Assembly (NCBI GenBank): GCA_963664405.1
Contig: OY761158.1
Span: 2,176,001-2,240,000, forward strand
Direction: 5' to 3'
From: Thermoanaerobaculia bacterium
GTDB lineage: Bacteria; Acidobacteriota; Thermoanaerobaculia; Multivoradales; Multivoraceae
Length of the DNA stretch: 64,000 nt
In this document: in pieces, positions 1 to 64,000 of the stretch
Layout: every line of letters begins with the position of its first letter
Numbering within the stretch: the stretch's first letter is position 1
Program-made: the position numbers and the translations under genes
Notes under the pieces: model-generated
What the model was told of the DNA's origin: nothing
The model's database searches: none
Seen by the model: the letters and a program-made list of their open reading frames with translations, nothing else

Positions 1-461
1 AACCCCCACGGCAGATTCGCGCGCGGTAGCCCGGCCGACAGACACTTCACTCGCGGATCGAGGTGCGCGAGCTTGTCTTGGTTGGCCATGATCTCTTCCC
101 GTTTCGCCGCCGCCCACGGTTGCAACGGAATCTTCCCGTCCGGGGGATCCACGACCAGCGGCGTTTCAATGGCAGCGGGCAGCGATGGAGCATCCGGGTC
201 TGGTTCGAAAAGGCTCGCAGGGGGGGCATCGATAGTGGCACCTTCCGGACGCCACAGTTCGTCCACCGGCGTTTCCACCGGCTGGTGCGCGCCGCGGTCC
301 CAGGGACCTCGCAAGTCCGGGTCGCCCCACGGTGTGCGTGGAGACGTATAGGCCTCGCCTTGGGCAGCTTCGCCGGAGGCTTCAGCGACGACAAGCGGCA
401 CTAGCGCCGCGAACGCCACGGCGGTGAGGAGACCGAGCGGAGCGAAGGACCGACGTATCAC
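1..461 (-). CDS. Secreted hypothetical protein (TPWGDPDLRG..W family), runs off the window edge; near-identical copy of 17008-17961
   Basis: 1-461 matches 17501-17961 except for a few substitutions; GTG start at 461; open frame to the window edge. Confidence 0.8.
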   Translation of the reverse strand, partial: MIRRSFAPLGLLTAVAFAALVPLVVAEASGEAAQGEAYTSPRTPWGDPDLRGPWDRGAHQPVETPVDELWRPEGATIDAPPASLFEPDPDAPSLPAAIETPLVVDPPDGKIPLQPWAAAKREEIMANQDKLAHLDPRVKCLSAGLPRANLPWG

Positions 462-856
462 CTACTGACCCTCCAGCGATTGCAGGATGAAATCGACGCA
501 GTCGTACTCCAGGAGCTGAAGTCCCTGTTCCACGCGCCGATACAGCGGCATCCTCATCTTCCAGGGGCGCGTGAACACTTTCGGGTCCTCGATGGTGACC
601 TCGTACTCGATGTGGTACGGGCTGGTGGGCGTGAAGCGTTCAACCACATGCAAGGCATCGCTATGGAAATTCCCCGCCGCGTCGAACCACGTCCGGTCGA
701 TGAAATGGGTGGTGTCGACGACCAAGGTGTCTCCCTCCCAATGGCCGCGGGAGTCGCCCATCCAGAAATCATTCGGCAGCGGATGTGGGCTGCCATCCGT
801 GTAGATGATCCGAACCGCGTGGGCGAACTCGAAGGTCATCACCACGTGGTCCGGCG
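462..856 (-). pseudogene. 3' half of a hypothetical protein (copy of 17962-18711), 5' part replaced by DUF3604 sequence
   Basis: Matches 17962-18356; identity stops abruptly at ~857, where DUF3604 coding sequence begins. Confidence 0.75.
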
Positions 857-2284
857 CACGCCCGCCAAGCCCGAAGCTCCCCAAGTGGACAACAACTCCG
901 TTGGTGGCGCCGGTCCAACCGAAGAAGCCGTAGAGCGTTCCTGGGCTTGAGCGGCGTCCTCCCAGGTCGTAGCACCCCCCGGCGGCACCGACCCGCGCCC
1001 CTCCGGCGTCGCATCCAGGACCCCGAGCTTGCTGAAGAATTTCGACTCCTTGTACGACGCGCCCGCATTGTGGCTGTCGCTCGAGCCGATCACTCCGAAC
1101 CGGTAGGGGTTGAAGCCCTTGTCTTCCTCGAACGCGAGGCCGGCAAGGTAGGCGTCGCGCACAAAGCTGCCACGCACGTTTTCTAGGTTCGACCTGGCTG
1201 GGGGGAGGTACTCGAGCTCGAAGTCGGCCCACTCGTCGTTCGGAGAGAGCAGGGGGTGTGTCTCCGAAGTGCCCTTTACTTGGGTCATCTCGACGAGCGG
1301 TTCATTGCGCATCCGCAGCCGAGCGTACGCCGCGTCGAAGGGCTCGCCCGACTCCTGCTGGCGCGCGAATCTACGGCCGGCGCTCTGGTTCGAGTTGTGC
1401 GGGATCGCCAGGGCTTCGATGCCCTGTTCACGCAAGCCCTCGAGCCAATCCCAGAGATCCTCAGGGTTCAGCGAGTCGAGTCGAGTGAAGGGCAACTCGG
1501 GCGCTTTCGAGCCACGGAAAATGACGTTGCGGTGTTGATTGCCTCCCTCGGGGTGCGACGACGTGTATTCATAGGCGACGAACGTCGTGAGCTTGCCAGG
1601 CTTGTAGTTACGCTCCGCCGAAGCGATGATCTCCCGCCATGCCGAACGTGAGGCCTCGGTGTCGGGATGGTCGCCGAGAAACGAAGTGGCAGTTTGGAAG
1701 GCCCCGAACATCTCGTTGGCGGTTTTCGCGTCGAGAAAGCGACGGGCTTCGGGATCGTCGTGGAGCGGATGGCCAGGATCGGTCATCGCCGACCACGCGC
1801 CCAGATACATACCGTGGTCGGTGACGGCGTAGAAATCGAGCGCGCGATCGAGCTGGATATCGTGGCCGGCGGGATGTTTGATTGCTTCCCCGCGGGCATA
1901 GCTGTAGGCGACGTCTGGTGACGCGCCGCGTGCCGAAGGCGAACGCGTCTGTTACCGGCTGCCTCGAAACGCACTTTCCTGGCTGCCAAAAGCGCTCGCC
2001 TTTCACGACCCTGCGGAGCCCGCCTGCCGGCGGGGATGATGTCGAAGTGATGTCCTAGCAGCCGCTTAGCCGCCTCCGGATCCAGGTCGACGTGGCGCTT
2101 CTTGGGTTGCTCTCGGCCAGCCAGAAAAGTGCGCATTTTGCCAGCCGTTTACAGCGTCGAACGAGAATTGCGTATGGATGTGCAGATCGCCGAAGTAGGC
2201 GTTGCGCTCCGCACCCGCGGCGGCGTAGTTGACACACAAGGCGCAAAGGGTCACTGCCGCAATGCGATGGACTTGTCTCGTCAA
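857..2284 (-). pseudogene. DUF3604 (PHP-fold) protein pseudogene
   Basis: Motifs NAYFGDLHIHT, FYAVTDH, AYEYTS, AIPHNSN, GSSDSHN as in paralog 51840-53756; interrupted by a 204-bp insertion, a further frameshift near 1925-1930, and truncated after GLAGV at ~857. Confidence 0.85.
1950..2153. mobile_element. Non-autonomous IS21-like miniature element (204 bp)
   Basis: TGT...ACA ends, imperfect ~36-bp terminal inverted repeats (27/36 by eye), flanked by direct repeat GCGTC (1945-1949 and 2154-2158). Confidence 0.85.
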
Positions 2285-2598
2285 CGTTTCCTCCATAGTG
2301 GCGGCGACCACGTGCCGCGAGCTTCCAGGGTAGCGAAAAACATCAGGCAGAATAAACCACCGGCCCTGCAGCTCGCTCGGGAAAGCGCGGGCCTGTCGCC
2401 GATGGTGGCGCTCTGCGACACGGATAGCCCGCATCGAATGAGTCCGGGGAAGGCTCTCTAGGGCCGGGCTCTCGGCAATGAGCTGGGCGCTGTTCTGATG
2501 AACTGCGCTAGGGCCTACAGCGCGGCGACGAGTTGTCGGTGGTCCCGGCGGCAACCTAGATTTCGACGTTGACCTGCGGTCCAGAACGTGTTAAATCC

Positions 2599-2634
2599 AA
2601 CGGGCGGCTAGTTTTCCCAGCCGCCCGTTTCTTT
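2599..2634 (+). terminator. Intrinsic terminator-like hairpin
   Basis: AACGGGCGGCT / AGCCGCCCGTT 11-bp stem followed by TCTTT. Confidence 0.45.
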
Positions 2635-2715
2635 GCGCCGCCTATGCCGTCGGTCCACGACCCCGGAAACTCTGTCAGCTTCAGACAATAGAAATCAAGA
2701 AAGGAGTTGTTGGCC

Positions 2716-3822
2716 ATGCCACCCATCTCTGGACCTGCCGACGGACCGGTGGCCGTCACAGGCGCGTCGGGCTACATCGGATCCCACGTCGTCAAGAACC
2801 TCATCACGGCCGGGTACACGGTGCGAGGTTGCGTGCGCGACGTCAGCCGTGATGAAAAAGTGTCGTTACTTCGGGCGCTGAACAACCATGGGAGTGGAAG
2901 CGTCGAGGTCTTTGCGTGCGATCTCTTCAAAGCCGATGAAGGCGCATACGACGAGGTTTTTTCGGGGTGCTCGGCTGTATTCCACGTCGCGGCGGATATC
3001 GGAAGTGATCCGGCGTACGGCAAACCGGATCCCCAGCGCGTGTACGACGGGTGCATGACGATGACCAAAGGCGTGTTGGACTCATGCCTGAAGGCTGGCA
3101 CTGTAAAGCGCGTCGTTTACACATCATCCTTTGCTGCCGTCAGTGGTGGACAAGGTGGGATCGAGGGCCACGAGTACAAAGACGACGACTGGGCCGGGCC
3201 CGGACCTTATGAGACGATCGAAGCCAGGTGGACCGTAGCAGATCCGGCGACGGGCAAGCCAGAAGAGCGGTGGAGCATCGAACGGACGGCGTATGCGAAG
3301 GGCAAGGTAGATGCCGAACATTACGGTTTCGGTTTCGGCGAGCAGTATGGAATCGACGTAGTCTCGTGCAATCCGTGCCATGTATTGGGCCCCATCCTGG
3401 GCAAATCACAAAACGCCAATTGGCAACATCGCATCGGACAGATGTTGATGGGTCAGAGCGGCCACGAAGGACGCCGCAACACGCTTTGGAATATCGTCGA
3501 TGTGCGCGACATTGCGGAGTCGCAGCGGCTGATGGCAACCAGTAGCGTGGCGAAAAACGGTTCTCGGTACATGCTGGTGGCGACCGACGAGTCGGGTCAG
3601 CTCACGGTGCAAGAACTCATCGACACATTGCGTGAACTTTTTCCCGAACTAGACGTGGCGGGTGACTATATACCGCCGCAGACACACAATGGGCCGCGAG
3701 CTGTATGCACAAAAGCGATCCAGGAACTCGGGCTGAAAACACACAGCGTGCGACAAACCCTCAAGGACACCGGAGACTCGTTGATTGAGTTCGGTGCGAT
3801 CCAGCCAGCCCGAAAGCGGTAA
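2716..3822 (+). CDS. NAD-dependent epimerase/dehydratase (dihydroflavonol reductase-like extended SDR)
   Basis: VTGASGYIG Rossmann motif, VYTSS, YAKGK catalytic YxxxK; AAGGAG RBS before ATG 2716. Confidence 0.9.
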   Translation: MPPISGPADGPVAVTGASGYIGSHVVKNLITAGYTVRGCVRDVSRDEKVSLLRALNNHGSGSVEVFACDLFKADEGAYDEVFSGCSAVFHVAADIGSDPAYGKPDPQRVYDGCMTMTKGVLDSCLKAGTVKRVVYTSSFAAVSGGQGGIEGHEYKDDDWAGPGPYETIEARWTVADPATGKPEERWSIERTAYAKGKVDAEHYGFGFGEQYGIDVVSCNPCHVLGPILGKSQNANWQHRIGQMLMGQSGHEGRRNTLWNIVDVRDIAESQRLMATSSVAKNGSRYMLVATDESGQLTVQELIDTLRELFPELDVAGDYIPPQTHNGPRAVCTKAIQELGLKTHSVRQTLKDTGDSLIEFGAIQPARKR

Positions 3823-4019
3823 GCGCCGGCATTGCTGCCGGCTGCCGCGTCCGCACCCGGTAGTAAGCCTAGGCCGAGACCATCAGGGGATAGTGTTTTC
3901 TATTCGGCACCACTGATCGTATCGCGCTGCTCGAGCGTGCAGGAAGCACTGTTGCGGCCGTGGTGCATGGTCGGTGCGACGGAGACAGCTATCTCGACTC
4001 GATCCATCCGGCGCGCCAC

Positions 4020-6340
4020 CTCCGCCAGCCTCGAGACGGAGGTGGCGGAGAACTTGAGCTTCGGTGGGCGCCAATATCAATCTTCCTTCAACGCACTGCC
4101 TGGCGTCACGCACTCCGCCAGGTCGCGGAGGCAGAGCGACCAGAAGATGGCGGTCAACGGCGGCCAGGACACCGAGGTGGCAGGCATGATCGACGGCATC
4201 GACTCGAGCTTCTCCCGCTTGAACGGCAGCGCGCGCACGTTCCTGCCCACCACCTCCCTTCAGGAGGTGCAGCTGGAAAGCGCCGGTTTCTCGACCGAGT
4301 ACGGGCGGGTGGTCGGTGGGGTCACCAACGCGGTGGTCAAGAGCGGCACCAACACTTTCCACGGCCAGTTTCTCTACATCCCCCAGAGCGAGAAGTGGCG
4401 GGCCGCCGACAAGAATATCGACATCCCCCGCTCGGACTCGATCATCTCGAGCTTCGAGGCCAACCTCGGCGGACCCATCGTCAGCGACAAGGCATGGTTC
4501 TTCGCCGCTTACGCCGAGCTGGACCAGAATCGCGTCGACATCCTCGGCGCGACCGGCACCACCTACGCCGCCGGCCGCACCAACGAGACGCCGCTCCTCA
4601 AGCTCACCTTCCAGCCCAACGACCGCAACCAGCTGAGGCTGCTGGGAATCGATAGCCCGACCAGGGTGCTCGCGATCCCCCCCACCTCCGGCGACGAGTT
4701 TTCCCCCTTCCCCATCGAGCTCCCCGTCGACCTGGTGACGGCGAGCTGGGCCTATGTCGTCAGCCCGTCGGCGTTCTTCGAGCTGCGCGTCGCCAGCCAG
4801 CAAAACGATGAGCTGCGAGGGCCGCTCTTGAACCACCCGATCGACCCCAACGCCAGCCCGGACGATCCCCTCGGAAACAACTTCCAGTATTTTGACTTTG
4901 GCCCGCGCCACTTCTTCAACGCCTTCGCAGCGGGCGCTGGATCGGGATTCAGAGAGATTCCGCGGCGACAAAGGTAACGCCTCGATGAGCCTGTTCCGTG
5001 GCAGTAACGAGATCAAGTTCGGCATCGACTACCAGGACATCGAAATGACGAGCTTCAATAAGATCGACCAGCGCTTCAATGGAAGAGGCTTCAACACCGT
5101 TCTGCCCGGCGGCTTCGCGGTGCCGAGCTTCAAGGACGTCTTCGACCCGGCGGACCCGTTCACGACCACCACCGACGTTGCCTCCGCTTACGCCCAGGAC
5201 CGCCTCGATGTCGGCGACCGTTGGAGCGTACATTTCGGCCTGCGTCTCGACAGCCAGACGGCCGACAACGACGCCGGTGAGGAAGCCGTCTCGTGGACCA
5301 AGGTCGCGCCCCGCTTCGGTGCGGTCTACGACCTCAAGGGCGACGGCCACCTGCTGCTCAAGGCCTCGGCTGGGCGCTACTACCAGATCATCCCCCAGGT
5401 CCTGATCGACAATGAGTTCGCCCGCCAGCCCACCGGCCTCAATATCTTCAACCGATTCGGGTGGAATCCCGTGAGCCAGCGCTACGACATCTTCCAGCGT
5501 CGTTCGATTACCGCTCTGGACACTGAGCTCCAGGAGATCGATCCCTACTTTAAGGACGAGGTCACGGTCGGTACGCAGTGGCAGTTCTCGGACGCCTGGG
5601 TGTTCGAGGCGCAGGCGATCTGGTGGGAGCTCTCCGATCTCCTCTGGGCCTCCGACCAGTTCGACGCGGCCGGCGCGGTCTATCGCGACGTGCGCAACTG
5701 GGACGCCGGCTTCCGTGACTACCTCGGGCTGCGTCTCGAGATCAACCGCGCCTTTCGCCGCGGCTGGACCCTGCGCACCAACTACACCCTGAGCAGGAAC
5801 GAGGGCAACAACTTCGGCCGCAATGACAACAGCTTTACCCTCGACGACGACCTCTTCGAGGGTCTGGGGGGGATCGAGGTCGGCACCGGCGCTACCGACG
5901 CCACCTCGGTCTTCCGCGATGGGCGCGGCTTTCTCGATCGCACCCACAACCTGAACGTCGTCGCGCTCAAGCAGTTCACAGTTGGGGAGCAGGTCTTCGC
6001 AATCGGGGGGTACCTGGCCTTCCGCAGCGGCGAGCCTTGGGGCCTGCGTCGAACGACCCAGGTCGTGCACCCGCAGTCGGGCCAGTCGATCCGCACCACC
6101 TCCTACCGTCAGCCACGCGACGCCATCGAGCTAGAGAACACCATCCGGCTGAGCTTGACCGGCTCCTGGAACTTCCCGATCAAGGGGCGCGTCGAGGGCC
6201 GCCTGGCGATCGAGGTTGTGAACCTCAACAACGAGCAGGAGCTGATCGGCATCAACCGGGCGAACAGCCGGCCGATACCGGGCATCGCGGCCTACCAGTT
6301 GCCGAGGGAGATCAGGGGGCAGATCGGCATCCAGTTCTAG
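4020..6340 (+). pseudogene. TonB-dependent receptor (Oar-like), 5'-truncated and frameshifted paralog of 23208-25910
   Basis: Identity to the intact copy starts at SASLETEVAE, so ~130 aa including the signal peptide are missing; extra A at ~4970 (CGACAAAGG vs CAACAAGG) splits ORFs 3832-4977 and 4892-6340; C-terminal Phe retained. Confidence 0.85.
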
Positions 6341-6351
6341 AAGGGCCCTGC

Positions 6352-6485
6352 TTACAACGACCGCGCCGGCTCGAGGAGCGACTCGGCAAGACCCTCGCAG
6401 AGCGTCACGAGCTCGGCCTCCGACGAGGCGAACGCGGTGACGATCACTTGATCGGCACCCGCTTCGCGATACGCCGCGATCTGAT
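6352..6485 (-). pseudogene. Orphan C-terminus of an LLM-class flavin-dependent oxidoreductase
   Basis: Reads QIAAYREAGADQVIVTAF...LLEPARSL*; no N-terminal part present. Confidence 0.55.
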
Positions 6486-6486
6486 T

Positions 6487-6672
6487 TATGCCAGCCTCTC
6501 TCCCGACGGATCGAAGATCTCAAGTTACAGCATAGTCGGCGAAGTCTTCATTTTCGAAACCGGCATCGCACCTGATTTGTTCGGGCAAACCACAGCGACT
6601 CGCGACAACCGGACCATCTACTTCACACGCGACAAGACCGAAGCCGACATCTGGCTGCTGGAGGTCCGGTAG
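6487..6672 (+). pseudogene. Orphan C-terminus of a TolB/PD40 beta-propeller protein
   Basis: SLSPDGSKI...TIYFTRDKTEADIWLLEVR* is typical of the ends of kinase-TolB propeller proteins; no start. Confidence 0.5.
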
Positions 6673-6726
6673 ATTCCAGATTCCAGATTCCAAAGCCCAG
6701 AACCCAGCGCCTAGAACCCAGCACCC
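6671..6726 (+). repeat. Degenerate heptamer tandem repeat (8 units, AGATTCC/AGAACCC)
   Basis: agattcc x3, aaagccc, agaaccc, agcgcct, agaaccc, agcaccc between convergent gene ends. Confidence 0.7.
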
Positions 6727-8021
6727 TGCACAGCCAGGTCCACTGCCAGAATCGACTCGCGGTCGCGGACATAGAGCGTCGTACCGACCACAGTCGGGAC
6801 GGTCCAGGCTCGCGATTTGAGCAGTTCGACTTTGGACAGGATATTCAAGCCCTTCTCGCCGAGCCGGCCCAGAGCCAGATGCCCGTCTTCATCCACCATC
6901 ACGAATTTGTTGTCGGCGAAGATGATCTGCGCCTTGGCCAGGCCTCGCTGACGCCACAAAACCTGGCCTGTCTTCACATCGACTCCCATAAAGAAAGCCG
7001 GCCCAAAGTCCCCGCTGGAGCCGTAAACTGCATCGCCCACGCGGATCACGCTCCCGTAATGAACGCGCATTCGGGAGCTGAACCAGAGCTCTCGCACCGA
7101 GGTTGTCCCGTTCTCCTGCTTCAATTCGATGACACGGCTTCCGCCGTCGTAAGCCGATGACATGTAAAGCAGGTTGTCGTTGCCCCAAACGGGGAGACTG
7201 ATGTTGAGGTCGAATTCTGTCTTGTGGGGGTGGCTCCAATAGAGATCACCGTTCTCCGGGTTCAAGCCGATGATTTCTTCGGCCATGAAGAGAATCAACT
7301 GCTCCTGCCCGTCCACCTGAATGAGAAGTGGAGAGGAAGGAGATAACTTGAAATCGTGTCTCTTCCAGGCTACCGAGCCGTCGCTCTGACGGAAAGCCAC
7401 CACGGCCTGGCCTGGTCCGCCCAGCGGCAGGATCACAGTATCCCGGTAAGCCAGAGGGCTGGATGCATAGCCGCGGTTCGTCTTCATACCGATTCGCGGC
7501 ATGGAGAATTCGTTGTAAAGATCCCGAGACCACAGCAGTTGGCCCGTCCGCCTGTCCAGCGCCTGCAGCCTGGCCATCACGCCCACGGCAAAGAGCCTGT
7601 CACCTGCAATCAGTGGAGTAGAATAGGGCCCGGATCCCCAATGCGGGTCCATTTTCTCCACAAGATACTCTTCATACCGATGTTCCCACCTGGTTTGGCC
7701 GGTCCCGGCGTCCAGTGAAACGACCACCTCCTCACCTTCCCTCTCCCCGGTCGTATCTCGATACATCGTGAATAGAGCATCGTTCTCCGCCACGATTGCG
7801 GAGTACCCGTCTCCGAGTCTTCGCCTCCAGAGTACTGGGGGGCCCTCCTCGGACCAGGCCTCGGCAAGTCCCGTGGACTTGACCTGGAAGTCCCGACCGG
7901 GCCCACCCCACTGGGGCCAGGAGGGCGAAGAATCGACACTGGGGTTCTGAAAAGCGAAGGCGGCAACAACGCCAGCCGCCGAGGCGCAGGCGAGGATTAT
8001 TCGGCAGTGTTTCAAAGGCAA
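6711..8021 (-). CDS. PQQ-binding-like (BamB-type) beta-propeller protein, secreted
   Basis: Signal peptide, WPQWGGP, repeated LDAxTGxxxW blades. Confidence 0.88.
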   Translation of the reverse strand: MPLKHCRIILACASAAGVVAAFAFQNPSVDSSPSWPQWGGPGRDFQVKSTGLAEAWSEEGPPVLWRRRLGDGYSAIVAENDALFTMYRDTTGEREGEEVVVSLDAGTGQTRWEHRYEEYLVEKMDPHWGSGPYSTPLIAGDRLFAVGVMARLQALDRRTGQLLWSRDLYNEFSMPRIGMKTNRGYASSPLAYRDTVILPLGGPGQAVVAFRQSDGSVAWKRHDFKLSPSSPLLIQVDGQEQLILFMAEEIIGLNPENGDLYWSHPHKTEFDLNISLPVWGNDNLLYMSSAYDGGSRVIELKQENGTTSVRELWFSSRMRVHYGSVIRVGDAVYGSSGDFGPAFFMGVDVKTGQVLWRQRGLAKAQIIFADNKFVMVDEDGHLALGRLGEKGLNILSKVELLKSRAWTVPTVVGTTLYVRDRESILAVDLAVQGAGF

Positions 8022-8140
8022 GGCCTCCTATCATGTCTGCCGACGGAGTCATTGTCGAGGGTTTTGACACGGATTGTCTTTCCACGAGCCAGCACTCGGC
8101 TTCATGCCCGGATTCTCGTCCAGGTGGGTAGCGGCCGACG

Positions 8141-8231
8141 TCCGACCTACATGTTGGACGGCCGGCAATACATCGCGCTCACCGTCGGCGGAGAGACGCC
8201 GGCATTGATCGCGCTCAGACTACCGTCCTGA
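8141..8231 (+). pseudogene. Orphan 3' tail of a third PQQ-dependent dehydrogenase copy
   Basis: TYMLDGRQYIALTVGGETPALIALRLPS* nearly identical to the ends of 11226-13379 and 13488-15641. Confidence 0.8.
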
Positions 8232-8232
8232 G

Positions 8233-9576
8233 TCACTCGTAATCTGTCGAGCCCAACGACACGGAGATGATCTCCTCGTCGTTTCTCATGTAGACGTGTT
8301 TGTTGGCGTAGGCCGGGTGAACCCAGCTCACGTAACGCAGCTCGCGCCGGTTACCAGGTGGCGACGTGGGCTTGATGAGATGAGTCCGGCTGATTTCCTC
8401 GTAGCCTGACGGGCTCAGTCTGGCGATGATCAAGTCGCCGCGATCGTTATTGATGAACACTAGATCGCCATTCTGGACCAAGAACCCGGACACCCAGCGC
8501 CGTCGTTCGGTGGTCGCTTCCTGCGTTTCCCAGACCCGCTCGCCGGTCTCGGCGTTCAAGCCACGCAGTTGGCCGTAGCTGCAGATGCCGTAGATGTACC
8601 CTCCATCGATGATCGGCGTCGCCAACACGGCGTGCAGCCCGTCGGTCTGAATCTCACTCTTGCTCGTGCCCTTCCAGGCGACCGTGGCGCCGGGTCTCTC
8701 CCGGTCGAGGTTCAGCATCAAGGGTCCGTCGTAGAAGGTCGTGAAGAACAGCTGATCTTTGATCTGTGCCGGCACCGCGATGGTCATCGCGCCACCGACC
8801 GTGTAGGGCTGCCGCCAGTAGAGCTCGCCGCTCACCGGATCGAGTGAGACGATTTCTTCCGGATTCCATACGATGAGCTGCCGCGCGCCACCCGCCTCGA
8901 TAATGATCGGTTGCGCGACGCCGAGGTCCGCTTCGCTGGGCAGGGCACGCCAGAGCTCCTCACCGCTCATCTTGTCGAACACCACCACCCGTGCGTTCTG
9001 TGGGCCGCCGACGAAGCAGATGAGCCGTGGGCCGTCGACCAGCGGCGCGCTGGCAAAGCCCCAGTCGAAACCCCACTGCATCCGATCAACGCCGTAGTCC
9101 TCGGCGTAGTCTTTTCGCCACAGGAGTGCGCCGGTCTCGACATTGAGCGCCGACAGGACGCCGGTGCGCCCCAAGACATAGACGCGGTCCCCATCGACCG
9201 TCGGGGTCGCGCCGGGGCCCGTCTCCCACTGAATCCCGGCGTAGTCTGCGTCCCACTGCTGAGTCCACAAGATGCGACCGGTCGCCTCATCGAGCGCCAG
9301 CGCCCGCTCGATTCCACGCATGCCCTGGGTGGCTTCGAAATCGGTGACAAAGACGCGCCCGTCGAGAACGGCGGGGCCTGCATAACCTGCCTTGATAGGA
9401 GTCCGCCAGAGCGCCTTCAGACCCTCGGCGGGGAACTCTTCCAAGAGCCCGGTCTCGTGCCAGACGCCGAGGCGGCCCTTGCCTCGAAACTCCGGCCAAT
9501 CGTCGCCACGCGTCCCCGTCGCACCCGCCAAGATGGATGTGACACACGCGAGCACCACCGTGAGTCTGCTGGTCAT
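8233..9576 (-). CDS. PQQ-binding-like beta-propeller protein, secreted
   Basis: Signal peptide, DWPEFRG, blade repeats, WVHPAYAN C-terminal motif. Confidence 0.88.
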   Translation of the reverse strand: MTSRLTVVLACVTSILAGATGTRGDDWPEFRGKGRLGVWHETGLLEEFPAEGLKALWRTPIKAGYAGPAVLDGRVFVTDFEATQGMRGIERALALDEATGRILWTQQWDADYAGIQWETGPGATPTVDGDRVYVLGRTGVLSALNVETGALLWRKDYAEDYGVDRMQWGFDWGFASAPLVDGPRLICFVGGPQNARVVVFDKMSGEELWRALPSEADLGVAQPIIIEAGGARQLIVWNPEEIVSLDPVSGELYWRQPYTVGGAMTIAVPAQIKDQLFFTTFYDGPLMLNLDRERPGATVAWKGTSKSEIQTDGLHAVLATPIIDGGYIYGICSYGQLRGLNAETGERVWETQEATTERRRWVSGFLVQNGDLVFINNDRGDLIIARLSPSGYEEISRTHLIKPTSPPGNRRELRYVSWVHPAYANKHVYMRNDEEIISVSLGSTDYE

Positions 9577-9595
9577 CTCCGCCCCCGCTCGTTAC

Positions 9596-9762
9596 CTAGT
9601 GGACCGTAACCCCCAAACGTTTAGCGCCTGAGCGGCCCTCGCGGCCGATCTCAGCGTTGCGCCTCCTCGACATATTGCCCAATATGCCTGCGTCGGCGCG
9701 CCTTGATCTCGACCACGAATGACTCGCTCAGCCACTAAACGTTTGAGGTTACGGTCCACTAG
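9596..9762. mobile_element. CTAG-bounded palindromic miniature element, family A
   Basis: Inverted arms CTAGTGGACCGTAACC..CAAACGTTTAG; core shared with 33115, 42705 and 56288. Confidence 0.8.
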
Positions 9763-10708
9763 TCGCCAGCTCACTGTAGATTGCTTCGATGTTCGCTCTC
9801 GCGTGCTCCATGCCGTAGTCCTTGTAGCGCTCGGGCAACTCGAGGGTCGCCGCCGCCTCCTCGACGTTCAGGCCGGCTCGAAAGGCTTTTACCGTGGCCT
9901 CGAGAAAGTCGCGATTGAAGTCGGCGTACTCTTCGAAATCTTCCCACGTCATCAACCCCGTAAATCCCCGGTTCGCCCCTCGCTCCAGGCGACCCCGTCC
10001 AGCGTAGGTCACGGGAGACGAACCGTGGCCCGTGACCACGCGCCTCACGCCCTCGATCTCCGCGACCGCCTTCGCCAAGGTGTCGGGAAAGGCGACGCCG
10101 CTGCCGCCGTTCTGCGTGTCGATGACCGGCGTCGCCTTCGAGGGAAACAGATCCCCCACGTACGCCACCCCCTTGGCGGGGAAAACGACGATGGTGTCAC
10201 CATCGGTGTGGGCGGGGCCAAAGTGGTACAGCTCGATGCGGTCAATGTCCTCGAGCAGCGAGAGCCGGTCGGCGAACGTCTTAGTGGGCAACGACGCCTT
10301 GGTGCCCGCGTAGAGGTCCATCCTGGCCATGTTCGCCTTGGTGTTCTCGTGCGCCACGACCTCGACCGGGGTCCCGAACTCGCTGTTGCTGCCGGCATGA
10401 CCTGGATGCGCATGGGTGTTGATGATGGTCGTCACCTCGAGATCGGTCACTGCCGCGAGTGCGTCCCGTACCGGCCGCCCCCAACCTGGGCGCTTGGTGT
10501 CGATCAACACCACGCCACCGTTGATCTCGTCGATGAAGGCCACCGAGTTACCACCGCCGCCAGAGAGGTGATAGAGGGTATCGAACACACCCAAGGTGTC
10601 GATCCGAACGGTCTTCGGCTCCTGCGCCTGACCGCGCGCTGCGACGGCCGTTAGTGACACCAGTGACAGAGCCACGAGCCTCACTTCTAACCACGCCCAC
10701 CGTTTCAT
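9749..10708 (-). CDS. MBL-fold metallo-hydrolase (cyclase-like), secreted
   Basis: INTHAHPGH (variant HxHxDH), AHTDGD, GDL, TGHG motifs; signal peptide from ATG 10708. Confidence 0.88.
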   Translation of the reverse strand: MKRWAWLEVRLVALSLVSLTAVAARGQAQEPKTVRIDTLGVFDTLYHLSGGGGNSVAFIDEINGGVVLIDTKRPGWGRPVRDALAAVTDLEVTTIINTHAHPGHAGSNSEFGTPVEVVAHENTKANMARMDLYAGTKASLPTKTFADRLSLLEDIDRIELYHFGPAHTDGDTIVVFPAKGVAYVGDLFPSKATPVIDTQNGGSGVAFPDTLAKAVAEIEGVRRVVTGHGSSPVTYAGRGRLERGANRGFTGLMTWEDFEEYADFNRDFLEATVKAFRAGLNVEEAAATLELPERYKDYGMEHARANIEAIYSELATSGP

Positions 10709-10789
10709 GAGAACCCTCCCCGGCAACCTCTCATCTCGCGAGGCCGGCGACGGGAAGCGAGTGTATACTGAGATGGCGAGGTGACTTTC

Positions 10790-11197
10790 ATGGGAACAAG
10801 GCTCGTCTTCGCGGTTGTCGGCTTCGGCATCCTGCTGGCTGCGGGACCCGTGCTGGCGCATCATGCGTTTTCGGCCGAATTCGACGCGAACAGGCCGCTT
10901 CAGCTACACGGCACCGTCACGAAAACGGAGTGGATAAACCCCCACTCGTGGATTCACATCGATGTGGAAGGCCCAGACGGCCAGGCGGTGAGTTGGGCCA
11001 TTGAATTGGGCGCCCCGAACCGGTTGATTAGGCGGGGCCTGAGCAAGAATTCGGTCCCGGTTGGCACGGAACTGGTCATCAATGGCTTTGCTGCCAAGGA
11101 CGGATCCAACACAGCGAACGGCAGGGACATCGCGTTGCCCGATGGGTCAACGTTCTTTGTGGGGTCGTCTGGCACTGGCGCTCCCGATGGGCGATAA
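10790..11197 (+). CDS. DUF6152 family protein
   Basis: AHHAFSAEFD...WINPHSWI signature after a signal peptide. Confidence 0.85.
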   Translation: MGTRLVFAVVGFGILLAAGPVLAHHAFSAEFDANRPLQLHGTVTKTEWINPHSWIHIDVEGPDGQAVSWAIELGAPNRLIRRGLSKNSVPVGTELVINGFAAKDGSNTANGRDIALPDGSTFFVGSSGTGAPDGR

Positions 11198-11225
11198 GCA
11201 GGGTTGGGATCGCTGAAGGGGTTCG

Positions 11226-13379
11226 TTGGGGGTGAGACGGCACACACGGGTCCTGGTGGCCGCGACGCTGACGGTCACGTGGCTCTCGGCGGCGGCGGTC
11301 GAGGCGCAGCAGGGCGCGGTCGGCGGCGAGTGGCGCCACTACGCCGGCGACATGTGGGGCACGAAGTACTCGCCGCTGGATCAGATCACCGCGGAGAACT
11401 TCGGCGAGCTCGAGGTGGCCTGGCGCTGGCGCATCGCCGACCTCCTTCTCCCGTTCGAGGATGAGCACGGGATCTCGCTCATCCCTTCCGAGACGCTCTT
11501 CGACCGGCTCGAGGCGGCCGAGCCGGACCGCTGGAACGACCCGTTCAACCTGCCCCCGCAGCGCCCGGATATCGCATTGCAGTCAAACCTCTTCGAGGCG
11601 GTCCCGCTCATGGTCGACGGCGTGCTGTATCTGAGCACCCCGCTCTATCAGGCGGCGGCGGTCGATGCCCGCACGGGTGAGACGCTCTGGATCTACAACC
11701 CGCGAGTCTACGAGGCCCGCCCGGCGGCTCCTGCGCCCTGGATGCACCGCGGGGTGGCCTACTGGGAGAACGGGGGCGAGGCGCGGATCTTCTGGGGCAC
11801 GGGCAACGGCTATCTGACGGCCGTGGATGCGAAGACCGGGCTGCTCGCCACCGGGTTCGGCGACAACGGGCGCGTCAGTCTGGAGGACGGCCTGCCGCGG
11901 GCTCGCGACAACCCCACCGGGCTGCCTTACCCGTCGCGGTCAGCTCCGCTGATCGTGGGTGACACGATCATCATCGGCGCACCCTCGACCATCCACGACT
12001 TAGTCGTCACGAAGGAGAACACGCCGGGGTTCGTGCGCGCCTACGACGCGCGCACCGGGCGGCACAAGTGGGACTTCCACAACGTGCCGCAGAGCGCCGA
12101 CGAGTTCGGGGCCGACACCTGGCAGGACGAGTCGTGGCGCTACTCGGGCCACACGAATGCCTGGGGGAACCTTACGGCGGACCCCGAGCTCGGCTACGTC
12201 TATCTGCCGACGAGCACGCCGACCTCCGACTTCTATGGCGGCGAGCGGGTCGGCGACAACCTTTTTGCGGAGAGTCTGGTTTGTGTGGACGTGGAGACGG
12301 GCGAGCGAGTCTGGCACTTCCAGATGGTGCATCACGGCCTGTGGAACTACGACACCCCGGCGGGTCCGAACCTGCTCGACATCACCGTTGACGGCCGCCG
12401 AGTGAAGGCGGCCGCCCAGGTGACCAAGCAGGGGTTCGTCTACACCTTCGACCGCGTGACTGGCGAACCGGTCTGGCCGATCGAAGAGCGGTCGGTGCCG
12501 ACGGACACCGACCTGGAGGGAGAGGTGCCGTCACCGACCCAGCCGTTCCCGACCAAACCGGCGCCCTTCGAGTATCAGGGCACCTCGATCGACGACCTGG
12601 TCGATTTCACCCCCGAGATCCGCCAGATGGCGGTCGAGGCGGTGAAGGGGTTCCGGCTCGGCCCGCTGTACACCCCGCACTCGCTGCGCGGCACGATCGT
12701 CCGTCCGGGCGCCTTGGGCGCTGCCAGCTGGGGAGGCGCGGCGGTAGACCCGGAGACGGGCATCCTCTACGTGCCGTCGAAGAACGCGCACGCTGTCTGG
12801 CGCTTTCGCGAGCCCGAGCCGGAGGAGGGGTCGAACTTGCGATACCTCCTCGGCGGGGGCGCGTTTCTAGAGGGGGGGAACCCCCGGCACCAGCCGCCGA
12901 TGCCACCGGGGCTGCCGCTCTGGAAGCCGCCCTATTCGCGGATGACGGCCATCGACATGAACACGGGCGAGCACCTCTGGATGACGCCGACCGGCAACGG
13001 CGACCCGATTCGCGACCACCCCCTGCTGCGCCATCTCGATCTGCCGCCATTGGGAGGTGAGGTCGACAATTTCGGGCCGCTCTTGACGAAGACGCTGCTC
13101 ATTTACGCGTTGTCTTCCGGTGGGACCGACGATGGTCCCCAACTGGTGGCCTACGACAAGGGGTCGGGAGAAGTCCTTGCCGCGGTCGACCTGCCTGGAG
13201 GCGCAATCGGGACGCCGAGGACCTACACGCTGAACATTGGAGCGGCTCGTGGCGAAGCTCGAGACGTGGGGGGCGCAGCCGGGACGCCGATGACCTACAT
13301 GCTGGACGGCCGGCAATACTTAGCACTCACCGTCGGCGGAGAGACGCCGGCATTGATCGCGCTCAGGCTGCCCCGCTGA
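11226..13379 (+). CDS. PQQ-dependent dehydrogenase (glucose/quinate dehydrogenase-like), copy 1
   Basis: KYSPLDQIT, HHGLWNYD, TKQG, SPTQPFP, PMTYMLDGRQY motifs. Confidence 0.9.
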   Translation: MGVRRHTRVLVAATLTVTWLSAAAVEAQQGAVGGEWRHYAGDMWGTKYSPLDQITAENFGELEVAWRWRIADLLLPFEDEHGISLIPSETLFDRLEAAEPDRWNDPFNLPPQRPDIALQSNLFEAVPLMVDGVLYLSTPLYQAAAVDARTGETLWIYNPRVYEARPAAPAPWMHRGVAYWENGGEARIFWGTGNGYLTAVDAKTGLLATGFGDNGRVSLEDGLPRARDNPTGLPYPSRSAPLIVGDTIIIGAPSTIHDLVVTKENTPGFVRAYDARTGRHKWDFHNVPQSADEFGADTWQDESWRYSGHTNAWGNLTADPELGYVYLPTSTPTSDFYGGERVGDNLFAESLVCVDVETGERVWHFQMVHHGLWNYDTPAGPNLLDITVDGRRVKAAAQVTKQGFVYTFDRVTGEPVWPIEERSVPTDTDLEGEVPSPTQPFPTKPAPFEYQGTSIDDLVDFTPEIRQMAVEAVKGFRLGPLYTPHSLRGTIVRPGALGAASWGGAAVDPETGILYVPSKNAHAVWRFREPEPEEGSNLRYLLGGGAFLEGGNPRHQPPMPPGLPLWKPPYSRMTAIDMNTGEHLWMTPTGNGDPIRDHPLLRHLDLPPLGGEVDNFGPLLTKTLLIYALSSGGTDDGPQLVAYDKGSGEVLAAVDLPGGAIGTPRTYTLNIGAARGEARDVGGAAGTPMTYMLDGRQYLALTVGGETPALIALRLPR

Positions 13380-13487
13380 ATGGGTTCGTTCAATCTCACC
13401 ATAGTCCGTCTGGACGCCGGGATGCTGCCGGATTTGTTAGCCTGTGACCGGAGCACGTCCACTGAAAGGAAAAAGGAGGGCTTGGGG

Positions 13488-15641
13488 ATGAGAGCGCACA
13501 CACGGGTCCTGGTGGCCGTGACGCTCACGCTCACGTGGCTCTCGGCGGCGGCGGTCGAGGCGCAGCAGGGCGCGGTCGGCGGCGAGTGGCGCCACTACGC
13601 CGGCGACATGTGGGGCACGAAGTACTCGCCGCTCGATCAAATCACCGCGGAGAACTTCGGCGAGCTCGAGGTGGCCTGGCGCTGGCGCATCGCCGACTTC
13701 CTTCTCCCGTTCGAGGATGAGCACGGGATCTCGCTCATCCAATCCGAGACGCTCTTCGACCGGCTCGAGGCGGCCGAGCCGGGCCGCTGGAACGACCCGT
13801 TCAACTCGGCCCCGCAGCGCCCGGATATCGCATTGCAGTCAAACTTCTTCGAGGCGGTCCCGCTCATGGTCGACGGCGTGCTGTATCTGAGCACCCCGCT
13901 CTATCAGGCGGCAGCGATCGATGCCCGCACGGGTGAGACGCTCTGGGTCTACAACCCGCGAGCCTACGAGGCCCGCCCGCCGAGCCCTTCGCCCTGGAAA
14001 CACCGCGGGGTGGCCTACTGGGAGAACGGGGGCGAGGCGCGGATCTTCTGGGGTACGGGCAACGGCTATCTGACGGCCGTCGACGCCAAGACCGGGCTGC
14101 TCGCCACCGGGTTCGGCGACAACGGGCGCGTCAGTCTGGAGGAGGGCCTGCCGCGGGCTCGCGACAACCCCAGCGGGCTGCCTTACCCGTCGTGGTCAGC
14201 TCCTCTCGTCGTGGGTGACACGATCATCATCGGCGCACCCTCGACCATCCACGACTTTGTCGTCACCAAGGAGAGCACGCCGGGGTTCGTGCGCGCCTAC
14301 GACGCGCGCACCGGGCGGCACAAGTGGGACTTCCACAACGTGCCGCAGAGCGCCGACGAGTTCGGGGCCGACACCTGGCAGAACGAGTCGTGGCGCTACT
14401 CGGGCCACACGAATGCCTGGGGGAACCTTACGGCGGACCCCGAGCTCGGCTACGTCTATCTGCCGACGAGCACGCCGACCTCCGACTTCTATGGCGGCGA
14501 GCGGGTCGGCGACAACCTTTTTGCGGAGAGTCTGGTTTGTGTGGACGTGGAGACGGGCGAGCGCGTCTGGCACTTCCAGATGGTGCATCACGGCCTGTGG
14601 AACTACGACACCCCGGCGGGTCCGAACCTGCTCGACATCACCGTTGACGGCCGCCGAGTGAAGGCGGCCGCCCAGGTGACCAAGCAGGGGTTCGTCTACA
14701 CCTTCGACCGCGTGACTGGCGAACCGGTCTGGCCGATCGAAGAGCGGCCGGTGCCGACGGACACCGACCTGGAGGGAGAGGTGCCGTCACCGACCCAGCC
14801 GTTCCCCACCAAGCCGGCGCCCCTCGAGTATCAGGGCACCTCGATCGACGACCTGGTCGATTTCACCCCCGAGATCCGCCAGATGGCGGTCGAGGCGGTG
14901 AAGGGGTTCCGGCTCGGCCCGCTGTACACCCCGCACTCGCTGCGCGGCACGATCGTCCGTCCGGGCGGCTTGGGCGCCGCCAGCTGGGGAGGCGCGGCGG
15001 TAGACCCGGAGACGGGCATCCTCTACGTGCCGTCGAAGAACGTGCACTCCGTCGTGCGGTTTCGCGAGCCCGAGCCGGAGGAGGGGTCGAACTTGCGATA
15101 CCTCGCCAGCGGGGGCGACGAGCGGTTCCTGGAGGGGGGAAACCCTCGGCACCAGCCGCCGATGCCACCGGGGCTGCCGCTCTGGAAGCCGCCCTATTCG
15201 CGGATGACGGCCATCGACATGAACACGGGCGAGCACCTCTGGATGACGCCGACCGGCAACGGCGACCCGATTCGCAACCACCCCCTGCTGCGCCATCTCG
15301 ATCTGCCGCCATTGGGAGGTGAGGTCGACAATTTCGGGCCGCTCTTGACGAAGACGCTGCTCATTTACGCGTTGTCTTCCGGTGGAACCGACGATGGTCC
15401 CCAACTGGTGGCCTACGACAAGGGGTCGGGAGAAGTCCTTGCCGCGGTCGACCTGCCTGGAGGCGCAATCGGGACACCGAGGACCTTCACGCTGAACATG
15501 GCGGCGGCTCGTTTCGAAAGTCGAGACGTGGGGGGTGCAGCCGGGACGCCGATGACCTACATGCTGGACGGCCGGCAATACTTAGCACTCACCGTCGGCG
15601 GAGAGACGCCGGCATTGATCGCGCTCAGGCTGCCCTACTAG
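13488..15641 (+). CDS. PQQ-dependent dehydrogenase, tandem copy 2
   Basis: Near-identical to copy 1; AAGGAGG RBS before ATG 13488. Confidence 0.9.
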   Translation: MRAHTRVLVAVTLTLTWLSAAAVEAQQGAVGGEWRHYAGDMWGTKYSPLDQITAENFGELEVAWRWRIADFLLPFEDEHGISLIQSETLFDRLEAAEPGRWNDPFNSAPQRPDIALQSNFFEAVPLMVDGVLYLSTPLYQAAAIDARTGETLWVYNPRAYEARPPSPSPWKHRGVAYWENGGEARIFWGTGNGYLTAVDAKTGLLATGFGDNGRVSLEEGLPRARDNPSGLPYPSWSAPLVVGDTIIIGAPSTIHDFVVTKESTPGFVRAYDARTGRHKWDFHNVPQSADEFGADTWQNESWRYSGHTNAWGNLTADPELGYVYLPTSTPTSDFYGGERVGDNLFAESLVCVDVETGERVWHFQMVHHGLWNYDTPAGPNLLDITVDGRRVKAAAQVTKQGFVYTFDRVTGEPVWPIEERPVPTDTDLEGEVPSPTQPFPTKPAPLEYQGTSIDDLVDFTPEIRQMAVEAVKGFRLGPLYTPHSLRGTIVRPGGLGAASWGGAAVDPETGILYVPSKNVHSVVRFREPEPEEGSNLRYLASGGDERFLEGGNPRHQPPMPPGLPLWKPPYSRMTAIDMNTGEHLWMTPTGNGDPIRNHPLLRHLDLPPLGGEVDNFGPLLTKTLLIYALSSGGTDDGPQLVAYDKGSGEVLAAVDLPGGAIGTPRTFTLNMAAARFESRDVGGAAGTPMTYMLDGRQYLALTVGGETPALIALRLPY

Positions 15642-15701
15642 GTATCTCCAATAGCTCACATTCGTGACGTATGAATCAAGTTTTACTCGAAGCGAGATCG
15701 T

Positions 15702-15832
15702 GCCGGGCGTTCAGGGTGCCCCAGATCGCCGCAGCGCAGGAGCGAGGTGACGCAGGCGTACTTTCGCGTACGTCGGAGGAGCCGAGCGACGAGCACGCGG
15801 TGAGGTGGGGTGCCCTGGACGCCCGGCCCTAG
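15702..15832. repeat. Palindromic miniature element, family B
   Basis: Arms GCCGGGCGTTCAGGGTGCCCCA / TGGGGTGCCCTGGACGCCCGGC; further copies at 44405-44529, 49327-49386 (partial) and 46835-46870 (degenerate). Confidence 0.75.
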
Positions 15833-15855
15833 TCAACCAGAGAAAGGTGGACAAC

Positions 15856-16998
15856 ATGCGTAAACTCCGATCGATCTTGGCGAGCCGAGGCTGGCTGGCG
15901 CTCCTGTCCCTACCGCTGGTGGCTCTCGTGGCCTGTGGCGGTGGCGCTCCGGCGGTGGAGGAGGAGATGGGCGCGATGGATGACGGGAAGATGAGCGACT
16001 GGGTGGATCGGCCGCCGCTGCCGAATCCGACCGGCGAGGTGATCTTGAACTGGGCGCCGTTCCCCGACGGGCGGGTCTGGGGTTCGACCGCGGGCATCGA
16101 TATCGGTCCCGACGGGCACGTCTGGGCCTATGACCGGTGCGGTGGCGGTCTGGACGGTGGGTGCGAGTCCAACCCGGAGCTCGATCCGATCTTCAAATTC
16201 GACAGGAACACGGGTGAGATCCTGACCAGCTTCGGGGCCGGACTGTTCGTAACACCGCACGGTTTCCACGTGGACAGCGACGGCAACGTATGGGCGACCG
16301 ACTTCGCAGGCAACGAGGCCGGGACCAAGGGGCATCAGGTGATCAAGTTCAGCCCGGAGGGCGAGGTCCTGCTGCGACTCGGCGAGGCGGGGGTGCCCGG
16401 AAGCGGCCCTGGCCAGCTCAACCAGCCGTGCGACGTCATTACGGCGCCCAACGGCGACATCTTCGTGTCTGACGGACATAGCGGCCAGGCGCCCGATCCG
16501 CCTCCGGGCGCGACCGGACGGATCCTCAAGTTCGACAGCGAGGGCGGCTTCATCAAGGAGTGGGGTGAAATCGGCTTCCGGCCCGGTCAGTTTCGCACGC
16601 CGCACGCACTGGAGTTCGACTCGCAGGGCCGTCTGTATGTCGCGGACCGTGGCAATGACCGGATCCAAATCTTCGACCAGGACGGCAACCTCCTCGACAC
16701 CTACATGCAGTACAGCCGGATCAGTGGCCTGTTCATAACCGCCGACGACACGCTCTATGCGATCGCTTCGGACTCGGGCCCAAACAGCCACCCCGGCTGG
16801 AAGAACGGTGTGCGGATCGGACCGGCCGGGGAGGACCGGCTGACCGGCTTCGTGCCGCCGCACCCTCACGACGTTCACGTGCAAGGGGTCGCCGGTGAGG
16901 GTGTCGCCGTGGATGAGGTCGGCAACATCTATGCGGCGGAAGGGCCGGACTCCCGTCCCACCGCCGGCGGCGGCATCACGAAATACGTCGCGAACTAG
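15856..16998 (+). CDS. NHL-repeat (peptidyl-alpha-hydroxyglycine alpha-amidating lyase-like) lipoprotein
   Basis: LVAC lipobox; PHG, DGH, FRTPHAL, ADRGNDRIQIF NHL motifs. Confidence 0.85.
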   Translation: MRKLRSILASRGWLALLSLPLVALVACGGGAPAVEEEMGAMDDGKMSDWVDRPPLPNPTGEVILNWAPFPDGRVWGSTAGIDIGPDGHVWAYDRCGGGLDGGCESNPELDPIFKFDRNTGEILTSFGAGLFVTPHGFHVDSDGNVWATDFAGNEAGTKGHQVIKFSPEGEVLLRLGEAGVPGSGPGQLNQPCDVITAPNGDIFVSDGHSGQAPDPPPGATGRILKFDSEGGFIKEWGEIGFRPGQFRTPHALEFDSQGRLYVADRGNDRIQIFDQDGNLLDTYMQYSRISGLFITADDTLYAIASDSGPNSHPGWKNGVRIGPAGEDRLTGFVPPHPHDVHVQGVAGEGVAVDEVGNIYAAEGPDSRPTAGGGITKYVAN

Positions 16999-17007
16999 GC
17001 CGTCCCG

Positions 17008-17961
17008 TCACTTCGCATCAACGTCAACGCCGGTCATGAGCCTGAGGTTACGACCATTGCCCTCGTGACACGCGTACTCCAACAGTTCGTGATCCTCGGG
17101 AGCCCGCATGAACGCGTCGAGCGCGATCGTCCAGGGTCTTGTAAACACTTTCGGATCGTCGATTGTGGCCTCGTAGTGGATCGTATCGGCGTCGGTCAGC
17201 GTGAAGCGTTCCACCACGTGCAAGGCGTCGCTATGGAAGACGCCGTGACCCGTCGAGAGGGCGCTTGCAGGCGCGCCCTCCGGGGCTACCCCACGCGCAA
17301 TCACCCAGGTGTTCTCGGTGAAGTTCGTGACGTCGACGACCAGCGTTTCGCCTTCCCAGTGGCCACGCGAATCACCCAACCCCAGGCGTATCTCCGAGCT
17401 GACATGCGGACGCCCATCCAGGGGAATGTAGCGGTACTCGTGGTTCGCCTCGTAGAGGATCACCACGTACCCAGGCACCTGCAGAATCTGATACGTGTTG
17501 AACCCCCACGGCAGATTCGCGCGCGGTAGCCCGGCCGACAGACACTTCACTCGCGGATCGAGGTGCGCGAGCTTGTCTTGGTTGGCCATGATCTCTTCCC
17601 GTTTCGCCGCCGCCCACGGTTGCAACGGAATCTTCCCGTCCGGGGGATCCACGACCAGCGGCGTTTCAATGGCAGCGGGCAGCGGTGGAGCATCCGGGTC
17701 TGGTTCGAAAAGGCTCGCAGGGGGGGCATCGATAGTGGCACCTTCCGGACGCCACAGTTCGTCCACCGGCGTTTCCACCGGCTGGGCCGCGCCGCGGTCC
17801 CAGGGACCTCGCAAGTCCGGGTCGCCCCACGGTGTGCGTGGAGACGTATAGGCCTCGCCTTGGGCGGCTTCGCCGGAGGCTTCAGCGACGACAAGCGGCA
17901 CTAGCGCCGCGAACGCCACGGCGGTGAGGAGACCGAGCGGAGCGAAGGACCGACGTATCAC
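17008..17961 (-). CDS. Secreted conserved hypothetical protein
   Basis: TPWGDPDL, GDSRGHWEGETLVVD, HSDALHVVERFT, EYACHEGN motifs. Confidence 0.85.
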   Translation of the reverse strand: MIRRSFAPLGLLTAVAFAALVPLVVAEASGEAAQGEAYTSPRTPWGDPDLRGPWDRGAAQPVETPVDELWRPEGATIDAPPASLFEPDPDAPPLPAAIETPLVVDPPDGKIPLQPWAAAKREEIMANQDKLAHLDPRVKCLSAGLPRANLPWGFNTYQILQVPGYVVILYEANHEYRYIPLDGRPHVSSEIRLGLGDSRGHWEGETLVVDVTNFTENTWVIARGVAPEGAPASALSTGHGVFHSDALHVVERFTLTDADTIHYEATIDDPKVFTRPWTIALDAFMRAPEDHELLEYACHEGNGRNLRLMTGVDVDAK

Positions 17962-18711
17962 CTACTGACCCTCCAGCGATTGCAGGATGAAATCGACGCA
18001 GTCGTACTCCAGGAGCTGAAGTCCCTGTTCCACGCGCCGATACAGCGGCATCCTCATCTTCCAGGGGCGCGTGAACACTTTCGGATCCTCGATGGTGACC
18101 TCGTACTCGATGTGGTACGGGCTGGTGGGCGTGAAGCGTTCAACCACATGCAAGGCATCGCTATGGAAATTCCCCGCCGCGTCGAACCACGTCCGGTCGA
18201 TGAAATGGGTGGTGTCGACGACCAAGGTGTCTCCCTCCCAATGGCCGCGGGAGTCGCCCATCCAGAAATCATTCGGCAGCGGATGTGGGCTGCCATTCGT
18301 GTAGATGATCCGAACCGCGTGGGCGAACTCGTAGGTCATCACCACCTGGTCCGGCGTCTGAAGGATCTGAAATGGGAACGGCATGTAGGTGATACGCGGG
18401 ACACCTGGTAGATAGCACTTGCGAACCGGGTCGGCGGTGAGCCGATTCTCGTAGTTTTCCTGTTTTCGCGCCTCCGCCCAGGGCTGATACGGGATGTCGT
18501 TGCCCTCCACCACGCTCAGACCGGCGGGAACACCGTCCTGCGCATTGTGGTGCTGAAGGTCCCACGCGGCCGTCGTGAGGACCTGCCAGATCCCGCTCAG
18601 GTCGGGTCTGTCGTCGCTCGTGCGCGGTCCTTCGTAGCCTGACGCCGGGGCCGCTAGTGACACCAGTGACAGAGCCACGAGCCTCACTTCTAACCTCACC
18701 CACCGTTTCAT
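17962..18711 (-). CDS. Secreted conserved hypothetical protein, same family as 17008-17961
   Basis: PDLSGIW, CYLPGVPR, GDSRGHWEGDTLVVD; ATG 18711 with signal peptide. Confidence 0.85.
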   Translation of the reverse strand: MKRWVRLEVRLVALSLVSLAAPASGYEGPRTSDDRPDLSGIWQVLTTAAWDLQHHNAQDGVPAGLSVVEGNDIPYQPWAEARKQENYENRLTADPVRKCYLPGVPRITYMPFPFQILQTPDQVVMTYEFAHAVRIIYTNGSPHPLPNDFWMGDSRGHWEGDTLVVDTTHFIDRTWFDAAGNFHSDALHVVERFTPTSPYHIEYEVTIEDPKVFTRPWKMRMPLYRRVEQGLQLLEYDCVDFILQSLEGQ

Positions 18712-18758
18712 GAGATACCTCCCCGACGGGAGAGGAGTGTACACTGCGATTTGCCGAC

Positions 18759-20204
18759 ATGAATCAAACAGAACGAAATCTGAGCTTCGCGATCGCATTG
18801 GCAGTTGTGGGAATCGCGGGCTGCGCTGCTGAGGAGGAAGAAGCGTTAGCACCCCCCGACGTTGTCGTGATCGTGGCGGATGACCTTGGCTTCGGTGACG
18901 TGGGTTACAACGGAAGCGAGATCCGAACGCCGCAGATTGACGCGCTCGCAAGGGAAGGAGTGACCTTCGATCGTTTCTACGTCCACCCGATTTGTTCTCC
19001 GACGCGCGCCGCGTTGATGACGGGTCGCTCGCCACTAAACACGGGAGTCCTGAGGGCGCTCGAGCCTTGGTTCGACACCGGACTACCGCTCGAGGAGAAG
19101 CTCCTGCCGGAGTATTTCCAGGACGCCGGCTACCAGACCTTCGCGGTCGGCAAGTGGCACCTCGGACCGAACAAGAAGCCGTACCATCCGCAGAACCGCG
19201 GCTTCGATCATTTCTATGGCGGATTGGCCGGCTTCATGAACTACTACCAGCACACGGTTTGGGGCGCGGTCGATTGGCAGCGCAACGGGTCGACCGTGAT
19301 GGAAGAGGGCTACGCCACGCACCTACAGACCCAAGAGGCCGTCCGCCTGATCGGCGAGAGCGATCCAGAGAGACCGATCTTTCTCTACCTGTCTTACAAC
19401 GCGCCTCATTCGCCTCTGCAGGCGCCGCAAGAAGCGATCGATGCGTACTCCGGGATCGAGGATGAGCATCGCAGGATCTTTGCGGCGATGGTGACGGAAG
19501 TGGACTCCGGGATCGGCGAGCTCCGGGCGGCACTCGGCGAAGCCGGGCGTTCTGAGAACACACTCATCTTCTTCATGAGCGACAACGGAGGTTTGGAGAG
19601 TGTCGGGGCAGACAACGGCCCGCTGCGGGGTGGGAAATTCACCGGGTGGGAGGGAGGTATCCGCGTTCCGGCCCTGTTACACTGGCCGGCCGAAGTGCCG
19701 GGAGGATCATCTATTGCCGAGGCCACGTCGGTGGAAGACATGTTGCCGACGCTGCTGGCCGCCACAGGAATTTCGGCGGAGTCGCCAAAGTCGCTGGATG
19801 GTCGAAATCTTTGGCCCGCGCTCCGCGGCGAAGCCGAGCTCAGCGATAGCCCGTTCCTCCAGATCTGGAGCGGGCCCCCGCAACAGGACTACTATTTTGG
19901 CTACCTAAATGGCGAGTGGAAACTGGTCCAAATGCCGAACCCGGAAACTCAGGAATTCGAGCGGCAGCTCTTCAACATCGTCCAGGACCCGACCGAGTCG
20001 ACCGATCTGGCGGCGGACAACCCGGAGATCCTAGAACGGCTCGTCGGTGCATTCGAGGCGCTTCCGAAAGTGGAAACGCACGGCAGAGACGCAGCCCCTG
20101 GGCCGGTGAGAGGCGCTCCGGGCGCCCCCACGCATCCTCTGCCTGACGAGACACCGCCAACCAAGACGCCGTACGCCGAAGCCGAGTGGACCAGCGTTCC
20201 TTAG
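18759..20204 (+). CDS. Arylsulfatase (S1, Cys-type), lipoprotein
   Basis: ADDLG, CSPTR, GKWHLG, SDNGG motifs; IAGC lipobox. Confidence 0.92.
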   Translation: MNQTERNLSFAIALAVVGIAGCAAEEEEALAPPDVVVIVADDLGFGDVGYNGSEIRTPQIDALAREGVTFDRFYVHPICSPTRAALMTGRSPLNTGVLRALEPWFDTGLPLEEKLLPEYFQDAGYQTFAVGKWHLGPNKKPYHPQNRGFDHFYGGLAGFMNYYQHTVWGAVDWQRNGSTVMEEGYATHLQTQEAVRLIGESDPERPIFLYLSYNAPHSPLQAPQEAIDAYSGIEDEHRRIFAAMVTEVDSGIGELRAALGEAGRSENTLIFFMSDNGGLESVGADNGPLRGGKFTGWEGGIRVPALLHWPAEVPGGSSIAEATSVEDMLPTLLAATGISAESPKSLDGRNLWPALRGEAELSDSPFLQIWSGPPQQDYYFGYLNGEWKLVQMPNPETQEFERQLFNIVQDPTESTDLAADNPEILERLVGAFEALPKVETHGRDAAPGPVRGAPGAPTHPLPDETPPTKTPYAEAEWTSVP

Positions 20205-20281
20205 GCCGACTGGCTTCAAGGGGCAGCGATGTGGCAAGCTAGCGAATGATGTCCCGGAAAACTCAGCAGGAGGTGTCCACA

Positions 20282-21481
20282 ATGCGAGCCACCCAAACGG
20301 ATCACACGAGTCTCTCGATGGATCGGCGCCGCTTCCTAGAGGGAGCCATGGTCACGGCCGGAGCTTGCCTGGGAGTGGGCTCGGCGCGGGGGGCGAAAGG
20401 CGCTGACATCGTGTCGCCCTCCGCCTTCGCCCACATGGCGGTGAATGCCGTCGACCTGAGCGAGGCACTGACCTTCTACGAGACCCTCCTTCGTTGCCGT
20501 CCTCACCACGTCGTTCGTCAAGGCGCTCGTGGAGGCGCCTGGTGCTCCTACGACACCGAGCATCACCGCATCTCGATCTTCGGGCGAGGTGGTCAGCCGG
20601 TGCCGGAAGACGGCCTCCTCGGCTGGGATCGCTTCACCTTCAGCTACGATTCGCTCACCGAGCTCGGCGCCAACTATCACGCTCTGAAACTCGGCGGAAT
20701 CGAGCCACGCGCAGCCAGACGCTACGGCGACAGCGTGTCACTCCTCTATGCCGACCCGAGCGGCAATCGCATCGAGATGCTCCTCGACCGCTTCGATCGA
20801 ATCGAAGATCTCGAGCCCTATCTGGGGGAGGCGGCAGGCTCGGAGAAATCCGCCGACTTCGATCCGCGCAGTCTGCCGGCTCCAGGCAATGCGGCGTCTG
20901 CACGGAAAGTAACCGTCGCGCCCTCCGAGCTCGTCCACACCGTCATCCGCACCAAGCAGCTGGAGCCGATGGTCGACTGGTACGTCAAGGTGCTGGGCTG
21001 TGAGGTTGCCGAGCGCAGCGAGAAGCTGGCCCTGCTGCGCTTCGATCACCGCCTTCTTCGCATCTTGCTCGTCCTGGATAGGACGCGGGAGCGCGGCCCC
21101 GAGGACCAGGGCTTCCACCACTTCGCCTTCGAGTACCGCACCATGGGCGAGCTCGCCGTCGATACCTACGCCAGGCTCAAAGAGAGCGGCGTCCGACCCC
21201 CCTACTGGTGCACCAACCACGGCATGACCAACTCGATCTACTACGCCGATCCCGATGGCAACAGAGTCGAGACACAGGTCGACAACTACCCCACCAAGGC
21301 GGAGGGGCTGGCCTACATCCGGGGCCCCGACTTCGCGCGCAACGTCACCGGCATCGACTTCGACCCCGACGAGATGGTCGCCAAGGTACGCGGCGGCGCG
21401 TCCTACGAAGAGATGCACCGTCGTATCGAAGCCCCACGCAAGAACCCGACGCCGCGTCCCCAAAAGGGCGTGCACTTCTAG
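20282..21481 (+). CDS. Tandem VOC/glyoxalase-domain protein with Tat-like signal
   Basis: DRRRFL twin-arginine motif; two related VOC halves (EHHRI, YADPSGNRIE / HHFAF, NHG, YADPDGNRVE). Confidence 0.8.
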   Translation: MRATQTDHTSLSMDRRRFLEGAMVTAGACLGVGSARGAKGADIVSPSAFAHMAVNAVDLSEALTFYETLLRCRPHHVVRQGARGGAWCSYDTEHHRISIFGRGGQPVPEDGLLGWDRFTFSYDSLTELGANYHALKLGGIEPRAARRYGDSVSLLYADPSGNRIEMLLDRFDRIEDLEPYLGEAAGSEKSADFDPRSLPAPGNAASARKVTVAPSELVHTVIRTKQLEPMVDWYVKVLGCEVAERSEKLALLRFDHRLLRILLVLDRTRERGPEDQGFHHFAFEYRTMGELAVDTYARLKESGVRPPYWCTNHGMTNSIYYADPDGNRVETQVDNYPTKAEGLAYIRGPDFARNVTGIDFDPDEMVAKVRGGASYEEMHRRIEAPRKNPTPRPQKGVHF

Positions 21482-22947
21482 TTACCGGGCGTCTCGCCGC
21501 CACGCGCATCCGGCGCGTCGTACTTCGGTAACCTGGTGATGAGCTCGGCCTTGATGTCCGCCATCCCGGGGTCGTCTGCCCGATTCACCCACTCGTTGGG
21601 ATCGGACTCGAGCTCGTAGAGCTCTTCGGTGCCATCGACGTAGCGGATGTAGCGGTAGTGACCGTACGTCACCGCGTGATTGCGATAACCGTTGGTCGTC
21701 AGGACGGATCGATCCCAATCGGCGTCGGGGTCCTTCAATAGTGGCACGAGACTCACACCCTCGATGTGATCCGGCGTCTCGAGCCCGGCCAGCTCGGTCA
21801 GGGTCGGGTAGATGTCCATCAGTGAAACGGTGGCCGCGGAACGCGTCCCCGCCTCGGTCACGCCAGGCGCGACGACGATGATCGGCACACGGGTCGACTC
21901 GTTCCAGAGGGTCTGTTTTCGCCAGCGCGACTTCTCGCCGAGATGAAATCCATGGTCGGACCACAAGACGATGATGGTGTTTTCCGCGCGACCACTTTCC
22001 TCGAGTGCGTCGAGCACGCGTCCCAGCATGGCATCGGCGAAGCTGACGCTGGCCAGGTACGCGCGCACGCCTTCCCGCCAGACACCGGCCTCGAGTACCC
22101 ACCGATGGAGCTCCATGCGCAACGACGCGCTGGCGGAAGCCTGTTTCATGGTTTCCGGGATGTCGTCCAGATCGCTCTCCAGGACGCTGGGCAGCTCGAT
22201 GTCCTCCAGCGGGTACATGTCGAAGTATTTCTGGGGCAGATACCAGGGAAGATGGGGACGGTAGATGCCCACGGCATGAAAGCGCGGGCCCGCGCCCGGA
22301 GCGAGGATCTGTTCAACAGACCAGGCGGTTACCTGGCCGTCGCCCATGGCCCGGTCATCGGCGACGACACTGGACCAGTCGAAGATCGGGGTGACGGGGT
22401 TAGCGTTGGCCGGTCGGTCGTGGGGCCCGACCTCGTCGGGAAGCTGCCGTTCAAGTGAAGGGTAGTAGGCGTCCCACGCCGTGGTGTCGTTGTAGCCGAA
22501 ATAGGCCCGGGCGGTGAAGGTCGAGCCGTGAAAGAGCTTCCCCGCGCCGACGGTCACATAACCGGCATCCTGAAAGTGCCCCGGGATGGTCCGAATGTCC
22601 TGAAACGTTTGCTGAATCCGCCAGTCGGGCAGGTTCTGATAGATGCCCGAGGTCGAGGGCAGCAGGCCGGTCATCATGGCCGTTCGCGATGGGTTGCAGA
22701 GGACGCCGGGCGAGCGGGCGTTGGTGAATACCATCCCCCGTTGCGCGAGCCGATCCATGTTCGGCGTCTTGACTTGGGTATTGCCGCCCAGGGGGCCGAC
22801 CCAGTCGTTCAGGTCGTCGATCGAGATAAACAGGACGTCGGGGCGCTCGCCTGCGTCTGTTTGTGCGAGAACGGATCCCGGCAGCGCGGTCAGTACCGTC
22901 GCGAGAACAATTCCGAGCACTCTGATCGCGCGTAATCCAGCATTCAT
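21478..22947 (-). CDS. Sulfatase (iduronate-2-sulfatase-like, Cys-type)
   Basis: IDDLNDW, CNPSR, GKLFH, RPHLP, SDHG motifs. Confidence 0.92.
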   Translation of the reverse strand: MNAGLRAIRVLGIVLATVLTALPGSVLAQTDAGERPDVLFISIDDLNDWVGPLGGNTQVKTPNMDRLAQRGMVFTNARSPGVLCNPSRTAMMTGLLPSTSGIYQNLPDWRIQQTFQDIRTIPGHFQDAGYVTVGAGKLFHGSTFTARAYFGYNDTTAWDAYYPSLERQLPDEVGPHDRPANANPVTPIFDWSSVVADDRAMGDGQVTAWSVEQILAPGAGPRFHAVGIYRPHLPWYLPQKYFDMYPLEDIELPSVLESDLDDIPETMKQASASASLRMELHRWVLEAGVWREGVRAYLASVSFADAMLGRVLDALEESGRAENTIIVLWSDHGFHLGEKSRWRKQTLWNESTRVPIIVVAPGVTEAGTRSAATVSLMDIYPTLTELAGLETPDHIEGVSLVPLLKDPDADWDRSVLTTNGYRNHAVTYGHYRYIRYVDGTEELYELESDPNEWVNRADDPGMADIKAELITRLPKYDAPDARGGETPGN

Positions 22948-23125
22948 TGGTTAGGATTCTCCGATTGGGAACGTCGAGTTCGGGCAGCTTAGCGACCTTC
23001 AAAAAGCAATAGTGACATGGACGACCCGCTATGGCCACGACCAGCTTCAGTGAGGCCGGGTTCAGGAGCCCTGAGGATGGCCGTCGCGTCTACCGCGTAG
23101 GGGCCTCCTGGCCCACACGGCCGAA

Positions 23126-23155
23126 TTGACAGGAGAGAGAGGTCTGCCGTAAAGT
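23126..23155 (+). promoter_or_regulatory. Putative sigma70 promoter of the TonB receptor/sulfatase operon
   Basis: TTGACA-18 nt-TAAAGT, ~50 bp upstream of ATG 23208. Confidence 0.5.
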
Positions 23156-23207
23156 AAAATGCCGTCGCAAATAACCTCAGAGTCCGCTTACGAGCCGGAG
23201 GTGTTCC

Positions 23208-25910
23208 ATGACGATGCGCAAATGTCTGTTGGCCACATTGACAGTCCTGCTCTCGGCCTTACCCGGGTTGGCCGACGGCCCGCAGACGGGGACCCTCGAC
23301 GGCCGTGTGCTCGACGCTCAGAGCCAACCGCTGCCGGGGGTGACTGTGACCCTCTCCGGTTCCCGCGGCGAGAAGACCCTGGTCACCGGCGACGACGGCG
23401 TCTTCCGGTTCGGCCTGCTCGAGGCGGGAGAGTACACAGTGAAGGCCGCTCTCGAGGGGCTGGGCCAAAGTGAGATCACTGCGCGCCTCGAGACCGGCGC
23501 CCGACGCACCCTGGTCCTGGATCTGGGCGCCGCCACCGAGGAGACGATCACCGTCACCGCCGAGGGGGCTCTCGTCGACCGCTACGTCGTCGGCAACTCC
23601 GCCAGCCTCGAGACGGAGGTGGCGGAGAACTTGAGCTTCGGTGGGCGCCAATATCAATCTTCCTTCAACACACTGCCTGGCGTCACGCACTCCGCCAGGT
23701 CGCGGAGGCAGAGCGACCAGAAGATGGCGGTCAACGGCGGCCAGGACACCGAGGTGGCAGGCATGATCGACGGCATCGACTCGAGCTTCTCCCGCTTGAG
23801 CGGCAGCGCGCGCACGTTCCTGCCCACCACCTCCCTTCAGGAGGTGCAGCTGGTAAGCGCCGGTTTCTCGACCGAGTACGGGCGGGTGGTCGGTGGGGTC
23901 ACCAACGCGGTGGTCAAGAGCGGCACCAACACTTTCCACGGCCAGTTTCTCTACATCCCCCAGAGCGAGAAGTGGCGGGCCGCCGACAAGAATATCGACA
24001 TCCCCCGCTCGGACTCGATCATCTCGAGCTTCGAGGCCAACCTCGGCGGACCCATCGTCAGCGACAAGGCATGGTTCTTCGCCGCTTACGCCGAGCTGGA
24101 CCAGAATCGCGTCGACAAGATCGCCGCGACCGGCACCCCTTTAGCCGCCGGCCGCACCAACGAGCCGGCGCTCCTCAAGCTCAACTTCCAGCCCAACGAC
24201 CGCAACCAGCTGAGGCTGCTGGGAATCGATAGCCCGACCAGGGTGCTCGCGATCCCCCCCATCTCCGGCGACGAGTTTGCCCCAATCCCCATCGAGCTCC
24301 CCGCCGACATGGCGACGGCGAGCTGGGCCTATGTCGTCAGCCCGTCGGCGTTCTTCGAGCTGCGCGTCGCCGACCAGAATAACAACTCGTACACACTGCC
24401 GCCCGCGGGCCACCCGATCGACCCCAACGCCAGCCCGGACGATCCCCTCGGAAACAACTTCCAATATATTGACCTTAGCCCGTTCCTCATCTACAACTCC
24501 TTCATCGGGGGAGCGAATTTCATAGAGCTTCCGCGGCAACAAGGTAACGCCTCGATGAGCCTGTTCCGTGGCAGTAACGAGATCAAGTTCGGCATCGACT
24601 ACCAGGACATCGAGCAGACGAACTTCAATAACACCGGCCAGCGCTTCAGAGGAAGAGGCTTCAACAACGCTCTACCCGGCGGCTTCGCGACGCCGCTCTT
24701 CAAGGACGTCTACGACCCGGCGACCCCGCGCACGAGCACCGCCGAGGTAGCCTCCGCTTACGCCCAGGACCGCCTCGATGTCGGCGGCGACCGTTGGAGC
24801 GTACATTTCGGCCTGCGTCTCGACAGCCAGACGGCCGACAACGACGCCGGTGAGGAAGCCGCCTCGTGGACCAAGGTCGCGCCCCGCTTCGGTGCGGTCT
24901 ACGACCTCAAGGGCGACGGCCACCTGCTGCTCAAGGCCTCGGCTGGGCGCTACTACCAGATCTTCCCCCAGGTCCTGATCGAGGAGTTCGCCCGCCAGCC
25001 CACCGGCCTCAATATCTTCAACCGATTCGGGTGGAATCCCGCGAGCCAGCGCTACGACATCTTCCAGCGTCGTTCGGTTTCCCTTGGGGACAATGCGATC
25101 CAGGAGATCGATCCCTACTTTAAGGACGAGGTCACGTTCGGTACGCAGTGGCAGTTCTCGGACGCCTGGGTGTTCGAGGCGCAGGCGATCTGGTGGGAGC
25201 TCTCCGATCTCCTCTGGGCCTCCGACCAGTTCGACGCGGCCGGCGCGGTCTATCGCGACGTGCGCAACTGGGACGCCGGCTTCCGTGACTACATCGGGCT
25301 GCGTCTCGAGATGAACCGCGCCTTTCGCCGCGGCTGGACCCTGCGCACCAACTACACCCTGAGCAAGAACGAGGGCAACAACTTCGGCGCCACGGACAAC
25401 AGCTTCCTCTTCAACGACGACCTCTTCGAGGGTCTGGGGGGGATCGAGGTCGGCACCGGCGCTACCAACGCCACCTCGGTCAACCGCGATGGGCGCGGCT
25501 TTCTCGATCGCACCCACAACCTGAACGTCGTCGCGCTCAAGCAGTTCACAGTTGGGGAGCAGGTCTTCGGAATCGGGGGGCACCTGGCCTTCCGCAGCGG
25601 CGAGCCTTGGGGCCAGCGTCAATCGACCTTCGTTGCGCACCCGCAGTCGGGACAGTCGATCCGCACCACCTCCTACCGTGAGCCACGCGACGCCAACGAG
25701 CTAGAGGACACCCTCGAGCTGAGCTTGACCGGCTCCTGGAACTTCCCGATCACAGGGCGCGTCCAGGGCCGCCTGGCGATCGAGGCTGTGAACCTCAACA
25801 ACGATCAGGAGCTGGTCGCCATCAACCGGGCGAACGGCCGGCCGATAGCGGGCGTCACGGCCTACCAGATGCCGAGGGAGATCAGGGGGCAGATCGGCAT
25901 CAAGTTCTAG
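23208..25910 (+). CDS. TonB-dependent receptor with N-terminal carboxypeptidase-regulatory-like domain (Oar type)
   Basis: Signal peptide, LPGVTVT, AGFSTEYGR..GGVTNAVVKSGTN plug, terminal Phe. Confidence 0.92.
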   Translation: MTMRKCLLATLTVLLSALPGLADGPQTGTLDGRVLDAQSQPLPGVTVTLSGSRGEKTLVTGDDGVFRFGLLEAGEYTVKAALEGLGQSEITARLETGARRTLVLDLGAATEETITVTAEGALVDRYVVGNSASLETEVAENLSFGGRQYQSSFNTLPGVTHSARSRRQSDQKMAVNGGQDTEVAGMIDGIDSSFSRLSGSARTFLPTTSLQEVQLVSAGFSTEYGRVVGGVTNAVVKSGTNTFHGQFLYIPQSEKWRAADKNIDIPRSDSIISSFEANLGGPIVSDKAWFFAAYAELDQNRVDKIAATGTPLAAGRTNEPALLKLNFQPNDRNQLRLLGIDSPTRVLAIPPISGDEFAPIPIELPADMATASWAYVVSPSAFFELRVADQNNNSYTLPPAGHPIDPNASPDDPLGNNFQYIDLSPFLIYNSFIGGANFIELPRQQGNASMSLFRGSNEIKFGIDYQDIEQTNFNNTGQRFRGRGFNNALPGGFATPLFKDVYDPATPRTSTAEVASAYAQDRLDVGGDRWSVHFGLRLDSQTADNDAGEEAASWTKVAPRFGAVYDLKGDGHLLLKASAGRYYQIFPQVLIEEFARQPTGLNIFNRFGWNPASQRYDIFQRRSVSLGDNAIQEIDPYFKDEVTFGTQWQFSDAWVFEAQAIWWELSDLLWASDQFDAAGAVYRDVRNWDAGFRDYIGLRLEMNRAFRRGWTLRTNYTLSKNEGNNFGATDNSFLFNDDLFEGLGGIEVGTGATNATSVNRDGRGFLDRTHNLNVVALKQFTVGEQVFGIGGHLAFRSGEPWGQRQSTFVAHPQSGQSIRTTSYREPRDANELEDTLELSLTGSWNFPITGRVQGRLAIEAVNLNNDQELVAINRANGRPIAGVTAYQMPREIRGQIGIKF

Positions 25911-25911
25911 A

Positions 25912-27531
25912 ATGTCCGGCGCCGTAACTCGACGCGATCTGCTCCGCAATCTCGGCCTAGTAGCCGGGACGGGCTTGTTGACCACTCGTTGTAGCCGTCG
26001 TGATGCCGGTTCGCCCGGCGAGCGGCCCAACATCGTCATGATCATGTCCGACGACATGGGTTACTCCGACCTGGGCTGTTACGGAGGCGAAATCCGCACC
26101 CCGCACCTGGACCGGTTGGGTTTCGGTGGGATGCGCTTCACACGCTTCTACACAAACAACGTGTGCTCGCCGACGCGAGCGGCCCTGATGACGGGGATTC
26201 AAAGCGACCTCTCGCTCGAATTGGGAGAAGGGCCGGGGCTGCAACAGGCGCACATCACCCACCGTGCACCGACCCTTGCCGAGGCGCTCCAAGGCGCCGG
26301 TTACGGAACGTACATGAGCGGCAAATGGCATTTGGCCTCGGACACGGACGATTTCGCGAACCTTCCTTGTCAACGAGGCTTCGATCGATTCTATGGCGGC
26401 ATTATCGGGGCCTATAGCTACTTTGCGCCCTACTCGTTGATGCGAGACAACCAAACTTGTCCCGAGGAGTATGAAGATCCCGCCTACTATTTCACTGACG
26501 CGATATCCGACAATGCTGTCGACTTCCTGGAAGAGGCAGATAACAAGGACGAACCCTTCTTTCTCTACGTGGCTTATAACGCCGCCCACTGGCCGCTTCA
26601 TGCCCGCGAGAGCGACGTCGCGAAATACAGGGGGAACTATGCGCTCGGCTGGGACGAGCTTCGCGATCAGCGACACGCCCGAATGAAGAAGTTGGGAGTC
26701 ATCGATCCGGATTGGCAGCTCTCCCCAAGGAACCCTAACGTGCCGGCGTGGGAAGATGAGCCGCACAAAGATTGGCAGCAACGGCGCATGGAAGTCTATG
26801 CCGCCCAAGTCGAGGTCATGGACGAAGGGATCGGACGCATCCTCGCGGAGCTCGAGCGTCAGGGCAAGCTCGACAATACCCTCGTCTGCTTCCAGCACGA
26901 CAATGGCGGCTGCCACGTCGAATACACGACCGATCACCCACATGAGCAATTCCAGTTCGAGGGGACACGTGACGGCCGTCCGCTCCGCGCCGGAAATGAT
27001 CCGGGGATTCTGCCCGGGCCCGAAGACACGTTTCAGAGCTACGGCTACGGCTGGGCGAACGCGTCCAACACGCCCTTTCGACTCTACAAGAGCCACGACC
27101 ACGAGGGCGGGATCTGTGTTCCCTTGATTGCTCACTGGCCAGGGGTCATCAAGCCCGGCGCGATCGACGACCAAATAGCCCATGTCACGGACCTGATGCC
27201 GACGTTTCTTGAAGTTGCCCGCGCTGAGCGTCCGCCTGCTGCAGGGGACGAGCCGCCCATGCCCATGGATGGCCGTAGCCTAGCCCCCGTGTTGCGGGGG
27301 CACAGACGCGAGCCGCCCGCGGCACTTTTCTGGCAAGGGCTCGCGAGCGGCAGCCGCGCCGTGCGCCAGGGCAAGTGGAAGCTCGTGGCGGTCCGTGATC
27401 AGCCGTGGGAGCTCTACGATGTCGAGGCCGATGGGACGGAGCTGAGCGACCTCGCGCCCCAGATGAGCGGAAAAGTCGCGGAACTGGCAGCCCTGTGGGA
27501 CGAGTGGGCTTCGCGTAGAGACCGCTCCTAG
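25912..27531 (+). CDS. Arylsulfatase (Tat-exported, Cys-type)
   Basis: TRRDLL Tat motif, DDMGYSD, CSPTR, GKWHL, HWPLHA. Confidence 0.92.
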   Translation: MSGAVTRRDLLRNLGLVAGTGLLTTRCSRRDAGSPGERPNIVMIMSDDMGYSDLGCYGGEIRTPHLDRLGFGGMRFTRFYTNNVCSPTRAALMTGIQSDLSLELGEGPGLQQAHITHRAPTLAEALQGAGYGTYMSGKWHLASDTDDFANLPCQRGFDRFYGGIIGAYSYFAPYSLMRDNQTCPEEYEDPAYYFTDAISDNAVDFLEEADNKDEPFFLYVAYNAAHWPLHARESDVAKYRGNYALGWDELRDQRHARMKKLGVIDPDWQLSPRNPNVPAWEDEPHKDWQQRRMEVYAAQVEVMDEGIGRILAELERQGKLDNTLVCFQHDNGGCHVEYTTDHPHEQFQFEGTRDGRPLRAGNDPGILPGPEDTFQSYGYGWANASNTPFRLYKSHDHEGGICVPLIAHWPGVIKPGAIDDQIAHVTDLMPTFLEVARAERPPAAGDEPPMPMDGRSLAPVLRGHRREPPAALFWQGLASGSRAVRQGKWKLVAVRDQPWELYDVEADGTELSDLAPQMSGKVAELAALWDEWASRRDRS

Positions 27532-27578
27532 CTCAGTGCGCCTCCCATTGGATTCACGTCATTTCACCGGAGAAGGCT

Positions 27579-28730
27579 ATGCAACGCATTACAAAACTAA
27601 CTTTGGCTCTCTCGACGGTTGTAGCTCTCGCGAGCTCCGCTCTTATCCAGGCCCAGCCGATCTCCTCGGCTGAGCCATTCAAGGTCGGGACCTTCGAGAT
27701 CGGCGGCGCACCGACGGTAGGAATCGTCCTCAGGGACGCTCTGGTCGTTGACCTTGCGGTGGCGAACACGGCGCTCGAGATCGATCCGATGTACCCGCAC
27801 GTCAACGCGCCGGCAGACATGCTCGAGCTGATCGGGCAGTATGAGTACGGTCTGAAGTACCGGATTTACGAGATCGTCAACAACGTAGTGGGCAACGACC
27901 TGCTTGAAGCAGACTACGTCCACCGTGTCGACGACTTAGACATCCTTCCTCCGATTCTTTACCCCAGCAAGATCATGAACGCGGTCTTCAACTTCTACAC
28001 GCACGCGTGTGAAGGCTGCACCGAGGAGGAGCTGGCGGCGAACACCCGGGAGCGACAGGAGAATCGCGGTGTGCCGTACCTGTTCCTCAAGCCTACGCGC
28101 GGCGCCGTCATCGGCAGCGGCGATGAAATCGTGATGCCCTACGGCCGGGACCGGATCGAATGGGAAGTGGAGATGGCTGTCGTATTCGGCCGCGCCGGGA
28201 AGTACATCTCTGCGAGCCGCGCGTATGACCATGTGTTCGGCTACACCGTCGCCATTGATGTATCCGACCGTGGCGGGCGTCCTCCGGGCGGTGTCCCCTT
28301 CGTGTTGGACTGGTTTGTCGGTAAGGGCCATGACACTTTCGCGCCCCAGGGGCCGTGGATCGTTCCAAAGGAGTTCTACGGAGATCCCATGGAGCGCTTG
28401 CACCAGAGTCTGGTCATCGACGGCGTGACCGTTCAGGAGGCCAAGGCAGGTGACATGATCCACAGCATCCCGGAGCTGATCGAGTACGCATCGTCGCTCA
28501 TCACGGTATTTCCCGGCGACATTCTGCAGAGCGGGACATCGGGCGGAACGGGCGCTGGCCGCGTTGAGCGCGCGACGGGCTCCGGGTACCTGAAGGCTGG
28601 CGAGACGATCGAGGCCACGATCGAGGGTATCGGAACGCTAAGACACACCGTCGTCGCTGAGGACGGCGTTCCGGACGATCTGTCCGGCGCACAGCTGCCT
28701 TCAGTTAGTTCGTATCGCCGGGACCAATGA
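27579..28730 (+). CDS. Fumarylacetoacetate hydrolase family protein, secreted
   Basis: EWEVE, GKGHDTFAP, PGDILQSGT motifs; signal peptide. Confidence 0.88.
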   Translation: MQRITKLTLALSTVVALASSALIQAQPISSAEPFKVGTFEIGGAPTVGIVLRDALVVDLAVANTALEIDPMYPHVNAPADMLELIGQYEYGLKYRIYEIVNNVVGNDLLEADYVHRVDDLDILPPILYPSKIMNAVFNFYTHACEGCTEEELAANTRERQENRGVPYLFLKPTRGAVIGSGDEIVMPYGRDRIEWEVEMAVVFGRAGKYISASRAYDHVFGYTVAIDVSDRGGRPPGGVPFVLDWFVGKGHDTFAPQGPWIVPKEFYGDPMERLHQSLVIDGVTVQEAKAGDMIHSIPELIEYASSLITVFPGDILQSGTSGGTGAGRVERATGSGYLKAGETIEATIEGIGTLRHTVVAEDGVPDDLSGAQLPSVSSYRRDQ

Positions 28731-28807
28731 TCGACGGCCGTTACGGCGCCGTGCGCTGGAGAAGCAGAAAGGTTGCAAGAGGTCTTGGGATTTCGAGACG
28801 GAACCTC

Positions 28808-28945
28808 CGGCTCGCCGCTCCAGTTGTCGAAGTCGGCCTCGTCGGTTGAACCGACCATCCGGCGATACTCGAGCGGAGGGAAGGGGAGCTCTGGCGGACG
28901 TCCGGCCAGAGCGACGACCAGCTTCTGCAGCCAGTGTCTACTCAT
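28808..28945 (-). pseudogene. N-terminal fragment of a probable class I SAM methyltransferase
   Basis: MSRHWL...PPLEYRRMVGSTDEADFDN, after which the frame loses resemblance. Confidence 0.4.
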
Positions 28946-29026
28946 GATCGCCCCCCACCCCCGGCGGTGGTTGGAGGCATTAGTATAGGGGCCTCGCCCG
29001 AACCCACGAATCACGGGAGAGTCAGA

Positions 29027-29968
29027 ATGAGCCACGCCTTCGACGTACCGATCCATCTCTGCGGGGCTCTACGATCACCGAAGCAGATGCTCGCCGACCA
29101 GGAGTACGGCGGCCATGCCTCGCTGCACGACGACCAAACGGCGGAGCAACTAGGCTTTCGTGCCGGTGCGATCGAAGGGCCGACCCACTTCAGCCAGTTC
29201 GAGCCGTTGCTTGCCGAGATCTGGGGCAAAGAGTGGTTCGAGAGCGGCTGCCTGAGCGCCCACTACCGCAATATGGTGATTGAAGGGGAGGAGGTGCGGG
29301 CATTCGTGGAGCGGCCGACCGAAGGTCAGATCCAGGTCCGGATCCGAGCGGAGAAGGCCGATGGCACGGAGGTTCTGGTCGGTACCGCCTCGATCGGCAG
29401 CGATCCACCACAGTCCGAGCTGGAGACCCGCCTCGCCAATCTTCGCCCACCTGGGCAGCTGGTGATCCTGCGTGATCTCGAGGTCGGCATGCGGTGGGCC
29501 GTGGTCGAAGAGGTGCGGATGGACTTCGACCAACATATGGGTAAGTTGTACCCCTTCTCGCTCAACCAGAAGCTGGAGAAGATCACCGAGCGATCGCCCT
29601 GGTTCACCGAGGAGGGTGGCGGCGGCTCGCCCTGGGGTCGAGCGATCATTCCGCTCGAGATGGTCAGTGTGCTGCTCTGCTATAGCGGCGGTCTTGCCTG
29701 CTTCCCCAGCCGCGGTCCGGCCGTCGATCTCATTGCAGGCCAGCAGATCCGGATGATCAAAGGTCCGCTCTTCGTCAGCGAGGACTACCTCGTCGATCGC
29801 GAGATCATCGCGCTGAGCGAGAGTCGGCGAACCGAGTCGACCTGGACCCGGGTGTCTGTCCGTGAGCCGGGGTCGAAGGATCTGGTGGCCGAGATGATCA
29901 TCGGCGGAGCCACTCTCAAGGACTCGTACGCCAACTACCAGCAGGAGTTGGCGGCGTTGACTCGATAG
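29027..29968 (+). CDS. Conserved hypothetical protein, probable double hotdog/MaoC-like fold
   Basis: SLHDD..AEQLGF..GAIEGPTH MaoC-like motif; SPWGRAIIP. Confidence 0.7.
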   Translation: MSHAFDVPIHLCGALRSPKQMLADQEYGGHASLHDDQTAEQLGFRAGAIEGPTHFSQFEPLLAEIWGKEWFESGCLSAHYRNMVIEGEEVRAFVERPTEGQIQVRIRAEKADGTEVLVGTASIGSDPPQSELETRLANLRPPGQLVILRDLEVGMRWAVVEEVRMDFDQHMGKLYPFSLNQKLEKITERSPWFTEEGGGGSPWGRAIIPLEMVSVLLCYSGGLACFPSRGPAVDLIAGQQIRMIKGPLFVSEDYLVDREIIALSESRRTESTWTRVSVREPGSKDLVAEMIIGGATLKDSYANYQQELAALTR

Positions 29969-30406
29969 TGGAGCCTGGGGCTGTCGCGCCCTCTCGGGCG
30001 CCTCTCGCGGTGTGACTTCGCGCTTTCCGCCGCTGGGCTAGCGGACGCGCTCCATGGCCCGCTTGAGGAGCTTGACCGCACGTCGCGTTTGTCGAGCCAG
30101 CAGATCTTGCCGAGAAAGGGATCGGAGGCGCTCGAAGAAGTCCGCCCGCCGGGTCGACCCGACTCTATCCTTCCGCCAAGGCCAGGGCGACCAGCTCCAC
30201 GCTCTCGGCGTCGGGATCGAGAGCCGTAGATCCGCGGGCATCGAGAGCTCGACCAGTGCGATACCATCAGTAGTGCTGAATAGAGAACACCATCCCCCGG
30301 CTCGAGGTCGAGGACGGCTTCCACATCTACGCCGATCCTCTTCCCGAAGGGCACGATCTGCGGTCGTTATCCGAACGTCCCTGGTCAAACCAATGAAGGA
30401 GAGACG

Positions 30407-31633
30407 ATGATCGATTTCGAGATTCCTGCAGAGACCAAAGCGGTCCGTGCCAAGGTGCGAGCGTTCGTCCAGAACGAGTGCATCCCGGCCGAGGAGGCAT
30501 GCACCGCGGAGAACGTCGACGAGGTCTTGGCGGGGCTTCGGGAGAAGGCCCGAGCGCAAGGCCTTTGGTGCCCGTTCATCCCCGAGGAGCATGGCGGCAT
30601 GGGCCTCAGACCTCTGGCCAACGCGCTCGTCCAGATGGAGCTCGGGGAGAGCTTTCTCGGGGCGCTGTCGCTCAATACCCAGGGCCCCGACGACGCAACC
30701 ATGCTGACGCTGCTCGAGAACGGCACCGAGGACCAGAAGGAGCGCTTCTTGAAGCCCCTTCTCGCCGGCGAGAAGCGCATCTGCTACTCGATGACCGAGA
30801 GGGCGGCGGGAGCCGACGCCACAGGGATGCAGACCTCGGCCGTCCTCGACGGCGACAACTACGTTCTGAACGGCGAGAAGTGGTTCAGTTCGTCCGCCAG
30901 CGTCGCCGACGTCGCCCTTGTCATGGCGAAGACCGACCCCGACGTCGCGCGTCACCGGCAGTTCTCGACCTTCCTCGTCGAGCTGCCCGACCCCGGATAC
31001 AAGATCCTGCGCAACATCGAGACCATGCAGCCGCACACCGATCTCGGCCTCAAGCTGGGCGGATCTCATTCGGAGATTCGCATCGAGAACCTCGTTGTTC
31101 CGAAGGAGAACCTCCTCGGCGGCCGCGGCCAGGGCTTCGCGATGGGCCAACACCGCCTCGCCTACGGGCGCCTGCGCCACGGCATGCACAACGTGGCGAT
31201 GGGGCAGCGTGCTCTCGACCTCGCCGTGGGCCATGCGGTTCAGCGCGTCACCTTCGGCAAGCGACTCGCCGACCGGCAGGGGGTGCGCTGGATGCTCGCC
31301 GACTGCGCGGCCGAGCTCTACAAGGCGCGCCTCATGCTGCTCCACATCGCCTACAAGGCGGAGAAGGGCATGGACCTGCGCAACGAGAACGGCATCGCCA
31401 AGGTGTTTCTCGCCAACATGGTTCACCAGGTGGTCGACACGGCCATCCAGCTCCACGGCGCTCTGGGCTACAGTATGGACACGCCGCTGGCGGGTTGGTA
31501 CCGCGGCATCCGCGCCCAACGGCTGGTCGACGGCCCCGACGAGGTCCACCGCTGGCGTACCGGCAAGAACGTCGTTCAGGCGTATGAGGCGCACGGCACG
31601 ACGGCGTCCGCCTGCGGGGGCGACCTTCTTTGA
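30407..31633 (+). CDS. Acyl-CoA dehydrogenase
   Basis: YSMTE..AGADA, NGEKWFSS, QLHGALG, DGPDEVH. Confidence 0.95.
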   Translation: MIDFEIPAETKAVRAKVRAFVQNECIPAEEACTAENVDEVLAGLREKARAQGLWCPFIPEEHGGMGLRPLANALVQMELGESFLGALSLNTQGPDDATMLTLLENGTEDQKERFLKPLLAGEKRICYSMTERAAGADATGMQTSAVLDGDNYVLNGEKWFSSSASVADVALVMAKTDPDVARHRQFSTFLVELPDPGYKILRNIETMQPHTDLGLKLGGSHSEIRIENLVVPKENLLGGRGQGFAMGQHRLAYGRLRHGMHNVAMGQRALDLAVGHAVQRVTFGKRLADRQGVRWMLADCAAELYKARLMLLHIAYKAEKGMDLRNENGIAKVFLANMVHQVVDTAIQLHGALGYSMDTPLAGWYRGIRAQRLVDGPDEVHRWRTGKNVVQAYEAHGTTASACGGDLL

Positions 31634-31670
31634 GGAGCCGGTTGCGCTGCACCCGCGGTGCGATCAGACC

Positions 31671-31700
31671 CCCGTTCGCTTCGCGAACGAGGTGCCACCC
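31671..31700 (+). repeat. REP-like hairpin repeat, left copy
   Basis: CCCGTTCGCTTCGCGAACGAGGTGCCACCC; inverted copy at 32881-32911. Confidence 0.8.
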
Positions 31701-31919
31701 AGATATTCAGGGACGCGGCGATAGGCCCTATTAGACGTAATGGAATGCGTGCTCCCTCTAACAGTGGGCTCGCTACCGATCGAAACTCCAGCATTCCAAG
31801 CTCACGACGGAGCCATGCGAGGTGGAGTGGAGAGGCGCCTCGCGCCTATTCCGATGGAGCGTCGCCGCATTGACTCTGCGGGATGTCGCCGCCCCACGAC
31901 GACCAGAGAAACCTGAAGT

Positions 31920-32825
31920 TCAGGTCGTCACGAAGGGCAGAGAGGGCGGGAAAGACCCCGGAGGAAAGTCCACAGGCACACACGCCCTCAGTCTCTCGCA
32001 GGCCTCGCGATAGACAGCCACGAAGCGTCGATAGGCTGCTTGGAATTGTCGCGCGCTCTGCCAAGTCGCCGCATGCACGAGCGGCGCCGGGGACTTGGCG
32101 CTCGATCGTGGCCTCCCATGAGGATCCTGGCGCAGGATCCCCTCTCTCCCAAGAGGTCGCCTCCCACTCCGTCGCTGCGCCTCCGCAATGTGGTGAGCAC
32201 GCTCCTGGAACCAGGCAACACGATCTTCTGGCTCCCAGCCCAACATGCAAGGCAGCGGTGTCAGCTTGACTACCCGTCGCTCGCGAAAGAGCTTCTCCGA
32301 GCTGTCTTCGCCTCGTTGACGCGCCTGGTACTGCGCCGTGCGATTGATCCACTCTCCTCCGATCTCGTTCCGGCCCTGAAGTAGAGCCCGAGTACTCTGC
32401 GCTCCGGGCCAGTCCTGAGGCCTCGAGACCAGATTCTCCTTGACGCCCTGGGCAAGGATGTAGTCCATGCGCCCGAGCTGCGCCGTTTCTTCCTGCGTCA
32501 CCACGATCGCTTGGTAGCGCCGTCCCCAGAACTTCTCGCGCCACCGAGCGAGACGTCCTGCTTCACGAGCCACGTTGGACTGAACGTAGTTCATGAAGCG
32601 CGCCATTTGCTCGGCGTCGTCGACCGTAATGAGAAGATGGAAGTGGTTCGACAGGTACACGAAGGCATGGATCTCTACCCCATAGAGCTCCTGTGCACGA
32701 CTGAGAACGCCGATAATGCGACGCCGCAGAAGCTTCGAAGGACCCAGCAGAAAGCGACCCTGCAGGGTCCTACAAGTGATCTCGGCCAGGGATCGCTCGG
32801 GTATGAAGCGCAGACGGCGGCTCAT
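31920..32825 (-). CDS. Y1 HUH tyrosine transposase (IS200/RAYT-like)
   Basis: SNHFHLL HUH motif, KFWGRRY, catalytic Tyr in DYILAQGVKENLV..PQDWPG. Confidence 0.88.
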   Translation of the reverse strand: MSRRLRFIPERSLAEITCRTLQGRFLLGPSKLLRRRIIGVLSRAQELYGVEIHAFVYLSNHFHLLITVDDAEQMARFMNYVQSNVAREAGRLARWREKFWGRRYQAIVVTQEETAQLGRMDYILAQGVKENLVSRPQDWPGAQSTRALLQGRNEIGGEWINRTAQYQARQRGEDSSEKLFRERRVVKLTPLPCMLGWEPEDRVAWFQERAHHIAEAQRRSGRRPLGREGILRQDPHGRPRSSAKSPAPLVHAATWQSARQFQAAYRRFVAVYREACERLRACVPVDFPPGSFPPSLPFVTT

Positions 32826-32877
32826 ACATGACTAGGGTGCCAACCCTGGGCAGAAAATGCACCGGACGGCCACTTTT

Positions 32878-33060
32878 TTAGGGTGGCACCTTCGTTCGCG
32901 AAGCGAACGGGAGAAAAGCCCGAGTCGCAAGGGCGACCTGAATGGCGCCATCGACAAGATCCCAGCGAAGTACATCGCCAGGGCCCAGCGCCAGCATGTC
33001 GCGGACTTCCTTGGGAACCGTAGTCTGGTTCTTCGACGTGATCTTGGATTGGGCCATCAT
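32878..33060 (-). CDS. AbrB/MazE/SpoVT-family DNA-binding (antitoxin-like) protein, probably 3'-truncated
   Basis: SKITSKNQTTVPKEVRDMLALGPGDVL; last 10 codons come from the repeat; no toxin gene follows. Confidence 0.75.
   Translation of the reverse strand: MMAQSKITSKNQTTVPKEVRDMLALGPGDVLRWDLVDGAIQVALATRAFLPFASRTKVPP
32881..32911 (-). repeat. REP-like hairpin repeat, right copy
   Basis: GGGTGGCACCTTCGTTCGCGAAGCGAACGGG, reverse complement of 31671-31700 with one extra T. Confidence 0.8.
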
Positions 33061-33114
33061 CGATTCCTTACCAATTATCCAACATCGTAAGGAGACTCGC
33101 AACTCGCGCTCCTC

Positions 33115-33357
33115 CTAGCCAGCGTTTCCGAAGTTCGAGTCGCATAGCTCGAGGTCATTCTGTTCGCTGGCTAGGAGCCTGCGAAGCAGGCGAGTAGTTC
33201 TCAGGCGGGGATGGGCCGGAGAACGGGCCGCAGGTCCGTTCTCCGGGGCGAGGCGCGCCGACGCAGGCATATTGGGAATCTGTCGAGGAGGTGCAACGCC
33301 GCCAGCGGGCAGAAGGGGCCGAGATAGGTGGCGCGAACTTTGGAAACGCTGGTCTAG
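33115..33357. mobile_element. Family A CTAG element with a ~79-bp internal insert
   Basis: Reverse complement of 56288-56453 plus an insert at ~33172-33250 that begins like the IS1182 end. Confidence 0.8.
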
Positions 33358-33444
33358 TGCAGGGGGCCGCCCCATCGAGCTTCAGACCTGAAGACGAAAT
33401 GGAGGGCTGGAGCCTTGCAGCGAGAAGAGTGAGGGGGGCGCGAC

Positions 33445-34641
33445 TCAGAAAATCGGGTCGCGGAGATAGACCTGAGTCGGTTCCTGGTGCCGGATCGTCT
33501 CGACCTTGGTCATCGTGCCCGAAGCGACTTCGAGCACGCGTTGCAACAGCTTCTCACCAGCCGATTCGACGGTCTCGCTTCCTTCGAGAACCGTGCCGGA
33601 GTAGAAGTCGATCGAGGACGAGGATCGAGCCAACGTGCCGGGGTTCGCCGTGGTCCAAAGCAGCGGGGCAACCACGCCGGGACTCGGATACAGCAACAAG
33701 TCGCTCTCGTTGCTCACAAAGCCACCCCCACCCAACTGAAACAACATCAGCTGCGCCCCCGTAGCCGCATAGCCAACATAGATACACATGGTCGGAGTCG
33801 TATCGACGAAGTAGAGCCCCTTGCCCCCGGGTCGTTCTCCGTACTTGAGGACGCCCTGGATCGGTGAGGAGCCCGACTTGCAAATCGCCCCGAGCGACTT
33901 CTCTTCCAAGGTCGATATACCGCCTTTGATATTGGCCGGGATCGGATTCATCGTACGGATGTCTTCCCCGGTCGACTTCGCTTCCGCCTCGATGGTCTCG
34001 GCGACCTCCAGAATGTCTTTGGCCACGTCTTCGTTGACGGCGCGGCCGGCGAGCACATGCTCGGCGCCGACGATCTCGGTGTTCTCGCCGAGGACGGCAG
34101 TACCGCCGGCCTGGACGACACGATCGTAGAGATTGCCGATAACCGGATTGCCGGCCAGACCCGAAGTGGTATCGGAAGCCCCACACTTCACCGCCAGCAC
34201 GAGCCGACTGACATCAAACGACTGGCGGCGAAGCTCAGACGCCTCATACGCCATCTCTCTAGCAAGGGCTATCCCCTTGGCGATCGCCGCCAGCGTCCCT
34301 CCTTCGTCCTCGTGTCGCAGCACTTCGACTCGCTTGCCGGACTTCGAGATCTCCTCGTAGAGCCTGTCGACGGTGTACTCGGCATAGCCCGCGCGAGCGA
34401 TCGAGCCGTCGATGATGACCGAGGCGACATTCGGATTCAGACCGAGGCCGATCAGGGTGCGACCGACCGTTTCGCGATCGCGGCTCGTATGGTCGAAGTA
34501 AGTGTCGCCGGCGATCAGCACGGTCTTGGTGCCCGCCACGAAGTCGCAGATCTTGGATGCGACGATCCCGCCAGGAATCACCAGAACATGATTGCGGATA
34601 CCCACCGAGCCATCGGGACGCTCATAGCCCTCGAACTTCAT
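33445..34641 (-). CDS. UxaA-family dehydratase/sulfolactate sulfo-lyase-like large subunit
   Basis: GYERPDGSVGIRN, KCGASDTTSG, NIKGGISTLEEKSLG. Confidence 0.9.
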   Translation of the reverse strand: MKFEGYERPDGSVGIRNHVLVIPGGIVASKICDFVAGTKTVLIAGDTYFDHTSRDRETVGRTLIGLGLNPNVASVIIDGSIARAGYAEYTVDRLYEEISKSGKRVEVLRHEDEGGTLAAIAKGIALAREMAYEASELRRQSFDVSRLVLAVKCGASDTTSGLAGNPVIGNLYDRVVQAGGTAVLGENTEIVGAEHVLAGRAVNEDVAKDILEVAETIEAEAKSTGEDIRTMNPIPANIKGGISTLEEKSLGAICKSGSSPIQGVLKYGERPGGKGLYFVDTTPTMCIYVGYAATGAQLMLFQLGGGGFVSNESDLLLYPSPGVVAPLLWTTANPGTLARSSSSIDFYSGTVLEGSETVESAGEKLLQRVLEVASGTMTKVETIRHQEPTQVYLRDPIF

Positions 34642-34952
34642 TTCGACTCCTTCTTGACCAGGTCGCCTCGACCGCGAGTGCCCTCGAGGTTGTGGATATG
34701 AACGAGGTCGCCCTCGCGAATATCCTCCGAAGCGATGCCGATCGACTCACCGTACTTCTTGACCTGAGAGCCCTTGGCAATATCCGCGGTGGCGATCTTG
34801 AATCCGAACGGGATCGCCTCGATGGCGACGACTCTACGAGTCTGCTCCCCCAGCTGGACCTCGACCGAAGTACCGCTCGACACTTCCTCCAAGCAGGTAG
34901 CGACGTTGTCCTCTTCCGACAACATCATCGCGCCTTTGAAAGCCATCGTCAT
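34638..34952 (-). CDS. UxaA-family SAF-domain small subunit
   Basis: DNVAT, IPFGFKIA, KYGESIG, VHIHN; overlaps the start of the large subunit. Confidence 0.9.
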   Translation of the reverse strand: MTMAFKGAMMLSEEDNVATCLEEVSSGTSVEVQLGEQTRRVVAIEAIPFGFKIATADIAKGSQVKKYGESIGIASEDIREGDLVHIHNLEGTRGRGDLVKKESK

Positions 34953-34970
34953 CCTCCTTATCAGGGTGGC

Positions 34971-35708
34971 TCAGAAAACGAGCTCGACAACCACGAAAGC
35001 GACAGCGATCGCGGCGAGAACGCCGAGCAGCAGGATGATATACGCGAGAGCCTTCATCACTCTGAGCGCTCGCTTCACCGTCCTGCGGTCGTTCACGCGG
35101 GGGAAGTCACCATCGGGGACCTCCAACCCGAGAAAGTCGCACAGAGGGCGCCACCCCTCGCTGACCTCGAAGACGAGAAGTCGGTCGCTCGGAACTGCTG
35201 CCCTCACTTCGTCCACATGTTCGAGATAACGCGCGACGGCCCGGCTACGGTCGCTCATCGTGCCTCGTAGGAAGCGCAGCCATACCAGGTCGCGAACCAT
35301 CGAGTTGAAGCGGCGAAGCACCGGGATCATCCGCTCGATCACCCGCCAGTGCCAAAGCCGCTCACCGTAGTAGATCGTCTCGTAGGTGCTCTCGTACCAG
35401 GCCTCCGGACCGCCGGGGTGAAGGGTCAGGAGCACCTTGGCGTCGGGATAGGCAGCCAGCAGCTCGCGCCAGACGCACGAGGCCGGGAAGTCGACACAGG
35501 CTGTGTAGTCGGCGAAGACGCGCTCCCAGTCGTGTTGGGTGCCTTCAGGCGACGCCGCGACCTCACGCCAAAACCAGAGATGCCCCCGGTTCCTGGCGTC
35601 GATGACCACCCGCATGTGGTAGCAAGGGAAGCCGAGGCTGTTGAGCGCGACCCGCGTAGAGTCAGTTCCGGTGCGACCGAAACCGGCACCGATGATCTTC
35701 AGAGGCAC
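34971..35708 (-). CDS. Sulfotransferase-family (P-loop) protein with C-terminal TM helix
   Basis: IIGAGFGRTGT, CYHM, DFP, YPDAKVLLT, EGWRPLCDFLG, FPRVND; start uncertain. Confidence 0.85.
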   Translation of the reverse strand: MPLKIIGAGFGRTGTDSTRVALNSLGFPCYHMRVVIDARNRGHLWFWREVAASPEGTQHDWERVFADYTACVDFPASCVWRELLAAYPDAKVLLTLHPGGPEAWYESTYETIYYGERLWHWRVIERMIPVLRRFNSMVRDLVWLRFLRGTMSDRSRAVARYLEHVDEVRAAVPSDRLLVFEVSEGWRPLCDFLGLEVPDGDFPRVNDRRTVKRALRVMKALAYIILLLGVLAAIAVAFVVVELVF

Positions 35709-35851
35709 CGGACTCCGACCTTGGGTCTCATGATCAAGCCTCCTTACGAGAAGACGAGAGTTTCGCACACCGTCGCCGCCACTTTGAAATAGGATGGGAG
35801 CCTATCCAAGGGGGGATGGTCCACTCGGTCGAAAACCAGGAGGAAACTCGA

Positions 35852-36391
35852 ATGAGAATCGCCCGTTACTTCCTTCGCCTCGCCCTCGCAGCGTCACTCC
35901 TGCTGACGATGGCGCCGGCCGCGAACGCCGTCGACTTCTCGGTTTTCGGCTCGTATTTCGATACCAGCGATCTCGCAGAAACCTATGGTGGAGGAGTTCG
36001 CCTGGGGCTCTTCCATCGCATCCAGCTACAGCTCGCCGGTACCCTCTACGACAGCGTTGAAGAATCGATTCCGATCCCGGGAGGCGGTATGGGTAGCGTC
36101 GATGTCGACATGACAGCGATCGACGGCGGAGTCGCCTTCTACTTCGGCGGCAAGGCCACCGGTTTCAACGTCGGCGGCGGTCTCTCCTACTTCATCTTCG
36201 ACGAAGCCACCCGTGAGGCCGACGACGAGGTGGGGTACTACGGCCAAATCGGCTATCAGTTCGAGCACTTCTTCCTCGAGGGCAAGTACCGAGTCATCGA
36301 AGGCACGATCGAAGAGATCATCGACGGCATCAAGCAGGGCGTCGACGTGTCGATCGACGGCATCACCGTGAACGCCGGCTGGAGGTTCTGA
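35852..36391 (+). CDS. Small outer-membrane beta-barrel protein
   Basis: Signal peptide, alternating beta strands, terminal WRF; AGGAGG RBS. Confidence 0.8.
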   Translation: MRIARYFLRLALAASLLLTMAPAANAVDFSVFGSYFDTSDLAETYGGGVRLGLFHRIQLQLAGTLYDSVEESIPIPGGGMGSVDVDMTAIDGGVAFYFGGKATGFNVGGGLSYFIFDEATREADDEVGYYGQIGYQFEHFFLEGKYRVIEGTIEEIIDGIKQGVDVSIDGITVNAGWRF

Positions 36392-36417
36392 GACGGCGCT
36401 CGCCTGACCGGCCTGGG

Positions 36418-38103
36418 TCAGATCGACTTATCGCGACCAGCCCAATAGGGCTCCCTCACCTGACGTCGTAAGATCTTGCCCGTCGGCAGGCGGGGCAGGT
36501 CGGTGGCGAAGTCGATGCGGCGCGGGCTCTTGTAGTGGGGCAGATGCTCCCGTGTCCACTGCACCATCTCCTCAGCCAGCTCCTCGCTGGGCTCGAAGCC
36601 CTCCTTCAGCTCGACCACCGACAGCACGCTCTCTCCCCACTCCTGGTTCGGAATGCCGATGGTGCAGACCTCGTAGACCGCCGGGTGCTGGTGGATGATG
36701 TCGTCGACTTCCTGGGGATAGATGTTGACACCACCGGCGATGATCGTCTCGGCGCTGCGCCCGGTCAGGAACAAGTAGCCTTCTGCGTCGACGTAGCCCA
36801 TGTCTCCCATGGTGAAGTAATCGCCGCGATAGGAGCTGGCGGTCTTCTCGGGCGCCTTGAAATACACGAAGCGATTCTCCGGCGCCTTGAAGTAGACGGT
36901 ACCGGTCTCGTTGGCACCTACGACCCTACCCTCGTCGTCCTGGACCTGCGCCTCCGTACCTTCTAGAGGGCGCCCGACCGTCCCCGGCTTGGTCAGCCAT
37001 TCATCGGAATCGACGTAGTAGCTACCGCCCTCGGTGGCAGCGTAATACTCGTGAATCACCGGCCCCAGCCATTCGATCATCGCCTGCTTTATGTGCACAG
37101 GACACGGCGCGGCGCCGTGAACGACCCAACGCATCGAGCTGATGTCGTACTTCTGCTTGATGTCGTCGGGGAGGGCCAGAAGGCGGTGGAACATCGTCGC
37201 CACCATATGGGTGTGGGTGGCTCGGTGACGGTCGATCAGTTGAAGGGTCTCTTCAGCGTCCCATTTGTCCATCAGGATCACCCCGACACCGACACCGAAG
37301 GGAATCGCCAAATTGAGAGCCAGGGGAGCCGCGTGGTAGAGAGGCCCGGTGACGAGAGCCATGTCGGTTTCGGGGTTGCACGCCGCCGTTTCACGAAACT
37401 TCAGAAGCAGCGGAGCCGGGGTCGGATCGGGCCTGCGAAAAACACCCTTGGGGCGACCCGTGGTGCCGGAGGTGTAGAGCATCGATGAGCCCAGAGTCGG
37501 GTCCTCGAGATTCTCGCCGTCGTGGTCGGCTAGCGCGAGATGATAATCATCGAGGCCTTCGATCGAGCCGAGCGCAAGTCCCTCGACCAGATGTGGCGAG
37601 AGCGCCATCGCCTCGATGGCCGAGTCGGCGAACGCCCCATCGGCCACAAGCACTTTGGCCTCACAGTCGGTGACGATATAGGCGACATCCTCAGCGCTGA
37701 GATGCCAATTGATCGGGGTCATTCGACCACCGATGCGGGAGACAGCCTGCAAGGTCTCGATGAACTCGGGCCGGTTCCTCGCCAGGAGAGCAACGCCGTC
37801 GCCGGGCCCCACCCCTGCCAACCGCAGCCTTCGCGCCAGCCGGTTGGCGTTCTCGTTGAGCTCTCCCCAGCTGCGTGACCCGAACCTCGAGACCACAGCC
37901 TGTCGCTCGGGGGCAAGGCCCGCGTGGTAGGCCAGGACCATCCCCCGCGCCGCCCACTTCTGCAACTCTTCCGGATCAACCTTGGCTCGGGTGCTCAGTG
38001 GCTCGCCCCTCTCTCTGTCTGTAGGAGACACAACACTAGCACCCGCCCTCCGGGGCAAAAAGCCGTCCCTCCGGAAGAAGGAAGCCGGTGCGGACCGGGC
38101 CAA
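36418..38103 (-). CDS. Acyl-CoA synthetase (AMP-binding)
   Basis: YTSGTTGRPKG, YYAATE, TMGD, LPRLPTGK; true start probably near 37998. Confidence 0.92.
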   Translation of the reverse strand: MARSAPASFFRRDGFLPRRAGASVVSPTDRERGEPLSTRAKVDPEELQKWAARGMVLAYHAGLAPERQAVVSRFGSRSWGELNENANRLARRLRLAGVGPGDGVALLARNRPEFIETLQAVSRIGGRMTPINWHLSAEDVAYIVTDCEAKVLVADGAFADSAIEAMALSPHLVEGLALGSIEGLDDYHLALADHDGENLEDPTLGSSMLYTSGTTGRPKGVFRRPDPTPAPLLLKFRETAACNPETDMALVTGPLYHAAPLALNLAIPFGVGVGVILMDKWDAEETLQLIDRHRATHTHMVATMFHRLLALPDDIKQKYDISSMRWVVHGAAPCPVHIKQAMIEWLGPVIHEYYAATEGGSYYVDSDEWLTKPGTVGRPLEGTEAQVQDDEGRVVGANETGTVYFKAPENRFVYFKAPEKTASSYRGDYFTMGDMGYVDAEGYLFLTGRSAETIIAGGVNIYPQEVDDIIHQHPAVYEVCTIGIPNQEWGESVLSVVELKEGFEPSEELAEEMVQWTREHLPHYKSPRRIDFATDLPRLPTGKILRRQVREPYWAGRDKSI

Positions 38104-38149
38104 TCCGAGACGGCGAAGATCCGTCCCACGACTACGGTACGCTCGCTAC

Positions 38150-38785
38150 ATGCGGCACGTCGTGGTCTCGCGAATGTCGGTACCGCGGCTGGATGAGCTC
38201 ACCGCCGAGCTCCACCGCGACCCGGAGTGGCTCGCCGCTCGGATGGAGCTCTTCCACAGATACTTCGCTGCCAGCGTCGGACGGCTCGGTGTGCCCACCA
38301 TCCTGCTGTGCTCGAGTGCCAGCGCTGGTTACGTGGTCGACAATACCCGCGGACTGAACTGGCTCAGCGTCGAGGTCCAGGATGACTGGTACGGTGGCTG
38401 GACCGGCGCTCCGGACCAGATGGTGACGCGGCTCGACTCGGACGACTCGCTGCGCGAGGACTGGTTCAAGGCGCTCGACGCCGCCCCGCCCGGCTTCGAC
38501 GCCTATTGCACGAAGCGTTTCCTCCGCTTCGATCCAAAGACCCGGGGGCTCTACGAGCGCGTCCGGCGGGAGCCCGCCTCACTGGCCGCGTTCTCCGCCG
38601 GCAGGAGTCCCTTCGACCACGACCACAAGACGCTCGAGGAGCACTACAGAACCTTCGAGCTTCCGCAGTCCTACCTGCTGCAAGTGGTCCACAGCGGCAA
38701 TCTGAGTTGGCGGCGGCCGCGATGGTGGCACTTCCGCTATCGGGTGCCGCTGGAGCGCATGAAGCCGTTCGGGTTGGAGGTCTAG
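38150..38785 (+). CDS. Putative glycosyltransferase (rhamnosyltransferase-like)
   Basis: WLAARMELF, TRLDSDD (DxD), LQVVHSGN. Confidence 0.65.
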   Translation: MRHVVVSRMSVPRLDELTAELHRDPEWLAARMELFHRYFAASVGRLGVPTILLCSSASAGYVVDNTRGLNWLSVEVQDDWYGGWTGAPDQMVTRLDSDDSLREDWFKALDAAPPGFDAYCTKRFLRFDPKTRGLYERVRREPASLAAFSAGRSPFDHDHKTLEEHYRTFELPQSYLLQVVHSGNLSWRRPRWWHFRYRVPLERMKPFGLEV

Positions 38786-38909
38786 CCTCCGGAAATGATC
38801 GCTATCATTTCCTCCGGCTAGTTTTTGTTTGGCGCCGAGGACGGCGCACTCGGGCATTGCTTCCTATTCGCTCCGGGAAACGGCTCAGGACGAATACTCG
38901 GACACGCTC

Positions 38910-38979
38910 CTAGCCTGGACTATTCATGAGGTCCGTAGCGAGGTGCCGCAGTAGGAGCTTCATGAATAATCCAGGCTAG
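38910..38979. repeat. 70-bp CTAG-bounded palindrome
   Basis: CTAGCCTGGACTATTCATGA ... TCATGAATAATCCAGGCTAG. Confidence 0.75.
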
Positions 38980-40533
38980 GAGTCTGCGCGGCAGGAGTGC
39001 GGGTACGGTGAAGCTTCGATCGCGCTGCAGAATGGACGCCGCATTGGGTTTCGGATGGCGGAGAGTGCGTTGAGCAAGCCTGACGAGGCGTCAGGAAGCG
39101 CGATGCGGGTCGTATAGGGAGCTCTAACTCGGTGGCATGGCCCGGAGCGGCTCATGAAGCCGCTTGGAGGACGTGGAAGCGCTTCAAGTTGACGGCCAGA
39201 CACACCAGATCCCACTCGTGGCCGACATTGTCTTGGCCCCGGAGGCTGAATCGTCGGAAGCCCAGCACCTCTTTGATCCAACCGATCACCGGTTCCACGA
39301 CCGCCTTGCGCCGTCGGTAGCGTTGCTTGCCGGCGTCGCTGGCGAGTTTGTTCTGCATGCGGCGAGACGCTGCGAGCCTCTTGCTCACCTCACGCTTCTT
39401 TCCCTCTCGACCCAAGGAGATGTGAGCTTCAATGCCTCGTTTCTCGAGCTCGAGAAACGTCGCCTCGCTGCGATACCCCGCATCCGCCAAGACCTGCTCG
39501 GGATCCTCCCCCATCGCCGCCTTCGCCCGCGACAGCAACGGCATCATCTCGCCCACGTCCGCGGCGTTGTTCGTCAGGCTCGTCGAGACGATCATCTGCG
39601 ACTCTTCCTCCACCGCCAACTGGCCGTTGTAGCACTGATCGTAGCCATGGACCGTTTTCATGATCCGACTCTGCGGATCGGTGAAGTTGTCCTGGGCCCG
39701 GTCCTCCGGTACACCAAAATCGCGCGCGAAGGGCCGCCCGCGACGAGGCGGGTCGTCGTCGTCAACCTCCTTACGGCCGCGCTCTCGGTCCTTTTCGGCC
39801 TGGCGCGCCTCGAGCCTCTCCTTCGCCTGCTGGATCTTCGCCAAGCGCTGCTCGCGCCGCTGCAGCTCGGCCGGCAGCTCATCGCCGCGCACCTGCGCAC
39901 CATGCTCCACATCCTCTGCCGTATCCACCGCCTCGGCCTGCGACAGGAGCTCGGCGATCTCCTCTTGCAGACGCTTCTCCTCCTCCAGCATCCGAGCGTA
40001 GCTCATCGACTTGCGCTTGCTCGCGTTGGCCTTGACCTTCGTACCGTCCACCACCAACGTCCCCATACGCAGCACCCCGGCCTCACGAGCGATCTGCACC
40101 ACCTGCACGAACAGCGCCCGGAATGCCGCTAAATGAAGCTGACGAAACTCACATATCGTGCGATGCGCCGGGGAGTTGCCCGCCGCCAGATAACGATACG
40201 CCACGTCCTCCTCGAGCTTGCGCGCGATGCCGCGCGACGAATACGTCCCCGTCCCATACGCATACAACATCACCTTCACCATCATCCGAGGATCGAACGG
40301 CTGATTCCGACGACCATCCCCCTCGTAACGAGCGTAAAACGACGACAGATCCAGCGCCTCCACCGTCTCGGAGATGAAGTACACCAAGTGGCCCTCCGGC
40401 AACCAGTCACGAGGGCTCGGGGCTAGCAGATACAGCTGATCCGGAGCATACGGACGAAACGACGTCGGCATGCCACAACTCTACTCCGTCTTCGATCTCT
40501 TCACTAAACACTCCGTTTCTGCCGCGCAGACTC
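38980..40533 (-). mobile_element. IS1182-family insertion sequence (1554 bp)
   Basis: 15-bp perfect terminal inverted repeats GAGTCTGCGCGGCAG; CTAG duplicated at 38976-38979 and 40534-40537. Confidence 0.92.
39152..40471 (-). CDS. IS1182-family DDE transposase
   Basis: WLPEGHL, SSRGIA, VDGTKVKANAS, NFTDPQSRIM, ADAGY, RKAVVEPVIG. Confidence 0.95.
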   Translation of the reverse strand: MPTSFRPYAPDQLYLLAPSPRDWLPEGHLVYFISETVEALDLSSFYARYEGDGRRNQPFDPRMMVKVMLYAYGTGTYSSRGIARKLEEDVAYRYLAAGNSPAHRTICEFRQLHLAAFRALFVQVVQIAREAGVLRMGTLVVDGTKVKANASKRKSMSYARMLEEEKRLQEEIAELLSQAEAVDTAEDVEHGAQVRGDELPAELQRREQRLAKIQQAKERLEARQAEKDRERGRKEVDDDDPPRRGRPFARDFGVPEDRAQDNFTDPQSRIMKTVHGYDQCYNGQLAVEEESQMIVSTSLTNNAADVGEMMPLLSRAKAAMGEDPEQVLADAGYRSEATFLELEKRGIEAHISLGREGKKREVSKRLAASRRMQNKLASDAGKQRYRRRKAVVEPVIGWIKEVLGFRRFSLRGQDNVGHEWDLVCLAVNLKRFHVLQAAS

Positions 40534-42693
40534 CTAGCGGGCCACGGGGCCTCCGGCGTCCTCAGAGCTCTCGAGAACGAAGTCGCCGTGCAACCGAATG
40601 TCGGCCGACGAACTGCCAACGAGGACCTGGAAGGTGCCGGCTTCAGCGAGCCAACGGCATCGATCGACGTCGTAGAACGACAGATCGGCCGCCTTCAGGT
40701 CGCAGGAAAAGAGACGGCTCTCTCCCGCGGCGAGCGAACAGCGAACGAAGGCCCTGAGCTCCTTATCGGGCCGCTCGACGCTGCTCTCCACGTCGCGGAC
40801 ATAGACTTGTGCGATCTCGACCCCCGATCTCTGTCCTTGGTTCGTCACCCGGAAAGTCAGGGTGGCGGCAAAGCGGTCACCCCGTCCCTGGGTCTCGACT
40901 CGCAGGTCGTCATAGCGAAAGCAGGTGTAGCTCAGCCCATGACCGAAGGGAAAGAGCGGCGGGTCCGGATGGCGCTCAATGCCGCGGTAACCGACAAACA
41001 CACCTTCGTTGTAGAGAGGACTCGGGCGTGGAAAGCTCTCCCCGTCTGGAAGCTGACCGAGATGGGAGGGGAAAGTGATGGGCAACCTGGCCGATGGATT
41101 GACATCGCCGAGTAGAACGTCCGCCAGAGCACGGCCGCCCTGTTCACCGGGATACCACGCATGCAGAATCGTCGCCGCCCCGCCAACCCATGATCCCATC
41201 GTCACCGCCCCCCCGGCGACGATCACGACAACCGTCCGCGGATTGACTTCGAGCACGGTCTCGATCAACTCCACCTGACCCGCGGGTAGATCGAGGACCC
41301 CACCGCGACGATCGACACTCTCGCGCTCCCAGGTGTGGTCGAAGCCAACGACCACGATCGCCGCATCGCTCTTGCCCGCTAGCTGCGCCGCGCGGCGCAA
41401 CTTCGTCGGTGTACTCCGGCCGTCGAGCTCACACCCTTTCCTGTAGCGAACGCGAAACCGGTTCGCGAACCGCTCCCGAAGTCCGGCCAGCGGCGAAACG
41501 CGGTGGAAGGGCCTGACCTCGCTGCTACCGTCCTCTCCTAGCTGAGCTACGGCGGCATTGGGGCCGAGGACCGCCAGCGATCCGAGATCGGTTGGGCTGA
41601 GTGGCAGAACACCGTCATCGTTCTTGAGCAGCACCATCGAGGCACGGGCCACCTCCAACGCCAGAGCTCGGTGCTCGAGACAGTTGACGACCCCACGCTG
41701 CTTGACGGGTCGACGCTCGAAGAGCCCGTTCGCCATCTTGGTTCGGAGCACGCGTCGCGCCGCTCTCTCTACCGCCTCTGCCGACACCCTTCCCGCCTTC
41801 ACCGCCTCGACCAGCGCGCGGCCGTAGTGCACTTGCTTCGGCATCTCGACATCGAGGCCCGCATCGATCGACCGTTCGGTACCCTCGACCGTCTTCCAGT
41901 CCCCCACCACGATGCCGCGGAAGCCCCACTCTCCTCTCAGAACATCAGTGAGAAGGTACTCGTGCTCCGCGCCACGCGATCCGTTGACCCCAGTACGAGC
42001 CGACATCACGCTCCACACCCCGCCCTCCTCGACACAGGCACGGAACGCCGGCAGATAGATTTCTCGCAGAGCGCGCTCCCCGACCTCGACCATCAGTTTT
42101 CGATCGCTCAGTTCTGGATCGTTGGTGCCCTCCTGGTTGTGGCAGGCGAGATGCTTGACGCAGGCGATGACTCCCTGCTGCTGGATCCCCTCGACAAACG
42201 GCACCGCGATCGCGGCAGTGAGGAAGGGGTCTTCGCTGAAGCACTCCTGCGTGCGCCCGGCGCGCGAGTCACGAATGATGTTGACGCAGGGAGCCAGGAG
42301 CCAGTTGCGGCCCTTGGCCATTGCTTCTCGTGCGATCGCCGAGGCCATGCGACGCGAGAGCTCGGGGTCCCAAGCGCTGGCGAGAGCGATGGAGACCGGG
42401 AAGGCGGTTGCTTTGTCGGTATGGCGGAATGGATAGCGCCACACCGCTTCGCCGATACCTCGAGGACCATCACAACATCGAAAGTCCGGGATACCAAGGC
42501 GGCGATTCTTCGGCGCTCGCATCTGCCCGATACCGTGAAGCTGGCGAGCCTTTTCGAGCAGACTCATCTGCTGTAGCAGCAGCTCGACTCGGTCGTCGAG
42601 CGAGCTCTCAGGATCGAGGCGCGGATGACGCGCGAGATCTCCCCCGGATTGAGCATCGCCCACGGCAGCGGACCCTACCACCGTCGTCGGCAC
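40534..42693 (-). CDS. Glycoside hydrolase family 3 beta-glucosidase with Fn3 domain
   Basis: DGPRG, FSEDP, VKH, VGDW nucleophile, WYPGEQGG, FPFGHGLSYT; start uncertain. Confidence 0.93.
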   Translation of the reverse strand: MPTTVVGSAAVGDAQSGGDLARHPRLDPESSLDDRVELLLQQMSLLEKARQLHGIGQMRAPKNRRLGIPDFRCCDGPRGIGEAVWRYPFRHTDKATAFPVSIALASAWDPELSRRMASAIAREAMAKGRNWLLAPCVNIIRDSRAGRTQECFSEDPFLTAAIAVPFVEGIQQQGVIACVKHLACHNQEGTNDPELSDRKLMVEVGERALREIYLPAFRACVEEGGVWSVMSARTGVNGSRGAEHEYLLTDVLRGEWGFRGIVVGDWKTVEGTERSIDAGLDVEMPKQVHYGRALVEAVKAGRVSAEAVERAARRVLRTKMANGLFERRPVKQRGVVNCLEHRALALEVARASMVLLKNDDGVLPLSPTDLGSLAVLGPNAAVAQLGEDGSSEVRPFHRVSPLAGLRERFANRFRVRYRKGCELDGRSTPTKLRRAAQLAGKSDAAIVVVGFDHTWERESVDRRGGVLDLPAGQVELIETVLEVNPRTVVVIVAGGAVTMGSWVGGAATILHAWYPGEQGGRALADVLLGDVNPSARLPITFPSHLGQLPDGESFPRPSPLYNEGVFVGYRGIERHPDPPLFPFGHGLSYTCFRYDDLRVETQGRGDRFAATLTFRVTNQGQRSGVEIAQVYVRDVESSVERPDKELRAFVRCSLAAGESRLFSCDLKAADLSFYDVDRCRWLAEAGTFQVLVGSSSADIRLHGDFVLESSEDAGGPVAR

Positions 42694-42704
42694 CGAGCCC
42701 CCTG

Positions 42705-42872
42705 CTAGTGTCGTGTCCCAGAAGTGCCTACCCAATAGCTCGGCCCCTTTCGCTCGCTGCCTTCGTTACGCCTCGTCGACAGATTCCCAATATGCCTGCC
42801 TCGCCGCGCCTTGGCAGCGAACGAAATGACCTCGATCTATTAGGCAGGCATTTCCGGGACACGACACGCTAG
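42705..42872. mobile_element. Family A CTAG element with different arms
   Basis: Arms CTAGTGTCGTGTCCCAGAAGTGCCTACCCAATAG and its inverted match; shared core GACAGATTCCCAATATGCCTGC. Confidence 0.8.
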
Positions 42873-43210
42873 CGGCCTCGTCGAGATTCATCCACCGGCT
42901 CCGCCATCGAGTCGAGGAATTCGAGTACCAGGTGGTTGAGCTCGTCAGGCCTCTCGAGGCTCGGTAGGTGAGCGACACCTGCGATGTCAACCGCACGCGC
43001 TCCGGGAATGCCCTCGACCAGCGCTCGGCCCGAAGCTCGACTGCGGCGGACATGCACCTCGAAGCGTTCGTCGAAGGCGTCGACCTGGGGCTGCCACGTA
43101 CGCGAATCGGCGATGCCGGCGTGAAGAAAGATCACCGGCGGCCCTGCGCCGGAGCGCGCGTACCACAAGCGCGCGCCCTCGACTTCCAAGTATCCGATTC
43201 TCTCGGTCAT
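42869..43210 (-). pseudogene. Alpha/beta hydrolase with its catalytic core deleted
   Basis: N-terminal FLHAGIADSRTW joined to C-terminal AHLPSLERPD in only ~113 aa; no nucleophile elbow. Confidence 0.75.
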
Positions 43211-43376
43211 CTTGATCCGTCTACGATTCCAAAAATAGATAGACCTGTCTATTTTTTTCACCGATCCTGAGTTATCCTTGCCCCTGAACGGTGTTGCTGC
43301 CGCCGAGTGTACGCGGAAACGACCTCTTGACAGTTCGGTTCTCAGTCGGCGAAAGTTCCTTCGACAAGGAGTCTTG

Positions 43377-44066
43377 ATGAAGCCAACAACCAAGCGAATC
43401 GCGTGGGTAGCCGGCATTCTGGCGGTTTCTATCGCGGCCGGCAGCTGGGGCTACCGACAGGCGATGTTCGCCGGCCTGATCCGGATCAACGAGTACGACA
43501 TCCGCTCCGAAGGCATCCTGCAAGTTGGGGAGCTGGCTCCAGACCTGGAGCTCGCCGACGTCGATGGCGGCATGACCAAACTCTCGCAGCTGTGGGCAGC
43601 GAAGCCGCTGGTGCTGGTATTCGGGAGTTATACCTGACCACCCTTCCGAGCCAGTTTGGCTCGGATCGAGAAGCTGCGGGAAGAGTGGACTCCTCGCCTC
43701 GAGTTCACCTACGTCTACATCAAAGAGGCCCATCCTGAAGACGAGTGGCAGGCGCCGAAGAACCTCGAGAGTGACGTCATCTTCAAGCAGCCCACCAACT
43801 TCGTCGAGCGTATGGAGCTCGCCGAGACCTTCGTCGAAGCCAATGACATCGGCACTCGCACCCTGGTCGACGACATGACCAACAAGGCAAATGCCTGTTA
43901 TGCCGCCTGGCCAGAGCGCATCTACGTCATCGACCAGGACGGCACGATCGCTTACAAGGGCGGCATGGGTCCCTTCAAGTTCAAGCCGAAAGATCTCGGA
44001 GAGTTCCTCCAAGATCGCTACAGTCACCTCGCCCCGGAGATCACAGAGCTCCAACAGCCCTCTTGA
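43377..44066 (+). CDS. Iodothyronine deiodinase-like selenoprotein (Sec at TGA 43635-43637)
   Basis: In-frame readthrough gives PLVLVFGSYT-U-PPFR, YIKEAHPEDEW, YAAWPERIYVI, YKGGMGP, all deiodinase motifs; SECIS-like hairpin follows. Confidence 0.9.
43645..43665 (+). promoter_or_regulatory. Bacterial SECIS-like hairpin
   Basis: TCCGAGCCA-GTT-TGGCTCGGA, perfect 9-bp stem; loop G follows a 16-nt spacer after the UGA. Confidence 0.8.
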
Positions 44067-44082
44067 AGCCGGCCGGCCGCGG

Positions 44083-44189
44083 GGGGGGTCTTGGGGACCG
44101 GGCTGCTCCGCGGGTTTCTCAGACAGTCGTAGTGAAGCCGACTTGCTTCGGTATTTTTATGCTACGCAGCCCGGTCCCCAAGACCCCCC
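44083..44189. repeat. Perfect 24-bp inverted repeat with 59-nt spacer
   Basis: GGGGGGTCTTGGGGACCGGGCTGC / GCAGCCCGGTCCCCAAGACCCCCC. Confidence 0.85.
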
Positions 44190-44404
44190 TGATGCGGCCT
44201 CCGCCATCGGCGAGGGAGCGTCGTTTCTGAGTGCTACGGCTGACGTAGCCGAGCCTTCAGGATGGCCAGGGGGTTCGGTCGGCCAGGCTGTCCTGGGTGG
44301 GGAGCGTGCGCCTTATCGCCACAGCGCAGTGAGCGAACGCGGAGGCGTATTCCACGCCGCACAAGTGAACGACCGAGCACGCGTACGATCGCCGCCCAGG
44401 CGGA

Positions 44405-44529
44405 GCCGGGTGTTCAGGGTGCCCCATATCGCGGCAGCACAGGGGCGAGGCGACGTAGGCGTACCGGAGGTACGTCGGAGGAGCCGAGCGACGAGCACGC
44501 CGTGAGATGGGGTGCCCTGGACAGCCGGC
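44405..44529. repeat. Family B palindromic element
   Basis: Homologous to 15702-15827; abuts the TAG stop of the DUF5916 gene. Confidence 0.75.
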
Positions 44530-46778
44530 TAAGGTTGCCAGAAGTAGGTGTACTTCAGGATCAACTCTCGGCGGAAGGTCTCGCGCGCGCGGAACGACGG
44601 CGCGTCCCAGTTCTCGTTGTAGACGAGGAAGAGATCGGCGCCAGGCTTGTAGATCCAGTTCAGCCGTAGGTTGAGGCCAACGAGCTCGGCAGCGTCGTTG
44701 TACTGGAGGAAGGTGTTGAGCCGCAGGTCGGGATTGAACGAGAGGTCGACACGAAGACCGTAAACCGTGGTCTCGAAGTCGCCCTGCGGTAGCGTGACGT
44801 CGTTGTAGTTCCACGTCAGCTCGCCGAAAATATGCTTCGATCCGCGCACTCTCGCGGTGAGAAAGTAGCTCTCCCGATCGCCATCGAAGAAGGGACCGAT
44901 GTTGATATTGCCGTTGAAGGAGAAGCGCCGGCCACTATTCGAGAAGCCGCGGATGAACAGACCGTCGAAATTGTAGAGACCCGGCGGGATGACAATTCCG
45001 GGCTGGATCTCGAAGGGCTCGAAGAGCTGCTCTGTATCTTGGACCCAGGCGACTCGAAAGCGATCGTCTCCCTTGGTTCGCAGCGAGAGCGGAGCCAGGA
45101 GGATCCGTCGGCTCTCGATGTCTCCGATGCTTTCGCGCTCGTAGTACTCCAGCTCGGCGTCGAGGGTCCAGCTACGGATGAACCACTTGTTCACTCGTGG
45201 CTCGAATCGCACCGCCGGCTTGTAGTGCATGAAGTCGCGGCGCTGCAGAAAGCCCATGGCGGGATCGAAGTTCTTCTGCGCCTGGACGATGTCGAGGCTC
45301 GCTCGCAGATTGCTGCGCGTGTATACCCCGCCGGTGCCGAAGGAGCCCGACTCATCGCTGCCGTGCTCGTTCTCGCTTCCAGCGCCGAAAAGATAAAAAC
45401 TCGAAGTGGTCGTCGGCTTGTAATCGAGATCGAGCCCGTAGAGACGATTGAAACCGGAACCGCTCGGGTCGCGCTCGGTGACGATCATGCCCAAAGACGA
45501 GCGCTCGCCGAGGTTGCGCTTGAGACGGAACACTCCGAAGAGCTCGTCGGGCACGAATCGCCGCCCTTCTTCGTCCACTTGATCGGTACTCACACCCAGC
45601 ACGCCCACGTTCCAGTTCCCTACTCGCCCGGTGAGCCGCCCGCCCCAGTCGAGGGGAACCTCCTGGCCCTGATCGATGCCGATGCGGCGAGAGAAGAACG
45701 CCTTCATCAGGGGTGGTTGATTGGGGTTGCCGCTGCTCGGAGGGCCGAACTCGAAGATGCCGGCGTTCTCGAGAAAAAACTCACGCTTCTCGGGGAAGAA
45801 GAGCGAGAAGCGAGTGATGTTCACCTGCTGTTGGTCGACTTCGACCTGGGCGAAGTCTGTGTTGTAGGTCAGGTCGAGGGTCAGCGACCGGGTCACGCCC
45901 CATTTGACGTCGAGACCGGCATCCAGCTCATCATCGTGCTTCGGCTCGCGCTGCGGCTCTTCGCCCACCAGCCCGACCACGAAGGGCTTGACGTCGAGGC
46001 GTCGGGCCGCCTTGACATCGCCGATGCCGGTCAGATCGCCGGCGAGGGAGACCAGATGAGCCGCATAGGTTCGGCCCACCGCGCGAATATTGACCTCTCG
46101 CGATATCGCCGCCCAGTTACTCTCTTCATTGGTACGTCGCACAACTCGACGCACGTTGAGGCCCCAGGTGTCCTCTCCAGGGTTGAAGCGAAGACTGGTG
46201 AAGGGGATCGCCACCTCGGCGAACCAGCCCTGCGCATTGCGGCGCGTCCCCACCGCCCACACGCCGTCCCATTCGACGTTGTAGAGCTTCCCCTCGTCGG
46301 TGACCAGAGCATCGGTGCGCGCCCCGTTGGGGTTGATCTCGAACATGACGCTGTTGCGCTGATCGTGGAAAGTGTCGAGCACGATCGAGATAGCATCGTC
46401 GTTGCGCCCCAGATCAGCGTCTCGCTGCATCTCCTTGGCGACGATCTCTTCCGGCTTCGAATCGAAGGCTCGGATGCCGAAGTACAAGGTGCTCGGCGTA
46501 TAGAGAACCGAGAACTCGGTGCGCTCGGCGGCGGGTCGGTTGTCGTTGGGCTCTCTGGCGGCGAAGTCCTTACCGACCTCCGCTTCGGCCCACGCCGCTT
46601 CGGTGAGCTCGCCATCGACCGTGATCGCCTGGTCGATAGGGAGAGCGGCGATACTGGGCCGAAGGGTCGAGCTGTTCTGCGCCGCCACGGGTGTCACCCA
46701 AAGAGCGGCAATGGCGAGCCAAGGCAGCAGCAGGCGTGCCAGGGCCGGCCGAGAGTCCATGTAGTTTCGCGCTCTCAT
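44529..46778 (-). CDS. CBM9-like/DUF5916 outer-membrane protein, copy 1
   Basis: VDGELTEAAW, DTFHDQRN, NTDFAQVEVD, FFPEKREFFLEN, FFSRRIG. Confidence 0.88.
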   Translation of the reverse strand: MRARNYMDSRPALARLLLPWLAIAALWVTPVAAQNSSTLRPSIAALPIDQAITVDGELTEAAWAEAEVGKDFAAREPNDNRPAAERTEFSVLYTPSTLYFGIRAFDSKPEEIVAKEMQRDADLGRNDDAISIVLDTFHDQRNSVMFEINPNGARTDALVTDEGKLYNVEWDGVWAVGTRRNAQGWFAEVAIPFTSLRFNPGEDTWGLNVRRVVRRTNEESNWAAISREVNIRAVGRTYAAHLVSLAGDLTGIGDVKAARRLDVKPFVVGLVGEEPQREPKHDDELDAGLDVKWGVTRSLTLDLTYNTDFAQVEVDQQQVNITRFSLFFPEKREFFLENAGIFEFGPPSSGNPNQPPLMKAFFSRRIGIDQGQEVPLDWGGRLTGRVGNWNVGVLGVSTDQVDEEGRRFVPDELFGVFRLKRNLGERSSLGMIVTERDPSGSGFNRLYGLDLDYKPTTTSSFYLFGAGSENEHGSDESGSFGTGGVYTRSNLRASLDIVQAQKNFDPAMGFLQRRDFMHYKPAVRFEPRVNKWFIRSWTLDAELEYYERESIGDIESRRILLAPLSLRTKGDDRFRVAWVQDTEQLFEPFEIQPGIVIPPGLYNFDGLFIRGFSNSGRRFSFNGNINIGPFFDGDRESYFLTARVRGSKHIFGELTWNYNDVTLPQGDFETTVYGLRVDLSFNPDLRLNTFLQYNDAAELVGLNLRLNWIYKPGADLFLVYNENWDAPSFRARETFRRELILKYTYFWQP

Positions 46779-46990
46779 CTCGTAAATCCGGGCAGAGACT
46801 ATCCCATCCCGGGACCGGCCCCCACGCGACGGTTCCGGGTGTTCACGGTGCCACAGATCGGGGCGGGGCACCCCGCCGAGGCTCTCGGCGACGGCCAGGC
46901 CTGAAACCGCCGAAGAATCGGGCTGCGCCGTTGCCCGAAGCGTATAGGAAGCAACGCGCAAGTGCGCCGTCCTCGGCGCCAAAAAACAAG

Positions 46991-47027
46991 TAGCTTTCAG
47001 AAATGATATTCATCATTTCGAAAGCTA
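46991..47027 (-). promoter_or_regulatory. Palindrome at gene end: terminator and/or Fur-box-like operator
   Basis: TAGCTTTCAGAAATGAT-ATTC-ATCATTTCGAAAGCTA; conserved copy at 49534-49571. Confidence 0.5.
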
Positions 47028-49268
47028 CGGCTGCCAGAGGTAGGTGTACTTGACGATCAGCTCTCGACGGAAAGTTTCGCGGGCGGAAAAGGTGGGTGCA
47101 TCCCAATTCTCGTTGTAGACGACGAAGAGATCGGCCCCTGGTTTGTAGATCCAATTCAGCCGCACATTGAGGCCGACGAGCTCGGCGGCGTCGTTGTACT
47201 GGGCGAAAGTGTTGATCCGCAGATCAGGGCTAAACGAGAGGTCGATGCGGAGACCGTAGACCGTGGTCTCGAAGTCGCCCTGTGGCATCGACACATCGTT
47301 GAAGTTCCACGACAGCTCGCTGCGTAGATGCTTCGATGCGCGAAAAATCGTGGTGAAGTTGTAGCTTTCACGGTCACCCTCGAAGAACTCGCCGATGTCG
47401 ACCGTGCCTCGGAACCTCACCCGCCGCCCCTCGCTCGAGCTGGCCCTCATGAACGCAGAATCGAAGTCGTAGAGCCCTGCCGGAATGACGATTCCAGGCT
47501 GAATCTCGAAGGGCTCGAAGAGCTGCTCGGTCTCATGGTTCCATGCGATTCGAAAGCGGTCGTCTCCGTTCGTGCGCATCCCGATCGGCGTCAGCGAGAG
47601 CCGTCGGCTCTCGATCTCACCGGTGCTCTCGCGCTCGAAGTAGTCGAGATTGGCATCGAGAGTCCAGCTGCGGATGAACCACTTGTTCACTCGTGGCTCG
47701 AATCGGAGCGCGGGCCGGTATTGGACGAAGTCGGTGCGCTGGAGAAAACCCATGCCCGGGTCGAAATTCTTCTGCGCCTGCACGATGTCGATGCCGCCCC
47801 GCATACTGCGCCGAGTGAAGCTGTAGCCGGTGCCAAAGGAGCCCGAATCCTCACTCTTCTCTTCGTCTTCACTCTCCGCACCGAAAAGATAGAGGCTCGA
47901 AGTCGTCGTCGGCTTGTAGTCGAGGTCGAGGCCATAGAGACGATTGAAGCCGGCCCCGCTCGGGTCGCGCTCAGTGACAATCATGCCAACGCTCGAACGC
48001 TCGCCGAGGTTCCGCTTCAGCCGGAAAACACCGAACAGCTCCTCTGGCACCGAGGATCGTCCTTCCTCGTCTACGGCGTCGGTACTCACAGCCAACATGC
48101 CGACATTCCAAGCGCCGACGCGCCCCGTGAGCCGTCCGCCGTAGTCGATGGGAACCTCCTGGCCCTGATCGAGACCGATGCGTCGCGAAAAGAAAGCCTT
48201 CATCAGCGGCGGTCGGGCGCTGGTCTGGGGCGGACCAAACTCGAAGATACCGGCGTTCTCGAGAAAGAAATCTCGCTTCTCCGGGAAGAAGAGCGGGAAA
48301 CGAGTAATGTTGACCTGCTGTTGGTCGACCTCGACCTGGGCGAAGTCGGTGTTGTACGTGAGGTCGAGAGTCAACGACTTGGTCACGCCCCATTTGACGT
48401 CGAGGCCGACGTCGACGTCATCGTCGTGCCTGTTCTCGCTGCGAGGCTCCTCGCCCACGAGCCCGACCACAAAGGGCTTGACGTCGAGGCGGCGCGCGGC
48501 TCTCACTGCGCCGATGCCGGTCAGATCACCGGCGAGAGAGACGTAATGAGCTCCGTATAGGGGGCTCGATCTGCGAATCGTGATCTCCCGCCCAATGGCG
48601 GCCCAATTGCTCTCTTCATTGGTGCGCCGCACCACTCGCCGCAAGTTGAGACCCCAGGTTTCGTCGCCGGGGTTGAAGCGGAGCGTTGTAAAGGGAATCG
48701 CCACCTCGGCGAACCAGCCCTGCGCGCTTCGCGAGGTCGCTACCGCCCACACCCCGTCCCACTCGAGGTTGAAGCTCTTCCCCTCGTCGGTGATCAACGC
48801 ATCGGTGCGCGCACCGTTGGGGTTGATCTCGAACATGAAGCTGTTGCGCTGATCGTGAAAAGTGTCGAGGATGATCGAGATTGCATCGTCGTTGCTGCCC
48901 AGGTCGGCATCGCGCTGCATCTCCTTGGCGATGATGGCGTCGGGTTGCGAGTCGTAGGCTCGAATGCCGAAGTACAAGGTGCTAGGTGTATAGAGAATCG
49001 AGAACTCGGTGCGCTCGGCGGCGGGTCGATTGTCGTTGGGCTCTCTGGCGGCAAAGTCCTTTCCGACCTCCGCTTCGGCCCACGCCGCTTCGGTGAGCTC
49101 ACCATCGACCGCGATCGCCCGATCGATGCGCAACGCGGCAATCGAGGGTCGAGGGCTCGAGCTGTTCTGCCCCGCCAGGGGCGCCACCCAGAAAAGGGCA
49201 GCGAGGATACCGGACAGCAGAACAAGGGCTCCTGCCGGTCGAGGAAAGTGCGTTTTCAGAACTCCCAT
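47025..49268 (-). CDS. CBM9-like/DUF5916 outer-membrane protein, copy 2
   Basis: Same motifs as copy 1; tandem paralog. Confidence 0.9.
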   Translation of the reverse strand: MGVLKTHFPRPAGALVLLSGILAALFWVAPLAGQNSSSPRPSIAALRIDRAIAVDGELTEAAWAEAEVGKDFAAREPNDNRPAAERTEFSILYTPSTLYFGIRAYDSQPDAIIAKEMQRDADLGSNDDAISIILDTFHDQRNSFMFEINPNGARTDALITDEGKSFNLEWDGVWAVATSRSAQGWFAEVAIPFTTLRFNPGDETWGLNLRRVVRRTNEESNWAAIGREITIRRSSPLYGAHYVSLAGDLTGIGAVRAARRLDVKPFVVGLVGEEPRSENRHDDDVDVGLDVKWGVTKSLTLDLTYNTDFAQVEVDQQQVNITRFPLFFPEKRDFFLENAGIFEFGPPQTSARPPLMKAFFSRRIGLDQGQEVPIDYGGRLTGRVGAWNVGMLAVSTDAVDEEGRSSVPEELFGVFRLKRNLGERSSVGMIVTERDPSGAGFNRLYGLDLDYKPTTTSSLYLFGAESEDEEKSEDSGSFGTGYSFTRRSMRGGIDIVQAQKNFDPGMGFLQRTDFVQYRPALRFEPRVNKWFIRSWTLDANLDYFERESTGEIESRRLSLTPIGMRTNGDDRFRIAWNHETEQLFEPFEIQPGIVIPAGLYDFDSAFMRASSSEGRRVRFRGTVDIGEFFEGDRESYNFTTIFRASKHLRSELSWNFNDVSMPQGDFETTVYGLRIDLSFSPDLRINTFAQYNDAAELVGLNVRLNWIYKPGADLFVVYNENWDAPTFSARETFRRELIVKYTYLWQP

Positions 49269-49533
49269 CCTGAATTCGAGCGAGAGACTATCCCATCCGC
49301 CAGAGCGCCGCCCCCTTTTGTGGATGCCGGGTGTTCAGGGTGCCCCAGATCGTCGCAGCGCAGGAGCGAGGCGACGCAGGCGTACACTCTGGGGCCAGGA
49401 GCGCGGCTGAAAATGAAGCAGCAGCGTCTCGCCGCGTCGAGGTTCTCTAAGACCGCCGAAATCGGCCTGCGCCGTCTCCCGAAGCGAATAGGAAGCAACG
49501 CCCGAGTGCGCCGTCCTCGGCGCCAAGAACAAG

Positions 49534-49571
49534 TAGCTTTCGGAAATGATACTCATCATTTTCGAAAGCTA
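49534..49571 (-). promoter_or_regulatory. Palindrome at gene end: terminator and/or Fur-box-like operator
   Basis: TAGCTTTCGGAAATGAT-ACTC-ATCATTTTCGAAAGCTA. Confidence 0.5.
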
Positions 49572-51815
49572 CGGCTGCCACAGGTAGGTGTACTTGACGA
49601 TCAGCTCTCGTCGGAAGGTTTCACGCGCGGAAAAGGTGGGCGCATCCCAATTCTCGTTGTAGACGACGAAGAGATCGGCCCCTGGTTTGTAGATCCAATT
49701 CAGCCGCACATTGAGGCCGACGAGCTCGGCGGCGTCGTTGTACTGGGCGAAAGTGTTGAGGCGCAGATCGGGAGTGAAGGAGAGGTCGAGGCGTAGGCCG
49801 TAGACGTTGGTCCGAAAGTCGCCTTGGGGCAGCTTGACATCGTTGAAGTTCCACTCCAATTCGCTGCGCAGATGCTTCGACGCGCGAAAGACTGTGGTGA
49901 TGCGGGAGCTCTCCCGCTCACCGTCAAAGAAATCGCCGACATTGAACGAGCCCGAGAGCGAGAGGCGGCGCCCCCCGTTGGTGCCACCCCTCATGTACAC
50001 CGAGTCGAACTCGTAGAGCCCCGGCGGGATGACGATTCCTGGCCGGACCTCGAAGGGCTCGAAGAGCTGCTCGGTCTCGCGCGACCACGCGGCTCGAATG
50101 CGGTCGTCTCCCTTGGTGCGTATGCCGAGCGGATTCAATCTGAGTCTGCGGCTCTCGATCTGACCCGTGCTCTCGCGCTCGAAGTACTCGAGATCGGCAT
50201 CGAGAGTCCAACTACGAATGAAACCGCGATTCACCCGCGGCTCGAATCGGACGGTGGGCCTGTAATAGACGAAGTCGGTGCGCTGGAGAAACCCCATGCC
50301 CGGATCGAAGTTCTTTTGCGCCTGAATGATGTCGACACCGCCTCGCATGTTGCGGGCCGTGAATTGGAAGCCCGACCCGAACGAGCCCGAGTCTTCGCTC
50401 CCCTCGTCGCCTTCACTCTCAGCCCCGAAGAGGTAGAGGCTCGACGTCGTCGTCGGCTTGTAGTCGAGGTCGAGGCCAACCAGACGATTGAAGCCGGCGC
50501 CGCTCGGATCGCGCTCGGTGACGATCATACCAACGCTCGAGCGCTCACCGAGGTTGCGCTTGAGGCGGACGACTCCGAACTGCTCGTCGGGCAGAGGGGA
50601 GCGCCCTTCATCGTCTACCGCGTCGGTACTCACACCCAAAATGCCGATATTCCAGGCGCCGACGCGGCCCGTGAGCCGCCCGCCATAGTCGATGGGAACC
50701 TCCTGGCCCTGATCGAGACCGATACGACGCGAGAAGAATGCCTTCATCAGCGGCGGTCGGGTGCCGCCGCCCTGCGGAGAACCGAAGTCGAAGATCCCCG
50801 CGTTCTCGAGAAAGAACTCACGCTTCTCGGGAAAGAACAACGAGAAGCGGGTGATATTGACCTGCTGCTGGTCGACCTCGACCTGGGCGAAGTCGGTGTT
50901 GTAGGTGAGGTCGAGTACCAGGGAGCGGGTCACACCCCACTTGACGTCGAGGCCGGCATCGACCTCGTCGTCGTGTCGCGGCTCGCTCTGCGGCTCCTCG
51001 CCGACCAGTCCGACCACGAAGGGCTTGACCTCGAGCCGTCGGCCTGGCCGCACCTCGCCGATGCCGGTCAGATCACCTGCGAGCGAGACGAAATGAGCCC
51101 CATACAGCCGGGTCGAAATGCGAATGTAGAGCTCGCGCCCGATGGCAGCCCAGTTGCTCTCTTCATTGGTGCGCCGCACCACCCGCCGGATGTTGAGGCC
51201 CCAGGTATCGTCTCCGGGGTTGAAACGAAGGGTGGAAAAGGGAATCGCGACCTCGGCGAACCAGCCGCGGCTGTCTCTGCGCGTCGCGACCGCCCACACT
51301 CCGTCCCACTCGAGGTTGAAGCCCTTCCCCTCATCGGTGATCAAGGCATCGGTGCGAGCCCCGTTGGGGTTGATCTCGAACTGGAAGCTGTTGCGCTGGT
51401 CGTGGAAGGTATCGAGGACGATCGAGATCGCGTCGTCGCGGCGCCCCAGATCGGCATCGCGCTGCATCTCTTTGGCAACGATGGCGTCGGGCTGCGAGTC
51501 GTAGGCCCGGATGCCGAAGTACAAGGTGCTCGGCGTATAGAGAACCGAGAACTCGGTGGGCTCGGCGGCCGGCCGATTGTCTTCGGGCTCCCTGGCTGCG
51601 AAGCCACCGCCGACCTCCGCCTCGGCCCACGCCGCTTCGCTGAGCTCACCGTCGACAGAGATCGCCCGATCGATGGCGAGAGCCGCCAGGCTCGGGCGAG
51701 GGCTCGAGCTGTTCTGCGCCGACAACTGGACAGCGAACAAAGAGACCAGGGCGATCAACGAAACCGAGCAGCAAGAACGGGTGGACAACAACGTGAACCC
51801 TGAGCCCGAAACCAA
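49569..51815 (-). CDS. CBM9-like/DUF5916 outer-membrane protein, copy 3
   Basis: Same motifs as copies 1 and 2; tandem paralog. Confidence 0.9.
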   Translation of the reverse strand: MVSGSGFTLLSTRSCCSVSLIALVSLFAVQLSAQNSSSPRPSLAALAIDRAISVDGELSEAAWAEAEVGGGFAAREPEDNRPAAEPTEFSVLYTPSTLYFGIRAYDSQPDAIVAKEMQRDADLGRRDDAISIVLDTFHDQRNSFQFEINPNGARTDALITDEGKGFNLEWDGVWAVATRRDSRGWFAEVAIPFSTLRFNPGDDTWGLNIRRVVRRTNEESNWAAIGRELYIRISTRLYGAHFVSLAGDLTGIGEVRPGRRLEVKPFVVGLVGEEPQSEPRHDDEVDAGLDVKWGVTRSLVLDLTYNTDFAQVEVDQQQVNITRFSLFFPEKREFFLENAGIFDFGSPQGGGTRPPLMKAFFSRRIGLDQGQEVPIDYGGRLTGRVGAWNIGILGVSTDAVDDEGRSPLPDEQFGVVRLKRNLGERSSVGMIVTERDPSGAGFNRLVGLDLDYKPTTTSSLYLFGAESEGDEGSEDSGSFGSGFQFTARNMRGGVDIIQAQKNFDPGMGFLQRTDFVYYRPTVRFEPRVNRGFIRSWTLDADLEYFERESTGQIESRRLRLNPLGIRTKGDDRIRAAWSRETEQLFEPFEVRPGIVIPPGLYEFDSVYMRGGTNGGRRLSLSGSFNVGDFFDGERESSRITTVFRASKHLRSELEWNFNDVKLPQGDFRTNVYGLRLDLSFTPDLRLNTFAQYNDAAELVGLNVRLNWIYKPGADLFVVYNENWDAPTFSARETFRRELIVKYTYLWQP

Positions 51816-51839
51816 GTGGAAGGGGGTCGTGCTCCCGAT

Positions 51840-53756
51840 CTAGCCAGCGGGAACGAACCAGATGGGAGAAGACCAGGCGCGCTCCTGCAGCGTAGTGTGC
51901 ATATCCGGATTGGGCTCGGCGCCGACCCGCACCGCATCCCAGGTCGACCAGCGGCAGGTCGGATTCTCCAGAACCCTGACGTAGTAGAAGGCTCGCTGCC
52001 CGGCATCGAAGCTCGGATCGGTCCACAGCGCCTCGAGCTCGGCAGCGCCGAGACCCTCGCTGATACTGCAATCGGAGATATCAACGCTGGCGCCGTTGTC
52101 GGGGCAGCGATGGGCGACGGGATCAGGTGCGCCACCGTCGGAGCAAGCGACGTCGAAGACCTGCTCCCGCGCTTTGCCGTCGTCGCCGACCCAGCCCTTG
52201 ATCACCTGGAGGCGCTGCAGCGCCGCGCTATTCGGACTACGGGTCACCGCGGCGAAGAAGCGGGGCGCCCGCTCGCCTTGCGCGGAGAGATCGGCACCCA
52301 TCGGAACGCCCTCGGCATAGGCCTTGGCGATCCGGTTGCGGTCTTCGAGCAGATCGTCGCCATAGTCATAGCCGGCGAAGAAGCGGACGCGCATCCGAGG
52401 TCCGGTGGTAGCGAAGGTCTCCTTGCGCCGGAAGGCTTCGTAGAGAGCATCGCGCGTATTCTCCTCGGCCCACACGCCGACCAGGGCGGCGGCGCTGAAG
52501 AGGTTGCAACCGAGACAGCTCTCGTGCGCGTAGCGCTGACCGTCGGCGTCCCCGGCACCGTCGACCTCGTCGAGTGGCACAGATCCGCGGCCCTGGGGCG
52601 TTGCATCGATGATGCCGACGCTCGAGTGGTAATTCGACTCTTCGACTGCCGTGGTGCCGTTGTGGGTGTCGGTGGAGCCGATGAGCCCGAAGTGAAAAGG
52701 ATTGAATCCCCGCGCCTCCTCCATCTCGATGCCGTCCAGCAAGGCGCCACGCACGTAGCTGTCGACAGGATCGCTGGCAACCAGAGTGCCGATACGGTAG
52801 GGATAGATCTCGAAATCCGCCCACTCGTCGTTGGGTGACAGCAAGGGATGGGTGTCAGAGGTCCCCTTGTGCTGAGTGATTTCCACCAGCGGCTCGTTAC
52901 GCATTCGAGTCTCGGCGTAGGCCGCGTCGAGGGGCTTGCCGTCAAAGGTCTCGAGCTTGAACATCTGTCCGTTCGAACCGTTGGAGTTGTGAGGAATGGC
53001 CAGCGCCTCTACGCCCTCGTCTCGAAGGCCATCCATCCACGCCCATAGGTCCTCCGGATTCGGGGAGTCGAGGCGGCTGAAGGGGAGATCGGGCGCCTCG
53101 CTGCCGCGAAAGATCACGTTGCGGTGGAGGTTCTGGCCCTCTGGGCTGGTGGTGTACTCGTAGGCGATAAAGGTCGTGAACTTACCAGGCTCGTTGTGCC
53201 GCTCGGCGGCCGCAACATTCTCCTTCCAGGCCGAGCGCACGACGTCCAGGTCGAGGATACCGACGTGGCCTTCTTCACTCATGTACGGCCGGATACCCTG
53301 AAACGCCGCCAGCTTCTCGGCGGCAGTCTCGGCAGTGACGAAGGACTCGGCGATATCGAGCTTCGACACCTCGGTCGTCGGGTCCGCCATAGCCGGCAGC
53401 ATGCCGAGGAAAACGGCGTGATCGGTCACGGCGTAGAAGTCGAGCGGCCCGTCTCCTAGCCGCACTTCGAAGCCCAGAGGATGGACCAGCGCCGCCCCCT
53501 TGGCGTAGCGGTAGGCGTCGTCGGGTGTCGCCGTCGTGCCGATGATGAAAGCGTCGAAAGAGTTGCGGGTATGAATGTGAAGATCGCCGAAGTAGGCATT
53601 GCGAAGAGGGTTGGGCGGTGAGGGAGCTGAGGTTTCCGATACGGCTTGCCCTCCCTCGAGTTCGGTCGACTGGGCTCCGGGGTCGCCGGGGGAACAAGCG
53701 ACGCCAATCGCCAGAGCGACAAGCATCATGTGTGCAGGACCGAAACGGACGAGCAT
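51840..53756 (-). CDS. DUF3604 domain lipoprotein (PHP-fold metallohydrolase-like)
   Basis: GVAC lipobox, FGDLHIHT, TDH, PHNSN, STDTHN, QERAWSSPIW; GAGGAGG RBS before ATG 53756. Confidence 0.9.
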   Translation of the reverse strand: MLVRFGPAHMMLVALAIGVACSPGDPGAQSTELEGGQAVSETSAPSPPNPLRNAYFGDLHIHTRNSFDAFIIGTTATPDDAYRYAKGAALVHPLGFEVRLGDGPLDFYAVTDHAVFLGMLPAMADPTTEVSKLDIAESFVTAETAAEKLAAFQGIRPYMSEEGHVGILDLDVVRSAWKENVAAAERHNEPGKFTTFIAYEYTTSPEGQNLHRNVIFRGSEAPDLPFSRLDSPNPEDLWAWMDGLRDEGVEALAIPHNSNGSNGQMFKLETFDGKPLDAAYAETRMRNEPLVEITQHKGTSDTHPLLSPNDEWADFEIYPYRIGTLVASDPVDSYVRGALLDGIEMEEARGFNPFHFGLIGSTDTHNGTTAVEESNYHSSVGIIDATPQGRGSVPLDEVDGAGDADGQRYAHESCLGCNLFSAAALVGVWAEENTRDALYEAFRRKETFATTGPRMRVRFFAGYDYGDDLLEDRNRIAKAYAEGVPMGADLSAQGERAPRFFAAVTRSPNSAALQRLQVIKGWVGDDGKAREQVFDVACSDGGAPDPVAHRCPDNGASVDISDCSISEGLGAAELEALWTDPSFDAGQRAFYYVRVLENPTCRWSTWDAVRVGAEPNPDMHTTLQERAWSSPIWFVPAG

Positions 53757-53894
53757 GGTCGATCTCCTCCTCGAAACAGCATACCGGTGGCTGAGATCGA
53801 AGGCTATCTCACAGCGAACGGCGGAAGCAGAGACGATAGCGAGCAGGAGTAGAGCAGAGAGGCTCCCATTCACGAAAGCCATGGCGCTGGCCCT

Positions 53895-54203
53895 TCAGCC
53901 TGCTAACAGCCACCACCACAGCGCTGCCATGCACGTCAACGGTACGAGCACAAGCAGAGCAACAAAGGTAAAGCCGAGCGCCCAACTGCGACGGAAGCCG
54001 GCCTCCACAGACCTTCCCAGACGACGAGACCTGGGAAACCAGAGGGTCTCGGCGGAAGCTGCCATCCCCGGAAACATCCGCCGTAGAAGCGGGTACGGTG
54101 GGGCTCCGCCACCGGCAGATGCGATCAACAGCCAGCTGTAGACGAGGGCGTAGCCCAGATACCAGACAAGATAGGCAGTGAGGAGGGCTAACAGGATCAG
54201 CAA
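53895..54203 (-). CDS. Small hypothetical membrane protein (possibly a remnant)
   Basis: Hydrophobic helices; hydrophobic reading continues past the TGA; weak start. Confidence 0.35.
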   Translation of the reverse strand: MLILLALLTAYLVWYLGYALVYSWLLIASAGGGAPPYPLLRRMFPGMAASAETLWFPRSRRLGRSVEAGFRRSWALGFTFVALLVLVPLTCMAALWWWLLAG

Positions 54204-54314
54204 TATACTACCTCCGCCTCACCCAACTCGACGGAGGCCGCGCCTGATCCAGCCCCTTCTGGGTTGGCCGCAAGTCGAGCGGGGCGCATTAGCCCCGCCC
54301 GACACGGCAGGACG

Positions 54315-55110
54315 TTACTGCGTCGGAATGTTGCTCAGCTCCGGCACATAGGCGAACAGCTGCGCCGAGGCAGTCGCCAGCTCGGAAGCCTTGTCCCCCA
54401 GCTGGGCCGCCCCTTGTAGACCGAAGGCATCGATCGAGACTTCGCGAGGCGTCGCCATACCGTCCATGTCGCCCCACTTGGACAGCGAGATGAAGAAGGA
54501 GTATTCGAAATCCTCGCCGCCGACGACCGTGTTGTAGCCGACACTAGCGGGTGCCTTGGGATTCTCGCGGGTCGCGCCGACATACTTGGCAGCAACCTGG
54601 TTGAACTCGGCCACGCTTTCTGCAGGGATCTGGTAACCGACATGCAGCACCATCGGAGGAGGCGCCATCGCTGGCTGCGACGGCATCTTGCTCAACTGCG
54701 GCATGAACTTGAGGACACGCGTGGTGGAGTCGGCACTCGAGGTCAGCGACTCCAAGACCTGGCCGCCTTTCTCGGGGCCAAGCTCCGCGATCAGAAGCCC
54801 CGGCAAGTCCAGATTGTCCATCTCCCCGAGACTCTGCATGGCGATGAAGTGGTTGTACACAGCTCCCTCGCCGGTCACGTTGACGAAGGTGGCAAAGTTG
54901 GAACCGTTCTCGCTGCTCTTGTTCGCCGCGACGACCTGAGCTATAGCCAGCGCATAGGTCGAGCCCATGCCGGGCTTGATCTCAGAGCTCACGACATAGA
55001 AAAAGGGGAATGCCCCACCGTCCTGGGCCAGGGACGGGGCAACTGCACCCAAAGCGAGTGCAAAGAACGCGACCGAGATCACTAACTGCTGCAAAAAACC
55101 TCTTTCTCAT
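54315..55110 (-). CDS. Secreted two-repeat hypothetical protein; apparent frameshift in a T6 run near the start
   Basis: ATG AGA AAG AGG TTTTTT GCAG: removing one T joins ATG 55110 (GAAAGGA RBS) to the signal peptide LQQLVISVAFFALALG. Confidence 0.7.
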
Positions 55111-55303
55111 CTCATCATCCTTTCCATCCCTCGCAGGACGCGTTTTCAAAGAAAACAAAACACACGAGCACACCGAGAGCGCTCGCTCCCCCCAAAAATA
55201 GCCAATTTGAGCACCTGAAAGCTCCCCCATGGTGCAGCCCACGAGGGCGGAAGTCAAGCTCGTGCGGAGTGCCTGCTATCTAAGGACCTGGGAGGCGCTA
55301 TCG

Positions 55304-56272
55304 CTAAGGACGCAGACGACCGATCGCCTCACCCAGCCGCAGTGGACTCCCCAGCAGATGAAAATCGATCTCGATCTCGCCAGGCGGCGTCAGCATCACG
55401 ATCGTCGAGCCGAACTCGAAATAGCCCCACTCCTCGCCGCGATCGAAAGTCGGACCGCCTTCGCCGAGGTCGCGGCGAGCAGCAACAGCGCCGCTTTCGT
55501 TGGTCGTCATTTCATCGAAGCCGAGGCGAACACTACCGACCATGGTTGCGCCGACGGCAACGAGAGCGATCGAGCTTTCCTCGGGCCGCGCGCGCTCCTT
55601 CCCTGGGCTGTCCGAGACCAGTTCCAAGTACGCACAGATCCGCTCATTGCGGGCAAAAAGGGCATCAATTCCCCGCAAGCCGATCGAGTTGACCGGCCAC
55701 AGAGCGCCCGGGTGGTAGTCGAGTCGTGTGAAACGACCGGCGGTCGGGGTGTGGAAACGATGGTAGTGGCGCGGAGAAAGATAGAAGGTCGCATAGCAGC
55801 CGCCCTCGTAGGCAGCCGCCATCCTCTCGTCTCTGAGCAGATCCGCAACACGATACCTGCGCCCCTTCACCTGAAGCATCGTTCCCGACTCGATTCGACC
55901 CGACTCCCCCCAGGTGCCATCGCAGGGCGCGACAAGGCAGTTCCGGTCGCCCTCGATCGGTCGCACTCCAGCGCGCAAGGCACGAGTAAAGAAGTGCTGA
56001 AGCGACGCGAATGCCTCGATCCCGTCTCGCATCTCCGAGAGATCCACTCCCGCCAGCCGCGCGAACAGGCGAATCTCGCCACGCTGAAGCGGCCCGGGCA
56101 GTGGAATAGAAACCAACCGCCCTATCAATCGGGACATCGCGTTCTTGGGGAGCAGGTGAAGCAGAACCAACAGAGCACGGCCAGCACCCCGCAACGGAGT
56201 TGGCTGGCTCGAAGAGCTCGTTGGCTTTAGGTCCTCGCCCAGGTCGGTCGTTCGAGGGGTACCGTCTTCCAT
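55304..56272 (-). CDS. psd: Phosphatidylserine decarboxylase
   Basis: FFTRALR, APCDG, YLSPRHYHRFH, NER, FEFGSTIV self-cleavage motif. Confidence 0.92.
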   Translation of the reverse strand: MEDGTPRTTDLGEDLKPTSSSSQPTPLRGAGRALLVLLHLLPKNAMSRLIGRLVSIPLPGPLQRGEIRLFARLAGVDLSEMRDGIEAFASLQHFFTRALRAGVRPIEGDRNCLVAPCDGTWGESGRIESGTMLQVKGRRYRVADLLRDERMAAAYEGGCYATFYLSPRHYHRFHTPTAGRFTRLDYHPGALWPVNSIGLRGIDALFARNERICAYLELVSDSPGKERARPEESSIALVAVGATMVGSVRLGFDEMTTNESGAVAARRDLGEGGPTFDRGEEWGYFEFGSTIVMLTPPGEIEIDFHLLGSPLRLGEAIGRLRP

Positions 56273-56287
56273 CTCTCGCCCCTGATA

Positions 56288-56453
56288 CTAGACCAGCGTT
56301 TCCAAAGTTCGCGCCACCTATCTCGGCCCCTTCTGCCCGCTGGCAGCGTTGCACCTCCTCGACAGATTCCCAATATGCCTGCGTCGGCGCGCCTTGCCAG
56401 CGAACAGAATGACCTCGAGCTATGCGACTCGAACTTCGGAAACGCTGGTCTAG
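56288..56453. mobile_element. Family A CTAG element (166 bp)
   Basis: CTAGACCAGCGTTTCC(A/G)AAGTTCG inverted arms; shared core. Confidence 0.82.
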
Positions 56454-56496
56454 CGAAGCGGCAAGATGGCTGGAGCAGCGTGTCGAAGGAGCCGCT

Positions 56497-57390
56497 TCAG
56501 AACTTTCCGCTTGGCGCCAAGCGGCCAAGGAGCTCGAGATCGGGACCACGCTGGCCGGCCTGAAGAGCCTGGACACAGACGTGGTCCGCGCCGGCCGCAT
56601 AGTGGGCGTCGATCCGGTCGTGGATCGCGCTTTCGTCACCCCAGGCAACCAGCGCATCCACGAGGTGGTCGCTCTTGGCGTCCATCTCTTCGGTGGTGAA
56701 GCCGAGGCGCTCGAGATTGTTGCGATAGCCCGGTGCGGTGAGGTACGAGGAGATCGCCTTGCGTCCCACTTCGCGAGCCACGGCGGCATCCGACTCCAGT
56801 AGAACCATCTGCTCGGTGCACAGCCAGGGCCCTTCCCCCAGAATGCCGCGCGCAAGAGCCGTGTGCTCGGGCGGCACGAGAAAGGGGATCGCTCCACGCG
56901 TACGCTTCGCCGCTAGGCCGAGCATGAGGGGGCCCAGCGAGCCGAGAACGATCGGAGCGTCGTGCTCCGGCTCGGCGCCGCGGTAGAGAGCCTTCTCCAT
57001 CGCTTCCAGATAGCCGCGCATCGCCGGCAGCGGCTTTTTGTACTCGTGTCCGCGAACGCCTGAGACGAGAACCGGACTCGACACTCCTAGCCCGAGGATG
57101 AAACGTCCTGGCGCCGCAAGGGCCATCGTCTTCGCCCCCGAGTTCATAGTCAGCGCGTCACGAGCGTAAATGTTGGCAATGCCTGTCGCCAAGATCAGAC
57201 GCTCGGTGCGAGCGGCGAGATATCCCAGCTGAACGAAGGGGTCGCCGCCCACTGCCTCGGGCAGCCACAGGGTGCTGTAGCCACCCTTCTCGATACGGCC
57301 CGCCAGAGTCGCGAGGTCTTCCGGGGACAGCGTTCCCCCACCGAGAAAGACGCCAAGGCGGCCGGGATGCTCTGGTGCTGTACTCATCAT
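56497..57390 (-). CDS. LLM-class (probable F420-dependent, MSMEG_4141-like) oxidoreductase
   Basis: LWLPE, ATGIANIYARD, GRFILGLGVS, HYAAGADHVCVQ. Confidence 0.88.
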   Translation of the reverse strand: MMSTAPEHPGRLGVFLGGGTLSPEDLATLAGRIEKGGYSTLWLPEAVGGDPFVQLGYLAARTERLILATGIANIYARDALTMNSGAKTMALAAPGRFILGLGVSSPVLVSGVRGHEYKKPLPAMRGYLEAMEKALYRGAEPEHDAPIVLGSLGPLMLGLAAKRTRGAIPFLVPPEHTALARGILGEGPWLCTEQMVLLESDAAVAREVGRKAISSYLTAPGYRNNLERLGFTTEEMDAKSDHLVDALVAWGDESAIHDRIDAHYAAGADHVCVQALQAGQRGPDLELLGRLAPSGKF

Positions 57391-57541
57391 GTCCTCCCGT
57401 TTCAGCGCAGCAGATCTACCGATGAGGGCCGACTTTACGACGCGAGTACGGCCTTGAACAAGGCCGCTTCGACGAGCCTCAGCGGGCCCCAAGCGTGGCC
57501 GTCGTAGAATGGTCGCACTCGCGCGGGCAACCGCGACCGAA

Positions 57542-58624
57542 ATGCCAAATACCTCTCCTATTCCCGAAAACATGATCCAAGAGATGCCGGACGACGGCGT
57601 CATCGAGGCGATCGAGAGCTGCTTCGACGCCGGCTGGACCGACGGTCTGCCTGTCGTACCGCCCTCGAGGCCGGCTGTCGAGGCGATGCTCGCGGCGGGC
57701 CCATGGAAGGCGGACGAGATTCTGCTCGTCGAGCCGGTCCGCGACCGCCAGGTCTCGGCACTCAAGATCGCAGCGAACGCGGTCATGGCGGGCTGTCGCC
57801 CCGAATATTTCCCTGTCGTCGGCGCCGTTTTCCAGGCGATGAGCGACCCCAGATTCAACTTGCATATGCCCGCCACTTCGACCGGGGGGGCCGCCATCGT
57901 CACCGTGGTCAACGGCCCGATCCGCGATCGACTCGCCATTCACTACAAAGAGAATCTTCTCGGCCCCGGCTTTCGTGCCAATGCCACGATCGGTCGCTGC
58001 GTTCGGCTCGTCCTCCGCAACTGCCTCAGCGTCATCCCCGGCACCCTCGACAAGTCCACTCAGGGCTGGCCCGGCAAATACTCCTGCTGTTTCGGCGAGG
58101 ACGAGAGCGCGAGCCCCTGGGAGCCCTTCCACGTCGCCAACGGCTTTGAGGCGGAACAGTCGACGGTCACCATCTTCGCGGGTGAGGGCTGTCACAACCT
58201 CCTCAACCACGGCTCGGCGGACGCCGAGGGCCTACTGATGACTTTCGCCGACAGCATGGCTGCGGCGGGCTCCTTCAGCCCCGGGCCTTCGCTCATCGTG
58301 GTCGCTCCGGAGCATGCCAAGAAGCTCGAGGACTGGGATCGCACGCAAGTTCAGGAGTTTCTCTACGAAAACGCCTGTAGAACCCTCGCCGACTTGAAGA
58401 GGCTGGGCAAGTGCGAGGCCGACGACGGAGCCGCCACCTACTGGGTGCGCTCCGGCCTGACGCCCCTCCCCGGAGATGAAGAAAAGATCATTCACCGTGG
58501 CCAGTCGCCCGAAGACATCTACCTCTTCGTCGGTGGTGGCGACGCGGGCGGTCATTCCGCCTTCTTCCCCAGCTGGAGTCGAGGCCCCAGCGTGCCTGCC
58601 ATCACCTACCCCATTCCCGGCTGA
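57542..58624 (+). CDS. Conserved partner protein of UGSC (seleno)proteins
   Basis: GWTDGLPVVPP, KIAANAVMAGC.PEYFPVV, GFRANATIGR, ESASPWEPFHV motifs. Confidence 0.85.
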   Translation: MPNTSPIPENMIQEMPDDGVIEAIESCFDAGWTDGLPVVPPSRPAVEAMLAAGPWKADEILLVEPVRDRQVSALKIAANAVMAGCRPEYFPVVGAVFQAMSDPRFNLHMPATSTGGAAIVTVVNGPIRDRLAIHYKENLLGPGFRANATIGRCVRLVLRNCLSVIPGTLDKSTQGWPGKYSCCFGEDESASPWEPFHVANGFEAEQSTVTIFAGEGCHNLLNHGSADAEGLLMTFADSMAAAGSFSPGPSLIVVAPEHAKKLEDWDRTQVQEFLYENACRTLADLKRLGKCEADDGAATYWVRSGLTPLPGDEEKIIHRGQSPEDIYLFVGGGDAGGHSAFFPSWSRGPSVPAITYPIPG

Positions 58625-58655
58625 TTGCTCTTCGTTGAGCCCAAGGAGTCCGAAC

Positions 58656-59498
58656 ATGCCCCTTCAACTCGTCGACCCCACCATCTCGACCTCCGATCAT
58701 GTCGTTCCATGTGCGACACGACTTCAGAGCCTCGACGGCGTTGTGATCGGGCTGCTCAATAACGGCAAGACCCATGGCCAGCAGATCCTCGCTCGTATCG
58801 CCGAGAACCTGGGGCGCAAGTACAAAATCGCCGGCACCCTACCGCTGCGCAAGAGCACGGTGAGCATGCCGCTTCCGGAAGACGAAATGGATTCTTTTGC
58901 AGAGGAGTGCGGTGCCGTCCTCGCCGCCGTCGGCGACTGAGGGTCTTGCTCGTCGGGCAGTTTGCTCGACGCAATCCTCTCCGAGAAGCGCTCGATTCCG
59001 GCCGCCGCGATCCTCACCCGGCCCTTCATACCCACGGCTCTGGCTCTTTCTTCGATCCAGAATATGCCGGGCTACCCCTTCGTCGTGCTGCCCCACCCGG
59101 TCACCAGCCTCACCGCCGAAGAAGCCCTGGCAAGGGCCGATGCGGCGACTCCCTACATCGAGGCGCTGCTAGTCGAAGGTGTGGCACGACCGGAAAACGA
59201 CGAGATCAGAATCGAGGGTGCCGCAGAGACTTCTTCGGCATCGGACCTCGCCAAGCTACGCGAGCTCACCGAGGAGCTAGCCGAGCCGCTTCGCGCCGAC
59301 GGTGCCGATCTGAGCGCCCGTCTGAGCGCCCCCGCCGAGCTGACCTTTGCCCTCCGCACCAGCGGTGCCACCTGCGAAGAGTGCGTAATGCCGGGAGCGC
59401 ATCTGCTCGAGATCTATCGCAACCGCACACGCCACGTATTCGGCGACTCGTGGACAGTTCGTCTGGAAGACCCTCGCGAAGAGCAGGTGCTGCGCTAA
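58656..59498 (+). CDS. UGSC-family selenoprotein (Sec at TGA 58938-58940) fused to a NifU-C-like CxxC domain
   Basis: AAGGAG RBS and ATG 58656; LLNNGK..AVGD-U-GSCSS..VVLPHPV, then EPLRADGAD..CEECVMP; in-frame across the TGA with a SECIS-like hairpin. Confidence 0.88.
58947..58973 (+). promoter_or_regulatory. Bacterial SECIS-like hairpin
   Basis: TGC-tc-GTCGGGCA-GTT-TGCTCGAC-GCA (8-bp upper stem with one G-U pair); loop G follows a 19-nt spacer after the UGA. Confidence 0.78.
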
Positions 59499-59592
59499 AT
59501 CAACGGCCCGGGAGCTCGAATCCCGCTCCCGGCGAAGTTGACACACCGTTGCAAACTTCGTTCTAGGCTGTTCCGATCGAGGAGGAAACAAA

Positions 59593-60164
59593 GTGAAAGC
59601 CGCCCCCTACATCACGAGGTGTGCCACCGCAGGCGCCATGCTCGGGCTACTGGCTCTCCCCACCGCTGCCGGCGCCTTGCCGCCGTCCGAGGCCGACGCG
59701 TCCGACGCCTGTGTGCCGGGCGGCACAACCACCTCCATGCCGGAGACCGCGTCGGAGTACGCTCGCATGTGCGGCGAGCATGTCGGAGTGCCACCGACGG
59801 TCAACTGCGGCGACGGGGTGCGAGTACCGATCCGTGTCGACGGTGTAGAGGTGTTCGAGAGCCCGGGCTACCGCAAGTGTGACAACCCCGACTTCAAGGG
59901 CAATTGCAACGTCGGCTCGAAGATCGGAAGGGTTCAGGGGACCGCCGCCGACGGCACCCCTCTCCCAGACGTCGTGTGGGCCTACCTCTGCCGGTCGGCG
60001 GGCCAGGAGCTCTTCGAGCGCGGCATCGCATCGGTCCAGATGATCGGGCATAACAAGACCACGGGAGCCAGCTGCTTCTTCGAATCGCCGGACGCGGTCG
60101 GGAATCTCGTTCAGGCGGAGTACCTCCGATTCGACGAGGACGGCCTTCTCGAAGGCGAGTTGCG
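59593..60164 (+). pseudogene. Secreted Cys-rich protein, 3'-truncated
   Basis: GAGGAGG RBS, GTG start, signal peptide, Cys-rich; joins ABC-ATPase sequence at ~60165. Confidence 0.6.
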
Positions 60165-60569
60165 GTGCGTGCGGCACGCATCGCCGGCGCTCACGACTTC
60201 ATCCTGGAGCTACCCGGGGGGTATGACACGAAACTCGGCACCGTGACGAGTAAAGTGTCGGTAGGCCAGAAGCAGCGCATCGCCATCGCTCGCGGCCTCT
60301 TGCGCGACGCGCGCATCCTGATTCTCGACGAGCCGACCTCGGCCCTCGACCCGGAGACCGAGGAGTACCTGGTCGCCGCTCTCGACGAGGCGGCTAAAGA
60401 CCGTCTCGTCGTCATCATCGCTCACCGCCTGTCGACCATCGCCCACGCCGACAAGATCGTCTTCCTCGAGGACGGCGAGATCCGCGAGCAGGGCAGCCAC
60501 GCCGAGCTCATGGCCAGAACGGACGGCCACTACCGCGAGTTCGTGCGACTTCAGTCCGGGGCGTCGTAG
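60165..60569 (+). pseudogene. C-terminal fragment of an ABC transporter ATPase
   Basis: VSVGQKQRIAIAR signature, ILDEPTSALD, IAHRLST; Walker A and TM domain absent. Confidence 0.8.
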
Positions 60570-60590
60570 TAGACCGCTCGGTCTACTTTA
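60568..60590 (+). terminator. Intrinsic terminator-like hairpin
   Basis: AGTAGACCG-CT-CGGTCTACT followed by TTA. Confidence 0.45.
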
Positions 60591-60631
60591 CTCCTCCGGA
60601 CGCGTATACTGCAGCCGCATCAACTATTTCC

Positions 60632-63304
60632 ATGAGCTCGCGTCCCGCCGTTTCCCGTCCCTTCCTCTTGCTTGCTCTGTTGCTGGGGGTGCCGGCTCTT
60701 TCGATAGGGCAGGGCGACTACATGGCCGCCGACCTCCGCGCCCGAGTAGAGAAGCTGCAGGGTGAAGCTTCCCAGTCTTCGATCTCTCCCCAGGTCCTGC
60801 TCGACCGCCTCGACACTCTGTGGGCGTGGGCCAACGCCTATGCCCTGGATGGGGGACGGCTCGCCATCGACTTCACCATGCAGTACACCCTCGAGCGTCT
60901 GGCGGCGCGCTCCATCTCGCCGAGCCCGAGCGACGCCCTCCTGGTAGATCTGGCAGGAGCCTTCGAGGATTATGTGCGAGGGATCCCCGAGCTGAGCCTG
61001 CCCTCGATGGGCGATCGGGAAGAGCTGTTGCGCTCGGTTGGGAGCTTCGTCGAGACTCAGGTGGCAGAGCTGACCCTGAAAGAGGAGCATCCCAACGCCT
61101 TGGGCACACTGCGGCTGGAGCCAAACCAGGCGCAACGCGCGGGCTCAATGGTGACCTTGGAGCAGACCTGGACGGTGGGTGATGTTCCCATGCGCGTCGG
61201 CGGCGGGATCGCTCTGACCAGCCGAGGCCGCTGGGGCTCACTGCAGACAACCGACGCCACCGCTCAGGGCTACACCAGCGTGCGCAGCTCTCGCGCAGGG
61301 GCGAGACTCGTACCTTCGGAGCCTTGGGCCAAGTGGACGAGCTTCATTACTCGCTTCACTCTGCAGTGGCGTCTGGAGGGAGCCGAGCTCCGCCCCGGCG
61401 ACACCGTCACGGTCACCTACGGCGACCGTTCGGGGGGTGGTCCCGGCTTCCGGGTCCACAGCTACTCCAACGACGCCATGGTTCTTCCCGTCCACCTCGA
61501 CCTCGAGGCAGAGGGGCACGTGCTACAGCCGACCTGGCCCTCCTTTCCGGTGATCGGAGCGGAGGAGACCTGCTACGTCGACCTCGTCGCCCCTTCGGTG
61601 GTCGCCGCCGGTGAGGATCTCGCTCTCACTCTGCGCGGCCAGGATTGCTGGAAGAACGTGAGCAGCGGAGAGAGCCCCGCTTACCGCGTGCTCCTCGGCG
61701 AGACCGCGGTCGCGACTCTGGCGGCAGGCGGCCCCGGGCTTCAGACGATCGAAGAAGTACGCCTCCCCGAGCCGGGCATCTATCGCTTCGAGGTGCGCTC
61801 CGAGGACGGCCGCCTGAGAGGAGGCTCCAACCCGGTGTGGGTCGAGGCGGCGCCTGAGCGCCGCGTTCTATGGGGCGACACCCACGGCCACTCGGGCTTC
61901 GCGGAAGGCCAGGGTCAGCCCGAGGGCTACTACCGCTTCGGCCGCGACGTGGCCAGGCTCGACTTCCTCAGTCTGTCCGAGCACGACATCTTCATGGACG
62001 ACGGCGAGTGGCAGGCGCTGCGCGACGCAGTCGATCGATTCAACGATCCCGGGAGATTCACCGCGCTCCTCGGCTATGAGTGGACGGCGCTGGTTCCTTT
62101 TGGTGGCCACCACAACGTCTTCTTCGCCGACGCTGAAGCCGGGCGCAAGCGGGTGCCGGTGCAGACCGCGCCCGTGCTGAGCGAGCTCTATCAAGGACTA
62201 CGGAAGGCCTACCAGACCGACGACGTTCTGGTCATTCCGCATGCCCACCAAGCGGCAGACTGGCGACAGAGCGACGGCGATCTCGAGCGCCTGATCGAGA
62301 TCGCCTCTGGGCACGGAACCTTCGGCTTCTTCGGCGACAAATACCTGGCAAACGGGTTCAAGGTCGGCTTCATCGGCTCGACCGACAACCACAACGGCCA
62401 CCCCGGTTATACCGGCATCGGCAACCAGCAGCTGGGAGGGCTTGCGGCGGTGCTGGCCCCGGAAAACACGACTCCGGCCCTCTTCAGCGCCATGCGCTCC
62501 CGCTCCACCTACGCCACCACCGGCGAGCGCATTCTGCTCGACGCCGATCTCGACGGCCATCCCATGGGCGCCGTCGTTGAGCCTACGGCCGACCGCACAC
62601 TACGGCTCCGGGTCTCGGGCACCACTCCCATCGACAACGTCGACGTGGTCAAGAACGGCCAGGTGATCTATCGCCGCAGCTTTCTGGGAGAACCTCAGGG
62701 AGTCGGCTCCACGGCACGGGTCCAGCTTCGCTTCGAGTCCTCTAGCGAAGTCTTCAACGGCCACCGCAACCCGCGCGGTCCCCGCCCCTGGAAAGGCAGC
62801 GTCCGCGTCGAGGGAGCCCACCTGGTCGGATTCGACGAGCCATGGTTCGCGCATCCGGATACCTTTCACCTCCGTCGCTCGGCAGCGGATGCCGAGGCTC
62901 TCGACTTTTCTTTCCGAACCAGGGGTCGCTCGAAATCTCTGGTCGTCGATCTCGAAGACACGACAGGCAAGACCGAGCTGGTGATCGACGTCGCGGCGGC
63001 GAGAGAGATCTCTGGATCTCCCGGAGCTGTGGATCGCGAACCGGTAAACCTTCCCTCAATCCGGCTGAGCTTTGATCTCGACGAGCTCGCCAAGGGCCCC
63101 GTCGGCCTGGAGCTCCCGGTCGTACGCAATATCGACCGAATCGAGGCCCGCCTGGTGCCCTCCGGCGCCGCCCTCGACGTCGACATGGAGTTCCGGGACC
63201 AGACCCGGCTCGCCGCCGGCGACGTCTACTATGTACGAGTGCGGCAGCTGGATGGCGGGGTCGCCTGGTCGAGCCCGTGGTTCGTAGGCGCCGCAAATCG
63301 GTAA
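60632..63304 (+). CDS. Large secreted DUF3604/PHP-domain metallohydrolase-like protein
   Basis: WGDTHGHS, SEHD, GYEWT, GHHNV, IPHAH, STDNH, YYVRVRQ..AWSSPW. Confidence 0.85.
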   Translation: MSSRPAVSRPFLLLALLLGVPALSIGQGDYMAADLRARVEKLQGEASQSSISPQVLLDRLDTLWAWANAYALDGGRLAIDFTMQYTLERLAARSISPSPSDALLVDLAGAFEDYVRGIPELSLPSMGDREELLRSVGSFVETQVAELTLKEEHPNALGTLRLEPNQAQRAGSMVTLEQTWTVGDVPMRVGGGIALTSRGRWGSLQTTDATAQGYTSVRSSRAGARLVPSEPWAKWTSFITRFTLQWRLEGAELRPGDTVTVTYGDRSGGGPGFRVHSYSNDAMVLPVHLDLEAEGHVLQPTWPSFPVIGAEETCYVDLVAPSVVAAGEDLALTLRGQDCWKNVSSGESPAYRVLLGETAVATLAAGGPGLQTIEEVRLPEPGIYRFEVRSEDGRLRGGSNPVWVEAAPERRVLWGDTHGHSGFAEGQGQPEGYYRFGRDVARLDFLSLSEHDIFMDDGEWQALRDAVDRFNDPGRFTALLGYEWTALVPFGGHHNVFFADAEAGRKRVPVQTAPVLSELYQGLRKAYQTDDVLVIPHAHQAADWRQSDGDLERLIEIASGHGTFGFFGDKYLANGFKVGFIGSTDNHNGHPGYTGIGNQQLGGLAAVLAPENTTPALFSAMRSRSTYATTGERILLDADLDGHPMGAVVEPTADRTLRLRVSGTTPIDNVDVVKNGQVIYRRSFLGEPQGVGSTARVQLRFESSSEVFNGHRNPRGPRPWKGSVRVEGAHLVGFDEPWFAHPDTFHLRRSAADAEALDFSFRTRGRSKSLVVDLEDTTGKTELVIDVAAAREISGSPGAVDREPVNLPSIRLSFDLDELAKGPVGLELPVVRNIDRIEARLVPSGAALDVDMEFRDQTRLAAGDVYYVRVRQLDGGVAWSSPWFVGAANR

Positions 63305-63359
63305 TATAGGCCTCCCAGCAACGAAACGCTCGCCTCTCGGAAGGCGAAGGAGAGTCGAA

Positions 63360-64000
63360 ATGAGAGTAGTCCCCAAGCTCGTCCTGATCGCCATCTGCAC
63401 CCTCGCCTTCGCCTGCAGCCAAGCCGCGGACGACACGGCGTCTCCTATGGCCGCGGAAGTGCCGCCTGATCTGGGGACCGACACCCACAACGTCGACGAG
63501 CTGGCGCCGGGCGTCTACTTCCTCCACGAGGCGGGGGCGATCACGGTCATGAGCAACTCTCTCGTGATCGTGAATGACGACGACGTGGTGGTGGTCGACT
63601 CCAACGTCACGCCGGCCGCCGCCGAGGGGCTCCTCGCCACCATTCGGGGGATCACCGATAAGCCGATCTCTTACCTCATCAACACCCACTACCACTTCGA
63701 CCATGCCCACGGGAACCAGTCGTTTCCGCCGGAGGTGCTCATCGTCGGTCACGAGTACACACGAGAGAAGTTGGCACCTGCCGACGCGCTCGAGGACGCT
63801 ACCTTCGTCAGCTTCAAGGGCCTCTTCCGCCAGAACCTGGAAAGCCTCGAAGCCGACTACCAGGTTGCGGACGCCGCAGCCGACGGGGCTGCACTCGCGG
63901 ATCTCGAGGGGCAGATCGAGTTGCTGAGCAATCACATCGAGGCGATGGAGGAGGTCGTAGCGACGCCCCCCGAGATCACCCTGAGCAAGAACATGACACT
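63360..64000 (+). CDS. MBL-fold metallo-hydrolase lipoprotein (partial, runs off the window)
   Basis: ATG 63360 after GAAGGAG; AFAC lipobox; INTHYHFDHAHGN; absent from the ORF track because no stop lies in the window. Confidence 0.85.
   Translation, partial: MRVVPKLVLIAICTLAFACSQAADDTASPMAAEVPPDLGTDTHNVDELAPGVYFLHEAGAITVMSNSLVIVNDDDVVVVDSNVTPAAAEGLLATIRGITDKPISYLINTHYHFDHAHGNQSFPPEVLIVGHEYTREKLAPADALEDATFVSFKGLFRQNLESLEADYQVADAAADGAALADLEGQIELLSNHIEAMEEVVATPPEITLSKNMT

Follow-up and report, generated by a model that had tools for sequence, protein, structure and literature searches.

Introduction

The closest described relatives of the protein reported here are a bacterial selenoprotein family and the vertebrate iodothyronine deiodinases. 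The bacterial family, which an earlier reading of the same DNA made from its letters (the sequence-only reading) had correctly given as already known, was described in 2005 as a "deiodinase-like protein" by Zhang, Fomenko and Gladyshev from the Sargasso Sea metagenome (PMC1088965) and is also covered in the reviews PMC9312934 and PMC13188914. Its members share the Pfam domain PF00837, a catalytic in-frame UGA with Cys homologues and a SECIS element with a small apical loop containing G; the bacterial SECIS criterion given in PMC1088965 is a stem-loop just 3' of the UGA with such a loop. In the tables of the reviews the family is listed with the redox motif UxxC. For the vertebrate enzymes, the account of the active site in PMC11592359 assigns relay or loop-edge positions to Dio2 Ser127, Thr129, Tyr157, Glu160, His162 and His182 and to Dio3 Trp207, and proposes that a basic residue (Dio3 Arg275, Dio2 Lys241) clamps the substrate carboxylate.

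Here we analyze a locus in a 64,000-nt stretch of DNA (the window) from a soil or sediment acidobacterium of the class Thermoanaerobaculia. Two short open reading frames in this window appear to be one intact gene encoding a membrane-anchored deiodinase relative with an active-site selenocysteine. We put the probability of this reading at about 0.88, a figure which covers gene, selenocysteine, family and anchor together and stops short of the substrate.

Gene structure

The open reading frames 43278-43637 and 43656-44066 lie in one common frame, and translation across the TGA at 43635 yields a protein of 229 residues, as the sequence-only reading had proposed. This is the sole in-frame TGA between the ATG at 43377 and the terminal TGA at 44064-44066 and corresponds to residue 87 of 229. 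The readthrough protein contains the motifs FGSYT-U-PPF, YIKEAHPEDEW, DDMTNKANACYAAWPERIYVI and YKGGMGP together with the hydrophobic stretch IAWVAGILAVSIAAG, and every motif quoted in that reading, along with the anchor stretch, was found in the translation. Coordinates of the features are collected in Table 1. The terminator-like hairpin downstream of the gene lies between the arms (44083-44106 and 44166-44189) of a 24-nt perfect inverted repeat and would end the transcript of the deiodinase-like gene.

Table 1. Features of the deiodinase-like locus (window coordinates).
Feature	Coordinates	Strand	Basis
Shine-Dalgarno-like AAGGAG, 5 nt 5' of ATG	43366..43371	+	direct sequence reading
Complete gene, 229 codons including one Sec codon, plus terminal stop	43377..44066	+	translation with TGA as U
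N-terminal helix, model residues 4-31, probable signal-anchor	43386..43469	+	DSSP on AF2 model
TGA read as selenocysteine, U87 in FGSYT-U-PPF (putative)	43635..43637	+	column comparison across loci
bSECIS-like hairpin, 9-bp stem 43645-43653 / 43657-43665, apical loop GUU 43654-43656	43645..43665	+	RNA fold
TGT, Cys174, the protein's only cysteine, candidate resolving cysteine	43896..43898	+	Cys count in Sec forms; role inferred
Terminator-like hairpin with T-run, 67 nt past stop	44133..44160	+	consensus scan

Two contigs assembled from RNA libraries match the gene, one of 231 nt (X13, 43353-43583) with 0 differences and one of 174 nt (X20, 43619-43792) with 4 differences and the TGA retained; DNA carry-over is possible for both. 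Under a 31-nt rule, neither contig bridges the TGA.

The in-frame TGA

The sequence-only reading had named three points on which a selenocysteine at this position would stand or fall, namely Cys or TGA in the same column of homologues, the selenocysteine machinery in the genome, and TGA as opposed to TGC or TGG in reads. All three came out in its favor. In the column comparison, which involves mutually related loci and therefore does not count independent events, TGA was present at the U87 column in 28 of 30 loci from the phylum, the remaining two (L047 and L051) having Cys, and in 79 of 80 loci from public genomes, with Cys in none and the motif not found in one (L130). Cys was also observed at this column in the database proteins P0017, P0023, P0030, P0051, P0090, P0108 and P0120. 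The TGA-bearing loci span 36-67% identity, with coding conservation in frame on both sides of the TGA, and when the two halves were used separately as tblastn queries the upstream half alone recovered 53 of the 80 loci and the downstream half all 80. The same genome encodes a tRNA-Sec (72.4 bits, anticodon tca, above the curated cut-off) as well as selB (339.8 bits), selA (423.1 bits) and selD (362.1 bits), all exceeding their cut-offs. In two DNA data sets, run X1 (study P1) and run X4 (study P2), either of which could be the assembly's own source data, contigs spanning 43200-44250 showed 0 differences and kept the TGA.

The TGA would be an ordinary stop if the locus held two small genes, a pseudogene, or a sequencing error for TGC or TGG, and standard gene callers do take TGA 43635 as a stop, the gene's own terminator being likewise a TGA; this reading is nevertheless extremely improbable and close to refuted, given the near-constant TGA column with in-frame conservation continuing beyond it, a hairpin which recurs and covaries, the full selenocysteine machinery, the TGA in two DNA data sets, and an AF2 model in which neither half by itself is a complete thioredoxin fold. 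TGA 43635-43637 is almost certainly a selenocysteine codon. SelB and tRNA-Sec would insert Sec at it, guided by the hairpin which starts 8 nt downstream, and the second TGA, at 44064, would be the real stop.

The bSECIS-like hairpin

The fold prediction returned the same perfect 9-bp hairpin with loop GTT that had been noticed in the letters 8 nt past the TGA, its first paired base being the 8th nt after the TGA and the centroid fold having an energy of -15.8 kcal/mol. With its 9-bp stem, GUU loop, recurrence and covariation, the element agrees with the bacterial SECIS criterion of PMC1088965. Across the 30 related loci, a perfect stem of at least 9 bp with a G-containing loop of 3-6 nt at the same distance was found in 27 of 5550 control windows (0.5%). 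When a stem of at least 6 bp and a G-containing loop at +16 to +30 were considered, 23 of the 28 Sec loci and neither of the 2 Cys loci had such an element, compared with 511 of 5550 control windows (9.2%).

The folding energy of the 51-nt hairpin stretch was unremarkable for GC-rich DNA (z = -1.03), and the rank of the hairpin window by energy was 5 of 214 at its own locus and ranged from 1 to 149 of 214 across loci. Folding energy alone thus does not prove the hairpin, and as these plain minimum-energy statistics were weak, the position-specific hairpin count and a covariation count were used. Fitting all 25 UPPF-type Sec loci (alignment A2) to a single consensus structure was tried and rejected, the register shifting by 1-3 nt between subclades, and for this reason the covariation count was restricted to A4, a subclade alignment of 13 sequences. 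There, 3 of the 9 hairpin pairs were altered on both sides, with a covariation score of 0.215 compared with 0.093 in shuffles and 0 of 500 shuffles reaching 0.215. Columns 15 and 27 of this alignment pair as A-U, G-C or C-G, and each is a third codon position at which the changes are synonymous. A slide of -1 also scores in A4, as 5 of its 13 rows have a bulged register. A scan of 43300-44300 against Rfam with E-values up to 10 returned chance-level matches only and no SECIS family. In the RNA-library contig X20, an A-to-G difference at 43649 would turn the A-U pair 43649/43661 into G-U.

Family membership and predicted fold

Comparison of the readthrough protein with Pfam T4_deiodinase, a search which the sequence-only reading had suggested, gave a match to PF00837 far above threshold (115.7 bits against a cut-off of 27, E 2.6e-33, residues 48-212). 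Searching the PDB with phmmer identified Dio3 (4tr3, 2.9e-24) and Dio2 (9h48, 9.4e-21). The AF2 model of the 229-residue protein had a pLDDT of 93.2, and the two highest ranks in Foldseek were mouse Dio2 (9h48, 5.8e-14) and mouse Dio3 (4tr3, 1.7e-13). The next fold was ResA-type at 2.8e-9, an E-value to which the deiodinases are superior by about 1e5-fold, and peroxiredoxin structures, at 5e-8 and worse, were far under the deiodinases. Judged by profile and predicted fold, the protein is a true member of the T4_deiodinase family. The family itself is not new, having been known since 2005 (PMC1088965), and the copy presented here adds no new principle.

The protein also matched NCBIfam NF038285 ("deiodinase_rel"), a hypothetical equivalog of 347 positions, at 171.7 bits (E 2.9e-50), under its cut-off of 250 and over profile positions 177-337 of 347 only. 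This match aligns the catalytic domain, and the protein has no counterpart of the profile's N-terminal half. Three paralogues in the same genome and two relatives gave the same picture, lacking that half and staying under the cut-off (175-198 bits). The low score and the missing N-terminal half indicate a shorter architecture which lies outside that model.

Catalytic residues and the lone cysteine

Residues F82, G83, S84, T86, U87, P88, P89, F90 and R91, as well as Y114, E117, A118, H119 and W124, are invariant in 50 of 50 aligned sequences, and U87 aligns with the position at which Sec is replaced by Cys in 4tr3 and 9h48. This set includes the conserved relay and loop-edge residues Ser84, Thr86, Tyr114, Glu117, His119 and Trp124. 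The equivalent of Dio3 His219 and Dio2 His182 is Pro139, with Pro in 48 of the 50 sequences. At the position of Dio3 Arg275 the protein has Met197, and the column varies among the 50 sequences (P 15, M 13, V 7, T 5, L 5 and I 2). The proposed clamp position is thus nowhere conserved in the clade, which argues against amino-acid-type substrates in particular; it concerns the kind of substrate and leaves membership of the family untouched.

Exactly one other Cys was present in the catalytic domain of 75 of the 79 distinct Sec forms. In the numbering of the protein studied here it occupies position 135 (63 sequences), 174 (10) or 85 (2), and these positions are mutually exclusive. A single movable Cys fits the role of a resolving cysteine, which, as a suggestion from sequence comparison, would be a modest addition to knowledge.

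Probable membrane anchor and predicted topology

The N-terminal hydrophobic anchor proposed in the sequence-only reading was recovered both as a helix in the model and as a hydrophobic 19-mer at the N-terminus of 46 of 50 relatives by hydropathy. The hydrophobic core IAWVAGILAVSIAAGSWGY comprises residues 8-26 and is preceded by a net charge of +3. Its Kyte-Doolittle mean is 1.52; the corresponding value was at least 1.6 in 46 of 50 aligned relatives. One relative (L126) has a lipobox-like LTGC in place of the hydrophobic segment, which points to export. In many members the flank after the helix is basic too, which leaves only a modest positive-inside signal over the family as a whole, so that topology can be given by inference only. 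The N-terminal helix would anchor the protein in the inner membrane, with the catalytic domain most likely facing the periplasm.

Genomic neighborhood and paralogues

None of the window's open reading frames within 7 kb on either side was found beside the gene in any of the 80 loci. The commonest neighbors in the other loci were an M24 peptidase upstream and a ROK-family gene downstream (24 loci for ROK), both confined to one Thermoanaerobaculia subclade and for that reason read as synteny of relatives, not linkage. The largest neighbor cluster, with 43 loci, owes part of its size to the upstream frame of the gene itself. None of the three paralogues in the same genome has a hydrophobic N-terminus, and their neighbors (a sulfatase, a DUF3604 protein, a luciferase-like monooxygenase and an APH-like protein) have no common theme. 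There is no conserved neighbor that gives a functional hint across the 80 loci and the three paralogues.

Discussion

The locus shares with the bacterial family of 2005 its Pfam domain, the catalytic in-frame UGA with Cys homologues, and the small G-containing apical loop. It differs in its motif, U-P-P-F as in the animal enzymes where the review tables give UxxC, with the only Cys located elsewhere, at 174, 135 or 85. The clade to which it belongs also carries an N-terminal anchor and is found in Acidobacteriota and Planctomycetota of soils and sediments, whereas the bacterial family was described from a marine metagenome.

Identity to mouse Dio2 and Dio3 (9H48 and 4TR3) is 30-31% over the catalytic domain, with TM-scores on the target of 0.80-0.83. 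The vertebrate motifs that the sequence-only reading had cited are borne out by the alignment to mouse Dio3, which has FGSCT(C for U)PPF, YIEEAHPSDGW and ERLYVI, and the two groups thus share FGSxT-U-PPF, YIxEAHPxDxW and ER(I/L)YVI in addition to the deiodinase-specific insertion and an N-terminal membrane helix. The position of the second Cys is variable, as in the Dio enzymes, and the proximal "CTU" of Dio3 is present in 3 of 79 relatives. In contrast to the vertebrate enzymes, the predicted SECIS element lies inside the coding region and not in the 3'UTR, position -2 of the Sec is Tyr where vertebrates have Cys or Ala, Dio3 Arg275 and His219 are replaced by Met and Pro, and the insertion is 3 residues longer than that of Dio3. 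Thyroid hormone is not expected in the bacterial host, unlike in animals with Dio1-3.

With ResA/TlpA-type proteins and AhpC-TSA the protein has in common a thioredoxin fold whose first long helix opens with the nucleophile, and with the ResA type also the N-terminal anchor; fold matches to ResA/TlpA and peroxiredoxins were at 1e-7 to 1e-9. Unlike these proteins it has no CxxC, contains the deiodinase insertion and shows only 13-21% identity.

By homology, a catalytic cycle can be outlined in which the U87 selenolate, at the start of helix 88-104 and beside the relay residues Ser84, Thr86, Tyr114, Glu117, His119 and Trp124, would attack an electrophilic atom of the substrate and be oxidised to Se-X. 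The lone Cys174 would then form a selenenylsulfide with the oxidised U87, which an external thiol or disulfide relay would reduce.

As to the substrate, our tentative preference, by analogy with the animal enzymes, is an aromatic halide of non-amino-acid type, which would lose its halogen by deiodinase-like chemistry. We rate this as less likely than not and only slightly ahead of hydroperoxide reduction, with other activities making up the rest.

Hydroperoxide reduction, by a peroxiredoxin-like or other thiol-dependent peroxidase, is possible though doubtful. Here, U87 would react with a hydroperoxide to give a selenenic acid, Cys174 would resolve it and a periplasmic thiol relay would recycle the enzyme. 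The position of the resolving Cys varies among peroxiredoxins, a feature which the single movable second Cys recalls. Peroxiredoxins also have a Pro before (T/S)xxC at a usual spacing, and against this reading that spacing is absent from the sequence. The protein scores 35.1 bits with Pfam PF00578 AhpC-TSA, over its cut-off of 26, and 25.4 bits with Redoxin, just under; the structural search also returned peroxiredoxins and BCP proteins, at 1e-7 to 1e-8, and the review literature terms most such thioredoxin-fold selenoproteins redox proteins. A peroxidase would however leave the deiodinase-specific insertion and its invariant residues without a known role in peroxide reduction, and the deiodinase fold matches are about 5 orders of magnitude ahead of any peroxiredoxin.

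The sequence-only reading had gone further and proposed an envelope-anchored dehalogenase for iodo- and bromo-aromatics such as halotyrosines. Its single Sec gene, deiodinase family and N-terminal helix stand, but the substrate was an analogy and is unsupported as stated. An enzyme acting on iodo- or bromo-aromatic amino acids (halotyrosines, iodothyronines), in which Se would attack the halogen to give Se-I or Se-Br as in the animal deiodinases, would account for Dio3 and Dio2 as best sequence and fold matches, for the insertion after EAH with its invariant edge residues Glu117, His119 and Trp124, and for the invariance of Ser84 and Thr86, part of the proton relay proposed in PMC11592359. Sec forms also far outnumber Cys forms among relatives (28 versus 2, and 79 versus 0 of 80), an excess which would fit a chemistry where Se is hard to replace. 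Set against this, the carboxylate clamp of Dio3 Arg275 and Dio2 Lys241 is Met, the relay His is Pro, and no halogen-related gene adjoins this gene, its 80 relatives or the three paralogues. The authors of the family, in their remarks on function, expected another, redox role and did not expect thyroid hormones in bacteria (PMC1088965), and a full-text literature search found no functional study of any bacterial member. We consider an amino-acid-type halide an unlikely substrate.

Equally improbable is a role like that of ResA, TlpA or CcmG, in which the anchored protein would serve as a periplasmic thiol-disulfide oxidoreductase with another protein, instead of a small molecule, as its substrate. 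Oxidoreductases of the ResA type are the second-best fold class (2.8e-9 to 2e-8, TM-scores up to 0.85 on the target), there is a weak match to NCBIfam ResA, and the anchored architecture is common to both. The U-P-P-F motif is however invariant in 50 of 50 sequences, with neither CxxC nor UxxC, the neighborhood contains no conserved partner gene, whether for cytochrome maturation or otherwise, and the three paralogues without a hydrophobic N-terminus indicate that a periplasmic location is not a fixed property of the domain.

Returning to the halide of non-amino-acid type, a wider hypothesis may be put forward, speculatively. The anchored U-P-P-F clade may constitute a third type of bacterial reductive dehalogenase, one that needs no cofactor (neither corrinoid nor flavin) and acts at the periplasmic face of the inner membrane in soil and sediment Acidobacteriota and Planctomycetota. 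It would remove iodine or bromine from naturally occurring organohalogens other than amino acids, through Se-halogen chemistry, with the single movable Cys resolving the oxidised enzyme, and the clade would be the prokaryotic stock of the animal deiodinases.

The gene is real and mis-annotated. Among the matches listed, 111 of 120 database relatives are C-terminal pieces of 125-156 aa, one of them (136 aa) being 97% identical, in keeping with the expectation that standard annotation would split the gene. Standard callers overlook the gene and its three paralogues or cut them in half, which implies that the selenoproteomes of Acidobacteriota are under-counted. Most of the catalytic apparatus of the animal deiodinases is kept, almost always in the Sec form within our sample, and this makes the protein a reasonable and cheap candidate for testing selenium-based dehalogenation in bacteria.

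Very probable recoding of the in-frame TGA

The table-11 ORFs at 43278-43637 and 43656-44066 share a common frame and are joined across the TGA that closes the first. The sequence-only reading had called them one hidden selenoprotein gene, and this call was right: the gene is real and is mis-split by standard annotation. It is a further member of an already known family.

Features of the deiodinase-like gene, its surroundings and its paralogues (window positions; G000:C1 is the window's own genome)
Feature	Position	Strand	Remarks
GH3 beta-glucosidase	40534-42735	-	upstream of gene
113-codon ORF	42869-43210	-	just upstream; no Pfam match at E 0.001
Shine-Dalgarno-like AAGGAG	43366-43371	+	ahead of ATG 43377
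Deiodinase-like gene	ATG 43377 to TGA 44064-44066	+	229 codons, single internal TGA
In-frame TGA	43635-43637	+	codon 87/229, within FGSYT-U-PPF
Hairpin	arms 43645-43653 / 43657-43665	+	loop GUU; centroid fold -15.8 kcal/mol
DUF5916 protein	44529-46982	-	downstream, convergent
Paralogue (set L132-L134)	G000:C1:5870618-5871133	-	TGA and hairpin
Paralogue (set L132-L134)	G000:C1:3119665-3120156	-	TGA and hairpin
Paralogue (set L132-L134)	G000:C1:1582491-1583012	+	TGA and hairpin

The window's genome, one 6.78 Mb contig with an estimated completeness of 97%, contains the Sec machinery on which the proposal depended: tRNA-Sec (72.4 bits, cut-off 47; anticodon tca by ARAGORN), selA (423.1 bits), selB (339.8 bits) and selD (362.1 bits), the last with one in-frame TGA and probably encoding a Sec-containing SelD. 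The selD loci of this genome are G000:C1:388007-388930 (L018) and G000:C1:565727-566650 (L019). A second selD-like match (242.9 bits) sits in an open frame of 749 codons which may encode a fusion protein.

When 301 genomes of the phylum were searched in six frames, 94 gave matches, from which 30 loci (L022-L051) were kept and every one inspected. TGA occupied exactly the Sec column in 28 of the 30 (25 T-U-P-P-F, 3 T-U-G-P-F) and Cys in two (L047, L051); three TGA loci came from genomes flagged unpublished (L028 in G024, L038 in G049 and L040 in G152), and excluding these genomes the count was 25/27. When scanned with one genome per species, 79 of 80 loci had TGA at this column, and the motif search at the column gave nothing for one (L130). 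These 80 loci belonged to Acidobacteriota (Thermoanaerobaculia, Vicinamibacteria, Holophagales) and Planctomycetota, the closest relatives (65-66% identity) being from 'Candidatus Multivorans sp.', a genus within Thermoanaerobaculia. Cys was also present at the Sec column of the full-length database proteins P0017, P0023, P0030, P0051, P0090, P0108 and P0120, while two JGI gene calls (P0016, P0029) read FGSFTWPPF, the W being likely a TGA translated under another code rather than a real TGG. In two DNA runs, each from a different study and one possibly the assembly's source, contigs spanned 43200-44250 without difference, and neither TGC nor TGG replaced the TGA. We put the probability that this TGA is a Sec codon at about 95%.

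The gene is patchily present in the window's family (f1), with a match in one (G236) of five other genomes, all 98-99% complete and all of genus g2; the window's genus is g1.

Recoding signals accompany the codon. The hairpin claimed from sequence is real, with 9-bp arms and its first base pair at the eighth nucleotide past the TGA. A SECIS-like feature, defined as a perfect stem of at least 6 bp whose loop, 3-6 nt long and containing G, lies 16-30 nt past the codon, was found among these mutually related loci in 23/28 Sec loci (21/25 without unpublished genomes), 0/2 Cys loci and 511/5550 control windows of the same loci (9.2%); a 9-bp stem like the window's occurred in 27/5550. In an alignment of 13 subclade sequences (A4), likewise related to one another, 78.6% of the cells of the 9-pair helix were paired, both sides had changed in three of the pairs, and the covariation score was 0.215 versus 0.093 +/- 0.022 after shuffling, with 0/500 shuffles as high. 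Columns 15 and 27 of A4, the third-base sites of one Arg and one Ala codon, show the states A-U, G-C and C-G; these synonymous sites move together. Folding energy of the hairpin region was by itself unexceptional, and Rfam gave no match for it.

Fold and catalytic residues

The protein scored 115.7 bits against Pfam T4_deiodinase (cut-off 27), a search that the sequence-only reading had proposed. NCBIfam NF038285 'deiodinase_rel' matched its C-terminal half only (171.7, cut-off 250), a partial, sub-threshold result shared by the three paralogues and two relatives. Among solved structures, mouse Dio3 (4tr3, E 2.9e-24) and Dio2 (9h48, 9.4e-21) were closest in sequence. AlphaFold2 modelling on an alignment of 50 sequences gave a structure (pLDDT 93.2, pTM 0.83) that matched 9h48 (E 5.8e-14, TM 0.83 on target) and 4tr3 (1.7e-13, TM 0.80) best, followed by ResA-type oxidoreductases (2.8e-9), with peroxiredoxins below those.

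Most of the catalytic constellation is conserved. Invariant in 50/50 aligned sequences were F82 G83 S84 T86 U87 P88 P89 F90 R91, Y114, E117 A118 H119, W124, N129, R145, D165, W178 P179 R181, G195 and G198 P199. PMC11592359, in the parts on catalytic residues, describes a Dio2 proton relay (Ser127, Thr129, Tyr157, Glu160, His162, His182); it also has Dio3 His202 and Trp207 bordering the deiodinase insertion, and suggests Dio3 Arg275 / Dio2 Lys241 as the clamp of the carboxylate. On alignment with these, Ser84, Thr86, Tyr114, Glu117, His119 and Trp124 are retained, whereas Dio2 His182/Dio3 His219 is replaced by Pro139 (P in 48/50) and Dio3 Arg275 by Met197, in a column mostly P, M, V, T, L or I.

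Second cysteine and candidate activities

C174 is the sole Cys of the window protein. A comparison of 79 distinct Sec-containing sequences, namely the window's and those of 78 loci, showed exactly one catalytic-domain Cys in 75. This residue falls at window position 135 in 63 of them, at 174 in 10 and at 85 in 2; position 85 corresponds to the 'proximal' Cys in the FGSCTU of Dio3. Among the remaining four sequences, three lack such a Cys and one carries a pair, at 85 and 194. A single Cys at three mutually exclusive sites would fit a resolving Cys forming a selenenylsulfide with U87, though this is a hint only, because the three sites represent at most three evolutionary events. The relevant part of PMC11592359 discusses such a role in the animal enzymes too, with respect to their proximal and distal Cys. 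The U87 selenolate would attack an electrophile and become oxidised, C174 would resolve it, and a thiol relay would then reduce the enzyme.

A 2005 study of the Sargasso Sea (PMC1088965, passage on this family) reported bacterial deiodinase-like selenoproteins that have a bacterial SECIS, along with homologues that have Cys. Review tables of 2022 and 2026 (PMC9312934, PMC13188914) place them in PF00837 without an assigned function and give the motif UxxC, which differs, by table motif alone, from the U-P-P-F of the window's clade. Full-text literature searching turned up no functional work on any bacterial member. By analogy, the electrophile may be a halogen, and aromatic dehalogenation is a tentative candidate, favoured by deiodinase-specific motifs that stay nearly identical across a very long evolutionary distance and by the strong bias of the present sample towards Sec rather than Cys; against any deiodinase-type chemistry stands the missing relay His. 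A redox role was proposed by the family's discoverers (PMC1088965, same passage). Peroxide reduction is only slightly less probable than dehalogenation, neither reaching even odds; protein thiol-disulfide exchange is improbable, and other activities take up what is left. Within dehalogenation, halotyrosines or iodothyronines would be improbable substrates, and the halotyrosine proposal of the sequence-only reading is somewhat disfavoured; the missing carboxylate clamp counts against amino-acid-type halides.

Neighbourhood and paralogues

No window ORF lying up to 7 kb from the gene in either direction accompanies it in any of the 80 loci, and the gene therefore looks monocistronic and without contextual clue; neighbours recurring elsewhere (M24 peptidase, ROK family) do so in one subclade only. 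By eye, the 113-codon ORF resembles an alpha/beta hydrolase reduced to its two ends, and may be a gene remnant. Just past the gene lies a perfect 24-nt inverted repeat (44083-44106 / 44166-44189, 59 nt between). The 117-nt inverted-repeat element has at least 13 more copies in the genome (70-81% identity), and other contigs of the DNA runs match parts of it; it belongs to the REP- or MITE-like type of dispersed, palindromic intergenic repeat.

The three paralogues carry the TGA in FGSYT-U-PPF and have neighbours unrelated to one another. All three lack a hydrophobic N-terminus and are presumably cytoplasmic for that reason. Three weaker thioredoxin-fold matches with one in-frame TGA each (G000:C1:2329929-2330192, 1994204-1994605 and 1239335-1239619) may be selenoproteins of other families.

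Probable membrane anchor and predicted location

The N-terminal hydrophobic stretch proposed as an anchor lies in one long helix of the AlphaFold2 model, at residues 4-31. Its hydrophobic core (residues 8-26) has a net charge of +3 before it and 0 over the 15 residues after; in many relatives the residues that follow the helix are basic too. A 19-residue segment with a Kyte-Doolittle mean of at least 1.6 was present in 46/50 aligned relatives, the window protein reaching 1.52. From these features we infer an N-in signal anchor, which would place the catalytic domain outside the cytoplasm. In a Planctomycetaceae locus (L126, 5857-6519) a lipobox-like LTGC takes the place of the N-terminal anchor, so that the predicted enzyme may exist there as a lipoprotein.

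Follow-up and report, generated by a model that had tools for sequence, protein, structure and literature searches.

A UGSC selenoprotein with a putative Nfu-like CxxC domain and its partner gene in a Thermoanaerobaculia bacterium

The two-gene locus and its in-frame TGA

Near the end of the window, i.e., the whole stretch of 64,000 nucleotides that was analyzed, a partner gene and a gene for a UGSC-type selenoprotein follow each other on the plus strand, next to a divergently oriented LLM gene. The features of the locus are:

56497-57390, minus strand: divergent neighboring LLM gene, F420-type oxidoreductase (TIGR03620, 271.5 bits; PF00296, 9.3e-30)
57509 or 57542 to 58624, plus strand: partner gene, an open reading frame without a family model, with a TGA stop at 58622-58624
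58643-58648, plus strand: Shine-Dalgarno-like AAGGAG, 7 nt ahead of ATG 58656, read directly from the sequence
58656-59498, plus strand: UGSC-Nfu-like selenoprotein gene, 280 codons plus TAA (59496-59498), with TGA translated as U
58668-59174, plus strand: UGSC domain, residues 5-173, with the motif U95-G-S-C98 (PF24696, 2e-43)
58938-58940, plus strand: in-frame TGA read as selenocysteine U95, on the Cys column of homologues and with Sec machinery in the genome
58952-58970, plus strand: SECIS-like hairpin with an 8-bp stem (58952-58959/58963-58970) and a GUU loop
59175-59243, plus strand: linker, residues 174-196, acidic and Ser/Ala-rich, poorly conserved and gapped in alignments
59244-59495, plus strand: Nfu/NifU-C-like domain, residues 197-280, with LRADGADL, C240-E-E-C243-V-M-P and a C-terminal DPR
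59508-59532, plus strand: GC-rich hairpin just past the stop codon, a possible transcript end without a T-run

The coordinates given in a sequence-only reading of this DNA, i.e., the frame from 58656 to 59498, the TGA at 58938, the spacer of 31 nt between the partner gene and the UGSC gene, and the divergent LLM gene, are exact, and the C-terminal segment that it had singled out (LAEPLRADGAD...TCEECVMP...VRLEDPR) is present, including C240 and C243. The partner comprises 371 aa when read from ATG 57509, or 360 aa from ATG 57542. The selenoprotein frame runs through ...AAVGD and the TGA at 58938-58940 and continues with GSCSS; it contains this single in-frame TGA, and U95 and C98 are the residues of its motif. 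No Rfam family was matched within 57000-60500, and a consensus scan of the module for promoters and terminators returned nothing useful. The hairpin past the stop codon (59508-59532) was not called by the consensus terminator scan either; the stretch of 65 nt that includes it (59496-59560) has a minimum free energy of -23.1 kcal/mol (z -3.3). The GC content is flat over the module, and there is thus no compositional sign of recent transfer.

The assignment to the UGSC family is supported by two profile scans, in both of which selenocysteine was read as Cys: the Pfam model UGSC (PF24696) covers residues 5-173 with 148.9 bits against a cut-off of 25 (2e-43), and the NCBIfam model NF041046 reaches 119.7 bits, just below its equivalog cut-off of 125 bits. 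In alignments, the TGA at 58938 falls on the Cys column of full-length homologues of 257-293 aa, which align with the selenoprotein end to end and place their GDCGSC opposite GD-U-GSC (residues 93-98). Among 35 UGSC matches in 37 loci fetched from two phyla, 34 have a stop at the Sec column, and all 34 stops are TGA; all four UGSC paralogues of the window's genome likewise carry TGA at this column. The genome, whose possible lack of selABCD had been raised in the sequence-only reading, contains selA (423 bits), selB (340 bits) and selD (362 bits), all above the curated cut-offs, as well as a tRNA-Sec (72 bits, anticodon tca), and its selD itself has one TGA.

Downstream of the TGA, a SECIS-like stem is located 14-33 nt from the U of UGA. 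The hairpin has a minimum free energy of -25 kcal/mol, with a z of only -1.8 for the single-sequence fold. Across 32 sequences, 90.2% of cells are paired and five of the eight pairs show compensatory changes; the covariation amounts to 0.213, compared to 0.093 in shuffles, a value that none of 500 shuffles reaches, and a G and a U in the loop are almost invariant. Among contigs from four sequencing runs, two match the stretch without differences and may be its source. Two further contigs, of ~97% identity, cover the module unbroken from the partner to the tail, and none of the 40 differences listed (of 83) falls on 58938-58940, which is no proof of identity at the TGA.

It is barely conceivable that the TGA at 58938 is a true stop that leaves two small genes or a pseudogene behind. 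Gene callers do split the locus, with the entries P0002 and P0003 beginning at a TTG past the TGA, and the database entries P0145 and P0197 stop at GD. However, the TGA occupies the Cys column across two phyla, is followed by a covarying hairpin, and lies in a genome with complete Sec machinery, and a single Pfam domain, UGSC, needs both halves. Judged from sequence evidence of this kind, the locus encodes a genuine selenocysteine-containing UGSC protein, as had been proposed from the letters of the DNA.

The UGSC-containing protein has already been catalogued as a selenoprotein family (Zhang and Gladyshev, 2007/2008), for which a Trx-like fold was suggested earlier (PMC2398784). The same paper names a “UGSC/Unknown_1 fusion” in its Figure S1A (PMC2398784). 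Since Unknown_1 might correspond either to the partner family or to the Nfu-like domain, the figure matters for the question of priority. In the accessible parts of the literature searched, UGSC appears in catalogue mentions only and has no function assigned (PMC2398784, PMC13188914, PMC9312934, PMC1976440), and the UGSC profile found no meaningful match in the PDB. The sequence-only reading had presented the locus as a candidate for an undescribed system. With its entries in Pfam, NCBIfam and the catalogue (Zhang and Gladyshev, 2008), the family is uncharacterized rather than undescribed. The protein of the window shares with the family the motif U-G-S-C on the same column, decoded as Sec, but differs from most members by an additional C-terminal extension of ~105 residues, composed of the linker and a conserved Nfu-like domain of ~85 residues, which is missing in 115 of 144 aligned UGSC relatives. 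It also lacks the third Cys of the common UGSC pattern U-G-S-C-x-x-C.

The partner gene and the fusion network

Genomic co-occurrence shows the 360-aa gene to be an obligate partner of UGSC. Among 301 sampled genomes of the phylum, UGSC is present in 29 and the partner in 30, and the 29 UGSC-positive genomes all contain both. Moreover, 10 of 150 UGSC representatives are UGSC-partner fusions, in keeping with the earlier assignment of the gene to a family that usually accompanies UGSC. The distance between the two, taken from match coordinates with the genus g151 (G220, G290, G300) excluded because only six partner candidates were scored per genome, is below 1 kb for 29 of 39 UGSC matches and below 10 kb for 34 of them. 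Four UGSC-partner pairs, all with TGA, are encoded in the window's genome, and at least 11 copies are found in genomes of the genus g151.

The partner has no match in Pfam, NCBIfam or the PDB (by sequence and by profile), and the pooled weak matches of 50 members of its family consist of noise only. The family is very large: 7996 of 8000 scored candidates were obtained at E<=0.001, and its members form thousands of clusters at 90% identity, yet neither Pfam (2025 copy) nor NCBIfam (release 20) has a model for it. Over 44 diverse sequences, with residue numbers counted from ATG 57542, two cysteines are conserved, C85 (43 of 44 sequences) and C183 (41 of 44), as are D34, T114, N147, R152, D170, K179, E186, E257, H258, and S339. 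In the Protein Atlas, two partner homologues fall in unnamed and UGSC-fusion clusters.

Clustering of the neighboring genes at 37 loci yielded no conserved third gene around the module, and any substrate is therefore a guess. The neighborhoods are specific to subfamilies and include LarA-like, enoyl-CoA hydratase and acyl-CoA synthetase genes, which hint at organic-acid or acyl-CoA metabolism. A different context had been proposed for the locus of the window, namely that the module recycles or feeds the neighboring F420-dependent LLM oxidoreductase. The neighbor itself matches TIGR03620 (271.5 bits against a cut-off of 219.8), it lies ~120-150 nt away, a second pair of the genome is also located beside an LLM gene, and genes for F420 biosynthesis are present (CofD, 299.5 bits; a CofH-type match of 507 bits in an 884-aa frame). 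The proposal is nonetheless highly improbable and the linkage did not recur: an LLM homologue lies within ~9 kb at only 5 of 37 module loci, in three of which it is 4.4 kb off, direct adjacency is confined to two loci, both of the window's genome, and no module accompanies the most similar LLM paralogue, which shares 55% identity and is located near 4.46 Mb. By its distribution, the LLM gene is context and no conserved part of the module.

Links to redox proteins are provided by gene fusions. Among the 120 long partner relatives listed, 70 contain PF24696, 33 contain PF07992 (TrxR-like), and one contains PF00578 (Trx-like). Of the 33 TrxR-like fusions, 32 have one CxxC each, located where TrxR has its redox disulfide, and the entry P0191 joins UGSC to TrxR. 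NAD(P)H-thioredoxin reductases are also found as fused systems in the NTRC and AhpF type. The logic is shared, since a TrxR-like flavoprotein with CxxC is joined to a redox client in the partner-TrxR and UGSC-TrxR fusions as well. However, the client is the unmodelled partner family or UGSC here, not Trx or AhpC, and the module of the window has neither a TrxR fusion nor a nearby TrxR gene; indeed, no TrxR-like gene was found near any of the genome's four modules. Fusions of this kind show a functional link between the proteins that they join, not the direction in which electrons would flow.

The Nfu-like C-terminal domain

The assignment of the tail (residues ~197-280) to a divergent NifU/Nfu-like CxxC domain rests on transitive evidence. 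The resemblance to NifU/Nfu that the sequence-only reading had seen is borne out for the family of the tail, whereas the selenoprotein of the window itself gives no match to PF01106 at E<=1 and is absent from the whole-genome scan at E<=10; none of 10 Sec-type relatives matches at E<=1, either. PF01106 is matched at E<=0.01 by 10 of 144 aligned relatives (best 2e-8), and BLAST connects the tail of the window to the PF01106-matching Cys-type forms at 1e-5 to 2e-8. When a profile of the tail family was compared with the PDB, the top three matches were all NifU-like (2jnv, 3.1e-4; 2z51, 4.6e-4; 1xhj, 6.7e-3). When the tail profile was compared by hhalign with the Nfu domain encoded elsewhere in the genome, the CxxC motifs aligned, but the match was weak (E 0.09, probability 0.6%). 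The CxxC of the tail coincides exactly with the one in 1xhj and the one in this Nfu domain, and is offset by 3 residues in the alignments with 2z51 and 2jnv.

Both the tail and the C-terminal domain of NifU/Nfu (PF01106) consist of ~80 residues and contain the motif L-x-x-DG-x-D, followed by CxxC before a helix. They differ in the loop ahead of CxxC, which is 3 residues longer in the tail, and in the surroundings of the cysteines: in place of the canonical G-x-C-x-x-C-P, the tail family has C-x-[ED]-C-[VI]-[ML]-P, together with a conserved DPR end. The Nfu-like domain occurs in 29 of the 144 aligned relatives, and CxxC is kept in all 29 rows that contain it.

The architecture proposed for the window recurs elsewhere, and none of the three observations that the sequence-only reading had named as speaking against it (separate genes in all homologues with no Cys/Sec at the column, a tail lacking a NifU-like fold, a genome without selABCD) was made. 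In a biased sample of 14 loci, which was drawn from a closer 7-row tail alignment and comprises only relatives with two shared peptide patterns, the domain is fused to UGSC in the window and in five Actinomycetota loci with the same gene order, fused to the C-terminus of the partner in four Ilumatobacteraceae loci, and encoded as a standalone gene nearby in three loci. In a tree of the partners, from which L032 (split matches) as well as L030 and L038 (no partner) were left out, a starred branch of 10 rows (SH-aLRT 95) unites the partners of Nfu-linked modules and includes one plain module (L052), and the window and the UGSC-Nfu modules are grouped together at 100. These arrangements show the Nfu-like domain to be mobile within the module.

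The homology to NifU/Nfu raises the possibility, which we consider rather unlikely, that the domain is a true Fe-S carrier in which C240/C243 hold a [2Fe-2S] or [4Fe-4S] cluster, and that the module accordingly is a metallo-enzyme and not a pure dithiol machine. Such a carrier would either pass electrons on through its cluster or deliver the cluster to a site formed by U95/C98 and the partner residues C85/C183. That the tail CxxC aligns with the CxxC that binds the cluster in 1xhj and in the Nfu encoded elsewhere in the genome would fit this possibility, as would the four conserved Cys/Sec that partner and UGSC offer together; moreover, Sec can act as a metal ligand or sit in homologues of Fe-S scaffolds. 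However, the context C-x-[ED]-C-[VI]-[ML]-P is unlike the canonical one, dithiol exchangers (TrxR, Trx-like) take the place of the domain in other architectures, and most modules do without it, given that it is lacking in 28 of the 29 UGSC-positive genomes of the phylum sample.

Comparison with GrdB/PrdB and a possible mechanism

A single profile-profile result points from UGSC to selenoproteins of the GrdB type: hhalign aligned the UGSC family with 25 GrdB-like selenoproteins over 69 columns (probability 84.1%, E 7.5e-6), with U on U. With only four GrdB-like rows, the same comparison gave 46% and E 2e-4. No control fell below E 0.26, whether the alignment was reversed, its columns were shuffled (20 shuffles) or an unrelated alignment was used. 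The GRDB model of Pfam (PF07355) was tallied in 69 of 301 genomes, including the unpublished genome G049, from which no locus was drawn. In a scan of the window's genome at E<=10, this model matched at five places, all of them outside the four UGSC loci, and no match to it was found among 144 UGSC members.

UGSC and GrdB/PrdB have in common a U-x-x-C where a strand passes into a helix, with E-x-x-G-I-P behind it and an HP/P-G motif further on, and bona fide GrdB of the phylum reads U-G-T-C-S-R-C, which is near the common UGSC form U-G-S-C-T-S-C. GrdB/PrdB-type proteins act together with another subunit that binds the substrate, as UGSC would also do, and the electrons of glycine reductase come from the thioredoxin system. 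However, UGSC, at ~170 aa, is far smaller and does not have the N-terminal region that is covered by the GRDB model. Its partner, furthermore, is unrelated to GrdE as far as detectable (E 0.47 in hhalign against three GrdE sequences). Nothing points to a pyruvoyl group, and PF09338, the GrdE/PrdA-type pyruvoyl proprotein, was not found in the window's genome.

The UxxC motif, the Trx-like fold that had been suggested (PMC2398784), and the fusions to TrxR and Trx/Prx-like proteins could also be accommodated by a general thiol-disulfide or antioxidant system, e.g., one that reduces peroxides or disulfides and uses UGSC as its Trx-like carrier, in place of a substrate-specific catabolic reductase. 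Such a general role appears quite improbable, because the four paralogous pairs in the genome, the at least 11 copies in the genus g151 and the subfamily-specific neighborhoods (LarA-like, enoyl-CoA hydratase, acyl-CoA synthetase) look like substrate diversification, and the hhalign link goes to GrdB-like proteins.

The reading that we favor, with moderate confidence and on the basis of sequence comparison, is that the two genes encode one two-subunit, Sec-dependent reductase that would be fed by dithiol relays and in which the Nfu-like domain would act as an integral relay or Fe-S center. The partner (360 aa), with its near-invariant C85 and C183 and its invariant polar residues, would be the substrate-handling subunit. 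UGSC would be the selenocysteine subunit, and its core would be distantly related to the core that bears Sec in reductase subunits of the GrdB/PrdB type; U95-x-x-C98 would cycle between the selenol/thiol and the selenenylsulfide form and thereby reduce something that is bound on the partner. Reducing power would enter through thiol-disulfide exchange, from a donor that might be hard-wired in other organisms, where a TrxR-like flavoprotein or a Trx-like domain is found in fusion with the partner or with UGSC. At the locus of the window, the Nfu-like CxxC domain, tethered to UGSC via a flexible linker, might provide a second redox center, either as a dithiol relay or as an Fe-S site. The sequences show the decoding of Sec, the pairing of the two genes, the mobility of the Nfu-like domain and the network of fusions; we infer in which direction electrons flow and what the partner and the Nfu-like domain contribute to catalysis and electron transfer, respectively.

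A broader and decidedly tentative proposal is that UGSC and its partner represent a very widespread, unrecognized class of Sec-dependent reductases, i.e., miniaturized distant cousins of the B components of Stickland-type glycine and proline reductases. These would have spread in aerobic marine and soil bacteria, with many substrate-specific paralogues and interchangeable electron-input modules (TrxR, Trx-like, Nfu-like), and in the window, the Fe-S cluster or redox disulfide of the Nfu-like domain would talk directly to the Sec center. UGSC proteins have been listed as “function unknown” since 2007. The motif has now become part of a testable system, which comprises an unmodelled obligate partner family, a fusion network that points to electron input of the thioredoxin-reductase type, a putative kinship with GrdB/PrdB, and a mobile Nfu-like CxxC domain. 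If true, this would define a new class of Sec-dependent reductases and provide clear constructs for expression.

Reading frame and selenocysteine decoding

The module consists of two consecutive genes, and the product of the second is divided into distinct segments:

57542 or 57509 (alternative ATG codons) to 58624, forward strand: partner gene, 360 aa from 57542 or 371 aa from 57509, with the TGA stop at 58622-58624, read from the sequence
31 nt from the partner stop to the selenoprotein ATG, forward strand: spacer containing AAGGAG at 58643-58648, read from the sequence
ATG 58656 to TAA 59496-59498, forward strand: UGSC-Nfu-like gene, 280 codons, with U95, C98, C240 and C243
Residues 174-196 of its product: acidic, poorly conserved linker
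Residues 197-280 of its product: conserved tail domain with the motifs L-R-A-D-G-A-D-L and C-x-[ED]-C-[VI]-[ML]-P, ending in D-P-R

The frame proposed by the sequence-only reading (ATG 58656, TGA 58938, GSCSS, end at 59498) agrees with the sequence, which runs from the ATG through ...AAVGD, TGA (58938-58940) and GSCSS.... Its assignment of the first half to the UGSC family is borne out by the Pfam model PF24696, which matches residues 5-173 (2e-43), so that a single UGSC domain spans the TGA; the NCBIfam model NF041046 scores 119.7 bits, slightly under its 125-bit equivalog cut-off. The window (58938-58961) and five Actinomycetota UGSC-Nfu relatives share the form U-G-S-C-S-S-[GS]-S, which lacks the third Cys of the U-G-S-C-T-[ST]-C-S pattern common to most plain modules.

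The host genome (one contig, 6.78 Mb, 97% complete) encodes the Sec machinery on which that reading depends: selA (423 bits), selB (340 bits), selD (362 bits) and a tRNA-Sec with anticodon tca. The best selD match (L010, G000:C1:388007-388930) contains one in-frame TGA and is therefore read as a Sec-containing SelD. The U95 column, expected to hold Cys or Sec, is Cys (GDCGSC) in full-length homologues and TGA in all four UGSC paralogues of the host, as well as in 34 of 35 UGSC matches among 37 fetched loci from two phyla, the sole exception being a truncated copy (L030). Likewise, nearly every UGSC match in the phylum sample of 301 genomes contains one TGA. A SECIS-like hairpin, whose 8-bp stem carries a G-U-N loop, starts 14 nt past the UGA: over 32 sequences, 90.2% of cells are paired, five of the eight pairs show compensatory changes, and the covariation score is 0.213 versus 0.093 in shuffles (reached by 0 of 500) and 0.02-0.10 in slid controls. 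Its single-sequence fold is unremarkable (z -1.8), and no Rfam model covers this hairpin. From these sequence comparisons, Sec decoding of TGA 58938 is taken as settled short of labelling. Over the same UGA/SECIS segment (58907-58973), metagenome contigs reach sharp peaks of summed depth, 265 and 894, where the background is 2; fragments from other organisms align there with 3-5 differences, and the segment is thus conserved at the nucleotide level.

The obligate partner and a network of redox fusions

No Pfam, NCBIfam or PDB entry matches the 360-aa partner, whether it is searched by sequence or by profile, and 7996 of 8000 scored candidates are homologues at E<=0.001. Among 301 sampled genomes of the phylum, UGSC occurs in 29, the partner in 30 and both in 29, and in the thirtieth partner-positive genome the match covers 38 residues at the end of a contig. 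Counted from match coordinates and leaving out three genomes of genus g151 (six partner candidates scored in each), the two genes lie less than 1 kb apart for 29 of 39 UGSC matches and less than 10 kb apart for 34; the other five are second copies in five genus g2 genomes, each of which keeps two of each gene. The host itself has four UGSC-partner pairs. Moreover, UGSC and partner are joined in a single protein (408-657 aa) in 10 of 150 UGSC representatives, and 70 of the 120 long partner relatives listed carry PF24696. The 360-aa gene is an obligate partner of UGSC. Across 44 diverse partner sequences, C85 is kept in 43 and C183 in 41, and D34, T114, N147, R152, D170, K179, E186, E257, H258 and S339 are further conserved residues. 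In genus g151 (G220, G290 and G300, 3-4 Mb genomes of the same phylum), UGSC is strikingly expanded, with at least 11 matches each; most of these fall within frames of 550-700 aa that contain one TGA and are for that reason read as UGSC-partner fusion selenoproteins.

Other fusions join the module to redox domains. A pyridine-nucleotide-disulfide oxidoreductase (PF07992, PF00070) is fused to 33 of the 120 long partner relatives listed, in the order partner-TrxR in 30 and reversed in three, and several of these proteins bear the name thioredoxin reductase in their source annotation. A single CxxC (CAVC, CADC, CATC and the like) lies about 130 residues past the first GxGxxG in 32 of the 33, which is the position of the redox disulfide in low-Mr TrxR. 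In addition, one Cys-type UGSC is fused to a TrxR-like flavoprotein (P0191), and one partner is preceded by a Trx/AhpC-like CxxC domain (P0296). The two TrxR-like genes of the host genome lie far from all four of its modules.

The Nfu-like domain occurs in three arrangements: at the UGSC C-terminus in the window and in five Actinomycetota loci (L025, L029, L032, L035, L036), at the partner C-terminus in four Ilumatobacteraceae loci, each followed by a separate Sec-UGSC (L026, L027, L028, L031), and as a small stand-alone gene nearby (L033, L034, L037). An exhaustive search of 1.84 billion representatives gave 857 proteins at E<=0.001, and the tail is present in 29 of 144 aligned sequences, with CxxC kept in all 29. 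The proposed fusion thus recurs elsewhere. Nine carriers are full-length Cys forms, mostly from Actinomycetota, and 17 are gene calls of only 91-190 aa that lack the U motif; the majority of these start directly past the U column, as expected if gene calling breaks off at a Sec codon. As to the NifU-like nature of the tail, the NifU model PF01106 matches 10 of the 144 relatives at E<=0.01 (best 2e-8) and stands in the precomputed annotation of three full-length homologues, and the best three PDB hits of a 9-row tail profile, 2jnv (3.1e-4), 2z51 (4.6e-4) and 1xhj (6.7e-3), are all NifU-like chains; however, the model matches neither the window's protein nor any of ten Sec-type relatives at E<=1. 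Alignment to the host's own canonical Nfu domain (hhalign) is weak (E 0.09) and places CxxC on CxxC. By transitive homology, the tail is classed as Nfu-like.

Genomic neighbourhood and origin

The divergent LLM gene (56497-57390, minus strand) is a good TIGR03620 member. The host genome encodes CofD (G000:C1:826326-827237) and, in an 884-aa frame (5950816-5953092), a fused CofG/CofH-type protein, and it has BamA (445 bits), which marks the host as a diderm, not an actinomycete; with these cofactor genes, it appears able to make F420. The suggestion that the module feeds or recycles the LLM enzyme found no support: LLM homologues lie within about 9 kb in 5 of 37 loci and are adjacent only in two loci of the host. 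Neighbour clustering of the 37 loci found no conserved third gene, and the recurrent neighbours are:

Enoyl-CoA hydratase/FadB-like: nine loci, eight genomes
Acyl-CoA synthetase: five loci
PQQ dehydrogenase: five loci
LarA-like (lactate-racemase family): five loci, directly past UGSC in L042, L047, L054 and L055

Judged by these neighbours, the modules look like paralogues with different substrates in organic-acid metabolism. L042, L047, L054 and L055 belong to one partner subfamily with the operon-like order partner-UGSC-LarA. Directly after the module lie two overlapping ORFs, one of 217 aa whose start resembles a signal peptide (59593-60246) and one of 134 aa (60165-60569) that corresponds to no more than the last third of an ABC-transporter ATPase (PF00005 positions 97-137); the stretch 59593-60569 resembles the remnant of a gene or a scar left by rearrangement. 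Two DUF3604 paralogues, one a full match (743 bits) and one divergent (87 bits), flank the region at 51840-53882 (minus strand) and 60632-63304 (forward strand).

A partner tree built from 35 sequences places the window's partner beside four Actinomycetota partners from UGSC-Nfu modules (SH-aLRT 100). This cluster shares a starred branch (95) with a less well supported one (82), which contains the Ilumatobacteraceae partner-Nfu fusions and L052, a plain module of unsure placement owing to its long branch. The host's other three partner paralogues sit among plain modules: L022 and L023 group with modules of their own phylum, and L024 has a long branch without a firm position. Of the 29 genomes with UGSC in the phylum sample, the window's is alone in having the Nfu-like domain. 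Cross-phylum transfer of the Nfu-bearing module, in either direction, is likely; GC content gives no sign of recent transfer.

Possible relation to GrdB/PrdB and proposed function

The GRDB Pfam model (PF07355), which ends directly before Sec, detected no UGSC protein among 144 aligned members or in a scan of the host genome. It finds four other short host proteins, all of which stop at a TGA that lies within a U-P-x-C motif; the frames continue past it, and these are probably further selenoproteins:

L059, G000:C1:5775757-5776167, forward strand: GrdB-like gene (PF07355), outside the window
L060, G000:C1:5575401-5575760, minus strand: likewise
L061, G000:C1:6356530-6356886, forward strand: likewise
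L062, G000:C1:6329049-6329300, forward strand: likewise

The flanks of L060 and L062 hold two more long frames with a TGA in U-P-Y-C (...DYQ-U-PYC..., ...VVW-U-PYC...), candidate selenoproteins that resemble the Trx/DsbA/Prx type. In the phylum sample, 69 of the 301 genomes have a GRDB match (a tally including the unpublished genome G049), with U-x-x-C read-through in 25 of 33 fetched loci. When the 144-row UGSC alignment was compared with these 25 genes read through TGA (hhalign), a probability of 84.1% was obtained (E 7.5e-6, 69 columns, score 49.9), with U on U, E-x-x-G-I-P on its counterpart and HP on HP/P-G; in control comparisons with a reversed alignment, 20 column shuffles and the partner alignment, E was never below 0.26 and scores stayed at 9-16. 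With four GrdB-like rows instead of 25, the probability was 46%. In two genomes of the phylum, bona fide GrdB has the motif U-G-T-C-S-R-C (L067) or U-A-T-C-S-R-C (L066), compared with U-G-S-C-T-S-C as the commonest UGSC form. The partner showed no relation to GrdE. The comparison with the 25 GrdB-like genes suggests a remote link between the UGSC core and GrdB/PrdB.

The observation of a UGSC-Nfu-like selenoprotein with its partner is real, and the domain reading made from sequence was largely right, apart from the LLM link. Partner and UGSC would be the two subunits of a Sec-dependent reductase that is supplied through dithiol relays, in which the Nfu-like domain might serve either as a dithiol relay or as an Fe-S centre; we hold this proposal to be just on the probable side. 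The UGSC family is already catalogued, yet uncharacterised: the open literature searched names it as nothing more than a function-unknown selenoprotein, and PMC2398784 mentions one "UGSC/Unknown_1" fusion, in its supplementary Figure S1A. This analysis adds the obligate partner, the network of TrxR, Trx-like and Nfu-like fusions, the covarying SECIS and the putative link to GrdB/PrdB.
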